DNA of 63,721 bases, filler included, from Octopus bimaculoides (Eukaryota): assembly GCF_001194135.2 (NCBI RefSeq). It is 5 parts of 4 records of this genome, joined end to end, with 100 filler letters (N's around TTAATTAATTAA, not from the genome) between each part and the next. Parts side by side here need not be neighbours in the genome. Positions count along the whole stretch, not along the records: positions 43,185 to 54,568 come from NC_068984.1; 4 more parts are not named here. One strand, given 5' to 3'. The notes under the pieces were generated by a model. It was not told the origin of the DNA, ran no database searches, and worked only from the letters and a program-made list of their open reading frames with translations. Each line of letters starts with the position of its first letter. Positions within the stretch are counted from its first letter, which is position 1. Both the position numbers and the translations under genes were made by a program. This document shows, piece by piece, positions 1 through 63,721 of this stretch.

Positions 1-250
1 TACATACATATATGAACACTTTTGATTGCATGTTTGTTGAAGGAGGTCCTAATTTGAGACTACCCAAAAAAGAAATATATCCTACTAACGGACCTCAGTA
101 GTAAAGAATGACGGCAGCAGCTTTAATAATCTATGTGTCAATTGCATTTTAATTTGCATAAAGGAAAATGCCCAAAATAAAATATAAGTAATAGAAATTA
201 TATTTATCACTTCCTAAACATTGATGGTCTGATTACTTCGAAAATGTGCA

Positions 251-281
<31 letters not shown>

Positions 282-916
282 TTATATATACTTCAGTCTA
301 TTTGTGTCTGTATATGTGTGTGAATGAATAAACACCTTTTGCAAGGATTCATGTATGTTTTTTTATAGAACTGTCCACATCTAAAATCGACATGTCTGGG
401 TTGAAATTGTTCAATATGTTGATTTGGATTGGATAGTAACCCAACTTAATGAATTATTTATGTTTTATTAAACTTACCTTTTCGGTCCAGATTGAAATTA
501 CAATATTTTCGTTTGCAAAATTATACACTCTTTCCTGGGTTGCGAGTTTAATGTTAGTTTATCCCTCTCATACGAACATATACTGAATGGTTTTATATAT
601 CATTTCCCGAATTGGACATATTTATGTTTCCTCATCCTCTAAATACATTAATTGAAGAGACTTTTCGCAATAAATTTCATTCACTTATATCGTTTGTTCC
701 TTAGTTCTTGTCGCCAGTTTTATTCTGTTTGGAATTCTGCTATTATTGTAGTATTTGGGAGAGTCATGCAGCTAAAAATTTCACGGGCTGGTTATGTTTC
801 ACTTCCGTTCTATGACCAGTTAATAAGAGCTGTAAGGCGAATGATAAACACGCAATAAGGGCAGAGGAAAGAGATATACTGGAGTGACTCGTAATCATTG
901 TGTGTGTGTGTGTGTG

Positions 917-954
<38 letters not shown>

Positions 955-972
955 CGTGCGCGCGCGACACGT

Positions 973-1190
973 GTTTGTGTGTCTCTGTTTGTCTCCCTAC
1001 CATTGTCTGACAACCGATGGTGGTGAGTTTACGTCCCCGTAACCTAGTGAGTCGGCAAAAGAGACCGATGGAATAAGTACTATGCTTACAAACAATGAGT
1101 TCTGGCGTTGAATTGTTCGACTGAAGGCAGTACTTCAGCATGGCCGTAGTCAAATGACTGAAATAAATGAATAAATAAAAGAGTAAAATA
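973..1190 (+). mobile_element. tRNA-derived SINE family A, 3' half
   Basis: Matches the 3' half of the well-preserved copy at 24431-24826 (GACAACCGATG...CCCCGTAAC...GGCAAAAGAGACCGAT...GCATGGCCG.AGTCAAATGACTGAAA, AAAAGAGT tail). Confidence 0.8.
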
Positions 1191-1202
1191 GAATATATAT
1201 AT

Positions 1203-1400
1203 ATTACGGAGATGTACTTGCATAGCAAGCGACCTGATCTGAGATCGTGTGCTGGAACGAAAACAATTCCAGCGTGGAAGGTGTTTATAAGCCATTTAAG
1301 AAATACACAAAAACCGTTAGATTCACTTAAACATTTAAAATTAATTTGCCAAAATATTTTCGTCGCTTTGAGACCGCGACCTGTTCACTGACAACATTCC
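1203..1400 (-). mobile_element. Probable Penelope-like element terminal (pLTR) fragment
   Basis: Sits between (TA)n tracts and ends in a minimal hammerhead fold, the arrangement typical of PLE pLTRs; no ORF seen. Confidence 0.5.
1346..1394 (-). ncRNA. Minimal type I hammerhead ribozyme, G3-C8 variant
   Basis: Minus strand: TTGTCA-GTGAACA-G-GTCGC-GGTCTCAAA-GCGAC-GAAA-ATATT-T-TGGCAA; 6-bp stem I with one G-U, 5-bp stem II, palindromic stem III. Confidence 0.65.
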
Positions 1401-1895
1401 GTGCTGAATATATATATATATATATATANNNNNNNNNNNNNNNNNNNNNNNNNNNNNNNNNNNNNNNNNNNNNNNNNNNNNNNNNNNNNNNNNNNNNNNN
1501 NNNNNNNNNNNNNNNNNNNNNNNNNNNNNNNNNNNNNNNNNNNNNNNNNNNNNNNNNNNNNNNNNNNNNNNNNNNNNNNNNNNNNNNNNNNNNNNNNNNN
1601 NNNNNNNNNNNNNNNNNNNNNNNNNNNNNNNNNNNNNNNNNNNNNNNNNNNNNNNNNNNNNNNNNNNNNNNNNNNNNNNNNNNNNNNNNNNNNNNNNNNN
1701 NNNNNNNNNNNNNNNNNNNNNNNNNNNNNNNNNNNNNNNNNNNNNNNNNNNNNNNNNNNNNNNNNNNNNNNNNNNNNNNNNNNNNNNNNNNNNNNNNNNN
1801 NNNNNNNNNNNNNNNNNNNNNNNNNNNNNNNNNNNNNNNNNNNNNNNNNNNNNNNNNNNNNNNNNNNNNNNNNNNNNNNNNNNNNNNNNNNNNNN

Positions 1896-1940
<45 letters not shown>

Positions 1941-1944
1941 TTGG

Positions 1945-2260
1945 TTCAGTCATTTGATTGCGGCCATGCTGGAGCACAGCCTTCAGTCGAACAAATCGAC
2001 TCCAGGATTTATTCTTTGTAAGCCTACTATTTATTGTATCAGTCTCTTTTGCGGAAGTGCTATTTTTTTCCGGAACGTAAACACACTACAATCAGTTGTC
2101 AAGCGATGTTGGTGGGACAAACCGAGACACTCCCCCATATATACACACATATATATATACGACGGACCTCTTTCATTTTCCGTCTACCAAATCCACTCAC
2201 AAGGTACCACGCAGTGGGACTGAACCCGGAATCGTGTGGTTGGTAAGCAAGCAACTTAAC
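1945..2260 (-). mobile_element. tRNA-derived SINE family A (internally deleted)
   Basis: Reverse-complement match to the 24431-24826 copy. Confidence 0.8.
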
Positions 2261-3082
2261 ATAAACCACTCCTATAACATAACCCGACCAAAATGCAATT
2301 TTAATTGCAATAGATGCTTTCATATCACGCATCTTGCAAAACAAATGTAAACAGTTTTAATATTCCATGCATAACACTTAATAATAAATCACCGCCAGTT
2401 TTTTTTCCACTTAACTTCTTCAACTTATTTTATAATTTCTCACCGATAGTATGTTGGTACACTAGGAACCTTAGAATGATGTATATTTAAACAATTCTAC
2501 TTGTATCGGTAATTTCGAAGATACTTTGACGATTCTGTTCTCGTGGGGGTCAGGAAATTACTGAAATATAAAAGAAAGGCTTGTAGTATTTACAGGAAAT
2601 ATTAAAATATATATATATATAGATATATATTCAACCTTCTTTTATAGCGAATTTTCAACATCGCATATTTACTTACAAATCCTGGCACTGAAATATGTTA
2701 AAACAGACCTAACTGATGTACAAATGTCCGTCTTGTTGAGAAAGTTTCATTCTGACATTACCGAAGCTGAAAGAAACCCAATTAGTACAAATAATGATAT
2801 GTCAGTTGTCAGAGAAGTAGGTTCTCATAATTGCTTATAACCCCCACATATCATAGCAATATGTTGTATTATATTAAATTAATAGCTCCTTTTTTTTCCT
2901 GTCTGTTATAAAGAATAAAGTATGCTTTCTTTTCATTAGCACAATCTTGCCGGGGGTGGTGGTATATATCTTATTCAATTGACAATGCGTTTCTTCATTT
3001 CTTTCTTTATACGGAAAACAAGGTAGAAATATAAATTGATACATCATTGATACAAGATACGTATATATGCATGTGTGTGTGA

Positions 3083-3125
<43 letters not shown>

Positions 3126-4570
3126 CTTATGCGCGCGTATGCATGGATGTATAATGTATATGTGTATGTAAGTATGTTCATATATAAAGACACAGACATA
3201 GTACATATATACGTATACACATGCATACATATATAATACTCATATATGTATACATATCTATATGTATGTGTGTACATACATATATATATATATTTATATA
3301 TATANNNNNNNNNNNNNNNNNNNNNNNNNNNNNNNNNNNNNNNNNNNNNNNNNNNNNNNNNNNNNNNNNNNNNNNNNNNNNNNNNNNNNNNNNNNNNNNN
3401 NNNNNNNNNNNNNNNNNNNNNNNNNNNNNNNNNNNNNNNNNNNNNNNNNNNNNNNNNNNNNNNNNNNNNNNNNNNNNNNNNNNNNNNNNNNNNNNNNNNN
3501 NNNNNNNNNNNNNNNNNNNNNNNNNNNNNNNNNNNNNNNNNNNNNNNNNNNNNNNNNNNNNNNNNNNNNNNNNNNNNNNNNNNNNNNNNNNNNNNNNNNN
3601 NNNNNNNNNNNNNNNNNNNNNNNNNNNNNNNNNNNNNNNNNNNNNNNNNNNNNNNNNNNNNNNNNNNNNNNNNNNNNNNNNNNNNNNNNNNNNNNNNNNN
3701 NNNNNNNNNNNNNNNNNNNNNNNNNNNNNNNNNNNNNNNNNNNNNNNNNNNNNNNNNNNNNNNNNNNNNNNNNNNNNNNNNNNNNNNNNNNNNNNNNNNN
3801 NNNNNNNNNNNNNNNNNNNNNNNNNNNNNNNNNNNNNNNNNNNNNNNNNNNNNNNNNNNNNNNNNNNNNNNNNNNNNNNNNNNNNNNNNNNNNNNNNNNN
3901 TATATAAAGGACAAAGCAAATGACAGAGAGAATGAGCGATTGCGATGTATAAGTCTTAAATCAACTCAGTCGTATATGTATGACCGATCTTAAGTGGAGA
4001 TAAAAGAAAATATCCCAGCAGTATGAGCGGAGAAAGGGCTAGGTGTAGGAAGAGAAGGAAAAAAAGATTAAAATGATGGCATTCAATCAATGTCAGCAAC
4101 ACGTGTCGTCAATAGCAACGCTTCAAAAATAATGAAATATATGGTCTGATGATATTCTTGATGGCTGCATAATTAAGATTTCTACCACAGACGAGATTGA
4201 TGGACAAAAGAAAGAACGAAAGAGAGAGGAAAGAAAGAAGGTAAGATCGTAGTGTAATAATACAAAGACAACAACAACAACAACAAAAAACCCTGCCATA
4301 ATATAGTAAATATATCAGAGGCGAGAACATAATGAATAGAGGCGTTCATAATATCTCCATTGTTTAAAGTGAGTCTTTATCCTGTGATTGTATCTGGGAA
4401 TAGTTTTTAAAATGTGAAGAAAGACCTTGTAATTATCCGTGAAACAGTGGGACATAGGGAAGTCTGTACCAGTGTTATGCCCCTCTATGGGAAATAAGCA
4501 AAATCCTACCTATATTTTGCACTTGCAACGTAGATTTCCTATGCTTGTCGGAAATAGTTCTGAGAAAGAA

Positions 4571-4661
<91 letters not shown>

Positions 4662-4799
4662 ATCACAATATTATTAGTAGTATTATTGTTATCATTTTCT
4701 GATTGAATTGCATTCTATTTCATTATCTGACCGGATCTGAATCAGAAACCTAAGGCACCTGTATATCAAATGAAAAAGAAGTTCCTGAGAATGTTGGCA

Positions 4800-5530
4800 G
4801 TTGATGGCAACGGAAATGTTTGAGTCTCATATATTATTGGTTTCCCAGGATCTGCTCAAAAATGTGTCAGCATAGTGATTACAAGTGACTCTCCACAAAC
4901 AAATAAAAGAAAGATCATTCCCTGGACACCTATAACAACAGAGACGGTTTTGGTTTTTAATGGCCATGTCCAAGATATCTCAATCTTAAAATCCTTATAT
5001 TTGAACAGTTTCTCAAATTCCTTTGCTGAGATGTTTCTCTCACTAGGCACTTTCATATCAATTAACAAGCATATTTGCTTTTGTTTTAGAACTTTGATGA
5101 TGATGTCTGGTCTGTTATCATTTATTTATCCATCTGTATGTACTCCACAATCCCATAATATGATAACATTCTCACTGGATGGTGTTCATACCAGTTCTTT
5201 GACTGTGGAATACCATAGTGACGGCACTATTTGGTTTTATATTCTGTAGGGGTAATGAGTGAGCAAAGAGCAACAACGTAATCAATATTTTAACTTTGCC
5301 ATTAGAAAGTCTGCACTTTGTCTCTACTTCATTGTTTATAATATTAGCTTGATAGTTCCGGGTGAAGAAACTCTGGTCTTGTGCTGCTAGGATGAATTCT
5401 TGTCTCGGCTTTGAAACCAACACTCTGCAGCAAATGAAGGGTTATTTACATATCTATATCACCTTCCCTAGGTCATTTGCGGCATAACACCTGCAACGGT
5501 TTTTCTGGCAACAGTCTTAATATTGCTTTC
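4800..5530 (-). mobile_element. R4/Dong-like non-LTR retrotransposon remnant (zinc-knuckle region and restriction-like endonuclease), frameshifted
   Basis: Translations EFILAAQDQSFFTRNYQANII..KCRL, WYEHHP and MLIDMKVPSERNISAKEFEKLFKYKDFKIEISWTWPLKTKTVSVVIG resemble the R4-clade C-terminus; same family as 54669-55020. Confidence 0.8.
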
Positions 5531-5607
5531 AAACTTTCGTGTTTGAGTTTTGTTATACATTTCTTGCTTCCTTAGTGGATGGTCAGCCCTTCTTATCATT
5601 ACCATTG

Positions 5608-5743
5608 TCAGGAAAATTCTTCTTCTTCTTCTTCTTCTTCTTCTTCTTCTTCTTCTTCTTCTTCTTCTTCTTCTTCTTCTTCTTCCCCCACCTGCTCATC
5701 ACCTCCTCCTCCTCCTCCTCTTCTTCTTCTTATTATTTTTATT

Positions 5744-5786
<43 letters not shown>

Positions 5787-5900
5787 CCCTCATCATCATC
5801 ATCATCATCATCATCACCATCACCACCATCACCATCATCATCATGATCATCATCATCATCAGCAGCAGCATCATCATCATCATCATCATCGTCATCATTA
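5608..5900. repeat. Compound trinucleotide microsatellite (TTC)n(CTC)n(ATC)n
   Basis: Direct reading. Confidence 0.95.
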
Positions 5901-5916
5901 TTCAGTAGTCTTATTT

Positions 5917-6850
5917 TTATAATGAGCTTTCACTACTGTATTTTTCTTTGAGGCCTAAATCTGTAATTTTTCGAAACAATGATTGGCTCAAATGAAACAA
6001 ACATGCCCCGATAAATGAATCAAGGAATGATGAATTAGGTGCCTTATGAACTGCAACTTCGAAATCAGCCATGAGATGAAGGAGATATGCATTACATTGC
6101 ATAATTTTCAATTGCTCGAAAAATAATTCGTGTGTCTGCTTTGTTTTATTCGGCAGTAATGCAAAGACCCTTGGAAAACTGTTACCTTTAACTTGTACAT
6201 GAATGCTTAACATTTGAATCCACTATTCTGGTAGAATTTTGAACGTCCCATCACATGTCCAACGACGATATGATGCTATATCATTAAGAGCACTTTCTGA
6301 TGTAAATGCTATTGTGAGATGTTGACCCTCGATACCCGAATCGTAATGCAGAAACTGTTCGCTATTATCAAGTTTACAATATTCTTTTGGCATTTCAAAA
6401 CCAGCTCTAGCCCTGGTTTAACAGGAAATCCGGAATTTTTTTTTTTTGTCGGCACCTTTGAAGAGACCTTGAAAGTACAGGTAAATGAGTAAGTTCTGAG
6501 CAAGTATTTCCTGTTAGCTGCGTAAACGTAGCCGCTATTATGCTACGCGAACTTGCTGCTACGTTTACCACCGCTTCATGCTTTATTCCTGAAGCTGCTT
6601 TTCTAGCGTTTAACGAATCTACATCAGCTGGATGAAGAAAAATAATCTTCGGTTCATTGTTTTCCGATACCGTGTGAATACGTACGGAACACAGCCTTCT
6701 TTTCTCATATCTCCAGTATTCTCTTTTTAGTTTTGCATTGCTTGAATGAAAATCGTGGATGTAATTACTTTCATCAAATACTTTTCTTTGTTTTTGGTCA
6801 ATACTATGAACTTTGTCTTTTCGGGATGGGAAATTAAAAATGTGTACGCT
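5917..6850 (-). mobile_element. FLYWCH-MULE (Mutator-like) transposase pseudogene, 3' truncated
   Basis: EYWRYEKRRLCSVRIHT (FLYWCH-like), then WTCDGTFKILP and VFALLPNKT...LMADFEVAV...GACLFHLSQSLFRKI..LGL (MULE DDE-domain motifs), with stops and frameshifts. Confidence 0.85.
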
Positions 6851-7056
6851 AAATTTGCAGCACTCACTATACACAGCACCGTATATATAAGAGAGAAGGA
6901 AAAAAGAGAAAGATTGTTAAAAGAGAAAGAAATAGAACGGTAGTAACAATCTTGTATCTTCGCTAGATATAGTTCTGGAAATATATTATTTAACCTTTTT
7001 TTCTGAAGAGTTTATTTAAAATTGTACACAAAGCCGTTGGATAAGAAAATCATCGG

Positions 7057-7505
7057 AAAAAAAAGACGTCGGACGAAAAGACGTGACCGAAAACTTGTTT
7101 GACAAAGTGACGTCGGACCAAGACATAACACCACATATATTTATGTATATATATATATATATAAATGTCTTACGGTTAAGCTGGTTCCTATGTATTTCCC
7201 TGAAGAGACAAAAAAGACGTCGGACGAAAAGACGTCACCGAAAACTTGTTTGACAAAGTGACGTCGAACCAAGACATAACACCATATATATTTATGTATA
7301 TATATATATATAAATGTCTTACGGTTAAGCTGGTTCCTATGTATTTCCCTGAAGAGAAAAAAAAGACGTCGGACGAAAAGACGTCACCGAAAACTTGTTT
7401 GACAAAGTGACGTCGGACCAAGACATAACACCATATATATTTATGTATATTATATATATAAATGTCTTACGGTTAAGCTGGTTCCTATATATTTTCCTGA
7501 AGAGA
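7057..7505. repeat. Tandem repeat, three copies of a ~150-bp unit
   Basis: Unit-initial GACGTCGGACGAAAAG begins at 7065, 7216 and 7365; copies are near-identical. Confidence 0.95.
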
Positions 7506-8018
7506 AGATTACATCCTTATCAACAACACCTGTACATATGGAAGGTATAATTTGTAATCTTCGAAACATATGCGGGAAATAAAAGAATTCATTTAACTTG
7601 TATTTTACTCCATTTACTAAATTTATATATTTACTCAAGTACCCAAAATAACAAGGAGTTTCTATCTCATAAAGAGGAGTTACACCACAGTCATTTTGTG
7701 ATCTTTGCTACCCTGGTATCTATTAACCAATTTATTTTGTCCGAGTTAATTATTAACTNNNNNNNNNNNNNNNNNNNNNNNNNNNNNNNNNNNNNNNNNN
7801 NNNNNNNNNNNNNNNNNNNNNNNNNNNNNNNNNNNNNNNNNNNNNNNNNNNNNNNNNNNNNNNNNNNNNNNNNNNNNNNNNNNNNNNNNNNNNNNNNNNN
7901 NNNNNNNNNNNNNNNNNNNNNNNNNNNNNNNNNNNNNNNNNNNNNNNNNNNNNNNNNNNNNNNNNNNNNNNNNNNNNNNNNNNNNNNNNNNNNNNNNNNN
8001 NNNNNNNNNGTGTGTGTA

Positions 8019-8057
<39 letters not shown>

Positions 8058-8124
8058 ATATATACTATAGCCTCAGGCAGACTAATGCCTTGTGAGTGGA
8101 TTTTGTACACGGAAACTGAACGCG

Positions 8125-8245
8125 AAATGCTTAGCGGTGTTCCATCTGTCTTTACGCCATGAGCTTCAATTCCGCCGAGGTCGACTTAGCCTTTTATCAT
8201 TGCAGGGTCGATAAATTAAGTATCAGTTGCGTACTGGGTACTGCA
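8125..8245 (+). mobile_element. SINE family B fragment
   Basis: GCGAAATGCTTAGCGGT...TTCCGCCGAGGTCGAC...GGTCGATAAATTAAGTA, shared with 22947-23179. Confidence 0.75.
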
Positions 8246-8490
8246 CTATGCATTTCCCTTAAGCTCTTCCAAAATTATTTTCAACTGCATCTTCTATTAG
8301 TTTTTTTATATATTTCTTTTATGAAAGGCACCAATAGTTATAAAGTTTTGCTATCCCCAGACGTCAATCTGGTGCTACTTTGGAATTATTTTTCAGGTCA
8401 AAGATGGGAAATAGATATTTAAAGATATAATATGCAGAAACTATAAATATAATTATGCAAAATAACAGTAAATAAGACAAATTCTGAACT

Positions 8491-8770
8491 GGTCCACAGC
8501 TCTTCAATATCCTCTCGAAGGACCTGAGAGACCTGCATGTGGTGGATGTAGGTATCTTCAAAATAAAGCAGGACCTCTTCCTGTCAAGTGTCCCAGATGA
8601 ACCAACTTCGCAGCAGGAGGTGCCGATGAGGGCATCAACATCAAACACTCTCATCCACCAAATGTCAATCCCTGAAGTAAAATTCGTGAAGTAAAATTAC
8701 GTAGCAACACTAAATGGCGGTGGCCCAACAATGGCCACAACTCATGAGCTGGAACCGGATAAAATGAAAA
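8491..8770 (+). mobile_element. CR1/L2-group LINE 3' end remnant
   Basis: GPQLFNILSKDLRDLHVVDVGIFKIKQDLFLSSVPDEP resembles the C-terminal GPxLFNxLP...FKxxLDxFLxxVPDEP motif of this LINE group. Confidence 0.7.
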
Positions 8771-10224
8771 AATGCATGAAATTAAAATTTAATATTCAAA
8801 ATCACAGATTCAGCCAGCAAAAAATGAACATCAGCAACTGCGACACGCACATTTACAAATGGTGAAAAACAAAAACCGTTTCTTCTAAGATAGCCGTTTT
8901 TGCTCGTCTGGGGATGCTGCTAGAAGATACGTTTTCATATTTTATTTACAAGACTTTTGTGTTTGACCAAGCGCAGCAGGTTGCCATTCTTGTCTAGATA
9001 GGATTGAATATTACAGAGACGGGAAGTTTTAAATGCTGAGAAAGAAAGGCTACTAGCTCTATTTAGCTATTGAACTTTCATGACAATAGAACTTTACTGA
9101 ATCGTGAAGTTTTGAACACGTTTACCATTTGACATCCAGTGGGAAAAAAACATTTCAGTGAAAGATAGTGTATTTTTCATACGATTTCATTCAATGTCTT
9201 CATTAATAAGATAGAAATTAGATGGTTTGCAAAACATGGCTTGCTTTCTAAACGGAATCACTGCAAACACGACAAAAAATATTGAGTAGTAGTAGTTAAA
9301 AGAGGGACGAAATATTATAGAAAGTTTAGATTTATACCTTGTTGTGTCTAGCATTTATGAAATGTAATCTCATGGAAAGTTTCATGTAGTTAATAATATT
9401 CAGTTAAATCAAGTCTCACTGCACCTGAATTTATCTCATTTACTTTAGATGTATTTTATTTTCTTTGGTGATATCTTACTATATATCGTTATAACTAGTT
9501 ATCAACTTTAATCTAACAACAACTAGTTACGTGTATTTACATATACATATAAAAGTATACACACATGCGCACACACAAAATTATATATAAATCATTATAT
9601 ATATATATGTATATATACATATACATATACTATTACACACAGAAGAATTTATGAATGCATGTATTTATATACGCACACACATATACTTCTATAAATAAAT
9701 TATAACTAGTTGTATCAAACTTTATCGAGTTATTTCCTATTTTATCTCATTTAAATCTTGTTATGTCTTGTTTTCTATCGTTATATCAACTTTTATTTTG
9801 TTATCGAGTTATATCGTATTCACATCATGTTATGTATTTTTACCAAATTATTTTCAACCCTTTCATGTAAAAAATAAACTAAACAAACAATAGTTTCATG
9901 TCATTTTTATCTCTTTATCAACTGGTGTTTTTTTTTGTTTGTTTTACGTACCAAATGACTTATTTCTACATTCCCGTTTTGTGGTGTGTAGGAAATAGTT
10001 AATATGTTGAACAATATAACAACGCTTCAAATTCTACTGCACATAAAGGGAAAAAAACTAGAAAAAATCCCAATGAGTTTGACATGAAATGTTAATATAG
10101 CTTTTCTGTAGTCTTTTATTATTTGCTATATTAATGTTACTTTGCTTACGGTTATGACTACGTGATCCTAGGTAGATTTGAGTTCACATGCCAAAAGCAA
10201 CCAAATAAGACTACGTGAAAATTG

Positions 10225-10266
<42 letters not shown>

Positions 10267-11556
10267 NNNNNNNNNNNNNNNNNNNNNNNNNNNNNNNNNN
10301 NNNNNNNNNNNNNNNNNNNNNNNNNNNNNNNNNNNNNNNNNNNNNNNNNNNNNNNNNNNNNNNNNNNNNNNNNNNNNNNNNNNNNNNNNNNNNNNNNNNN
10401 NNNNNNNNNNNNNNNNNNNNNNNNNNNNNNNNNNNNNNNNNNNNNNNNNNNNNNNNNNNNNNNNNNNNNNNNNNNNNNNNNNNNNNNNNNNNNNNNNNNN
10501 NNNNNNNNNNNNNNNNNNNNNNNNNNNNNNNNNNNNNNNNNNNNNNNNNNNNNNNNNNNNNNNNNNNNNNNNNNNNNNNNNNNNNNNNNNNNNNNNNNNN
10601 NNNNNNNNNNNNNNNNNNNNNNNNNNNNNNNNNNNNNNNNNNNNNNNNNNNNNNNNNNNNNNNNNNNNNNNNNNNNNNNNNNNNNNNNNNNNNNNNNNNN
10701 NNNNNNNNNNNNNNNNNNNNNNNNNNNNNNNNNNNNNNNNNNNNNNNNNNNNNNNNNNNNNNNNNNNNNNNNNNNNNNNNNNNNNNNNNNNNNNNNNNNN
10801 NNNNNNNNNNNNNNNNNNNNNNNNNNNNNNNNNNNNNNNNNNNNNNNNNNNNNNNNNNNNNNNNNNNNNNNNNNNNNNNNNNNNNNNNNNNNNNNNNNNN
10901 NNNNNNNNNNNNNNNNNNNNNNNNNTGGTGTGATGTGGTTTGATGTGGTGGTGTGGTGTATGGTGTGGTTTGGTGGTGTGGGGCGTGGGGGGGAGGCGAG
11001 GCAAGAGTGCGGGAAGCAAGGGTGGTGTCTAAGGGATGGGGTGAAGGTCGGATGGGATGTATAGGGATGTACGTATAGCTTCCTGTACGAATGTTCCAGT
11101 TTGGTTTCTCTATTAGAATATAGGTTGTGAAGTGTATTACTTTGAATAATGCTCTAGCGATGAAAATAATGCAACATTTTTTTTATCAAGTAGATAGTTG
11201 TTTCGATTTTGCAGTCCTAAAACAGTGAATGAAATTCTGGGAAGAGTTGCAAAAAACATGCTTTTATAAATGTACTATGTTTCTTGTGCTGTGAGTTTAA
11301 TTTCTGATGGGATTATTTCTGACTCACCAGATTGCTAAAGCACCAGTTACGCGTTGAAGCGACTTCATAGACAAACAGTCATTGAGAGTTTTAGCTCTAT
11401 GTAAGTTACTTTTCTAATGAGATGTTATAAATATCAAGCGCTACAGTGAACATAAAACATGGAACAAAGTTCCTTGTATTATATTATTTGAGCAACCAAA
11501 ATGAGAGAAGAATATATAATGGGGATCTTTGTGGTTTCCGTCAACGCTTAGAATTA

Positions 11557-11960
11557 TACTCTCTTTTACCTCCTTCAGTTATTTGACTGTGGCCATGCTG
11601 GAGCACCGCCTTTAGTTGAACAAATCGACCCCAGGACTTATTCTAGGTAACTCTAGTACTTATTCTATCGGTCTCTTTTGCCGAATCCCTGACTCACGGG
11701 GACGTAAACACACCAGCATCGGTTGTCAAGCGATGTTGGAGGGACAAGCACAGACACACAAACATATACACACACATACATATATATACATATATACGAC
11801 CGGCTTCTTTCAGTTTCCGTCTACCAAATCCACTCACAAGGCTTTGGTCAGCCCGAGGCTATAGTAGAAGACATTTGCCGAAGGTTCCACGCAGTGGGAC
11901 TGAACCCGAAACCATGTGGTTGGTAAGTATGCTACTTACCCCACAGCCATTCCTACGCCT
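11557..11960 (-). mobile_element. tRNA-derived SINE family A, near full length
   Basis: Head, internal (TA)/(TG) tract and tail all match the 24431-24826 copy. Confidence 0.85.
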
Positions 11961-12461
11961 AGAAAAAAAATTTATGTATCATATAAATGGACATTTTGAC
12001 GCTGGATCCGAATTTGTTAATCAATTATTCCACAAAAAATTTTTGAAAAATGTCACAGATGTTCAAATTTTGATAATTCTCAGCCAATCAGAAAACAGCG
12101 CGTTCACTGCCTCTTTCATCAACAGATACTAGGGAGATCGGCATGTCAAAACATTGCTAGAAATAACAGTCAAGACATTAAAATATACACGAATGAGGAA
12201 AACATTGAAACATCGCGAGCAGAATTGAGAGGCAGTTTGATTTTACTTTTCAGCGTTGAATGTACACCATCGTACTCCTATTGCGCGTGCACATACGCAC
12301 ACACATTCCAATACCTCCCTTTTACATACACACACATATAAACAATGCTTAAGTAAGCTATGTGTGACGGATGAAATCTCAGTCCAATTCGACCTTGACC
12401 TTCTAAGAGGAAAACGGGCGCATTAGCTGTAGATGTACTAAAAAAAAAAAAAAATAGATAC

Positions 12462-12566
12462 TGCTCATAGCTGGATCCCTTCTGATTATAGGCCGGTCTT
12501 CTTGCCCGATCAACACTGACATGGCTAAAATGTGAGCCGCTATTGCATTTACAACCAGAACAGCCA
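12462..12566 (-). CDS. Candidate coding exon of unknown gene (105 nt, phase 1-1)
   Basis: Acceptor TTTTTCGTAG, open frame AVLVVNAIAAHILAMSVLIGQEDRPIIRRDPAMS, weak donor GTATCT; protein not recognised. Confidence 0.2.
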
Positions 12567-12875
12567 CTACGAAAAATCATAATACAAGGAAAGACAACTG
12601 TGTAGATACAAGAATAAAATTAGATACCATAAAGAAAACCTAAAAAAATACTATACGAAGATGATACAAATTAATAAATAAATACATAAATACATGCGGA
12701 AACAAAAAATAAAAAAGAATATATTTTCCCATCGGAATAACGAATCATCGAACCGCACTAAAGTGAACCAAAGAGAACTAACGAGACAACAGAGTTAACC
12801 AACCGAACTTTAATTACGTACTCCCGACAGTTCGCTCTCATTGTACTCCACTTTGAAACTGAATAGTGGACGGTG

Positions 12876-12909
<34 letters not shown>

Positions 12910-13334
12910 ACATTCCTTTTCTCTGCTTTTGTTATTTACGTTATTTTCTCTGACAGAAAGCGCAAGGTTGTAATTCGACCAACTTGAAATTCTCCGCATG
13001 AAATTCTTCTCATGAAGTTTCCTCACATGCCAGCGGTTGGTGGTTGTGGTGGAAGGTGATGGGAAAACTTGTGCAAGTAATCGTGATGTTACCAGTAGTG
13101 CAGATCGTGTTGTTTTGATGCTCTTTTTCTTTACCTTGTTGTCGGCGTCGGTAGTGGAAGAGTTGAGGATGTTAAGGTTAGCAGTATGGATGTTGCTGTT
13201 CAAAGCAGAGAGGATGAGAGGGCAAGTGGTTGAGAAGATAAGAGAGGAGAAAGAATGTAAGGTAGATGAAATGAGTAGATGAGAAAGAATCAGCCGGGTT
13301 AATTCGATGACAGATGCACAGCTTGATAAACGAC

Positions 13335-13348
13335 GTTGCTATGGAAAT
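13335..13348. promoter_or_regulatory. RFX X-box-like motif
   Basis: GTTGCTATGGAAAT versus consensus GTTGCYATRGMAAC (one terminal mismatch), at the edge of a repeat-free complex region. Confidence 0.3.
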
Positions 13349-13917
13349 TACACAGTCTGTGTTTGCATACATACAGGCGCACATATATATGTACTGATAC
13401 ACGCGCACAGACGCAAACACAGCACACCCATTTACAGAAGAGCATAATCATTGCTCTGTACACACACTCACGCACCCATGCACGTACTAAACAGGTATAC
13501 ATGAAGAGAAGGATATATAAATAAAACACAGACACACGCAGGTATATGTATGCGTGTGTGCATATGTATTTGTATGTATATATGCGTATATATGCAAGTG
13601 TATGTAGACAAATACATGCATTTATAGAAGTGTAGACGATTCACTATTACATATCTCTCTATCTTCATAGACATATGTATATTCATATATATATGCGTAT
13701 AGAGAGATGTATGTATGCTGGGATATATACAGATATACATTTATATATACAAACATATATGTATATATGCTGCATAGGTATTGCATGCATACATACACCA
13801 GGATTACAGAGAATAATTCAGATTTGTAGATTGATTGATACGTTCACTGGTACGCACCCTTTTCTCTTCTAATGGGCACCATGATACACTGCATAATTAC
13901 ACGCACACGTAATATTG

Positions 13918-13952
<35 letters not shown>

Positions 13953-14546
13953 NNNNNNNNNNNNNNNNNNNNNNNNNNNNNNNNNNNNNNNNNNNNTTAA
14001 TTAATTAANNNNNNNNNNNNNNNNNNNNNNNNNNNNNNNNNNNNNNNNNNNNATATATATATATATATATATATATATACATTTATATGCGCATGTGCGT
14101 GTATGTGTGTTTGTGTGTACGGGTGTGCGTGTGTATCTGTGTGCGTGCTTGTACGACCTACGTAGGAGAAACCCATCTGCTCATCAAATGAAGATAAACG
14201 AAAGTTTTCATCATGTCATCCTTTATGACTTAAATAAACAAACACAGCTTTTATTGTTGTTGTTGTTGGTGGTCAGAAATGATGGAGTTACTTGAAAACC
14301 TCTTCTATGATATTCATCAGTGGCATGCATTGTTTCTTTGTTCCTTCACTTTACTTTCAGTTCTGTATTTGCTTTAATGGAACGCTGTGTTTACCATTGG
14401 ATAAAAATGGCTTCTTTTACGCCTATTTTACTACTTTAAAAATTTTGTTGTTGTTATATTTTCGTACTTTCGTATGGCATTGTCGATTGAATGAGCTTAG
14501 AGCCAGACGACAGACGATTAAATTACACTTTCCGCTCACTTCATTG

Positions 14547-14610
<64 letters not shown>

Positions 14611-14629
14611 TTGACTGAGAGAGCAGTGC

Positions 14630-15350
14630 ATGCCAAGGTGTTAACCAAGAGATTGGCGCTTGTCGTAGACAAGCTGGTTGACGAGGTGCAAACATGCGTC
14701 ATCCCAACCAGGACTATTCACGATAACCTCCATCTTATGCGCTACATTATAGAGAGGGTGGGTAACGAAGCTGATCAATTTAGATCAATATAAAGCCTTT
14801 GATAGGGTCGACCATCAATGCTTGGCAGCTGTCGTCAAGGCAGCCGGTTTCGGTCCAGTTTTCCGCAGTTGGATCGCTGCTTTGTACAGCGGCATCTGCT
14901 CGGTTGTTCGGGTGAATGGTCACCTGTGGGAGCCATTCAGCAACTTGCGTTCGGTCTGTCAAGGATACCGTCTCTCCTCTCTTCTGTATGTGTTGACTCT
15001 TGAGCCACTACTACGGAAGTTGGAGGCTTTGATGGGTGTCCCGCATGATCTAGGATGTAGTAGGAGTGCGTCTGCTTACGCTGATGATGTCACCGTCATA
15101 GTGTCGAGTCACAGGCATATAGACCTGATTGGCGACACACTACCAGAATACGAAACGGTGACAGGAGCAAAAATTAACGCGGAAAAGTCAGTGGGCTAGC
15201 AACTCGGCACTTGGAGAGACAAGTCCATGCCGTCCAACAGTGTCATGGGGTGCTGGACAGAAGGTCCGGTTAAGTTGCTCGGAGTCTGGTTTGGTCCAGA
15301 CCTCCAGGTGGAGAAAAACTGGGACGAGATGACGAGCAGGGTAAGCCTTT
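14630..15350 (+). mobile_element. L1-clade (Tx1-like) reverse transcriptase remnant
   Basis: KRL..VVDKLVDEVQTCVIPTRTIHDNLHLMR, DQxKAFDRVDH, SVCQGYRLSSLLY, AYADDVTV, GAKINAEKS, VKLLGVWFG; frameshift and in-frame stop. Confidence 0.9.
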
Positions 15351-15369
15351 CTCACCCAGAAATGGGCCG

Positions 15370-16070
<701 letters not shown>

Positions 16071-16399
16071 GCGTTTTCTCTAAATAGCTTAATAATAACT
16101 TAAGTGTTTTCAAATTCCTGATTAAATTCATTGAAAACCGACTTTTCCTTTCAACACAAGATGTCTTTGATATGTTTTCATTTCATTTTATGAAGTGAAG
16201 TAATTAATAGTCAATTCTTAATTATCTTTAAAACACAGTTTCTCCTTTGACATGGGTCAACTTACGACAACTAGCACCACCGTACAAAAGATGCTCTCAT
16301 TGTTGACTTGTAAAAACTGTGTTAGACTGCGAGCCATTTTCAATTCTAGCTTTTATGCACGAAACTTTGGCTCATTGACAACTAAATTAGGATACGTAT

Positions 16400-16560
16400 A
16401 TGCGTGGCTGTGTGGTAAGAAGCTCGCTTCCCAACTACATGGTTCCGGGTTCAGTCCCACTTCATGGCACCTTGGGCTAGTATCTTCTACTATAGCCTTG
16501 AGTCAATCAAAGCCTAATGAGTGGATTTGGTAGACGGAAACTGAAAGATGCCCACCGTAT
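16400..16560 (+). mobile_element. SINE family A 5' half
   Basis: TGGCTGTGTGGTAAGAAG...GGTTCCGGGTTCAGTCCCAC tRNA-like head with A/B-box-like motifs. Confidence 0.8.
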
Positions 16561-16581
16561 ATATATATATATATATATATA

Positions 16582-17840
16582 TTGGGTCATCCCATAAATA
16601 ATGTGGGATTTTTTTCAATTACATGAAGGAAAAGTCGGAGGGAGATGGGATAAACTACCTGCATCAACTTGCTATGAAAGCAGGTAGTAATTTTACCTTG
16701 TCTTTATTCTTAGTGCAAGTTTTGAAGAGTGCAGTTCAATTTTAATAGTTATTTTCTCAAAGTTATAATGGAAGTGACAAAGGAGCATGTAGTGAAACTA
16801 CCTCCCGCCATTAGATACAAAACTACTATCGCCATTACATACAATCTTCTCATTTAAATATAAATAAATGCGAGCGTAGTAGAGAACCCANNNNNNNNNN
16901 NNNNNNNNNNNNNNNNNNNNNNNNNNNNNNNNNNNNNNNNNNNNNNNNNNNNNNNNNNNNNNNNNNNNNNNNNNNNNNNNNNNNNNNNNNNNNNNNNNNN
17001 NNNNNNNNNNNNNNNNNNNNNNNNNNNNNNNNNNNNNNNNNNNNNNNNNNNNNNNNNNNNNNNNNNNNNNNNNNNNNNNNNNNNNNNNNNNNNNNNNNNN
17101 NNNNNNNNNNNNNNNNNNNNNNNNNNNNNNNNNNNNNNNNNNNNNNNNNNNNNNNNNNNNNNNNNNNNNNNNNNNNNNNNNNNNNNNNNNNNNNNNNNNN
17201 NNNNNNNNNNNNNNNNNNNNNNNNNNNNNNNNNNNNNNNNNNNNNNTCTATCTGCTGTAAACACTCACACACATGTATCACTCACATACACACTTTTCTT
17301 TGCATGACGGCCTGTCTTTGATTATGTTCTTATATGTCGCATTCACACTCTCACACAGACATACATCTTTAACACTACAATAAATATCTCTGTTATTCAT
17401 CTAATACGGTTGTGGTCTTTCATTACTGGTCATCTATGTTATCGTCGTATAACATATCATCTATATCATCCTTGATATATATATTTGTGTGTTCGACCGT
17501 GTGACACGTTTACATAAAAGGAGTCCTCTGTTTTTCCATTCGTCACCATTTCTCCTTTTATGAGTTCGCACGGTCGTCCCTTACAAGCATATTCGGCATA
17601 TTTTGCTTTGAGTTCAATAAAGGCAACAACGCAACGGAAAGTGCAAGGAATATTAAAGCAGTATATGGGGATCAGACAATAAGCGTAGTCCAGTGTCAAT
17701 GGTGGGCCCAGAAATTCTGAGTAGGAAACTACAGCCTAGAAGACGAGCCTCGTCCTGGAAGATCTGTAGAGCTGGACGACGACGTCCTGCAAACCACGGT
17801 GAAACAAAATCCCATCGTAACTGTTGAGGAACTAGCAGAG
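16582..17840 (+). mobile_element. Mariner transposon 5' portion, interrupted by an LTR
   Basis: Begins after (TA)n; MEVTKEH|IRHILL...FNKGNNATESARNIKAVYG...SLEDEPRPGRSVE (mariner N-terminal HTH) becomes continuous once 16788-17589 is removed. Confidence 0.85.
16788..17585. mobile_element. Solo LTR (Gypsy-like), partly in a gap
   Basis: TGTA...TACA termini; 4-bp TSD AGCA at 16784-16787 and 17586-17589; removal restores the mariner reading. Confidence 0.7.
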
Positions 17841-18819
17841 AATGGTGTATGATAAATTTTCGTTTAACGCTGTGAGGTTGTGACTCCGGATAATATCCAA
17901 GTTAAACATCCATTGCTACGTGACCCAGTCGAGGAACGTGCATAAAGTATGGGGCTATTACGTTGTATGAAGCACACACACATACACACGCATGCACACA
18001 CAAACACACACATATATACACACATACATACACACGCAAACACTCATATACATATATACATACAATTATACATGCATATATATAAATGTTGGTGTTTGTA
18101 AACTAAAGAGGGAGATGGTACTTAATAAATGGTATAAAGGTTTATTTAAAATGTCGAATGCAGGCTGTTCCATTTTCCGTTGATTTACGTTTTCCCTTCG
18201 CAGAATTCAAACCGGTCACTAAAAAAGTGACAAGGCTCTTTNNNNNNNNNNNNNNNNNNNNNNNNNNNNNNNNNNNNNNNNNNNNNNNNNNNNNNNNNNN
18301 NNNNNNNNNNNNNNNNNNNNNNNNNNNNNNNNNNNNNNNNNNNNNNNNNNNNNNNNNNNNNNNNNNNNNNNNNNNNNNNNNNNNNNNNNNNNNNNNNNNN
18401 NNNNNNNNNNNNNNNNNNNNNNNNNNNNNNNNNNNNNNNNNNNNNNNNNNNNNNNNNNNNNNNNNNNNNNNNNNNNNNNNNNNNNNNNNNNNNNNNNNNN
18501 NNNNNNNNNNNNNNNNNNNNNNNNNNNNNNNNNNNNNNNNNNNNNNNNNNNNNNNNNNNNNNNNNNNNNNNNNNNNNNNNNNNNNNNNNNNNNNNNNNNN
18601 NNNNNNNNNNNNNNNNNNNNNNNNNNNNNNNNATTTTCCGTTGATTTACGTTTTCCCTTCGCAGAATTCAAACCGGTCACTAAAAAAGTGACAAGGCTCT
18701 TTTATTTGAACCAAGACTGTTCCTGGAATTTCTGAATATGTGAATGAGTTGGTGAATGTGGATACACTTGCACTTGTGTTATATAGGTGTATATGTGCCT
18801 TCAGCACATATTTATTGTT

Positions 18820-19160
18820 TATCTTTTACTTGTAACAGTCACTGGGCTGCGGCCATGCTGAAGCATCACCTTGAAGGGTTTAGTCAAACAAATCGACCAC
18901 AGCATTTATTTTAAAGTCTGGTACTTATTCTATTAAATTCGTTTGCCGAATCGCTAACTTACGGAGACGTAAACATAGCAATTCCGGTTGTCAAGCGCCA
19001 GTGGTGGGGCAAACACAATGATCCTTTTTCCCCCCACACACGTCGGGCTTCCACGCATTTTCCGTCTACCAAACCCGCTCACTCAGAAGATATTGGTTAG
19101 CCCGAGTGCCATGCATTGGAACTGAACCTGAAACCTCGTAGTTGGCAAGTAAACTTCTCA
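18820..19160 (-). mobile_element. SINE family A, diverged
   Basis: Reverse-complement similarity to the 24431-24826 copy. Confidence 0.7.
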
Positions 19161-20139
19161 CCGCAGAGCCACGCCTATAAATTTGTTTTATTTCCTTTTA
19201 TGTAAGCCATGTATACATGCGATTGTGTGCAATTGTTCACTTAAGGGAACTCAAGCGGGGAATCCTTGAAATGTTTTATTAATATCCATTCTACCATTAA
19301 TCCATTGTATTCGGAAGATGTAAGTCGCTTTGCTTTGTTCTTCCATTTAGAGCCTCAGAACTTTTATGCTTTTATGTAAATCTGTTGTTACGTAGCCCGG
19401 TATACCTGTGATAATAAGTACAATGAAAATTTATAACCTAGATACAATAGATATAAGTTTCTCATGAGTTCACTATAGATGTTTTTGTTTTCGCCAGTTT
19501 TAGATGAGACATTCGCATTCATTGGCCCGCTGATCTCTACAGCTGAGAATTGAGTTTTGTTGTCTGCCTCATAGAGCAATATCACGCCTATTGTGTTTAC
19601 ATTTGGTTGGTGACTTTATTAGAATGTTCCACCAGTGTTCTATAGTTTAAAGGTGTGAATACATTCTGGTTCTGGCTCCTACCTTTTTCTCTTTTGTTTT
19701 TTGTATAAATAACTGTTGGGACGATTCTTCCCGTAAAACAGCATTCATTGTGAATGGCTTTAGCAACAGTGTCGTGTCTCGTGGAAAGCCGTTGGTGACG
19801 TTGTTGTCGTTATCGTAGTTTCATCATCATTACCACTCAGCCACCACCACCACCGACAACAACAACAACAACAACAAAAACAACAACAGCAACAGCGAAC
19901 CTTCTTCCACGTTTATTGTTGATAAGAACAAAGTAAACGAAACGCACTAAAGTGGAAAATGAAGATTGAAATGAAGAAAAATAATACGACTGTTTTTTCT
20001 TATATACATAAAACTGTAATCACCGATGTCTGTTCCTCTCACACACAAGATGTGAAAATTGTATTTTTATTTTACAATTTTGCGGACCAACTGTTATTTT
20101 CGGCCTATTATATCAGCATATCCATTGTATTAAGATAGT

Positions 20140-20560
20140 GGTTTCAAATTTTGTCACAAGGGCAGCCATTTTTTTGTGGGTGGGGGGAATAAGTCAATTA
20201 CATCGACCCCAGTGTTTCTGGTACTTAATTTATCGACTCCGAAAGAATGAAAGGCAAAGTCAACCTCGGCGGAATTTGAACTCAGAACGTAGGTAACTAA
20301 GATTATTCTTCATTATGTAAATACTTCCGATAATTACCCTCTAATGCTCCTCTTATATACTCTTTGTGTTTCATCCAATATGACTGCTCATTAAGGTGGT
20401 GAGCTGGCAGAAACTTTAGCACACCGGGCGAAATACTTAGCGGTATTTCGTCTGCCGCTACGTTCTGAGTTCAAATTCCGCCGAGGTCGACACTCTGAGA
20501 TCAAATCCCATCGAGGCCAGCTTTGTCTTTCCTCCTTTGGGGGTTGTTAAATAAGTATCA
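20140..20560. mobile_element. Two SINE family B copies in opposite orientation (~20140-20290 minus; ~20395-20560 plus)
   Basis: CTCGGCGGAATTTGAACTCAGAACGT and its complement ACGTTCTGAGTTCAAATTCCGCCGAG. Confidence 0.75.
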
Positions 20561-21229
20561 ATCTGGGGCAGTGGTTCGACAGAACTGAAAGACCACCGGA
20601 GATTCCTTACAATATTTGTTTTGGCTCTTTATGTTCTGAGTTCAAATCCTGCCATGACTTCCTCGAATGATAGACTTAATCCACCGCCCTGTTTAACACC
20701 ACCACATGATACCAGGAATACCTTTAGTAGAGTCAGCTCTGTTGCAAGCATTTGGATCAGGCTTCTGGGTTGAGATACCTTCCTCCCCCACTTTCTCTCA
20801 TTGGTTTCGGAGCTCCTGTAAAGAGCCATGGCCACTACACTCATCATCATCCCCTGAACATTTCGGTGTCGAGTCCTAGAACTTATAGGAACGGTTACAT
20901 ATGGGAAAATCTTAAAAGAAGGTTTGGCGCAAGATCGTTCACAATTATATAAACGATAGAGTTGAAAGTAGCATTGGCCAAAAATTGAATAAATACGGAT
21001 CAGTTTGTCATTGATAATTTAATCAAATCTTCGCCTAATCGAAGAAAGCTGTGAATTTACACGCGAGGAAGCCACCAGCTGGTATCAATGAGGAAAGCCA
21101 AATCGAAAATTTAACTCATTTTTTTCTCCCCGGTATTAATAATCGAACAATGAATAACGTGGTACAATGGTGAATTAAGAAAGGTCATTGTTGAGTGAAG
21201 AAGAGATCAGAAAGAACGTTGAAAGATTT

Positions 21230-21445
21230 TTTTAACACTGGCATTTCGGTGACTGAGATCATAACATTTCCCCTGCATGGAACGCCAGTTCGTTGCAGGA
21301 TCACTCATAGCCAACTGAATGGACTGAGGCTATGAAATGATTAGCTCAAGAACACGACACATCGACAGGTTCGGGAATCGAAACCACAATCTTGAAAGCA
21401 ACACCCTAACCGTGAAAGCAACACCCTAACGACTAGGCTACGTAC
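21230..21445 (-). mobile_element. tRNA-derived SINE family C fragment with a 20-bp internal tandem duplication
   Basis: GGAATCGAAACCAC B-box complement, GCTCAAGAACAC; GAAAGCAACACCCTAAC occurs twice. Confidence 0.6.
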
Positions 21446-22141
21446 CTTCCCTACTAGCAAAAAGATTAAAAATAACAAAAAAGAAATCAAGAATCGGGAT
21501 GAATGAATGGCGGCTGTCGGCTTAAATCCATTTTTTTTGTCTTGTTTAATTTGGCAGTGATGGTTGTCTTGCAAGATCTCGTGTCAAACCTCACTGAATA
21601 CAGCAAATGTAAATGTCATTTTTTTTTTTGTTAGCGACTGATTTGGTTGGTTTGATGGCTAAAGTGTTAAAATATGTTTCAAATATTGGATTGAAATAAA
21701 ATGAATTTCTCTTAAGAACGTATAAATCTTATTAACTCCTCTCCGCTGTCAGTATTTCATTAATCTCTCTACCCCACCCATACTGTCTTAACCAACTCCA
21801 GTCATCTGTAATGGATTCCGCCGCCACCCGTTCATTCATAAAGACAAGGAAGGTTAAACGCGGGTTCTGTGAGGCGGAGTAAATGGGAAACTGCTGTGGT
21901 AAAAACGGAGAAGGAAAATATATTAAACACGATAGATAAGAAGGACGAGCAGCCAGTGTCTACCACGTTGGAGTTTAACAGCTGGAGGTGTTTTACATCT
22001 AAAGGGCAATGTAGTCAGCCAGGCAAACGGAAAACATAAGGGAGCTTACAACACGCACACGCACACATACACATGTATTACTTGCTCGGTTGTTTAATGA
22101 CTGCGCATTTGTGTGCGTGATTACGCGCATGCGTGCGTGTG

Positions 22142-22172
<31 letters not shown>

Positions 22173-22508
22173 TCAGATCGGAATTTTACAGCTTATTTTT
22201 GACCGGCCACCTGCTTGGTAGCAAGGTTGCAATTTGGAAAGGGAGGTTTTTGTTATTTTCGTAATCCTTTTTCAAAACCATTCAACCTTTAAATTTTAAG
22301 GCCTTGTTGATATTTTTTATTGTCCCAGATTTCGTGATCATCTGTAGAATGTACACACACACACACATACACACACACACACACGCACGCGCATGTTTAG
22401 TGTTATTAGTCGGGCAAAGAAAGAGCACTTGATACGTGAATGGAGATTAATGGTTTATTTTGGTCGAGTCAGTCTCTTTCTACTATGAGTTTCGCTGGTA
22501 AGTGCATA

Positions 22509-22677
22509 TAGGTCCGGCCCTAGGGTTGCTGGGGCCCCTGGCAAACTGAACTGCGGCGCCCTTACAAGTATAATTTTTAAAAACTTTCACAAGGAGAAAA
22601 AAAACTGAAAATGTAGACTAAAAAGTATACGGCGCCCTGGGTGACTGACCGAGTTGCGGCACCTTAAGCCGGCCCTA
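22509..22677. mobile_element. hAT-type MITE
   Basis: GC-rich TIRs TAGGTCCGGCCCT / AAGCCGGCCCTA; 8-bp TSD AGTGCATA / GGTGCATA (7/8 match). Confidence 0.7.
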
Positions 22678-22741
22678 GGTGCATAGGGTCTTTCAGGTAA
22701 GTTATGACTGAAGAAATATTGGAATAATCAGTATCTCAGTG

Positions 22742-23310
22742 ATGGTGCGTGGCTTAGTGATTAGGTTACTCGGTTCGCTATCGTAAAGTCCTGAGTTCGA
22801 TTCCTAGTGGCGTGTTGTCCTTGAGCAAAACACTTTATTTCAAACTGCTCCAGTCCACTCAACTGGCGGAATGAGTTGTACCTGTAATTCAAAAGGTCAA
22901 GCCTTGTCACATTCGGTGAGTCACGCTGAAGCTCCCTCAGAACTACTTTCTGCGAGCTGGCAGAAATGTTAGCACGCCGGGCGAAATGCTTAGCGATATT
23001 TCGTCTGCCGTTACGTTCTGAGTTCAAATTCCGCCGAGGTCAACTTTGCCTTTCATCCTTTCGGGGGTCGATAAATTAAGTACCAGTTACGCACTGGGGT
23101 CGATGTAATCGATTTAATCCCTTTATCTGTCCTTGTTTGTCCCCTCTATGTTTATCCCCTTGTGGGCGATAAAGAAATAAGAACTACATTAAGGGTACGC
23201 GTGTCTGTGGATTGCTCAGCCGCTTGCACGTTAATTTCACGAGCAGGCTGTTCTGTTGATCGAACTAACTGGAGCACACGTTGTCGTAACTGACCGAGTG
23301 CCAGACGTTG
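22742..23310 (+). mobile_element. tRNA-derived SINE family C with a nested SINE B
   Basis: TGGCTTAGTG A-box, GAGTTCGATTCC B-box, body resumes after the insert. Confidence 0.8.
22947..23179 (+). mobile_element. SINE family B inserted in SINE C
   Basis: Flanked by direct repeat AGAACTAC at 22939-22946 and 23180-23187. Confidence 0.8.
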
Positions 23311-23489
23311 GCCTGTATACTCTAACATTTTGTAGCAGACGTAATGAATAGGATTGCTTTGTTAATTACATTACCGTAAGACTTTAAACTATTGACCTTT
23401 GGTCCTTTTCTTTCAACAATCAGGCAAAGCTTAACAAAGTTCGTCGACGGAATGGCATAACTTTTGTAGCTGATTCTTCAGGTATCATG

Positions 23490-23650
23490 CTTTCTACTAT
23501 AGGTACAAGGCTTGAAACTGGTACTTAATTTATCGAACCCGAAAGGATGAAAGGCAAAGTCGACCTTAGCGGAATTTGAACTCGGAACGTAAAAACACGA
23601 AATGCCACTGAGCATTTTGCCCGGCGTGCTAACGATTCTGCCAGCTCGCG
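23490..23650 (-). mobile_element. SINE family B
   Basis: Reverse-complement match to 22947-23179. Confidence 0.75.
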
Positions 23651-23746
23651 GTCTTATTCTTCAACTTGCAGCATCATAACATAAAAAGGTTAAAGAAAAT
23701 CTTTGGTAAACATAGGCTGTGTAGTTAAGAACTTGCTTTGCAACTT

Positions 23747-24394
23747 CGACATGGTGAAGCTTAGGTGTTCTGAAAACCGAAATCTTCTAGATAGATAAAA
23801 CATATCTGTTGGTAAGGATGGGTGTTGGTAGACTGAAGCAATGTGGAAGCCAGTCTTATATATTCGTGTATCTGGGTTTCTGTTCGTCTCATACATCTAC
23901 TTGATAATCGCTGTTGATTTGTTTATGCCCCTGTAACTTAGAGGTTCGGCTAAAGATACCGAGGAAACAAGTATGCAGCCTTCAAAATAAGCAGCGGAAG
24001 CGATTCGTTCGAGTAAAACCCTTCAGGGTTCTGCCTCAACATGGCTGCAATCCAGTGAGTGAAACATGTTATGGATCAAGAAAAAAATAGTTCACTATCC
24101 TGGAGAACTTTTTGCAAATCAGTGGGATTTTTAGGGCTACAGACAAACAGCCAGACAGACGGGTCAGTCAGGAAAGTAGTTATCATTATGAGGGATTTAA
24201 ATCAACAATGGCTATCCAGTAGCACAAAATTAATGATTATGAAGTTTATGCAACATATCATTTTGACTTCTATTATAGCCAGCTGCACCAAAGGATAGGG
24301 TGTGGTTAAAACGAAACACCCATCCTTACCAACAGATATGTTTTATCTATCTAGAAGATCTCGGTTTTCAGAACACCTAAGCTTCACCATGTCG
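23747..24394. repeat. 80-bp inverted repeat pair (23747-23826 / 24315-24394)
   Basis: 79/80 identity by eye, 488-bp spacer. Confidence 0.9.
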
Positions 24395-24430
24395 TCAAGC
24401 AATAAATCCCTTGGGATTGACAGTCGCTGG

Positions 24431-24826
24431 AGTGGCTTTGTGGTAAGTAGCTTGCTTACCAAGCACATAGTTCCGGGTTAAGTCCCACTGCGTGGCACCT
24501 TGGGCAAGTCTCTTCTACTATAGCCTCGGGCCGACCAAAGCGTTGTGAGTGGATTTGGTAGACGGAAACTGAAAGAAGCCCGTCGTATATATGTATATAT
24601 ATATGTATGTGTGTGTATATGTTTGTTTCCCCCCCCCCCCCAACATCGCTTGACAACCGATGCTGGTGTGTTTCCGTCCCCGTAACTTAGCGGTTCGCCA
24701 AAAGCGACCGATAGAATATGTACTAGGCTTGCAAAGAATAAGTCCTGGGGTCGATTTGCTCGACTAAAGGCGGTGCACCAGCATGGCCGCAGTCAAATGA
24801 CTGAAACAAGTAAAAGAGTAAAAGAG
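24431..24826 (+). mobile_element. tRNA-derived SINE family A, full length (used here as reference copy)
   Basis: tRNA-like head, internal (TA)/(TG) tract, conserved 3' half, (AAAAGAGT)2 tail. Confidence 0.9.
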
Positions 24827-25124
24827 TCGCTGGATACCATCATGAAGAATATGACGTAACGAATCATTAACTTATTGTCGGATACACAAGAGCTTGAAGC
24901 CTATACTTTGTTTATGTCTCTGTCGGTAAAACCAGACCAAATCAAACCAAACTAAATCAAACACGCACATCCTGAGATGCTGACATGATAATGCTTAGGA
25001 TTCCTAAAACTATGATGGCTAGCGATGTTGGGGGAGAACAAACACACACACATACGATGGGCTTCTTTTAGCTTCGTGTACCAAATCCACTCACAAAGCT
25101 TTGGTCGGCCCGAAGCTATAGTAG

Positions 25125-25296
25125 ACTCAACTGGACGTCCTGTTCGATCTTCATCTTCAAGGCAGAAATCTCCACTTCTGAATTTTGCAAACCATCTTCT
25201 GCAAGTTCTTTCATTCAACCATTCTTTCCCATAAACTGAGTCTATGTTTCGAGTCGCTTCGATTGCGGAGTTTCCGTTTTTGTACTCATAAAGCAT
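25125..25296 (-). mobile_element. Mariner transposase N-terminal fragment, truncated by a SINE
   Basis: MLYEYKNGNSAIEATRNIDSVYG...ERTCRRWFAKFRSGDFCLEDEDRTGRP (mariner HTH). Confidence 0.85.
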
Positions 25297-25400
25297 TCAT
25301 CATCATCATCATCATCGTTTAACGCCCGCCTTCCATGCTAGCATGGGTTGGACGATTTGACTGAGGACTGGTGAAACCGGATGGCAACACCAGGCTCCAA
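25297..25400 (-). mobile_element. Probable RTE-related LINE/SINE 3' tail with (GAT)n end
   Basis: (CAT)n-CGTTTAACG.CCGC.TTCCATGCT.GCATGGGTTGGAC pattern; family assignment from recall. Confidence 0.45.
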
Positions 25401-25953
25401 TCTAACTATGTGCCTTAAATGCTGTTTGGATACTTCCATGTTAGACAGGGTTTTAATCAAAGAAATTTTAATTCNNNNNNNNNNNNNNNNNNNNNNNNNN
25501 NNNNNNNNNNNNNNNNNNNNNNNNNNNNNNNNNNNNNNNNNNNNNNNNNNNNNNNNNNNNNNNNNNNNNNNNNNCTATAAGGCCCCGTCGGAAACTTGCA
25601 ACCAACGACATTATTGTTCACCGATTCCGATATCAAATAAACGCCAATATCTTAATATAAAGAACCTGATATTTATTTTTATTTCTCCACCAAACTCTTC
25701 TATCATTACAAAGTCAACATCATCTGAAACTTTTTCAGTGTGCTGTTACCTACAGACTGCCCTTCACTTCATCAACGAAACATTCTCCAGCCTAATCTGT
25801 AATTCTGTATATTTTGTCAACTTGAAAAAAACATCTGTTTTTCACTCACGGCTTCTTCATTACTTCTTTTTTTTTCATTGTTTTCCATTTGTTTTTGCTG
25901 GATTTATTCGTTGTTCATTTCTCTTCTTTTTTTTTTGCTTCAAGTTGTACATA

Positions 25954-25984
<31 letters not shown>

Positions 25985-26084
25985 NNNNNNNNNNNNNNNN
26001 NNNNNNNNNNNNNNNNNNNNNNNNNNNNTTAATTAATTAANNNNNNNNNNNNNNNNNNNNNNNNNNNNNNNNNNNNNNNNNNNN

Positions 26085-26123
<39 letters not shown>

Positions 26124-26767
26124 CATACATACACACATGTATATATACTTAAACATACACCACATTATATAATCGAGAGTTATACCGGGCACCTCCTGCA
26201 TGAGTAGGCACTTTTTTGCTTCATTTAAGCAGTTTGGTCAATATGCATATGTTTGCTTTTGCCGATTGTGTTTCAAAATGCATTATTACAGCGAATACAA
26301 GCATGTTATTACTTTTTGTTCACTCATTCCCTTCTATTTATAATCATTATGAGTATTTCAATACACATAAAGATTATAAAATATGGTAACTATTTGTAGA
26401 AAACTAAAGTAAACGTACCTCTTGTCTTGCATATGTGTCTTGTATATACTGTCTTCTAAATAAACTCTTGCCTTGACTGTCTCAGTACATTGGTGCTTCC
26501 TAAATTCCGTAAATATTTGGAGGAAGGATGTGACTCCGTTCTTTGAACTGACCTTTCGTTTCCGTCTTAATCATAGATCCAGGTTCAAATTTATCCTCGT
26601 TTGTTCGCAAACACATTTCTTTTATTTGTAATTTCTATGTATTCCAGATCTCATTCTTAGATTGATGGTTGCTAATAGTTGGGAAACTCCGGACGGGGGA
26701 GGGGTAACTAAATTTTGTTTTATTTTTCTGCTTCTTCGATTTTCAGCCGTTCAATATTATTATTATT

Positions 26768-26817
<50 letters not shown>

Positions 26818-27203
26818 TATCATTATTATTATTATCATTTTTAGCATTATTATTATCATCTCATCTTATTCGTTTGACATATTATATATAGTTATTTCTC
26901 TTTAAAAATATTTTGAAGGCGCATTCCTAATCACCACCACAGAAAATATAAATTCCTTAGTAAAGGAAAATGAAGAATATTTGCAAGAAATTTAACAAAC
27001 TTCTAGATGGAGCGTAAGTTTCTACCAAGTGCGGTAATATGCTATAGGCCTAAGTTTCGGAAATACCTTACTGAAATATAATAAACCAATATTACACATA
27101 TATAAAATGTTCGTTATTGATCGAATTGTGATAGCATCTAATTCATTCCTCGAACGCAACAACCATAAACCACAAAGTCGTTAAAGTCATGATAACATTG
27201 ATA

Positions 27204-27251
<48 letters not shown>

Positions 27252-27313
27252 ACAATAGCAACTGTTCAACAACCGTAATAATAATTATAAGTGCAACAAT
27301 AACACGAATAAGT

Positions 27314-27345
<32 letters not shown>

Positions 27346-27360
27346 AATAATAATAACAAC

Positions 27361-27435
<75 letters not shown>

Positions 27436-30400
27436 AAGAAGAAGAAGAAGAAGATCAACAATAGCAATAACAACAATAATGGCAACAAAGTGTTCCTTAA
27501 TTAGACAAAATTTCAATGAACAATTTAGTATCATATACAGAAGATACCAAATGAATGAATGTTTTGCATTGCAATTGGCTACAAATCATTGAATAAATAT
27601 GAATTTATATAATGTATCAACAAGCATTTTGATACATTATATATCTATGGCCGCTTAAGTAGCCACTCAAATCCTCCAGTACCTTTCTATTTGATTAGGT
27701 TTTAGAAGTACATATTGAAAATAACGTTGCATAATAGGTCCGTGTGTGAGCATCTAATTATTTTGTTTAGATTGCGATTCCCATTACAGAATTATGGAAA
27801 TCCATTAATTCAACTATGTGTAGGTCTATCTCATCCTATCTTCAATGCAACCGCTATTAGAACGAATACGATATGAATGCATTTTAGGGGTAGACATCGA
27901 TTCAACAAAATATGTGCATTCGGATACTTATCCATTCATTTTTCCAGCCAGCCAGAGAGTCGACCAACCAGTCGCCCAGCGGATCCATCAATTTATTCAT
28001 ACATGTAGAGAGAGAGAGGGGGAGGAGAGAAAAAGAGACGGTGGGAGAGAGAGAGAGAGAGAAGGGGGGAGAGGGAGTGCGAGAGATAGAGAGTCCAAGA
28101 GAAACAAAGAAAGAGTCAGATAAATAGAGGGATATTGCATACGTTGTGATCATACATTCGTGAAACACGTAATGTGAAAAAACAGTTCTCATTTGATATA
28201 CTTTATATAGCGTGTTGAAATAAACGTTTTAAGTATATGCCTGTACGTTTTAGATATGTTAAAATCGCAACAATATTCATTCCGATCTCTTCGCTCTCTC
28301 CCTGAGTATTATACACCCCGAAGAGATACACTGTTAATAATGACTGGTTACTACGACTCGTTTCTTGTAGCATCAAAAGTTAAGACACATAAAATAATAC
28401 ATACCAGTTGCCTGGCAGTCATAGAACATTTTGAATTTGCAACCAAATCATAAAATTATTTTTCGAAACCAACTAGTAACCAAACTGGAACCCGTGACAA
28501 AGAAACAACCGTCAGGTGCATGCAATGCAAAAATCACTCGCAGAGAGGAATGAGAAAGAACAAATGAACATTCAACTAGAATAACGTTGAATTTCTCCTT
28601 TTGAGCGACTGGGGAAATTTAGTATATGACGCAGGAGATATTCATGACTAATATAGAAGGTCTTGAAATCATTTACATTGAAAGCAGGGGAGGTAATTAG
28701 CTACAGAAAATTTAACTTGGCAAATGTGAAAACAGCAACTGAACAAGGAGGACTTTTGACTCCAGCATCGTGTAAGATGCACTTAAAATATCGGATAGTA
28801 TGGGACACTTTTTGCAACATGAAATTACTGGATGGGTAAACTATTAGATTTCTATACGATTTTATGTGCATACATGCAAAAAAGGGTTTAATTTGAAGAC
28901 ATTGTGTGAGAAACCAGAACAATACCGTACGAACTGCGTTGTCGTAGTTGTGTAGAATTAAGTTATATCTTATATTCATGGTGTTATATGGATTTAGAAA
29001 TTATGATGCAGAAGTTTATGCACCGGAGAGAGAAATATGTACTAGCGCATGTATGGTGGTAAATTTGGTGTTAGAAACACCAAATCTAAGAGTAATAAGC
29101 GCTTACTTAACAATTAGTAAAAGTAAAGGTAATATTAATGCTGGCATAGATGTAGCAGTAATTCCTAGACAAGATTTCGAGTGGAGGTTGCATGTATAAC
29201 TCAGAACAAAAAATAAGTCCCGAAATCGCTTTTCTTAGAAAGAAATTAAAGAATACTTAGATATGTATGTAGGTGAGTTGCTATATAGAGAGTGAGAGTT
29301 TGAGAAAAGAGAGATAGAAACAGTAGGATATTCATGAACAGGAAACCGGATCTGAGTATTCCAGTATTCACTTTACATGCACGCACACACGCACGCACCC
29401 CCCCCCCCNNNNNNNNNNNNNNNNACACACACACTCACGTACGCATGCACACATACGCCCGCGCGCGCACACGCACATATATATAGAAAGAGAGAGAGAG
29501 AATAAAAGAGAGCGTGAAGTTGCAATACGAAGGTAAATTTACGCTGGGTGAGATACCAAGTGAAAACACAATGGTTAAAATTATACAAAAGTGCGTATTT
29601 CAGTCACATAAGACTCATTATTCCACAGTAAAATTAAAATTCATGGATGTTTTTGCAGAGTAGTGTAGATTAGATGATGTCTAAGCTAAATTATATCAGT
29701 ATTATATACACATAAAGTTGCAATGGTACATGTTTGATAATTTCTTTACAAAAACAATATAAGACACCCGCAAATTCATGCGATGTTTCATATTTACTAA
29801 GCTATTGAAAATATTCTATCTATTTTCATTGATTTTTATTGCTTGTACATGATTTGTATGAACGAGATCAACACGAAGTAATTATTTTAGGTTTAGATTA
29901 CTTTAAATTCGTCTGCGTACATTGTTTCATTTTTATGTATTGTTTTTGTTTTAAAATTTATTTATTTATTCGTCTATTTATTTGAACATCTTTTTATTCG
30001 TTTTTACTGCTTTAACAAATTTGTAAATAGCATTGAAGAGCGTTTGACATGATCATTAATGATAACTAAATAGTAATGAACAATTATCCTTTATCAGTGC
30101 TCCATCATGATAACATTATTTTAAAAAGTTATGGCAGGCTCATTATTTCAGTGATAATTTTGCCCTAAAGCTAATCTACAACGGATTTCCATTTCCATTT
30201 GGAGCCGCCTTACGTGTTTTATGGCATTTCTGGTGTTACGATAGACATTATGGCAATAATTTTCAAAATATTGCATCTGTAAATGTTTAGCTGACCAAAC
30301 ATGGCATTAATACTTTATGGCATTATTAAAACCAAATATAACAATGAGCAGAATAGTTTTCCTTTCGCATGGTTGTACCAGATTGTTGATTAAAATTTTA

Positions 30401-30752
30401 TACTTGTCCAACGTTTTCTAGAATATTTCATGCAATAATTAGCAATATATTATGTCTACATTGCCTGACCAGATGAAAAAAAAGATCTACAGAATTATGA
30501 GAGAATCAGTTTTTATTTTCTTGCGTATTCATTAGAATGAACTCTGACGAAAAAGATAGAAAACAATCTTAAATAGACTTATACACGTCTGTTGCCTGAG
30601 CGTTCAAATCCAAATTATAAAAACTACATCCAACGAAAGAAGGGCAATGTGGATATATTCCCAACATATCATCATTCATTTGTTACTGGAGGAAAAGTAT
30701 GCTGGCCACCGCTATCAAAGCTAAGAAGAATTAGTATTAGTGAGTGAAATAC

Positions 30753-30848
30753 ATTTGTGGACCCCAAGCCATAGCAGTTCTCATAAGGAACGACGCAGAA
30801 TTCCATAGATTGATCAATTCTCCTGTGATGTTGAGATAAATAGAAAGC
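30753..30848 (-). CDS. Candidate 96-nt coding exon of unknown gene
   Basis: Acceptor TTTTTCAG, donor GTATTT; two open frames (LSIYLNITGELINLWNSASFLMRTAMAWGPQ or AFYLSQHHRRIDQSMEFCVVPYENCYGLGSTN); neither recognised. Confidence 0.2.
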
Positions 30849-32697
30849 CTGAAAAATATCATGTGTGACAGGAGTGCGTGGAGGGAAAAACAACTCGGCT
30901 GAAACGATGCATTATTGGAATTTCTATGAATAATTTTATGACTACAAGTTTTAAAATCAAAACGAGATGCTATATATACATGATCATCGTTTATCCTTTC
31001 ATAGGGATATTAATAAGAAAATATACCTCACAATCCTCTTCTATTCATTAAGAAGAACAATACAAAATCAAATTATACGTAACTTACTGGATAGAATTAC
31101 CATTATGAACAGCCTGTATATGCTGTAGTTGATAACTCACCCCCAAAATAAGATGCGCTTCTTTTGAACATTTCAACATACTAGGTTACATACATATATG
31201 CATGCAAAAATACATTCGCACATACATGCATATACTTACATATATACACGCATACATATATGCATATATTCATTCTTTCATACACACATATATGTGCATG
31301 TAGAGGGATATTATGAGAAAGAAATAGATGTATAGAAACATAGCAAGGAGAATCATTAGGTGTTTATACAGTGTGACAGATGATCGAGTGCAGGCTGGGG
31401 AAACGATTACAAATCCAAAAGAGGAATGTGATGTATGAGTCGTTATTGAGGGCGATTAATGTCAGTGACTTAAGTGGAGACGTGCATTATGGTAATGGAA
31501 AGATAGTTACATAGGTCCATTGATAGGAAAGCGAATGAGGCGGGGATTAACTTATTGTTGATGGTTTTCTTTCGAAGGTGAATACAAGGGGGTTCTGTGC
31601 TGGTAGATGTTTTATTATTGAAATGAAAGCAGATTATGCAACACAGACGCAGCACAATCATAGGCATATAGACAAATATGGAAGCTGTAAAGAAACCTTA
31701 CATATGTTTGTCTTCCTTGCATGAAGATAGATATTTCGATATCATATTGCCTAAAGTTTACAAAAACCGTGCAAGGAAATAAAGTGGCCAACTCTGATTT
31801 CTTTTACTACACAATACTTAGGAGATATATTACTATTTACGTAGATACATATAACTCTACATGAAAGGCTGTAGTACCCTCATTTTAAACGAAGAATGTG
31901 TAACATGTTGTCTCATCGAGTGCAAGTATTTATTTTCGTTCCAGTCATACTTGTGGGATTCAATTTATATAGATTTTTTTTTTCAATTTTACTATTTCTG
32001 ATTCAGGAAAATCCCAATTTGTTTTTTTCCATTCTATACGGAAAAAAAAAAAAAATTCAATGTCTAACAGTGATTGTTGACTTCGATTTACCGTTGGTTT
32101 CCGCCATAATTATTTATCTCCCTATCTAACTCCGGCCTGCATGTCTCAGTAAGCATGAAATCTTTCGATTTATCAACCAATTTATCATTACACATCTATA
32201 CGCGTCTGAAGGCATTATGAAGTGTAAATACTGCTGGTTATTATCTGGAAACATGCAAAAGTAAAATTATTTTAAAAAAGTTTTCATGTATCAAATATAA
32301 AAGCAAATCAGAAAACAATTAATGATTCTGCTCGACAGATAGTGTTTCCCTGGTTAAAGTAAGAAATTAAACACTCAATAAAACTCACGCGTTTCTTCTG
32401 AAGGGCAGTTCAAGTTCATTCCAGTTTTCATATTTACTATATAGATTGAATTCCCGGGTTGTCATCCAAATTAATTTCTTTAATTTACTAGACGTCTTTT
32501 AACCGCGGTAATCTACCGACACATAAAGTACGAGTAAAGTTTATAAGGCTTCAGCACCTGTATTGATTAGACTTCTATATAATATATGTATGTATATATT
32601 GTATAAAGGATCGTGTGTAAGGCCGGAACAATGCGAGGTAAATGCAGGGCAAATCACAAGATAACAAATATATGAATTAATGAAGACTTACATTTTA

Positions 32698-32734
32698 TTC
32701 AATATTTCGGGGTTATAACCGCATTTTCAAGAAA
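32698..32734 (-). ncRNA. Minimal hammerhead, U3-A8 variant (stem II mismatch)
   Basis: TTTC-TTGAAAA-T-GCGG-TTATAA-CCCC-GAAA-TAT-T-GAA. Confidence 0.45.
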
Positions 32735-33304
32735 TTAACGAATGCACGTGTGTGAACATGTGCGGAAAGTTGTTGCTATAGCAACCAGTTAACTTCATGT
32801 AACACTCTTTTGTTGTTGATCTTATATTTCTTTTGGTGTTTGAGGAGGGCCTCAGAGATTCTAAGGTTGCCCTTGTTCCGCTGTGTTGCTTTGATGTGCA
32901 CTGAGAATCCCCATCAATGACCCTAAATTGTGCCAGAGGACCTATGTTGTATACGAGATCATCTGTAGCAAATGTGTTGTATCCTACATAGGTAGCACGA
33001 CAAGAAAATTCGATGTACGCATTAAGGAACACATGCAAGCAGACACTTCCGTGAAGAAACACGTACGGTAATAACAGAGCCGGGAATTCACAGTGCACAT
33101 CAAGGCAACTCGGCAGAACAGGGGCAACCTTAGAATGTCTGGGGACATCCTCATCCACCAAAAGAAACCCAAGATCAACAAGAGAAGAGAGTTACAGGGA
33201 GCTAGCTGGCTGCTATAGCAACATCTTTCTGCGTAGAAAGATGTTGCTGTAACATACACGCTCCATATACGCTCACATACACGCACATCGGCATCATTGA
33301 GTAA

Positions 33305-33342
33305 TTTCTTGAAAATGGGGGTCATAACCCCGAAATATTGAA
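33305..33342 (+). ncRNA. Minimal hammerhead, U3-A8 variant
   Basis: TTTC-TTGAAAA-T-GGGGG-TCATAA-CCCC-GAAA-TAT-T-GAA; palindromic AATATT stem III; stem I only 3 bp. Confidence 0.55.
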
Positions 33343-33483
33343 TAGAAGGTAACTCTATATTAATTCACATGTTTGTTTTCCTGTGATTTACCTTGCATTT
33401 ACTTCGCATTGTTCTGGCATTACCCATGATTCTTTATGTAATATATTCAACACAATGCTTCATGGTAATTATTCGCATGTCGT

Positions 33484-33518
<35 letters not shown>

Positions 33519-33590
33519 CATACATACATATATANNNNNNNNNNNNNNNNNNNNNNNNNNNNNNNNNNNNNNNNNNNNNNNNNNNNNNNN

Positions 33591-33635
<45 letters not shown>

Positions 33636-34974
33636 TATATAGATATATGCATAGATGAGTGAGTATGCATGTGACTGTACGTGTATGTGAGTATGTGTGT
33701 GTGAGAGTGTGTGCCTGAATGTGTGTGTGTGTGTGTGTTCCGTTCTTATATCTTAAAGAGTATTGGTCAATAGATATCTTTGTCATCCGATTATGTGAGT
33801 TGCGTTTTGACGATTTGTTTCCAACAACAATGCGCCCCTATATATTTCCGTAGTAATCCAAGAGCTTACATATATCAACATTTTGCCAGACAGATGGAGT
33901 GGAAGAATAGGCTAAGTAACCAAACCTTACAGCATTACTTATTTATGTGGGGAAATCTAACTGATATAGTTTTCTGTACAAAACCAGCAAAAATGAGAAT
34001 ACGGCACAAATAACAAGGAAAGTCTTCTTGATTTTTACAATTCAAAGAACTCATTTTATGAATAGTAACTAGGTCAATATGGTCATCATTCTAATAACTG
34101 GAATTCAAAAGAAAATTGAATTCTTTTAAATTTTGAAAATGTAGTGTATCCTAACAAAGCCTTTCTATCTAATCATTAAATATGCGCATATGTTTTTGTA
34201 ACATTATGTATACATATATACCGACACAGCAATAAATAACAAAGTCTAAGAAGTGTATATTAAATAGTATTTAACATAAATCGTTTTCTATTTCCATATT
34301 CAATTAAACAGACATTCAAAGATGCGTACACGTGGATATACGCATATGTATGTATCATATACGTGTGTGTATGCGTGTATGAATATGTGTTTGTACGTAT
34401 GTATATGTATATACGGGTATATACTAACATTTATAAGTATGTGTGTGTTTGTGTGTGTGTGAACAGTTAAGTAGATACACTCAGAAAGACAATTATGATT
34501 ACACTTTACTTCAAGTTCATTTCCTATAACTTTATAACCAACATTCTATATGTGACACTACGTTCTTTTATCGATATGTTCATAGTAGTTATGACAAGAA
34601 CAGCTCAACCTTATAATTACGGCTCAATCTAGTGATTCAGTGTCAACCAATTATTTTATCTACATAATTCCATAGAAGCATAACTATTTAGCCATTTTCA
34701 CAGGCACACAGACACACACACACAGGCACACAGACACACAGACACACGCACTCACACACAGGTAGATAAATAACAGAAAAATCCCTGAACGGCATTCCTT
34801 ACTTAAAATGACTGTTTTGACATATTGTAGTACATTGATGAGATTACATAATTGTATAAATGCACGATGACATCAGGTAGCCAATTACTGCAGAAGAACT
34901 TTGTATTGCATACTACAAAGTCTTTTACCAAAATTCTATTTCACAATGTATATGTATATATATTCTTTTGTTCT

Positions 34975-35204
34975 CCGACTTGTTTCAGTCATTTGACTGC
35001 GATCACGCTGGAACACCGCCTTAAAGCGTTTTAGTAAAAGAAATCGACCCCAGGACGTATTCTTTGTAAGCTTAATACTTATTCTGTCGTCCCTTTTCCG
35101 AAACGCTGAGTTATGGGAAAATAAACGCGCCAACAGCGGTTGTCAAGTGATGACGGGGGTGGGGGGTCAAACACAGATACATACGCGCACACACCGACGC
35201 ACTC

Positions 35205-35241
<37 letters not shown>

Positions 35242-35405
35242 TATACGAGAGGCTTCTTTCAGTTTTCGTCTACGAAATTCACTTACAAGTTTTGGTCAGT
35301 TCGAGGCTATAGTGACAGAAGTGACTTGCCCAAAGTGACACGCAGTAGGACTGAACCCAGAACCATGTAGTTAGGAAGGTAGTTTATTACCACATAGCCA
35401 CGGCT
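34975..35405 (-). mobile_element. SINE family A
   Basis: Reverse-complement match to the reference copy. Confidence 0.8.
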
Positions 35406-37224
35406 GTGTATATGAATGGATATATGTATATATTTGTATGTATATGTGTACGTATCTGTATGTATGTGTGCATGGATGTATGCATATACGTATGTTTGTA
35501 TACTTATGTGTGTATCTATGTATATTTTTGAAATCACTACGTTTAACAAGCAATAGTCCTATTACAGAATGTCATGTACTATGCGCTAAATATGAGGTAT
35601 TGATTAATTTAGTGTGTTAGTAATGGTAGTTGTCCTTGTTACATATCTTACTATTTAGGTACAGTTGCATTAGCAGCTAATATTTCATGGGTAACAATTA
35701 TTAATATTATTAAGTACAAATGAAAATGGTGATGTATAATGTATTTAGTACTAACTTTCGAAGCATCTTTCTTAATATATGTGAAGTTTCTTAATTCTAT
35801 TAATGGAACTAACTTTAAAGTAACCGTTTCTGTGCTGTATCTCGTTCTTTCGATATTTTTTTAATTACTCGTATCTGTATACACTTGAGTATGTTTTACT
35901 TTGTAAGTTATTAGTTTAAGATACAAAAATCAATGAAAGAAGATAAACATTCTATTATTGGATTTTCTTCTGATTATAGATAAATCCTGCTGCATTACTA
36001 ATTTATTTTTTCGTTCGTACTCTGTAATTTTGCTGAAAAAAGTAAAGTAAAATATTCATGATTTTTTTTTTTTTGTTGTTCAAAATACTTATCTTCACTA
36101 GCCAAATGAACAAAATTTCAAAATTTATTAACTGGAGATATTTCTGATGATTTGCTATTAATTTGACACATCCAATCTAATGGTTTCTGAATTAGGCACA
36201 TGGCAAACAAGTCGATATCATGAAAGCTAATGTTTCATTGATTTTAAATAACCACCCTCAATAGGAGGGGACTATATCTTGATCTTGGCAAGATGTGAAA
36301 CCAGAATGTATAGATTTGGAAGAAATAGGGCGTGATATTTTGTCCTTCACACATATACTGCTGTTAAAACAATGGATTCATAATGTTAAATAATAATAAA
36401 TTGGATATCGTTTAGTTGATCAAATATAAAGTGAAGAGGAAAATGTTTTTTTTTTTTATATTATACATACAGACTACCGGAAGCGTGAGTAGGGAGATCC
36501 TTTTATGAATTTGGAGTTCAAGACAGAACTATTATAGATGAAGTTGGCCACGAGACAGAATGATTCTTTGCCAAATCAATTGTCCTTGATGTCTTCCACA
36601 CACATCTGGACTGTTGGCTAGAAGGCTGACCCTTCTAAAATTCATTGCAATATGAGTACTGGAGTGCGGAGGCGACAATGAGAGTGGAGTGATAGAGAGG
36701 ATCCCTAATGTGGGAACATCGATATTTCAATCTAGTGAATATAGTAATTTTAGGAATAAATAAACAGGTAAAACTAAATAAAAAAATATAAAAACGTTAG
36801 AGGGAAAATTTATAATTCCACTTCTGTATACTTACTTCCCCTAAGAGTAGTGCCTTTAAATATAAATATTAAAAAATTTACAGATATAACGAACTTTTTT
36901 ACATTCAACCATTGATGAAATTCTATTTATGTTACTCCACACAAACGAGTCGCTAACACAAGAACAACTGCGTTTATATATTCTCGATCTGTTCTAGTTA
37001 GTCATCACTTGTAACTTTAAAGTCGTAACTGTTCATGCACACATAAACATTACAATAATTTATATCAAACTTTTCTTAACTAGATGGATAATACTATACC
37101 ACTCATTAACACATTTAACATTAATTATACCTGAAATTTAGTAAACACGAACAAAAATGGTCCCTTCCTTGTATATATACGTGCACAGTATATATATATA
37201 TATATATATATATATCAGTAAAAT

Positions 37225-37480
37225 TATGTGACACTTATTCGGTAGCCATGATAAAACTCCTAGTTTCAGATGCCGGGGTAGGAACCCACGCTAACATCTC
37301 TTCAGTTATACGGCCATTGAAAATTTCCCTGGAAAATGACCGTGAAACAAAGTGAATTTACTGTGTGGTTGACCGTTATTAAGACAAAAGAGCTATAGTC
37401 CGCTAAGTAAGGGGAGGGGTAAAAGTAAAGGAGTGGAGAAGCCTATAGTGTTCGCGTAAGCGCACCAATCCGTACATTCG
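37225..37480 (-). mobile_element. Possible Penelope-like terminal fragment with a degenerate hammerhead
   Basis: Adjacent to (TA)n; CTGAAGA-GATG...CATC-T-GAAACTAG on the minus strand. Confidence 0.4.
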
Positions 37481-37894
37481 CTTATATGTATATACTATCC
37501 TCCCCTCGCATGAAACACACACAAGTCCACTCACAAGGCGTTGGTCAGCCCCAGGCTATAGTGGAAGGCACTTGTCCAAGGTGCCACGCAGAGGGATTAA
37601 CCCGGAACCATGTGGTTGGTAAGCAAGCTACTTACCACCTAGCCACTCCTACGCCTATATGTGTATTATGAAATATAAACCACAACTTAATAAACTATAA
37701 CACAACAGAATCAGACAACTCAAATTATTCCTTAAAAATTACTATAAACAACATGCATAATTGCAAAGTTGATGTAACGATCTTCCTCCATGATACAAAA
37801 ACGTAACATTAAAATAGTGTAAAATTAGACCTTGCATATTCGCGAGACTAGTCGCTCATGTTAGCTAAGTTTCACCAATAATAAATTTTACTGG

Positions 37895-37959
37895 TGAAAT
37901 TCATCGTTATGAAATTCATCGTTATGAAATTCATCGTTATGAAATTCATCTTTATGAAA
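37895..37959. repeat. 15-bp tandem repeat (TGAAATTCATCGTTA), about four copies
   Basis: Direct reading. Confidence 0.9.
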
Positions 37960-38712
37960 AAATTATTTGCTGTAGTAGCATAGGTTCAACGATTTAAATA
38001 CAACAGAAGGGTTACAGGGGAAACAGATGTTTGGTAACCATAAATGGAATGAATATTGTGAAGGGTACACGACCCATCAATGAACATCTAATGAAGAATA
38101 CATCAAAGAAATTACACAGAATATATTAACAATTTAACCGAGCCAGAAGAGAGTAAAGAATAAAAACTAAATACTGTTATTCTAGGTGAGGCATACAGAG
38201 ATTGTTTCAGGACGCTGATAATTCCTGGACTACGAACATGCTTACGTGTTAAACTTTCTGATCTTGCGAAAGGTGGAAAATCGATGGTAAAGAAATAATC
38301 TTTAATACCACCTAAATGAGAAGAAAGGCCAATAGACAAAATAGAAAGGGAAGTATAAATGATTGACAAAAGAAGTTACATGAAATGTAACCTTAGGGTG
38401 TTCGAATAAAGAATAGCGTAAGCATGAGAGACTGACGACCACTATAGAAGCCAAAACGTTAACATGGCTCAAAGCAAGTCACCTGAAGACATCAGTGAAC
38501 TTAGAAAACCAAGAAAGTAGAAGGTATAAAACAGTTTACTTGCAAAGCACAAAATGCTTGACTTGCGAACAGGCTGAATATTCCGTGTTGGCGAAGAGAA
38601 TATCATAATATAGATATGTGTGTATAAACATCATAAGCATGTATATACATAGATGCATGCACATATATCACACGCACACATACATGTATATATATACAAA
38701 CATATATATATA

Positions 38713-38768
<56 letters not shown>

Positions 38769-41700
38769 CAAATTTAATCTGCGATCCATGGGACGAGCCG
38801 TTTTAACGATGCGTCCTGCCCGAAGCTCGTCGAAACGCCGGTGTTAAAACGTGGGTAGCTGATGAAGTAGAATGTTCTCTATGTGGCTCGTGTGTTCTCG
38901 TCTACGTTTGTTTGCAATGTCCTGTACCCAGATATGCACCTATACATACAGATGGATGTCGGTATGCACATACCTGTACGTATATATGCATTTACTTTTG
39001 TTTATATATANNNNNNNNNNNNNNNNNNNNNNNNNNNNNNNNNNNNNNNNNNNNNNNNNNNNNNNNNNNNNNNNNNNNNNNNNNNNNNNNNNNNNNNNNN
39101 NNNNNNNNNNNNNNNNNNNNNNNNNNNNNNNNNNNNNNNNNNNNNNNNNNNNNNNNNNNNNNNNNNNNNNNNNNNNNNNNNNNNNNNNNNNNNNNNNNNN
39201 NNNTATATATATCTATATATATATATATATAGGACAATTATCAGCGATCCTGAGAGAGAGACGGTTAGACAACATCGCACTCGAAAACATACTCGTACAC
39301 ATATAGATCCGAGTTTTGCGTATCTTCGTTTGTGCATTTTGAAAATGCTACAGAGAGAGGGCGTGTGTGGGAGAGAGAGAGAGAGAGAGAGAGAGCGGGA
39401 AAGTAGAGTAATGCAGAATAAAGGGAATCTTCAAAGAATGCGTCTTTACAAAACAACAATATCATCATTAATTCTAAAAGTATAATTTTGAAATGTGCCG
39501 GATCGAAATTTGAAAAGACATCAAACAAAACAAAAAAGAACAAGAAAAATAATGCTAACACAAGGGAATATTGAATATCTGCAATTGCACTGAAAATACG
39601 ATAGTTATAATAAAATCAACATGTGAAAGTTATATTTACAACANNNNNNNNNNNNNNNNNNNNNNNNNNNNNNNNNNNNNNNNNNNNNNNNNNNNNNNNN
39701 NNNNNNNNNNNNNNNNNNNNNNNNNNNNNNNNNNNNNNNNNNNNNNNNNNNNNNNNNNNNNNNNNNNNNNNNNNNNNNNNNNNNNNNNNNNNNNNNNNNN
39801 NNNNNNNNNNNNNNNNNNNNNNNNNNNNNNNNNNNNNNNNNNNNNNNNNNNNNNNNNNNNNNNNNNNNNNNNNNNNNNNNNNNNNNNNNNNNNNNNNNNN
39901 NNNNNNNNNNNNNNNNNNNNNNNNNNNNNNNNNNNNNNNNNNNNNNNNNNNNNNNNNNNNNNNNNNNNNNNNNNNNNNNNNNNNNNNNNNNNNNNNNNNN
40001 NNNNNNNNNNNNNNNNNNNNNNNNNNNNNNNNNNNNNNNNNNNNNNNNNNNNNNNNNNNNNNNNNNNNNNNNNNNNNNNNNNNNNNNNNNNNNNNNNNNN
40101 NNNNNNNNNNNNNNNNNNNNNNNNNNNNNNNNNNNNNNNNNNNNNNNNNNNNNNNNNNNNNNNNNNNNNNNNNNNNNNNNNNNNNNNNNNNNNNNNNNNN
40201 NNNNNNNNNNNNNNNNNNNNNNNNNNNNNNNNNNNNNNNNNNNNNNNNNNNNNNNNNNNNNNNNNNNNNNNNNNNNNNNNNNNNNNNNNNNNNNNNNNNN
40301 NNATATATATTTATATATGTATATACATACATACATTGTTCCTGGTTAATTTGGTTTTTGTTGTTCGTTTTTATTATTACTATTCTAAATGTGCTTTTTT
40401 TTTCTACTGAATCCCAGTAAATTACGCATTTCGCGTCAATTAATTAGAACCTAGTTTCAATTTGATGAATTGGGCATTACCGAAACTTATTAAAAGGAAA
40501 ATGATGTCGCATTCGCTCTTTCATTTTTCGCCCACTCTATGTCATTGTCTCGCTTTCTCCATCTGTTCATACACCAACTCGCGGACACACACACGCGCAC
40601 TCAAATACACACGCATACACACACACACGCACACACATACGTACATATACATTGATATATACATACATATATCTACATATGTGTGTGTACATATATATTT
40701 AATTATTCATATCAAACACTTTCTAATCAATCGCGCTATATAATAAGTACGACTTGATCAAAATAACATCGACATATTAGCTTTTTAATGTAATGATAAC
40801 CTATCCTGTTGTAGAATGCTGGATAGAAGCAGACGAAAGAATTGATAAAAGTAGGTAAATATCCCCGATGTATTATTTTACGGATATGTTCCACATAACA
40901 GCAGATCGATAATATATAATCGAAATAATCGGTTGGCACTCAATTAAGGAAAATCAATATCAGAAAATCATAATAGAATATTATATTCCTATTACTTTTT
41001 ATCAAATATTTTTATCATTATATCTCAAATGTGAAATAGTTGTAGAAAACTTTTTCACTGTTTGACTTTTATATACTTATATAGTCTTGTTCTTGTTGCT
41101 CATATGCAAAAACCCAATACAAGTACTCGTACATACACACGTATATAGATACACTCATGCGTGTATATGCGTTGCAGAGTCGTGATAAATAATCACAGCA
41201 CCATCACCATAATTGAATTTTTGTATAACTGGTATACAATAAGCATTATATATTACTTCCTGAGATCGTATTATTTAAATAAGTGAATGCAGCCACTGTT
41301 AATTTTAGTGAGCGTAAAGTCAAACGACAAAGAGAGTTTATAGTGAGATTGCACTAAGAGGAAAAGCAATATGTTTTCACATCGAGATCTTCCCATTAGT
41401 TTTCATTTATGTTTTCACTTTTATTATAGAATAATAGTGATATATATTTAGAATAATAATTTTCTATATATACATATGTGTGTGTGCTTCTGTGCGTTTG
41501 TGTGTTTGTGTGTTTGTGTGTTATTGTAAATATTTATAGCTATCTATTTGTGTATATTATAGGTCGTATTTCTTCATTTAACTGATAATTTAATGTTTTG
41601 TGTTTATGTAATCATAATACAGATAGGACTACTACATAAACGCATGATCTGTATCCAGTTACAAATAGTCATAATTGCTAAAATGCCGTGGAAACGGCCT

Positions 41701-42249
41701 CGTATTTTAATGTTTAAAAAGGCAAATGTAAAATTTTAAATATCATATCCAAATTATGATTGTGGCTGGGTTTTAAATCATGTTTGCATTAACGTGTGTG
41801 TTTTTTTTTAAATATACGAGTAGCATAGCTATAAATATATACATATTGTTATGGTCAACATGTATGAAATGTATTTATGTGTTACTGTGAAATCGCGGGC
41901 TTAATACGCAAACATTCATAATGTGTGTCTAAGATTCTTGGATAATAGAAGTGGTAAAGTTTTGAGAAAAATCTCATGCAATTGATTGGCAATCGAGACG
42001 TTACAATATTAACAAAAATGTTTTTAATTTCCTCTTCCACATTCCAGTGAGGCGAGACATAACTGAATAACATTCCTATGTAAAACCAATAAAAAAACAG
42101 AAGACGAAAAACCATGAAACATGGATCTATATGCTGACAGTTTATTAATATAGAAAAACGGGTCGAACAAGAATAAGAAAAAGGAATCAACACATTCTCT
42201 CTGATCCCCCTAAAAGTTGATACGCACAGGCAATGCTAAAGGTTTCGAG

Positions 42250-42725
42250 GAGCAAAATTTTTATAGCAAGGTTCAGAAAATAATACATTTATAGATACAG
42301 CTACAAAAGATGCATGTCACTACAGACACCCACAATTGGTGAAGCATCCAAGATTGCCATCACTGACAACAATAGCACATACCCAGATATCGCACTCATA
42401 TTCCTACTAAAAAAATGAGGTCTATCACAACCCTGTAACAGAGGTAAAATTCATTTCCAAACTGCACAACAGGCCGCATGCTATAAAGCAATATGCATGG
42501 GGTTTATAGAAAAGCATCAGAGTTATGATATAGCAGATGCGAAAATACACATACCAGGATGTGGCTTATTCGGTATTGCTAGAAGAGACAAAAAATCCAT
42601 GGATGAGTTATTATGTAGATCAGCATATATATCACCCTTAGTAATGATGTCATATTCAAATTCATTTTATGACACGTTAATAATACATACAAAACAAATT
42701 GATGTAGTTGCCTGCACAACATACC
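42250..42725 (+). mobile_element. LINE apurinic-like endonuclease remnant (CR1/L2-like)
   Basis: FIEKHQSYDIADAKIHIPG.GLF..ARRD...SNSFYDTLII...IDVVACTTYRP follows the APE pattern ETHL..DI.DAEI.IPGY.LFR.DR...IYRP. Confidence 0.6.
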
Positions 42726-42763
42726 GTCCATGAAATCTCTTCAAGCATGATGGTACATAATAA

Positions 42764-42797
<34 letters not shown>

Positions 42798-43324
42798 GCA
42801 CACACACACACATGCACACACGCACACATACACGCACACACACAAACACACACACACATATATATAAGTATATATATATATATATATATATATATAGGTT
42901 TGAAAATGCACTTATTTTTTAAAAATATTTATTTACTTAACCGGTTTCACTTTTTTAGAAAACTATTATCAAAAGTCTTTGAGAATAATAAAAAATGTTA
43001 AAAAACAGTTTGAGTATTAAAATGCATATATACATTCTTTGATGATAAAATATATTTAAAGTATAAAGCTTTGTATGAAATTTGNNNNNNNNNNNNNNNN
43101 NNNNNNNNNNNNNNNNNNNNNNNNNNNNTTAATTAATTAANNNNNNNNNNNNNNNNNNNNNNNNNNNNNNNNNNNNNNNNNNNNTATATATTCGTTTATA
43201 TTTATATAAGGGGCACTTCTACAGAATAATGCCACACACTGGACTTCCCAAAATAAACACATTTAGTACCGAATGCGAGGAAAACAACCAACAGAAGAAG
43301 ACCAACTTTCTTTTAAATAACTCA

Positions 43325-43386
43325 ACTATATATCGACCGATTTCGCGATTACTAGAATGAATCTAGACTCCGCTCATCAGCATAGT
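43325..43386 (-). ncRNA. Minimal type I hammerhead ribozyme with GUC triplet
   Basis: ACTATG-CTGATGA-GCG-GAGT-CTAGA-TTCAT-TCTAG-TAAT-CGC-GAAA-TCGG-TC-GATATATAGT. Confidence 0.65.
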
Positions 43387-43849
43387 ATTGTTCCAGAAAA
43401 CATATATAAATAAACAGAATTCTCACCTTACCAAAAAAGAATACTCTACGTATCCAACCAAGCAAAGGGAATCAAGTTTATCTGTATATATCTTCATCAA
43501 AGAAGCGGGAATACTACTGGGTTGTTTTGGTACACGTGTGGTGACAGGAATATATATATATATACACACATATAAACGTATGTGATTGTAAGTGTATGTC
43601 TGTGTGAAAGCTATCACCTTTTTATTAGGATGTTTCACCGATGATCATATTGTCATGTGCTTGGTTCGTGGACTTTTCTGCATCATATGACGTTTGTCAA
43701 TGTCCTACGTTTCCAGTTACTCTCATTTGACTCAGAAGAAGACGGGTACTAGCGGTGTTATCACCTCGAGTTGTTATGGCCGATGTTTGCTTTTACAAAC
43801 CAGAAGTCTATCATCATGGACCGAGTTGCTTATAACACACACGCAAAAT

Positions 43850-43950
<101 letters not shown>

Positions 43951-44925
43951 AAACACACACAAACACACACACACACTGCTATTGATCTGTCATCTGGGGG
44001 GTCTCTAGCTATTGCAGACATTTGACTAATTAGCATAAAATTATTCACAAATACTCTCCAAATTAGGACCCATAAACACAAAGTTTCTTTTTTGTATTTG
44101 TTCTGCCTTTTCTAACTCTGCAATAATGGATGGTAACTACGTACTTAATTGTCACCGCTTTTGTGTTCAGTCCTTGCGTCTTGTATTAACCACTACCTCC
44201 AATCCTTCTTCCTGAGAACATCAACCCACTAGTATTCTCTCTCTGTCTACCCCTCTCTCTGTCTCTCAGTCCCCCTCACTCTATGTCCCCCCCTCTCTCC
44301 CCCTCTTTCTCTGTTATGTCGTTACTCCAAATATTAATTTTTAATGCGTTAAGAGGAACATTAATGTCATCAGTTACACCTCTCTCGAAGAGCCAGCGAG
44401 AGGCATAAGCATTGTAGCTTCCTCCTGAGTCAGCAAGTAGGAAGAAATGTACGTAGTGGCAATTAGACGAAATTACAATTTAATTTCATAGGAAATTGTA
44501 TTTACATGCATTATTGAAAATATGATTTAATTAGAGGGCAGTCGTAATCTACAGAATTGTTTTGTTCCAACAAAAATTCATCAGGGGAAATGTAAGTTTT
44601 CAAATTTTTTTTCTTTAATCAGTAGACTTTGATTTTTTTTTTTTACGAGTAGGAGAAAAGGTTTCATTATACGTAAACATTATGAATGCCTTCACTCTTT
44701 CTCAATTCTTAAACTCACAGCGTTTTATAAAGGAAAAGTTGGAAACATTCCATGAACCTTCCCTAGACAGTAATTAACTTTATCTTTAATTTCACTGTAA
44801 CATCTCTCTTTTTAATTGTCTAATGTAATTAGATATACTGGAAATTTACAGATTAAGTCATGCTGAAAGCTCCTATGAACAATGAAATAGTACTATACAT
44901 GCTTACCACTTATTATAAATTGAAT

Positions 44926-44960
<35 letters not shown>

Positions 44961-45059
44961 TACACATGTAGGGTGAGTTATAATGATGGGACACATTTGG
45001 CAGTATGTCATTACTAGCATTTAAAATGTGTCCCACCATTGTGGCCCACCCTGTAGGGG

Positions 45060-45100
<41 letters not shown>

Positions 45101-45368
45101 NNNNNNNNNNNNNNNNNNNNNNNNNNNNNNNNNNNNNNNNNNNNNNNNNNNNNNNNNNNNNNNNNNNNNNNNNNNNNNNNNNNNNNNNNNNNNNNNNNNN
45201 NNNNNNNNNNNNNNNNNNNNNNNNNNNNNNNNNNNNNNNNNNNNNNNNNNNNNNNNNNNNNNNNNNNNNNNNNNNNNNNNNNNNTTCAAAGGATTACAAC
45301 CTGTGTGATCCATATGTAGGAATAAAGTATGCGATTATAACATGCGTTTTCTCCAATCCTTAAATTCT

Positions 45369-45403
<35 letters not shown>

Positions 45404-46074
45404 GGTGGGACATAATGGTGGAACACATTTTTAATGCTACTATCTTGGATTATAAATATACATATATGCATATATATAAGTATATATATGTGTGTGTGCG
45501 TGCGTGTGAGTGTGAGCATGTACGTACGCGCGCGCGCGCGAGTGTGTGTGTCTGTTTGAGTATATTCTTCGAATCTAAATACGAATTTCTAAGCCCGCTT
45601 CACGCTGTGAGGAGATCGTTGCATGCCCTTGTATTACCAGCCATCATGAGCAAGTCAGGCTGGTATAAATTATAATATTCTTCTGCTTGTTGCAGCCTAC
45701 TTTTTTTATACGTATGTTTGCTGGTTACGCTATAAACAAACTTAACTATGCTATGATATCGATGATATAAACCAAAATGAGATAGGTTCACTGTGGAATG
45801 GTATCAATGACATAAATCGAAATCTAAAACATTATGAAATAAATTCAAATAATACGCTTTAAATAAATTTGATTATGGAACAACTTGGAAGATTTAATAT
45901 ATTTAATATAATGAACAAAAAATTAAGGTGATCTCTAAAAATATGCAGGAAAAGAAATAAGAATATTTATAAAACAAAATTTCTACGAATACTGCTTGTT
46001 TGCATAATTACAAGAATGAAACTTAGGGAAATAACTTAACTGGGCCAATGATACAAACTCAGATTATCTGTTAT

Positions 46075-46226
46075 TTTTTACTTGTTCCAGTCATTAGACT
46101 GCGGCCAGGATGAAGCACCATATTGAAAAACTGTTAGTCGAATGAATCGACCCCAGTACTTATTTTTCTAAAGCCTGGTACCTATTCCATTTGTCACATT
46201 TGCTGAACCGTTAAGTTATGAAAACG
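46075..46226 (-). mobile_element. SINE family A 3' half (3' segment of the U6-5S chimera)
   Basis: Minus strand TAACTTAACGGTTCAGCAAA...GGGGTCGATT...GGCCGCAGTCTAATGACTGGAACAAGTAAAA matches the family A 3' half. Confidence 0.75.
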
Positions 46227-46230
46227 CGAG

Positions 46231-46349
46231 ATGCTTACAGCGCTAAGGCTCCCGAGCGGTCACCCAGCGAAATACTATCTAGGCTGAACGTTGCTTAACA
46301 TCGGTTGTCGGACGAGATCCGGTAAATTAAACGTAATATAGCCGTAAGT
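46231..46349 (-). rRNA. 5S rRNA: 5S rRNA gene or pseudogene, full length, divergent
   Basis: ACTTACGGCTATATTACGTTTAATTTACCGGATCTCGTCCGACAACCGATGTTAAGCAACGT...GGGTGACCGCTCGGGAG...GCTGTAAGCAT aligns colinearly with metazoan 5S; helices I and II pair. Confidence 0.85.
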
Positions 46350-46352
46350 AGG

Positions 46353-46457
46353 AAAATATGGAACGCTTCACAAATTTGTGTCATCCTTGCGCAAGTCCCA
46401 TGCTAATCTTCTCTGTGTCGTTCCAGTTTTAGTATATGTATTGCAGAGGCAATAAAC
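46353..46457 (-). ncRNA. U6: U6 snRNA copy, full length (probable pseudogene or variant)
   Basis: CATATACTAAAA.TGGAACGA.ACAGAGAAGATTAGCATGG...GCGCAAGGATGACAC..AAATT.GTGAAGCGTTCCATATTTT; ACAGAGA box and AGC intact; several substitutions and a 2-nt deletion versus canonical U6. Confidence 0.95.
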
Positions 46458-48522
46458 AAGTGGCTTCTACAAGATTTATGGTATTTAAATATATTCAATT
46501 TTTGATCGTGTACAAATGAATGTATGTTTGGTGAAATTTAACAAAGCTGCCACTCATGGAATCCCGTTGATACGTTTCCAATAACTACCATGCAAATTAT
46601 TGGATGATTTGGAGGACATCGAAAACTCCCTGTTAGTAATCTGAGGAATGATAGAAGAAAGTAGGAGTATCTTATTGGTTTTCTGTTACTCTTTTTTACA
46701 CACATAAAATATTTTAAGCTTAACCCTATAAAGTTCTCTGCCTTTCTACAAAAGCGTACCTTATTTCTGAAATAATATCGAAGTATGCATTGCTTCTAAC
46801 ATACTCGCATGACGTGAAGCTGGGGAGGGTAATGGCGTTAGTCACTTAAATCGCTTCCAGAAATCGACTGGTACTTTATATTATCGACCGTGAAATGTTG
46901 AAAGATGAAGTTGACTTCGATGGGATTTGAACTAAGAAAGCAAAAAACCAGAAGGAATTCTGAGAAGCATTTTGTCCGACGTTCTAACGATTCTGCCACA
47001 TATCAATACTTGCTCTTTATCCCCAAACGCAAAGTTTAGTCTGCGACCAAAGACATCGTACGAACCGCCAACCATTCAGACAAATTTTCTGTCTGTTATT
47101 GGCTGATCAGATATATGCAAAAGTTTTTCATACATTGAAATTCAGAAAATACACCTACGTTGTATTTACTGATAAATTACATAAAATGCCAACCAGTGAG
47201 CCAAAACTTTTAATCTATATTAAACAATTAGGTCAAGTGGATAAAGGTTAAACAATTTTTTCGTTTCTTTTCTCATTTTACTGGTTTCTGTCATTGGACT
47301 GCTGCCATTGTAGGGCACCGCCGTCACAAGTACAATCAATCTTATCGATCTCAATATGTGATTGGTATTATATCTATCGGACGAGAGACAAAGTTACCCT
47401 ACGCACCTACGCAATAGCAAAACTCAGAAAATAGAGTCATTAGCAAATTCTACATTGGTATATTTTTCTGACAATCCACCGATGCTGTCATCAACTTCAC
47501 AAAATATTCACCTGAAATTTGATACACGATATTTGTTGTTTATTCTTGCTCATACATTTAATTCTGCATGTGTTACTTAATCTAAATTAGGGATCAGTAA
47601 ACTTATTATGTTACTGTTCCCTTCATTGATAGCTTATCGACTCCCATTATGTGATTTTTTAAAAATGAAATTAAAAAGTATAGCGTGTAGAAAAATTAGT
47701 CAATATATATANNNNNNNNNNNNNNNNNNNNNNNNNNNNNNNNNNNNNNNNNNNNNNNNNNNNNNNNNNNNNNNNNNNNNNNNNNNNNNNNNNNNNNNNN
47801 NNNNNNNNNNNNNNNNNNNNNNNNNNNNNNNNNNNNNNNNNNNNNNNNNNNNNNNNNNNNNNNNNNNNNNNNNNNNNNNNNNNNNNNNNNNNNNNNNNNN
47901 NNNNNNNNNNNNNNNNNNNNNNNNNNNNNNNNNNNNNNNNNNNNNNNNNNNNNNNNNNNNNNNNNNNNNNNNNNNNNNNNNNNNNNNNNNNNNNNNNNNN
48001 NNNNNNNNNNNNNNNNNNNNNNNNNNNNNNNNNNNNNNNNNNNNNNNNNNNNNNNNNNNNNNNNNNNNNNNNNNNNNNNNNNNNNNNNNNNNNNNNNNNN
48101 NNNNNNNNNNNNNNNNNNNNNNNNNNNNNNNNNNNNNNNNNNNNNNNNNNNNNNNNNNNNNNNNNNNNNNNNNNNNNNNNNNNNNNNNNNNNNNNNNNNN
48201 NNNNNNNNNNNNNNNNNNNNNNNNNNNNNNNNNNNNNNNNNNNNNNNNNNNNNNNNNNNNNNNNNNNNNNNNNNNNNNNNNNNNNNNNNNNNNNNNNNNN
48301 NNNNNNNNNNNNNNNNNNNNNNNNNNNNNNNNNNNNNNNNNNNNNNNNNNNNNNNNNNNNNNNNNNNNNNNNNNNNNNNNNNNNNNNNNNNNNNNNNNNN
48401 NNNNNNNNNNNNNNNNNNNNNNNNNNNNNNNNNNNNNNNNNNNNNNNNNNNNNNNNNNNNNNNNNNNNNNNNNNNNNNNNNNNNNNNNNNNNNNNNNNNN
48501 NNNNNNNNNNNNNNNNNNNNNN

Positions 48523-48587
<65 letters not shown>

Positions 48588-49151
48588 GATATTTATGTAT
48601 ATATATATGCGGATGTATGTGTTAATATGCGTGTGAGCGAGCCTGTGTATGGTTGTGTGCATATTTATATATATTATTTGATGTTATACATACATACCCA
48701 AACACATAAGTAAGCATATACGTGCACAGCCCACACTCACACTCGAGCCCAGACTTACGCACATGCATACTCGCTCACACGTACTCACACTCATACTAAC
48801 ACAAACGCATACACATACACCGCACGTTCCAACTCTCACAAACACACATATACACCGACACTGAATTTCTCAGATACACACTCACGCACATACACACGCT
48901 CTCACACATATACACATATACGTTGCCAGTGCGTACACATATGTAGACAAAGACACATCATAAAGAAGTTAGTGTTATGTGTGAAATCAGTGTTACAGAA
49001 ATATCCCATTGGTATTTTGGCAAATGGATCTTTATCTGTTGATGCCTTGGAAATAAATCAAGGTGGGTTACAGCCAATGTAGGTGGTCAATTGGCACTGT
49101 TTACTAGAGATGACTTGATCGATAAGGCTAATAGGTTGTGTGGTGGGAGGT

Positions 49152-49246
<95 letters not shown>

Positions 49247-50179
49247 GGAGAGAAAGTGAGTGTGTGTGAGGTATACTCAAAGAGAAACAGAGAAGTCTGT
49301 TACATCAATGTTAAGGATTTGGCTTTCGTAGAGTGTACGTTTTATACTACATCCTCAGTACTAACGGACAAGCGCCTACATATACACAAACCCACAGAAA
49401 CACACACACACATACACAGAGACAGACACACACGTACACACACATGCACACGCACACATCTATGAACATACTTCCGCATAGATATTCCCATGCAAAAAGA
49501 GACGGACAAGGACTTCATCCACTCGTATGTCTTTCTCTTCTGTTTATTTATTTGTATTCTTTCTAGTATAAAGGAGCTATTTCCTAGCAAAGAAACAAAG
49601 ACAACTTCATTGAAGCTTGGATGAAAACACCTATAATTGCTACGTATCAAACTTCAATAAAGTCTTGCTTATTTCGACTGTTCCACTTACAAATTGTATC
49701 TGTAAAGTTCGTGTTACCAGGACACTTCTTTTGTTAGCTACATAGGTACATGTATGATTTCTTCTATCTTTAAAAAATGTAGAATTTCCTGGACAGGCAT
49801 GGCTGTGGGGTAAGAAATTTGCTTCCCAGAACCATCGTTCCGGGTTCAGTCCCACTGCATGACACCTTAAGTAAATGTCTACTACTATAGCCTCGGGCCG
49901 ACCAAAGCTTTGTGAGTGGATTTGGTGCACGGAAAATGAAAGAAGCCCGTCGTGTATNNNNNNNNNNNNNNNNNNNNNNNNNNNNNNNNNNNNNNNNNNN
50001 NNNNNNNNNNNNNNNNNNNNNNNNNNNNNNNNNNNNNNNNNNNNNNNNNNNNNNNNNNNNNNNNNNNNNNNNNNNNNNNNNNNNNNNNNNNNNNNNNNNN
50101 NNNNNNNNNNNNNNNNNNNNNNNNNNNNNNNNNNNNNNNNNNNNNNNNNNNNNNNNNNNNNNNNNNNNNNNNNNNNNAT

Positions 50180-50420
50180 AAACGTGTTTACAAGGGAATT
50201 CTTTGAGAATAGAATATAAAATATTTCGCTATTAGCAGGCGAGCAGAAATGTTTACCCTTATTATACGGTAAAGAAATAGTGAGAATATTCCATTCCAAA
50301 TTAAATTGTTTATTATAATCTCCTAGATACCAGATTAATTTACTAAGCCGCGTATTGTTACGTTTATTGATATGCCTAAATGTAGAGTAATGATTGGATA
50401 TTCTTTTGGACAAGTGAGAT
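50180..50420 (-). mobile_element. Penelope-like GIY-YIG endonuclease C-terminal remnant
   Basis: KRISNHYSTFRH...NNTRLSKLIWYL...FNLEWNIL....PYNKGKHFC....SEIFYILF matches the PLE pattern R..NH..SF...T.LSK.IW.LK...W.I. Confidence 0.75.
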
Positions 50421-50852
50421 GAAGAACTACCTGCATAAAAAAAGACGTCAGAAACATACCTTTAGTTCCTATAAGTGATTTCTACCATTAGCTCTATAAG
50501 TGATTTCTGCCATTAGTTCCTATGAATGATTTCTGCCATTCTGTTAAAATGTCTTATTGATGTGTTTGATTTCTTTCTTTCCCTGGTGAGAAGATTGCAT
50601 CGTTTTACAACATTTTATTCCTTCTGGAATAATACAAATCTTGTCTTGGAAACATATGTCGGAAGTAAAAGAATTTGTATAACACTTGCCTTTAACTGCA
50701 TTTATTTACTCATCTATCTATATTATACAAAATATTTCACCTTAACCCAGAATTTCTCCCTTTATAAATAGGTTGTTACATCCTTGTTACCTGTGTGAAT
50801 GTTTGCTACTCTGGTAACTGTTTATTGATTTTTTCCGTGTTATTTGTAAACA

Positions 50853-50891
<39 letters not shown>

Positions 50892-51304
50892 CACACATAC
50901 ATACATACATATGTATTTATGTATGTATATATATATATATGTATGTATATATATATATATATATATAAGCACGTACTTAGACACGTATAAATAATCGAAA
51001 GCTTCCTCACACACGTTCGCACTCACGCACAAGCGAATACTTGAACACTAAACAGACACATTCACACAGAACATAAGATCAGTGCATACACTTTAATGTA
51101 TGTACACATCACTGTATTCACATATTTACAAATCCATGGAACTGTTGCCTTAACTCAAAGACAGTTGTCACTCTGTCACAGACTGGCTCGAATTCCATGA
51201 TGAAAAACTTAGATCAATCTAAAGGAAAACAAATACATTCAAACATATATCGTATGAAACTTGAGTCGCGTGAATAATAACCAGTTTAAATAAACCATAT
51301 ATTC

Positions 51305-51785
<481 letters not shown>

Positions 51786-52038
51786 CAGCGTGTATTCTTC
51801 CTAAGTAGTTCGACAGATACAAGATACATCAGTGTGTGTGTTTTTTCTCAGTTCAATGTATTTCTAATACACATGAATGCAACTGTACATGTATACATAA
51901 ACACAGGTACATTGGATAAATATACCGGCGTGTATCCTTATAAATAATGCGTAACCATCACTGTGTTTGTATGTGCGTGTGTGTGTGTTTGTGTATATGT
52001 GTGTGTGTGTGTGCAAATGCTTGTGAGATTGTACATAA

Positions 52039-52080
<42 letters not shown>

Positions 52081-52163
52081 GTATGCACGTAGGTATAAAT
52101 GTATATGTATGTGTGTGTATGTGTATATATGTATATATATATAATTATGTAAATCTATCTATC

Positions 52164-52194
<31 letters not shown>

Positions 52195-52840
52195 CCGTCT
52201 GTCTGTCTGTATGCTTGTGTTGTGAAATTTTGGTGCATATTAATTTAAGAAAGTTTTAAAATATGCCCAAAAATTCATTTTAAAACACAAGAAAACATTT
52301 TTTAATAGTGGTATATAAGCAGGTGTTGTCAGTTTGATTTTTAACATTACTTACTCTTGACAACAACTGATGTACTTTCCACTGATTAGCTGAAGTTCGT
52401 CTAAAATCCATTCCCAAATTGATTTTTGGGAAGCGATAAAGTTCATGTGCATTCATACAAAAATCACTAAACCAATACGAAATATGGACGGCCAAAACAT
52501 GTGATATCGGTTTATCCATGCAGCAAACTTATATTTATTGTGTCATTGAACACAATACTTAATTTTATGTGCCGTATTTTACAACGATACATAATATCAT
52601 TCGTCGTTAAGTGATTTATGAAGAAAGCTACTTGTTGTTGACTAGCGACTTATTTAGGAGGGAAATTTTTATTTAAATGTCACTTTCAAATGGTTTATCA
52701 TTAAAAGAAGACAAGTCTAGTCCATTTAAAGAAAAGAAGAGAGGACTTTATAATAGTGTACTTAAACCCTTTAGCATTCAGATTTCTCTGTCAAATGTAA
52801 TGCTTATTTATTCACATCCTTTAAAATTAATCTTGTATTC

Positions 52841-52987
52841 ATTATTTACATTATTTACATTCGACGGATATTTACCCCCATCTCGTTTGTTGTTAACACA
52901 ACGTTTCGGCTGATATACCCTCCAGCCTTCTTCAGGTGTCTTGGGGAAATTTCCAACCTGGGCTCTCATTCCTAAGGTATTTTTCGA

Positions 52988-53021
<34 letters not shown>

Positions 53022-53108
53022 GTTCAGGTCACTGCTTCGAATCGAACTCGGAATCTTGGGTTTAGTAGCCCGCGCTCTTAACCACTACGCCATATGCCCG
53101 TGGGCATA
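52841..53108 (-). mobile_element. tRNA-headed SINE with (AAT)n linker and hammerhead-containing tail
   Basis: A box TGGCGTAGTGG (53082-53092), B box GAGTTCGATTC (53039-53049), GCAGTGACCTGAA, (AAT)n, tail with hammerhead, (TGTAAATAA)2 end. Confidence 0.8.
52895..52940 (-). ncRNA. Minimal type I hammerhead ribozyme
   Basis: GACAC-CTGAAGA-A-GGCTG-GAGGGTATAT-CAGCC-GAAA-CGT-T-GTGTT; palindromic AACGTT stem III. Confidence 0.75.
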
Positions 53109-53239
53109 ATCTTATTATATTATTATTTTGTAGCTTTGAGATTCCGAAATGATGATTGATTATTTTTAGAATGACATTGCAGGGTAGGTGTGAAAGACTA
53201 AAATTGAGGTAACGAAGAAAGTTTTATGTTCAAACTGAC

Positions 53240-53570
53240 CAGATCCAGTTTGTCACAATTGGAGGCGCGTGGCTTAGTGGTTAGGGTATTGGACTCATGG
53301 TGGTAGGAATGTGGTTTCGATTCTAGAGAGTCATGCCAACCGGTTTCTTGGTTTCATGCTGTATATATTCTGCACCTGGACTGGACGCCGTTCCATCGTG
53401 GGATTACTCATTTTTTAAAACTGAATGTGCTGGAACAACTGAAATGGAATGTCTTGCTCAAGAACACAACGCGTCACCCGGTCCAGGAATCGAAACCACA
53501 TTCCTACTACCATGAGTCCAACATCCTAACCACTAAGCCACGCGCCTCCAAGTGTGAGCGACTGGATCTG
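53240..53570. repeat. Inverted duplication of a SINE C head plus flank (53240-53323 / 53487-53570)
   Basis: About 77/84 identity, including non-SINE flank CAGATCCAGT. Confidence 0.85.
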
Positions 53571-54537
53571 TTGGTTTCTTTGTTGAATTTTAACCTCTAA
53601 ATATTATTTTGGTTTTCATTTTTAGATACTGAAACTGTATTTTAGGGATAGGGGTAGAAGTTTCGTATTCATGTATTCATTATTTCATTTTAGCATAAAT
53701 GTAAAAGTCTCCAGTTACTTTTAGGCATAACTGTGACGGTTGCTCGTGTTGCTGTTTAGCTGCAAATGGGCTATTATCAAGCAGATTTATATCCAAGGGC
53801 TGTAAACCTGTGACTAGCGAATTTATATGTGTAGACTTATTGCACTTCGGACTGCATTATTTAATGTGTATTTTATCTTAATGACGATAGGCTGTGAATT
53901 GAGGAAAATATTTTGCTATTTTTAAGCATCTCGACTCATTGTAGGTATTTTCTTTACAAGATAATAATTATTTCGTTATTCGGGACTTCTTAAAATTGTT
54001 TGGTTAATGCCACACAAAAGATCGATATTAACATTAGAAGCACACCGCTCATTTGCTTTGAAAAAACAAACAAAAAACAACGAAACAAAACAAAAACCAA
54101 CAAAAAAACAAAAAAAAAACATTATTATAAAACTAACACTATGAAAAATAGAAGAAACTACTTTATTTCATTCATCATACTTTGTACATTACAAAATTAG
54201 AAATAACATGATTTTAAGAATCGTGTCTGTTTGAATGGATTTTCCGAAATCGTAAATTATTGCTTTGCTTTTAAAATTATACGGTTCACCTTCTGTGCAT
54301 CGTTTGGAATCTACTGTTCAAACCAATTAAATATAAAGTAAATAAGTGTTACTTTATTATTTTTAATTCAGACAAACTGATCCAGGCAGATATATGTATC
54401 TCATTCAAGACATCAATAATGTCTGTGCGATCAGATTTGACATACTCGGGTCACACACACACTAACATAACGATTAGGGTAATTTGTTAGAATATTCTTA
54501 TTTAATATATATAAAATATACATATATTATTTCTTGT

Positions 54538-54568
<31 letters not shown>

Positions 54569-54668
54569 NNNNNNNNNNNNNNNNNNNNNNNNNNNNNNNN
54601 NNNNNNNNNNNNTTAATTAATTAANNNNNNNNNNNNNNNNNNNNNNNNNNNNNNNNNNNNNNNNNNNN

Positions 54669-55020
54669 CTCTAAAAGAAATGGAAAAACTTTCAAAATAC
54701 AAAGACCTTTAAATAGAGGTAACTCGAATGTGGAATCTAAAAACAGAAACAATTCCTATCATAGTAAGTGCCTTAAGTATAATAAAAAAATATTCAGAAA
54801 AATACATAACAAAAACACCAGGACTTACAAATATATATAACATAACGAAAATTGCACTACTGGGCACTGCACACATCGTACGCAAAACACTTTCAATACA
54901 GTAACCATAAGAACACCACAGCAAACCACAGCACATACCCAAGGCGCACAGAGCTGCGCTCGGTAGTGAAGTGAAAGCACGTTATAAAAATAAAACTACT
55001 GAACAATAATAATAATAATA
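54669..55020 (+). mobile_element. R4/Dong-like retrotransposon 3' end
   Basis: LKEMEKLSKYKDL*IEVTRMWNLKTETIPIIV...KIALLGTAHIVRKTLSIQ*, followed by a 3' UTR and (AAT)n. Confidence 0.85.
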
Positions 55021-55029
55021 TTCCGGACG

Positions 55030-55600
55030 AGCCACAATGCCTTAATGCAGTACCAGGTAGTGACTCTCATGGCTTCTGATATTAACTGACTGGAAGTGTT
55101 CTCATGTACATTGATTTGCAATGGTATAAAAGATATGCTACTGCAAATATTCTGCTCAGTACCACAGATTTGCTTGTCGGTTGTTTGACCTTAACCATTT
55201 GAGCATGTTCCTTTGTGGATGACGGTATGTGCATCTCTGGTCACGAGCAGAAATAGTTGGGGAGCATCATAACCATGTGTTGAGAGGAAATCTTTGGGGT
55301 TTGAATAATTCACCTTTGGAAACATTTGCGTTTCGTTCGACATCCTTAAATAAACCTTATTCAGGGACCTTTTGAGCGAGATGGGCTACTCGACCTGCAG
55401 AAAATTCTAACTGGGTCTCACCTGCAAGGCAATTCGGCTGTTTATCTTGATATGAGATCTCCGTGTGCACATATGGTTGTGATGCATGTGGTCCGTGCAC
55501 CCTTCTCATACGGGTAGTCATGATGAGTATACTGGGCTTCGTATATTTTACCCCAGTGTCACTTTGATGGCATGCACATCTCACTCAATAATGTTAATAA
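55030..55600 (+). mobile_element. Unclassified interspersed repeat ending in (AAT)n, probably retroelement-derived
   Basis: Complex sequence terminating CACTCAATAAT..(AAT)n; a short related end occurs inverted near 14610-14635. Confidence 0.4.
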
Positions 55601-56239
55601 TAATAATATTAATAATAATAATTATAATAATAATAATAATGTGGAAGTTTAGGAGGTGGGGAAAGGAAATAAAAAAAAAGGAAAACGGAATGAGGAACCT
55701 GAAGTAGACAACAAAAAATCTAAAAAATAGTCTTTGAAGGAAAATATAAACATCTACTTCCATACAACTGGCATATTAATGTAAATTGTGTTTGGAAAAA
55801 AATTATTCATGAAAGGATTGAGAGAGCGCACGGAAGACCCACCACTGGAGGATGAATAATCTGGGAATCACTCACCATACAGCCTTGTAGGCCAACATTT
55901 TATAGTCTAAGGTTGAAAAGGGTGTCAGGGAAATGACAAAAGGTAGGGCTACGGGGCCAGATCCAATAACATGTAAAGTGTTAAATTCACTAGAGGACTA
56001 TGGAATTTGCAAACTCACACGCATTTTTATTGATGTTTATATCTCTAATCAATTCTCTGATTAATTCAAAACATTTGTATATAACCCTCTCGAAGAATAA
56101 AAGCTAAAGCTAATATGTACTCTGATTTCAGGTGCTGAAATATTTCTTTTTGTCATATAAGAATAAGTAAGAAACAAATCAAATACAGAAATCTAAGTAA
56201 AAGTCGCACTTTAGGGCCTACAGTGCTACGAGTTTTCCG

Positions 56240-56560
56240 CACATTTACCGCATTATCCAAGCCCAGAAGCAAGTCCGACAACAAAAATTCTATTTGCCTG
56301 CTTCATTGACCATGCCAAAACATTTGATTGCGTACACTAGAGAGAGATCATCAGCTCTTTAGAGACTGACGGCTTACAAAGAAAGGAGATTAGAGTTATC
56401 TCTGTTATATTGGAACTATAAAGCAACCATCAAAATAGACCGGGAATTATCAGAGCCAACAAAAATCAAAAGCGGTAAGAAAAGGATATGTGTTATCGCT
56501 ATACCTATTTAATATCTAAACTAACTATATATTCAGAGAGTCAAATGAGATCAAAAGACA
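56240..56560 (+). mobile_element. RTE-like reverse transcriptase remnant
   Basis: ACFIDHAKTFDCVH...YWNYKATIKIDRELSEPTKIKSG...VLSLYLFNI (RT domains 2-4, decayed). Confidence 0.7.
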
Positions 56561-57514
56561 CGGTCAATCACCTGAACATAATCAAATATAAGAATGAAAA
56601 GAGTTCGTCATCTCAAAAGACAGCACTATATCTATGAGTGAGGTTAGCAAACTGTTATATTATATCACTCGATGTTATACATACATGCATGAATGCATAC
56701 AGGCATGCGCGCGTGTGTGTATGTGTGCGCGCGTGCGTGGGTGTATATAAATATATATATATATACACGTATGAATGTATTCCTACATATATTTATATAT
56801 ATGTGTAGGTTCTATGTTTTCAGCCCAAAGGCCTTGGACATACTGGTTCATCGTCGTTTAAAATTTTAAGGCCCCGATGCGAGTGTCTATTGCATTTGAA
56901 AGAATTTTCTTGTTTCAAAAATAAACATGGCGTTGAGCAGGCAGAATCGTTAACACAGCGGTAAACATGCTTAGCTGCACTTCGTTCCTATTTACGATCC
57001 GAGTTCAAATTACGTAGATTCGACTTTGTCTTTCATCCTTTGGATATCGATGAAATAAGTACCGGTGCATGTAATCGGCTATCCTCTACACCCAAATTCA
57101 GGTTTCGTGCCTGCTCTTGAAGGTATCATTTCGAAAAAAAAAAGCAAAATAACCTAGCAAGCTACCAGAACCTTTAAGAATACAAGACAAGGTTCTCAAT
57201 GGCGACGACGGTCTTTCATGTTTTCAGTGAAAATAAAATAAGTACCAGGCAAATACTGGGTTCCATGCGTTCGACATTTCCTTTCCCTCAACCACTGCTC
57301 GCTTATTACCAAAATCTGAAACCAATATTCTAAAACAAAACAGTTTTAGGAATAAGGGCTGAGCATCACCTCTTGGTGAACATTGAGATACGCTGTGAAG
57401 ATAATGTCACCTTCTTGTAGAAGCCGTTACTCGAAGCTTGAAGTCCCATACAAGTTCAGCGGCAAGACATATAAATATGAACACATACGCGCGCGCGCAC
57501 GCACACATGGATAC

Positions 57515-57895
57515 TATTTTACTCTTTTACTTGTTTCAGTCATTTGACTGCGGCAATGCTGGAACACCGCCTTTAGTCGAGCACATCGACTCCAGGATTT
57601 ATTCTTTGTAAGACTAGTACTTATTCTATCGGGCTCTTTTGCCGAACCGCTAGGTTACGTGGACGTAAACACACCAGCATCGGTTGTCAAGCGATGTTGG
57701 GGGGACAAACACAGACACACAAACATACACACACATACATACATACATATGTATACATACATCTACGAAACCTATTCACAAGACTTTGGTCGGCCCGATG
57801 CTATAGTAGAAGACACTTGTCCAAAGTGCCACGCGGTGGGACCGGACCCGGAACCATGTGGTTCGTAAGCAAGCTACCTACCATACAACCACAGC
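57515..57895 (-). mobile_element. SINE family A
   Basis: Reverse-complement match to the reference copy. Confidence 0.85.
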
Positions 57896-58252
57896 GAAGT
57901 ACATTTCATATACTTATATGTGCTTAGATATAATACGCTTTTGCATTGGAATATATTAATAAAGTTTAAGTTATTCGTAAATACTTGTCTATTGGCCATG
58001 CACTGGCTTCGTTGTTAGTTGTTTATATGAATTCTAAAGTGCATCGCACTTTTAAAATAAAACCTAAGCTTTCATCTCATCGTCGGCGCATCATAGCTTT
58101 TCATTTTCACCTATTTCCCCTCTATCATCTCATTGATTTTATTATTCTATTTATTGTTGGTGTCCTTGTTGTAAGTCTTCCCCTTCTACTTTTTATCATA
58201 ATCATCATCATTATCATCACCACCACCACCACCATCATCATCATCATGATCG

Positions 58253-58290
<38 letters not shown>

Positions 58291-58913
58291 TTTTTCTATT
58301 TCTCCCCATCCTCCTTTTTCCCTTCTTTTCATCCCCTTCTCCTATTCACTTCATCCCTACTTTTCTTTTTTATTGTTTTTCTCTTCTTCATCGTATTTTC
58401 TTTAGTCTTTTCTTCTTCTTCTCATTATGCTTTTGAGCTTCCTTTAACGAACGGATACGTAGAATATGCACCACACCCTGTACTTAACCAATTTGTTCTT
58501 CGTGTTATTTTTTTTTTTTCCAACGTACAGTTTGGATTTGCCCCCCAAACAACTAGTCAAATTTTTAATTTATAATTTTCATTTTCACATTGTTCTGAAT
58601 ATTTTTTCTGAAAAATGTTCGATTCAGAAAAAAAATAAATAACAATTTCGAACATAATGACGAGAAAGAATTATTATTCGTAGGCGAATTCCATTTTGGA
58701 TTCTCATTAATGAACTNNNNNNNNNNNNNNNNNNNNNNNNNNNNNNNNNNNNNNNNNNNNNNNNNNNNNNNNNNNNNNNNNNNNNNNNNNNNNNNNNNNN
58801 NNNNNNNNNNNNNNNNNNNNNNNNNNNNNNNNNNNNNNNNNNNNNNNNNNNNNNNNNNNNNNNNNNNNNNNNNNNNNNNNNNNNNNNNNNNNNNNGAAGG
58901 AATCAAAATATAA

Positions 58914-58920
58914 GCAGTGA

Positions 58921-58986
<66 letters not shown>

Positions 58987-59074
58987 TAATAATAATAACA
59001 ACAACAACAACAACAGTAATAATAATAATAACATCAACAACAGCAACACCAACAACAACAACAACAACAACAAC

Positions 59075-59132
<58 letters not shown>

Positions 59133-59263
59133 TCGAAAAATACCTTAGGAATGAGAACCCCGGTTCGAAATTTCCCCAAGACACCTGATGAAGGATATAT
59201 CAGCCAAAACGACGTGTTAACAACAAACAAGATGAGGAAAAATATCCGTCAAATGTAAATAAT
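58914..59263 (+). mobile_element. Second copy of the hammerhead-tailed SINE (head lost or in gap, linker expanded, ribozyme degenerate)
   Basis: GCAGTGACCTGAA junction, ~210-bp (AAT)/(AAC) tract, ATCGAAAAATACCTTAGGAATGAG...GACACCTGATGAAGG...CAGCCAAAAC...AATATCCGTC.AATGTAAATAAT. Confidence 0.8.
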
Positions 59264-62200
59264 ATATATTTAATCAATATTTTTTTTAGTAGTGGCGTTT
59301 GCAGTTCAGTTGCTGTAGCGAGAATAACTGTACTGCTAGATTTCTAATATCGTTGGGCGTGTGTCATTCCGAAAACGGGGGAGTGTTTTTAGAGAACTGA
59401 AATTTTGAAAAAATGAAATTTTGAGGATTATAATCACTGTATCATTCTATGCTTGTGTTAATACTATGCAATATTTCCTTTGATTTTCTACGATGAAAGA
59501 TGTACAAGCTCTAGTGGTGGTGGGGTGCGGAAAGAGGTGAGATTTGAATGCTGCTTTTAGCATGTCCAGGCAACCTTCTGATTTCTGGTCTCGCAGGCAT
59601 GTGCATATGAACAGACAAGTTTAAATTCTTCGAAAAATTGGTGCTGAGCATTGTAGACCTGAGTCTGAAAGTTGTATTTACAGAAAACGTGAAAAAAAAA
59701 AATCAAACTGAAGTTTTGAAAAACAAAATACTCCCTTTCAGTTCCAATCTCCTTGAATATAAAATTATGAAAGAATAAAATACAAAAAAACAACAGAAAA
59801 TAAAAGAAGGAGAAGTGTCAAGAAAAAGAAATTAAAAGATAAAACTTGGTGTGGAAGAGGAAATCTAAAATTTGATAAGCTGTTTTATTTTTTTTATTTT
59901 TTGCCGCACTCGTAATCTCTGTTGTTTGAAATCACAGAAATCCGAAAGAAATTCTGGCGTGTGACGCCCGTTACAATGCCGCGATTACTTTTCGTTGCCT
60001 TTAACTACCAAAATTATTCAGAGTAAATGAAATACGTAGTATTTTAAAACCCTCCAAAACAAATTCAGTATGTTCATACAAATTAACATCCGTCGGTGTA
60101 AGCAACGGTATGTTGTTGACTATATGTTGATGTGACATTTTCGTTGTTGGGTGACAGTATTACAGGGTCACTAATTTAAACACCTCCGCTGTGCCTGTAT
60201 CTTTCTTGATGTAAATCTCTAGCCCTTAGTATACTAACCTCACCCCTACACAACGTTTGTAGCACCCATGGAAGTGCAGAAGATGCCAAGTATCACAATA
60301 TGAGATAAGAAAAGTATTTATGCAACTAACTGAAGAAAATCTTGGTAATCACAATTTGAAACAGATATCTGTTTCCGAGATATTATTTTTCTACATCTTC
60401 GCATCTTCTCTATCTTCTTTCTAATCTTTTCCGCATTTTCGTCGTCTCTTATACTTTCTCCATTAATTTTATGTTCCCTCCTTCTACTTTTCCCACACCT
60501 ACTGTCATCTCCTTTCTTTATTACTTCCCCTGTTTACTCTTGTTATTTTTTATCTCTTGTTTTCATTCATCTTACTGTTTCCTCTATCGTCTCATATTTC
60601 TTCTTGCGGTGTATATATTTTCCGATAGTTTTTCTTATTTGATTAAATTTCTCTTATCTGCTATCATTTCAGATAACTACACCTTGAAATAATTTGAAAT
60701 GTTTCCTGTAAAATTTCGTTGTCATAAAATATTGTACTGTTTTACTGCATTAATAATGTCATATCATTTCTGGTATAGGATGCAAATAGAAGCTTCTGTT
60801 TTCCAAAATGATAAGTAAAAAAACATAAATGCTATAAGACTATCAACTTTAGTCACCGATAAATATTTGCACGTCATGAAAAAAAACCCCAAAAAAACAA
60901 AGACGCCTAGATATATCTTTTGATCGATATATTAGATTCAATGAAAAATGAAACCTGTTGAATATTGCTATAGTGAATAATTTAATCCATTATCTTTATA
61001 CAACAATATCTCGGTCTTTATACGACCTTTTGTTTATTATCCATAATTTATTTAGACTGTTAGTTTAATGGTTCTTTGATATGTGGCTTGTTGAACGCGT
61101 ATTTTACTATAGTGAATTTTTTTACATTGATACAGAATAAAAATAGTCTCTGTGACAAATATATTTGATTTTCTAGTTGTATGCACAATAACCTAATCTT
61201 GAGATATATCAAAGAAAGTGAGAACAAAAGTAGAAAAGTGTAATTGTTTCTTTGGAAGCTAACATACAAATTGTTTTTCACTGACGTTGTGTTTCATTAT
61301 CTCCTGCACTTGTTCTTCAGCCTGGAGCCTGCAAACATCTGTACACCTTATAAAAATTGGCTGTCATGTGCTTTTTGTTTTTCCATCACTAAATTTCAAT
61401 GCGATTCTTTGTTGTGAAGACTCACATATGTTCCTAAAGTCAATTACTTAAACTAAGTATTAAAATTATGTTATTTTGCTAACGACACTCGTTTCTATGG
61501 ACATTTATCCAAAAGAAAAAGAAAAATAATCAGAAAACAAGAAATTTAATTAGAGAAAATAATTTTCAACATGTGTATTTTCCTTTCACGTTTGATTCTA
61601 CTCAACGTGCTGTTTTATGGTTTGCCTTATTGCAAAACTATTTCTGCTGCATCGATTGCCAATTACAGTGAAGAGTTCTTGCTGTTTATTTACAATTACT
61701 TTCAAATTGACAGGTGTTAGTAATTTTCACAGTTCTCTTCTTGACATATGTTTTATACAGTGAAAACAAAGCTATCATTATTGATATGTGGTTGTTAACA
61801 CTTTCTCATAAACCAAATTCACTCTGTCCAATTTAAATTGTGATTCCGAAGTTTTTCTTCAGTTTCTGGCCAAAATGCTTTTATTTCAATCATATATATT
61901 GTCAGCTACATGACGTATAATTTTCTGTCATATCATAGAGAGATGGAAGCTAAGATACGGCATATTGTGGTTTCAGATTTTAGCACACACCATCAATGTT
62001 GGAGACAGTTAGGTCGATTAACTCGAACCCACTGCTCAACGGCCACTTATTTTATTGACCGCCAAATGATGGAAGGTGAAGGCAACCTCGGTGGAATTGA
62101 ACATCGAACGTAAAATCAAACGAAATACCGTTAAGCATTAAGGGCATATTCAGTTTAACGTTTGGTGTCAAAATGCAGACTTTTCCATGAGATACTTTAG

Positions 62201-63074
62201 AAAAAACTTCGTTGAATTTGCGTGGATAATGACATGTTGTGTAGATCGTATTTTATTGTGAATACTTTGCTTATTTCATTGTGTGGCAGTTTACAAAATA
62301 AGTTGGTGTGGGTGTGTACTCGCATCGTCAATATAATTGGTTCTATTTCTGTATGCTGCAATATCTACTTCTAGTAGCAAGGTGTTCGATTGTTTCAGCC
62401 ATGTTTTCTGAATTTTACTGACTTGCTTAGCAGTTGTTTAATAATAACAGTTGGGTCATGAGGTTTTGTAAGAAGTCAGGAATAGTGTAATGCAAAATTG
62501 GTCTATATGCACTAAGGGCTCGGTGTACATTTGAAATGTAGAATGAATCTAGGTTTGATGCCATTAGTTTACAGCTTAATTTATTTGTGTTAATTTCGAC
62601 ATAAGACATGATTCATGTCTTAACGCCAAACGATAATAACGCGATTGGTTACGTTTTTGTACAAATATATTTCAGAGGGTAGCTTTGAGGGGTGTTTGAA
62701 GAAGATGGCGATTGGTATTCTTAAGTCTGTTAGGATGATTTATATTACTTATGTGTATATAAAGCCAGTCTATATTTTTAGAGTTTAAGCATGTAAAATA
62801 TGTATAATAAATACATGCGTATGTGCGTTGTAACTTCTACCATGAGTTCAAATATACTTCTTTAACGTAATACATAAGTTATGAAATTTGCGGCATCTTT
62901 GTCGTTTCATTTGTCTCTGAAGAGAGTACATACCGGATGTGATACTGTTTTAGGTTGCTAGGTATGAGAATCGGTGTATCTCCTATACGAAAAGAAAAAC
63001 TCGGCAATACGACTATATATACGATTTTATATACGTACATAAATACACACGCATACATATATATGTGCATGCAT

Positions 63075-63721
63075 GCAGTTTGTCCGTCGATGCGACGTAG
63101 ACCATCTAGTCATCCTGGGGTGGGGTGTTTGCTTTGTGAGTCCGCAGATAGCTAGTGAGGCCAATCTGTGCCCGAAAGAGTATTTGACAGTGTGGACAGG
63201 GAATGGTAGCGCCTGCTACAGGGCTGTTAGCTCTGTTCTTCCTGGCTTGTCTGTCGTCTTCTACAGCAGTGTCCCTATTGGTCTCGGATGTGTTTGCACC
63301 CTTGTGGACAGCTGATCACCACCCCTCTCTGTCTAGAGCAGACTACTCCCACGTTGCATGGTCGAAGTTGAAGGCTTTCAGTGAGGCTTTGGGTGTGTCA
63401 TTAAAGCGCTCCTTCTGGGTGTCTTGTGAGTGTTTCCCTTTTGCAGCTCGCCAAAGAGCAATCTTTTTGGTAATCGATCGTCTGACATGCGAGCTACGTG
63501 CCCTGCCCAGCGAAGCTGAGACTGCATCAAGACGGTATAGATGCTGGGCAGGTTGGTGTCCGGGCTCCTGTCCTGTCCTTTATACCGAAACGTTTTCTGA
63601 GGCGTATGGTATGAAAGTGGTTCAGCTTCCTGGCATGACAATGGTAGACCGTACAAGAATCGCAGCCGTAAAGCAGCATTGTGAGAACAACAGCCCGGTA
63701 CACATTGATCTTTGTCATGAT
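63075..63721 (-). mobile_element. RTE-clade LINE 3' portion (continues beyond the window)
   Basis: KINVYRAVVLTMLLYGC, QLRWAGHVARMSDDRLPKRLLFGEL, C-terminal CPHC..LFRAQIGLTSYLRTH zinc motif. Confidence 0.92.

What the first reader, a model, noticed from the sequence alone, without database searches (positions are those of the whole stretch)
46075..46457. Tripartite U6 snRNA - 5S rRNA - SINE chimera on one strand
Seen: on the minus strand a full-length U6 ends in TTTT and is followed after only 3 nt (CCT) by a full-length 5S rRNA, then ~5 nt later by the 3' half and tail of SINE family A. All three parts are co-oriented. Established: bipartite U6-retroelement chimeras are known in vertebrates, arising by RT template switching or RNA ligation, with the small RNA full-length at the 5' end. 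5S-snRNA gene linkages also exist in some invertebrates. Inference: two successive template jumps (SINE -> 5S 3' end -> U6 3' end) by a LINE RT explain this best. Alternatives are a novel SINE with a U6+5S double Pol III head, or a U6-5S read-through gene. No TSD was found.
Basis: partly seen in the sequence, partly recalled or inferred. Interest (0 to 1): 0.85.

Follow-up and report, generated by a model that had tools for sequence, protein, structure and literature searches.

The report
Dead U6–5S–SINE fused retrocopy
A decayed, full-length copy of U6 spliceosomal RNA is fused head-to-tail to a full-length 5S ribosomal RNA copy and then to the back half of a local SINE, most likely a one-off by-product of a retrotransposon's reverse transcriptase hopping between RNA templates; this kind of chimera is already known, so it is a curiosity and not a new class.

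Summary
On the minus strand Rfam finds a complete U6 (46455..46352, 81.9 bits) and a complete 5S rRNA (46349..46232, 69.3 bits), 3 nt (CCT) apart. After a linker of about 6–13 nt comes the last ~155 nt, with tail, of a SINE that has other copies in the same piece (78% identity). All three modules point the same way and lie in one N-free contig.

Both small RNAs are pseudogene-grade. No target-site duplication, tandem repetition or second copy is detectable in the 11.4 kb available.

Best reading: a dead composite retrocopy from one LINE-mediated insertion. Reverse transcription was primed on the SINE/LINE-type tail, and the RT then jumped to a 5S RNA and, from its 5' end, to the 3' end of U6. 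Almost as likely, the 5S–SINE join already existed as a 5S-headed SINE and only U6 was added by a jump.

No cephalopod-type sequence was reachable in any collection, so junction copy number, the decisive test, could not be measured.

Bipartite U6/LINE, U6/SINE and 5S/LINE chimeras and tripartite chimeras (fungus, mouse, human) are already published.

The parts
46353..46457 (-). Full-length U6 snRNA copy, pseudogene-grade, ending in TTTT (46356..46353)
   Evidence: Rfam RF00026, 81.9 bits, model 1-105/105. 8 of 63 Rfam-invariant positions are changed. 13 of 102 positions identical in human and fly differ, including GGCCCCUGC -> GGGACUUGC with no compensating change on the other strand of the internal stem-loop.
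46350..46352 (-). 3-nt junction CCT between the U6 U-tract and 5S position 1
   Evidence: Read directly. Rfam assigns 46352 to U6 model position 105, as a mismatch.
46232..46349 (-). Full-length 5S rRNA copy, pseudogene-grade
   Evidence: Rfam RF00001, 69.3 bits, model 1-120/120. 6 of 34 model pairs are non-standard. 27 of 94 positions identical in human and fly differ.
46219..46231 (-). Linker TCTCGCGTTTTCA between 5S and clear SINE homology. It holds a T4 run (46224..46221). Its 3' part (CGCGTTTTC) may already be SINE sequence.
   Evidence: The local alignment to the SINE starts at 46218. There is a weak match of CGCGTTTTC to GTGTTTAT/GTGTTTAC of the SINE.
46064..46218 (-). 3' ~155 nt of the local tRNA-type SINE (5'-truncated) with a degenerate 8-nt-repeat tail. 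It contains a T5 run (46130..46126).
   Evidence: 78% ungapped identity to 51461..51307 of the full-length copy. Repeat families D12 and D14, alignment A1, T runs.

Best explanation
This is a non-functional composite retrocopy laid down in a single LINE-mediated insertion.

1. The partner LINE's reverse transcriptase started on an RNA carrying the SINE/LINE-type 3' tail and copied about 155 nt of SINE.
2. It then switched to the 3' end of a 5S rRNA, or a 5S variant transcript, and copied that to its 5' end.
3. It added about 3 untemplated nucleotides and jumped end-to-end onto the U-tract at the 3' end of U6 snRNA, which it copied completely.
4. The cDNA was then joined to the chromosome.

Shown: the three modules, their completeness, their orientation, the short junctions and their decayed state. 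Inferred: the order of events, the enzyme, and that both joins were made in one event. The locus has since decayed neutrally and does nothing today.
For: - U6 and 5S are complete and co-oriented, 3 nt apart, followed by a 5'-truncated SINE 3' half with its tail.
- U6 keeps exactly its terminal T4, as expected for a copy of the mature RNA.
- U6 has no tail module of its own downstream of 46064: no repeat family there and no other similarity. In a genome whose SINEs share a specific LINE-type tail, U6 could only have been carried in on the SINE tail.
- Decay levels are compatible with one age. U6 differs at 12.7% of positions invariant between human and fly. The SINE part is about 11-16% from its family (78% pairwise; 84% to a remembered consensus). 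5S has 6 of 34 pairs broken.
- The architecture matches published chimeras: a full-length sense U6 at the 5' end, double jumps, and U6-SINE chimeras made by stringent L2-type LINEs with TSDs of only 1-9 bp. That also explains why no long TSD is found.
- My own back-of-envelope estimate, from assumed copy numbers, is that independent insertions landing within a few nt of each other in the same orientation are expected well below once per genome.
Against: - No target-site duplication longer than 7 nt, and none at the element's ends, so a single insertion event is not proven.
- 5S differs from human/fly-invariant positions twice as often as U6 (28.7% against 12.7%). This may mean the 5S template was not the canonical rRNA but a 5S-derived repeat.
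- Giant squid carries about 24,000 5S-derived loci thought to be SINEs, so a pre-existing 5S-headed SINE is a realistic template.
- Junction copy number is unknown.
- A TATA-like motif sits at -36..-25 of U6, though such motifs are common here.
Confidence: 0.42

Rival explanations
1. One jump only. The template was an RNA of an existing 5S-headed SINE (SINE3 type: 5S head joined to the tRNA-SINE 3' half and tail). The RT copied it to its 5' end and then jumped onto U6. The locus would then be an ordinary bipartite U6-SINE chimera.
For: - The 5S module is complete from position 1, and the 3 extra nt fit an end-to-end jump or a transcript starting 3 nt upstream.
- No clear U-tail follows 5S: AAGCATCT.
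- 5S is more diverged in sequence than U6 yet still largely paired, as expected for a head that evolved inside a repeat family.
- Box C is better kept than the 5' third (my own reading of the alignment printed).
- 5S-derived loci are very abundant in at least one cephalopod.
- 5S heads acquired by template switching are documented.
Against: - No second copy of a 5S-SINE join in the 11.4 kb.
- This copy has T4 at the join and T5 inside the SINE part, which would stop Pol III, although single mutations could have created them.
- No 5S-headed SINE is reported for octopus in the papers read.
Confidence: 0.3
2. Separate events that happen to abut. Either a 5S-SINE element inserted just behind an older U6 copy (a U6 gene relic with its own TATA box, or an older retrocopy), or the reverse.
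For: - TATA-like TATATTTAAATA at 46493..46482, that is -36..-25 of the U6 start, is where animal U6 genes carry their TATA box.
- No TSD brackets the whole unit.
Against: - The motif class occurs at about 1.5% of positions in this AT-rich piece, so roughly a 15-20% chance in such a window.
- U6 is mutated at 8 of 63 invariant positions.
- The 3-nt, same-orientation, end-to-end abutment of two complete RNAs is very improbable for independent insertions.
- No internal TSD or tail lies between the modules.
- U6 has no tail of its own.
Confidence: 0.12
3. A propagating composite element or gene unit: a SINE family with a U6+5S double head, or a U6-5S tandem or read-through gene.
For: - All parts are Pol III-type RNAs in one orientation.
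- The 5S internal promoter region is partly kept.
- Linked 5S-snRNA gene arrays exist in some invertebrates (my own knowledge).
Against: - The U6 promoter is external and would not be copied (established knowledge).
- T4 directly after U6, T4 after 5S and T5 in the SINE part would each terminate Pol III.
- Both RNAs are pseudogene-grade.
- A 3-nt spacer leaves no room for a promoter.
- No tandem or second copy in the piece.
Confidence: 0.06
4. Assembly artefact: the contig joins reads from separate U6, 5S and SINE loci.
For: The piece is a gapped draft scaffold with three N runs and many microsatellites.
Against: - The element lies inside one N-free stretch, 45285-47711.
- The three modules share no sequence that could bridge a graph.
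- Each is individually diverged from its family, unlike collapsed consensus repeats.
Confidence: 0.04

Closest known systems
Tripartite chimeric retroelements from double template switching (Gogvadze et al. 2007, PMC2104539: M. grisea WEIRD-MgSINE-MGL; mouse B2-U6-L1; two human cases)
   Same: Three different RNA copies are fused directly in one orientation. A retroelement 3' end sits at the 3' side and a complete non-coding RNA at the 5' side. They are explained by two template jumps of a LINE RT.
   Different: - Here the two 5' modules are both Pol III small RNAs (U6 and 5S).
- The 3' module is a SINE fragment, not a LINE.
- The host is an invertebrate, probably an octopus.
- No TSD is visible, whereas the fungal and mouse cases have 14-16 bp TSDs.
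Bipartite U6/LINE and U6/SINE chimeric pseudogenes (Doucet et al. 2015, PMC4476161; Moldovan et al. 2019, PMC6789731; 2025 preprint PMC11838501)
   Same: - A full-length sense U6 with its U-tract sits at the 5' end of a 5'-truncated retroelement.
- They also occur with stringent L2-type LINEs and their SINEs (platypus Mon-1, AnolisSINE2), where TSDs are only 1-9 bp.
   Different: - A complete 5S copy is intercalated between U6 and the SINE.
- The RtcB ligation route needs a 5'-OH acceptor. An intact 5S 5' end should carry a triphosphate, so a template jump fits this junction better (inference).
5S rRNA/LINE-1 chimeric insertions (PMC11838501)
   Same: 5S rRNA is a recurrent partner in LINE-made chimeras: 10.5% of 253 human cases.
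   Different: Human 5S segments are mostly antisense and truncated at positions 46 or 90. Here 5S is sense and complete.
SINE3 / 5S-headed SINEs, and composite 5S+tRNA SINE heads (Kapitonov & Jurka 2003 and Nishihara et al. 2006, as cited in PMC4824008, PMC4758252 and PMC10886601)
   Same: A 5S-derived head is joined to a body and LINE-type tail taken from another SINE. [quoted passage not shown]
   Different: - Family status is untested here.
- This copy carries Pol III terminators inside and an extra U6 in front, which no described SINE has.
Linked 5S rDNA-snRNA gene arrays (bivalves, crustaceans, fishes; own knowledge)
   Same: 5S and snRNA sequences lie on one strand close together.
   Different: Those are tandemly repeated functional genes with spacers of hundreds of bp and their own promoters. 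Here there is a single decayed copy with a 3-nt spacer, attached to a SINE tail.

Membership tests
U6 spliceosomal RNA (RF00026) | Covariance-model score above the curated threshold over the full model | tested here: met
   81.9 bits against 44, model 1-105/105
U6 spliceosomal RNA (RF00026) | Functional gene: invariant core and internal stem-loop intact | tested here: not met
   8 of 63 invariant positions changed. GGCCCC -> GGGACU is uncompensated, and there is a 2-nt deletion. It is a pseudogene.
U6 spliceosomal RNA (RF00026) | External promoter (PSE plus TATA near -30) | tested here: inconclusive
   A TATA-like run sits at -36..-25, but such motifs occur at about 1.5% of positions here. The cephalopod PSE consensus was not available.
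5S ribosomal RNA (RF00001) | Covariance-model score above the threshold over the full model | tested here: met
   69.3 bits against 38, model 1-120/120
5S ribosomal RNA (RF00001) | Functional gene: helices intact, terminator directly after position ~120, tandem array | tested here: not met
   6 of 34 pairs non-standard. 27 of 94 human=fly positions differ. The T4 run starts 8 nt after the end. Single copy in the piece.
LINE-mediated chimeric retrogene (template-switch type) | Copies of different cellular RNAs fused directly, in the same orientation | tested here: met
   U6, then 3 nt, then 5S, then 6-13 nt, then SINE, all on the minus strand
LINE-mediated chimeric retrogene (template-switch type) | 3' module is a 5'-truncated LINE or SINE ending in its tail; 5' module is a full-length small RNA | tested here: met
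   The SINE part covers only the last ~155 nt of a ~480-nt element and ends in a degenerate 8-nt-repeat tail. U6 is complete.
LINE-mediated chimeric retrogene (template-switch type) | Whole unit flanked by a target-site duplication | tested here: not met
   No direct repeat at the ends. The best match is a 7-mer, 17 and ~50 nt away from the ends. This is expected to be weak for old insertions and for stringent LINEs, where TSDs are 1-9 bp.
LINE-mediated chimeric retrogene (template-switch type) | Junctions unique in the genome (each chimera is an independent event) | not testable with these tools
   No collection held this genome. Scans and protein look-ups found nothing.
SINE3 (5S-headed SINE) | 5S-derived head with internal promoter, joined to a LINE-type tail | tested here: inconclusive
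   Head and tail are present. Box C has 2 of 15 conserved positions changed, while box A, the intermediate element (IE) and the 5' third are more damaged (my own count from the alignment printed).
SINE3 (5S-headed SINE) | Multi-copy family with a shared head/body junction; no internal Pol III terminator | not testable with these tools
   Copy number is unknown. This copy has T4 and T5 runs, which may be secondary.
Local tRNA-type SINE (3' module) | Sequence homology to other copies, including the shared tail | tested here: met
   78% identity over 151 ungapped columns to the copy at 51461..51307. The tail is also shared with the element at 47440..47276.
Linked 5S-snRNA gene array | Tandem repetition of functional units with promoter-bearing spacers | tested here: not met
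   One copy only in 11.4 kb, a 3-nt spacer, and both RNAs decayed.

The most novel reading that the evidence does not exclude
The unit is not a one-off but a transcribed, multi-copy element: a SINE lineage whose head is a complete 5S preceded by a complete U6. Alternatively, it is a SINE birth caught in the act, in which a stringent mollusc LINE stitches Pol III RNAs onto an existing SINE tail by serial end-to-end jumps. It would be the first retroposon family to carry U6.
Probability: 0.06. Interest if true: 0.65.

Novelty: new member of a known kind. Interest (0 to 1): 0.3.

Why it matters
If it is a single-event chimera, it extends serial template jumping by LINE reverse transcriptases to a lophotrochozoan and to a LINE that recognises a specific SINE-type tail. 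Until now it has been documented in mammals, a lizard and a fungus. The locus also shows in one place the raw step by which SINEs acquire new Pol III heads, a 5S placed in front of an older SINE body. That is a useful illustration for the biology of the SINE-rich octopus genomes, but it does not change the current picture. The locus itself is a decayed pseudogene with no expected function.

Tried and rejected
- Other copies in public data. A metagenome scan with a U6-core/5S-core pattern gave 6 loci, none with U6 or 5S by Rfam. Viral and prokaryote-genome scans with the SINE tail gave 0 hits.
- Reaching octopus-type contigs through the protein collections. A junction-spanning 55-aa translation and a SINE-head translation shared no words with any entry. 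This route is closed, and a negative there says nothing about copy number.
- A sensitive Rfam pass over the piece found only low-complexity miRNA-like noise besides U6 and 5S. ARAGORN found no tRNA.
- The TSD search was negative.
- No LINE ORF or other coding remnant that could name the partner LINE is visible among the stop-free stretches of the piece (read by eye, no Pfam scan was run).
- A full-text search for the SINE tail sequence in papers found nothing relevant.
- I first read the 12 'v' marks of the 5S alignment as 12-13 broken pairs. Recounting shows 6 of 34. This weakens my earlier argument that 5S is much older or more diverged than U6.
- A U6/5S read-through gene, a tandem gene unit and a misassembly were considered and ranked low, for the reasons given under the rivals.

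Full report
**Observation.** Rfam at curated thresholds finds exactly two RNAs in the 11.4-kb piece, both on the minus strand and both covering their whole models:
- U6: 46455..46352, 81.9 bits, E=4.9e-20, model 1-105/105.
- 5S rRNA: 46349..46232, 69.3 bits, E=2.7e-13, model 1-120/120.

Alignment with human and fly U6 puts the first G of U6 at 46457. Reading directly, U6 ends in TTTT (46356..46353), then comes CCT (46352..46350), and 5S starts at 46349.

Downstream, 46218..46064 aligns with 51461..51307 of a full-length SINE in the same piece at 78% ungapped identity (also families D12 and D14). The stretch between them, TCTCGCGTTTTCA (46231..46219), may be partly SINE: CGCGTTTTC against GTGTTTAT. 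The 5S-to-SINE gap is therefore 6-13 nt and not about 5, and the tail runs to about 46064 and not 46075. These are minor corrections.

**State of the modules.** Neither small RNA can be functional.
- U6 is changed at 8 of 63 positions that Rfam treats as invariant, and at 13 of 102 positions identical in human and fly. These include GGCCCCUGC -> GGGACUUGC, with no compensating change on the other strand of the internal stem-loop, and a 2-nt deletion.
- 5S has 6 of 34 model pairs non-standard and differs at 27 of 94 positions identical in human and fly.
- The SINE part is 78% identical to the other copy, and 84% identical to a 3'-half consensus I recalled for octopus SINEs. That consensus is closer to both copies than they are to each other. 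This is a lead that the organism is an octopus, not a test.
- Three T runs of four or more lie inside the unit: after U6, at the 5S/SINE join, and inside the SINE part.

**Context.**
- The unit lies inside one N-free contig, 45285-47711, of a gapped draft scaffold.
- The piece holds a full-length copy of the same SINE on the minus strand, about 51785..51300, with a tRNA-like head, an internal (TA)n(TG)n microsatellite and the 3' half. A second head lies at 49800-49957.
- An unrelated element at 47440..47276 shares only the last ~58 nt. That shared tail is what a stringent LINE would recognise (inference).
- No protein-coding sequence or LINE ORF is visible among the ORFs and stop-free stretches of the piece, read by eye without a domain scan.

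**Tests of the alternatives.**
- No target-site duplication brackets the unit. The best direct repeat is a 7-mer well away from both ends.
- No second U6, 5S or junction copy exists in the piece, even at E<=5, so there is no tandem array.
- Downstream of 46064 there is no further tail module. U6 has no vehicle of its own and must have ridden in on the SINE tail, unless it is a DNA-level gene relic.
- The only hint of a gene relic is a TATA-like run at -36..-25 of U6. Comparable motifs occur at about 1.5% of positions in this AT-rich DNA, so it is weak evidence.
- A Pol III read-through or double-head SINE is unlikely. The U6 promoter is external (established knowledge), and three terminator-like T runs interrupt the unit.

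**Mechanism.** The best-supported reading is one LINE-mediated insertion. Priming occurred on the SINE/LINE-type tail and about 155 nt of SINE were copied. The RT then switched to the 3' end of a 5S RNA and copied it to its 5' end. It added about 3 untemplated nt and made an end-to-end jump to the U-tract of U6, which it copied in full.

The RtcB ligation route described for U6/L1 needs a 5'-OH acceptor, and an intact 5S 5' end should not offer one. A jump therefore fits the U6/5S junction better (inference from established RtcB biochemistry; the paper, PMC6789731, surfaced).

Nearly as likely, the 5S-SINE join pre-existed as a 5S-headed SINE and only U6 was added. In favour of that:
- No clear U-tail follows 5S.
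- 5S differs from the human/fly-invariant sequence more than U6 does, while remaining mostly paired.
- About 24,000 5S-derived loci are reported in the giant squid.

I give 0.42 to the double jump and 0.30 to the single jump onto a 5S-headed SINE. The rest goes to abutting independent events (0.12), a propagating composite or gene unit (0.06) and misassembly (0.04).

**Comparison with what is known.**
- Full-length sense U6 at the 5' end of 5'-truncated LINEs is the classic chimera, and 5S/L1 chimeras make up 10.5% of a 253-case human catalogue, though mostly antisense and truncated.
- U6-SINE and U6-L2 chimeras made by stringent LINEs, with TSDs of only 1-9 bp, are described in platypus and lizard.
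- Tripartite chimeras explained by double template switches are described in M. grisea, mouse (B2-U6-L1) and human.
- 5S heads acquired by SINEs through template switching are documented.
- Octopus genomes are dominated by tRNA-Core and tRNA-Deu SINEs and by RTE-BovB expansions.

The particular combination U6-5S-SINE and the molluscan host appear undescribed in the papers I could search. The kind of object is known.

**What could not be done.** The decisive measurement is the genomic copy number of the two junctions, together with an orthologous empty site. It was out of reach because none of the searchable collections contains this genome or relatives.

**Verdict.** The feature is real and correctly described. 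It is most likely a dead template-jump chimera: a new member of a known kind, of moderate-to-low interest (0.3).

Noticed in passing
window 51300-51785 (minus strand): A full-length copy of the SINE whose 3' half is in the chimera. It has a tRNA-like head with a CORE-like stretch, then an internal (TA)n(TG)n microsatellite (51510-51626), then the 3' half and a (TAAAAGAA)3 tail. ARAGORN and Rfam do not recognise the head as tRNA.
   Followed up: partly
window 49800-49957 (+ strand), N gap 49958-50177: A second copy of the SINE head in the opposite orientation (80% identity to the 51.7-kb head), cut off by an assembly gap.
   Followed up: partly
window 47276-47440 (minus strand): An element that shares only the last ~58 nt (GGCGGTGC...ATGGC.GCAGTC.AATGAC.GAAAC.AGTAAAA) with the SINE. 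It is either a different SINE family or a 5'-truncated 3' end of the partner LINE. The shared module looks like the RT recognition tail.
   Followed up: partly
window 46482-46493 (minus strand): TATA-like TATATTTAAATA at -36..-25 relative to the U6 start, where animal U6 genes carry a TATA box. Similar motifs occur at about 1.5% of positions in the piece, so it may be chance.
   Followed up: partly
window 53240-53323 and 53487-53570: An 84-nt inverted repeat, 92% complementary, with a 163-nt loop. It is unrelated to the SINE above and could be a foldback or MITE-like element, or two inverted copies of another tRNA-type repeat.
   Followed up: no
window 50459-50540: Three tandem copies of a ~26-nt unit (CCTTTAGTTCCTATAAGTGATTTCTACCATT-like).
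   Followed up: no
window 46232-46349: 5S helix I reads CUUAC/GUAAG where human 5S has CUAC/GUAG (fly AAC/GUU). Overall, 28 of 34 pairs survive despite 29% change at human=fly positions. This suggests the source was a structurally sound lineage-specific or variant 5S, not a heavily decayed copy.
   Followed up: partly
window 45101-45284, 47712-48522, 49958-50177; microsatellites e.g. 43852-43975 (CA)n, 48523-48580 (TA)n: The piece is a gapped draft scaffold. N runs are flanked by (TA)n, which produce spurious long 'inverted repeats' and miRNA-like Rfam hits.
   Followed up: yes
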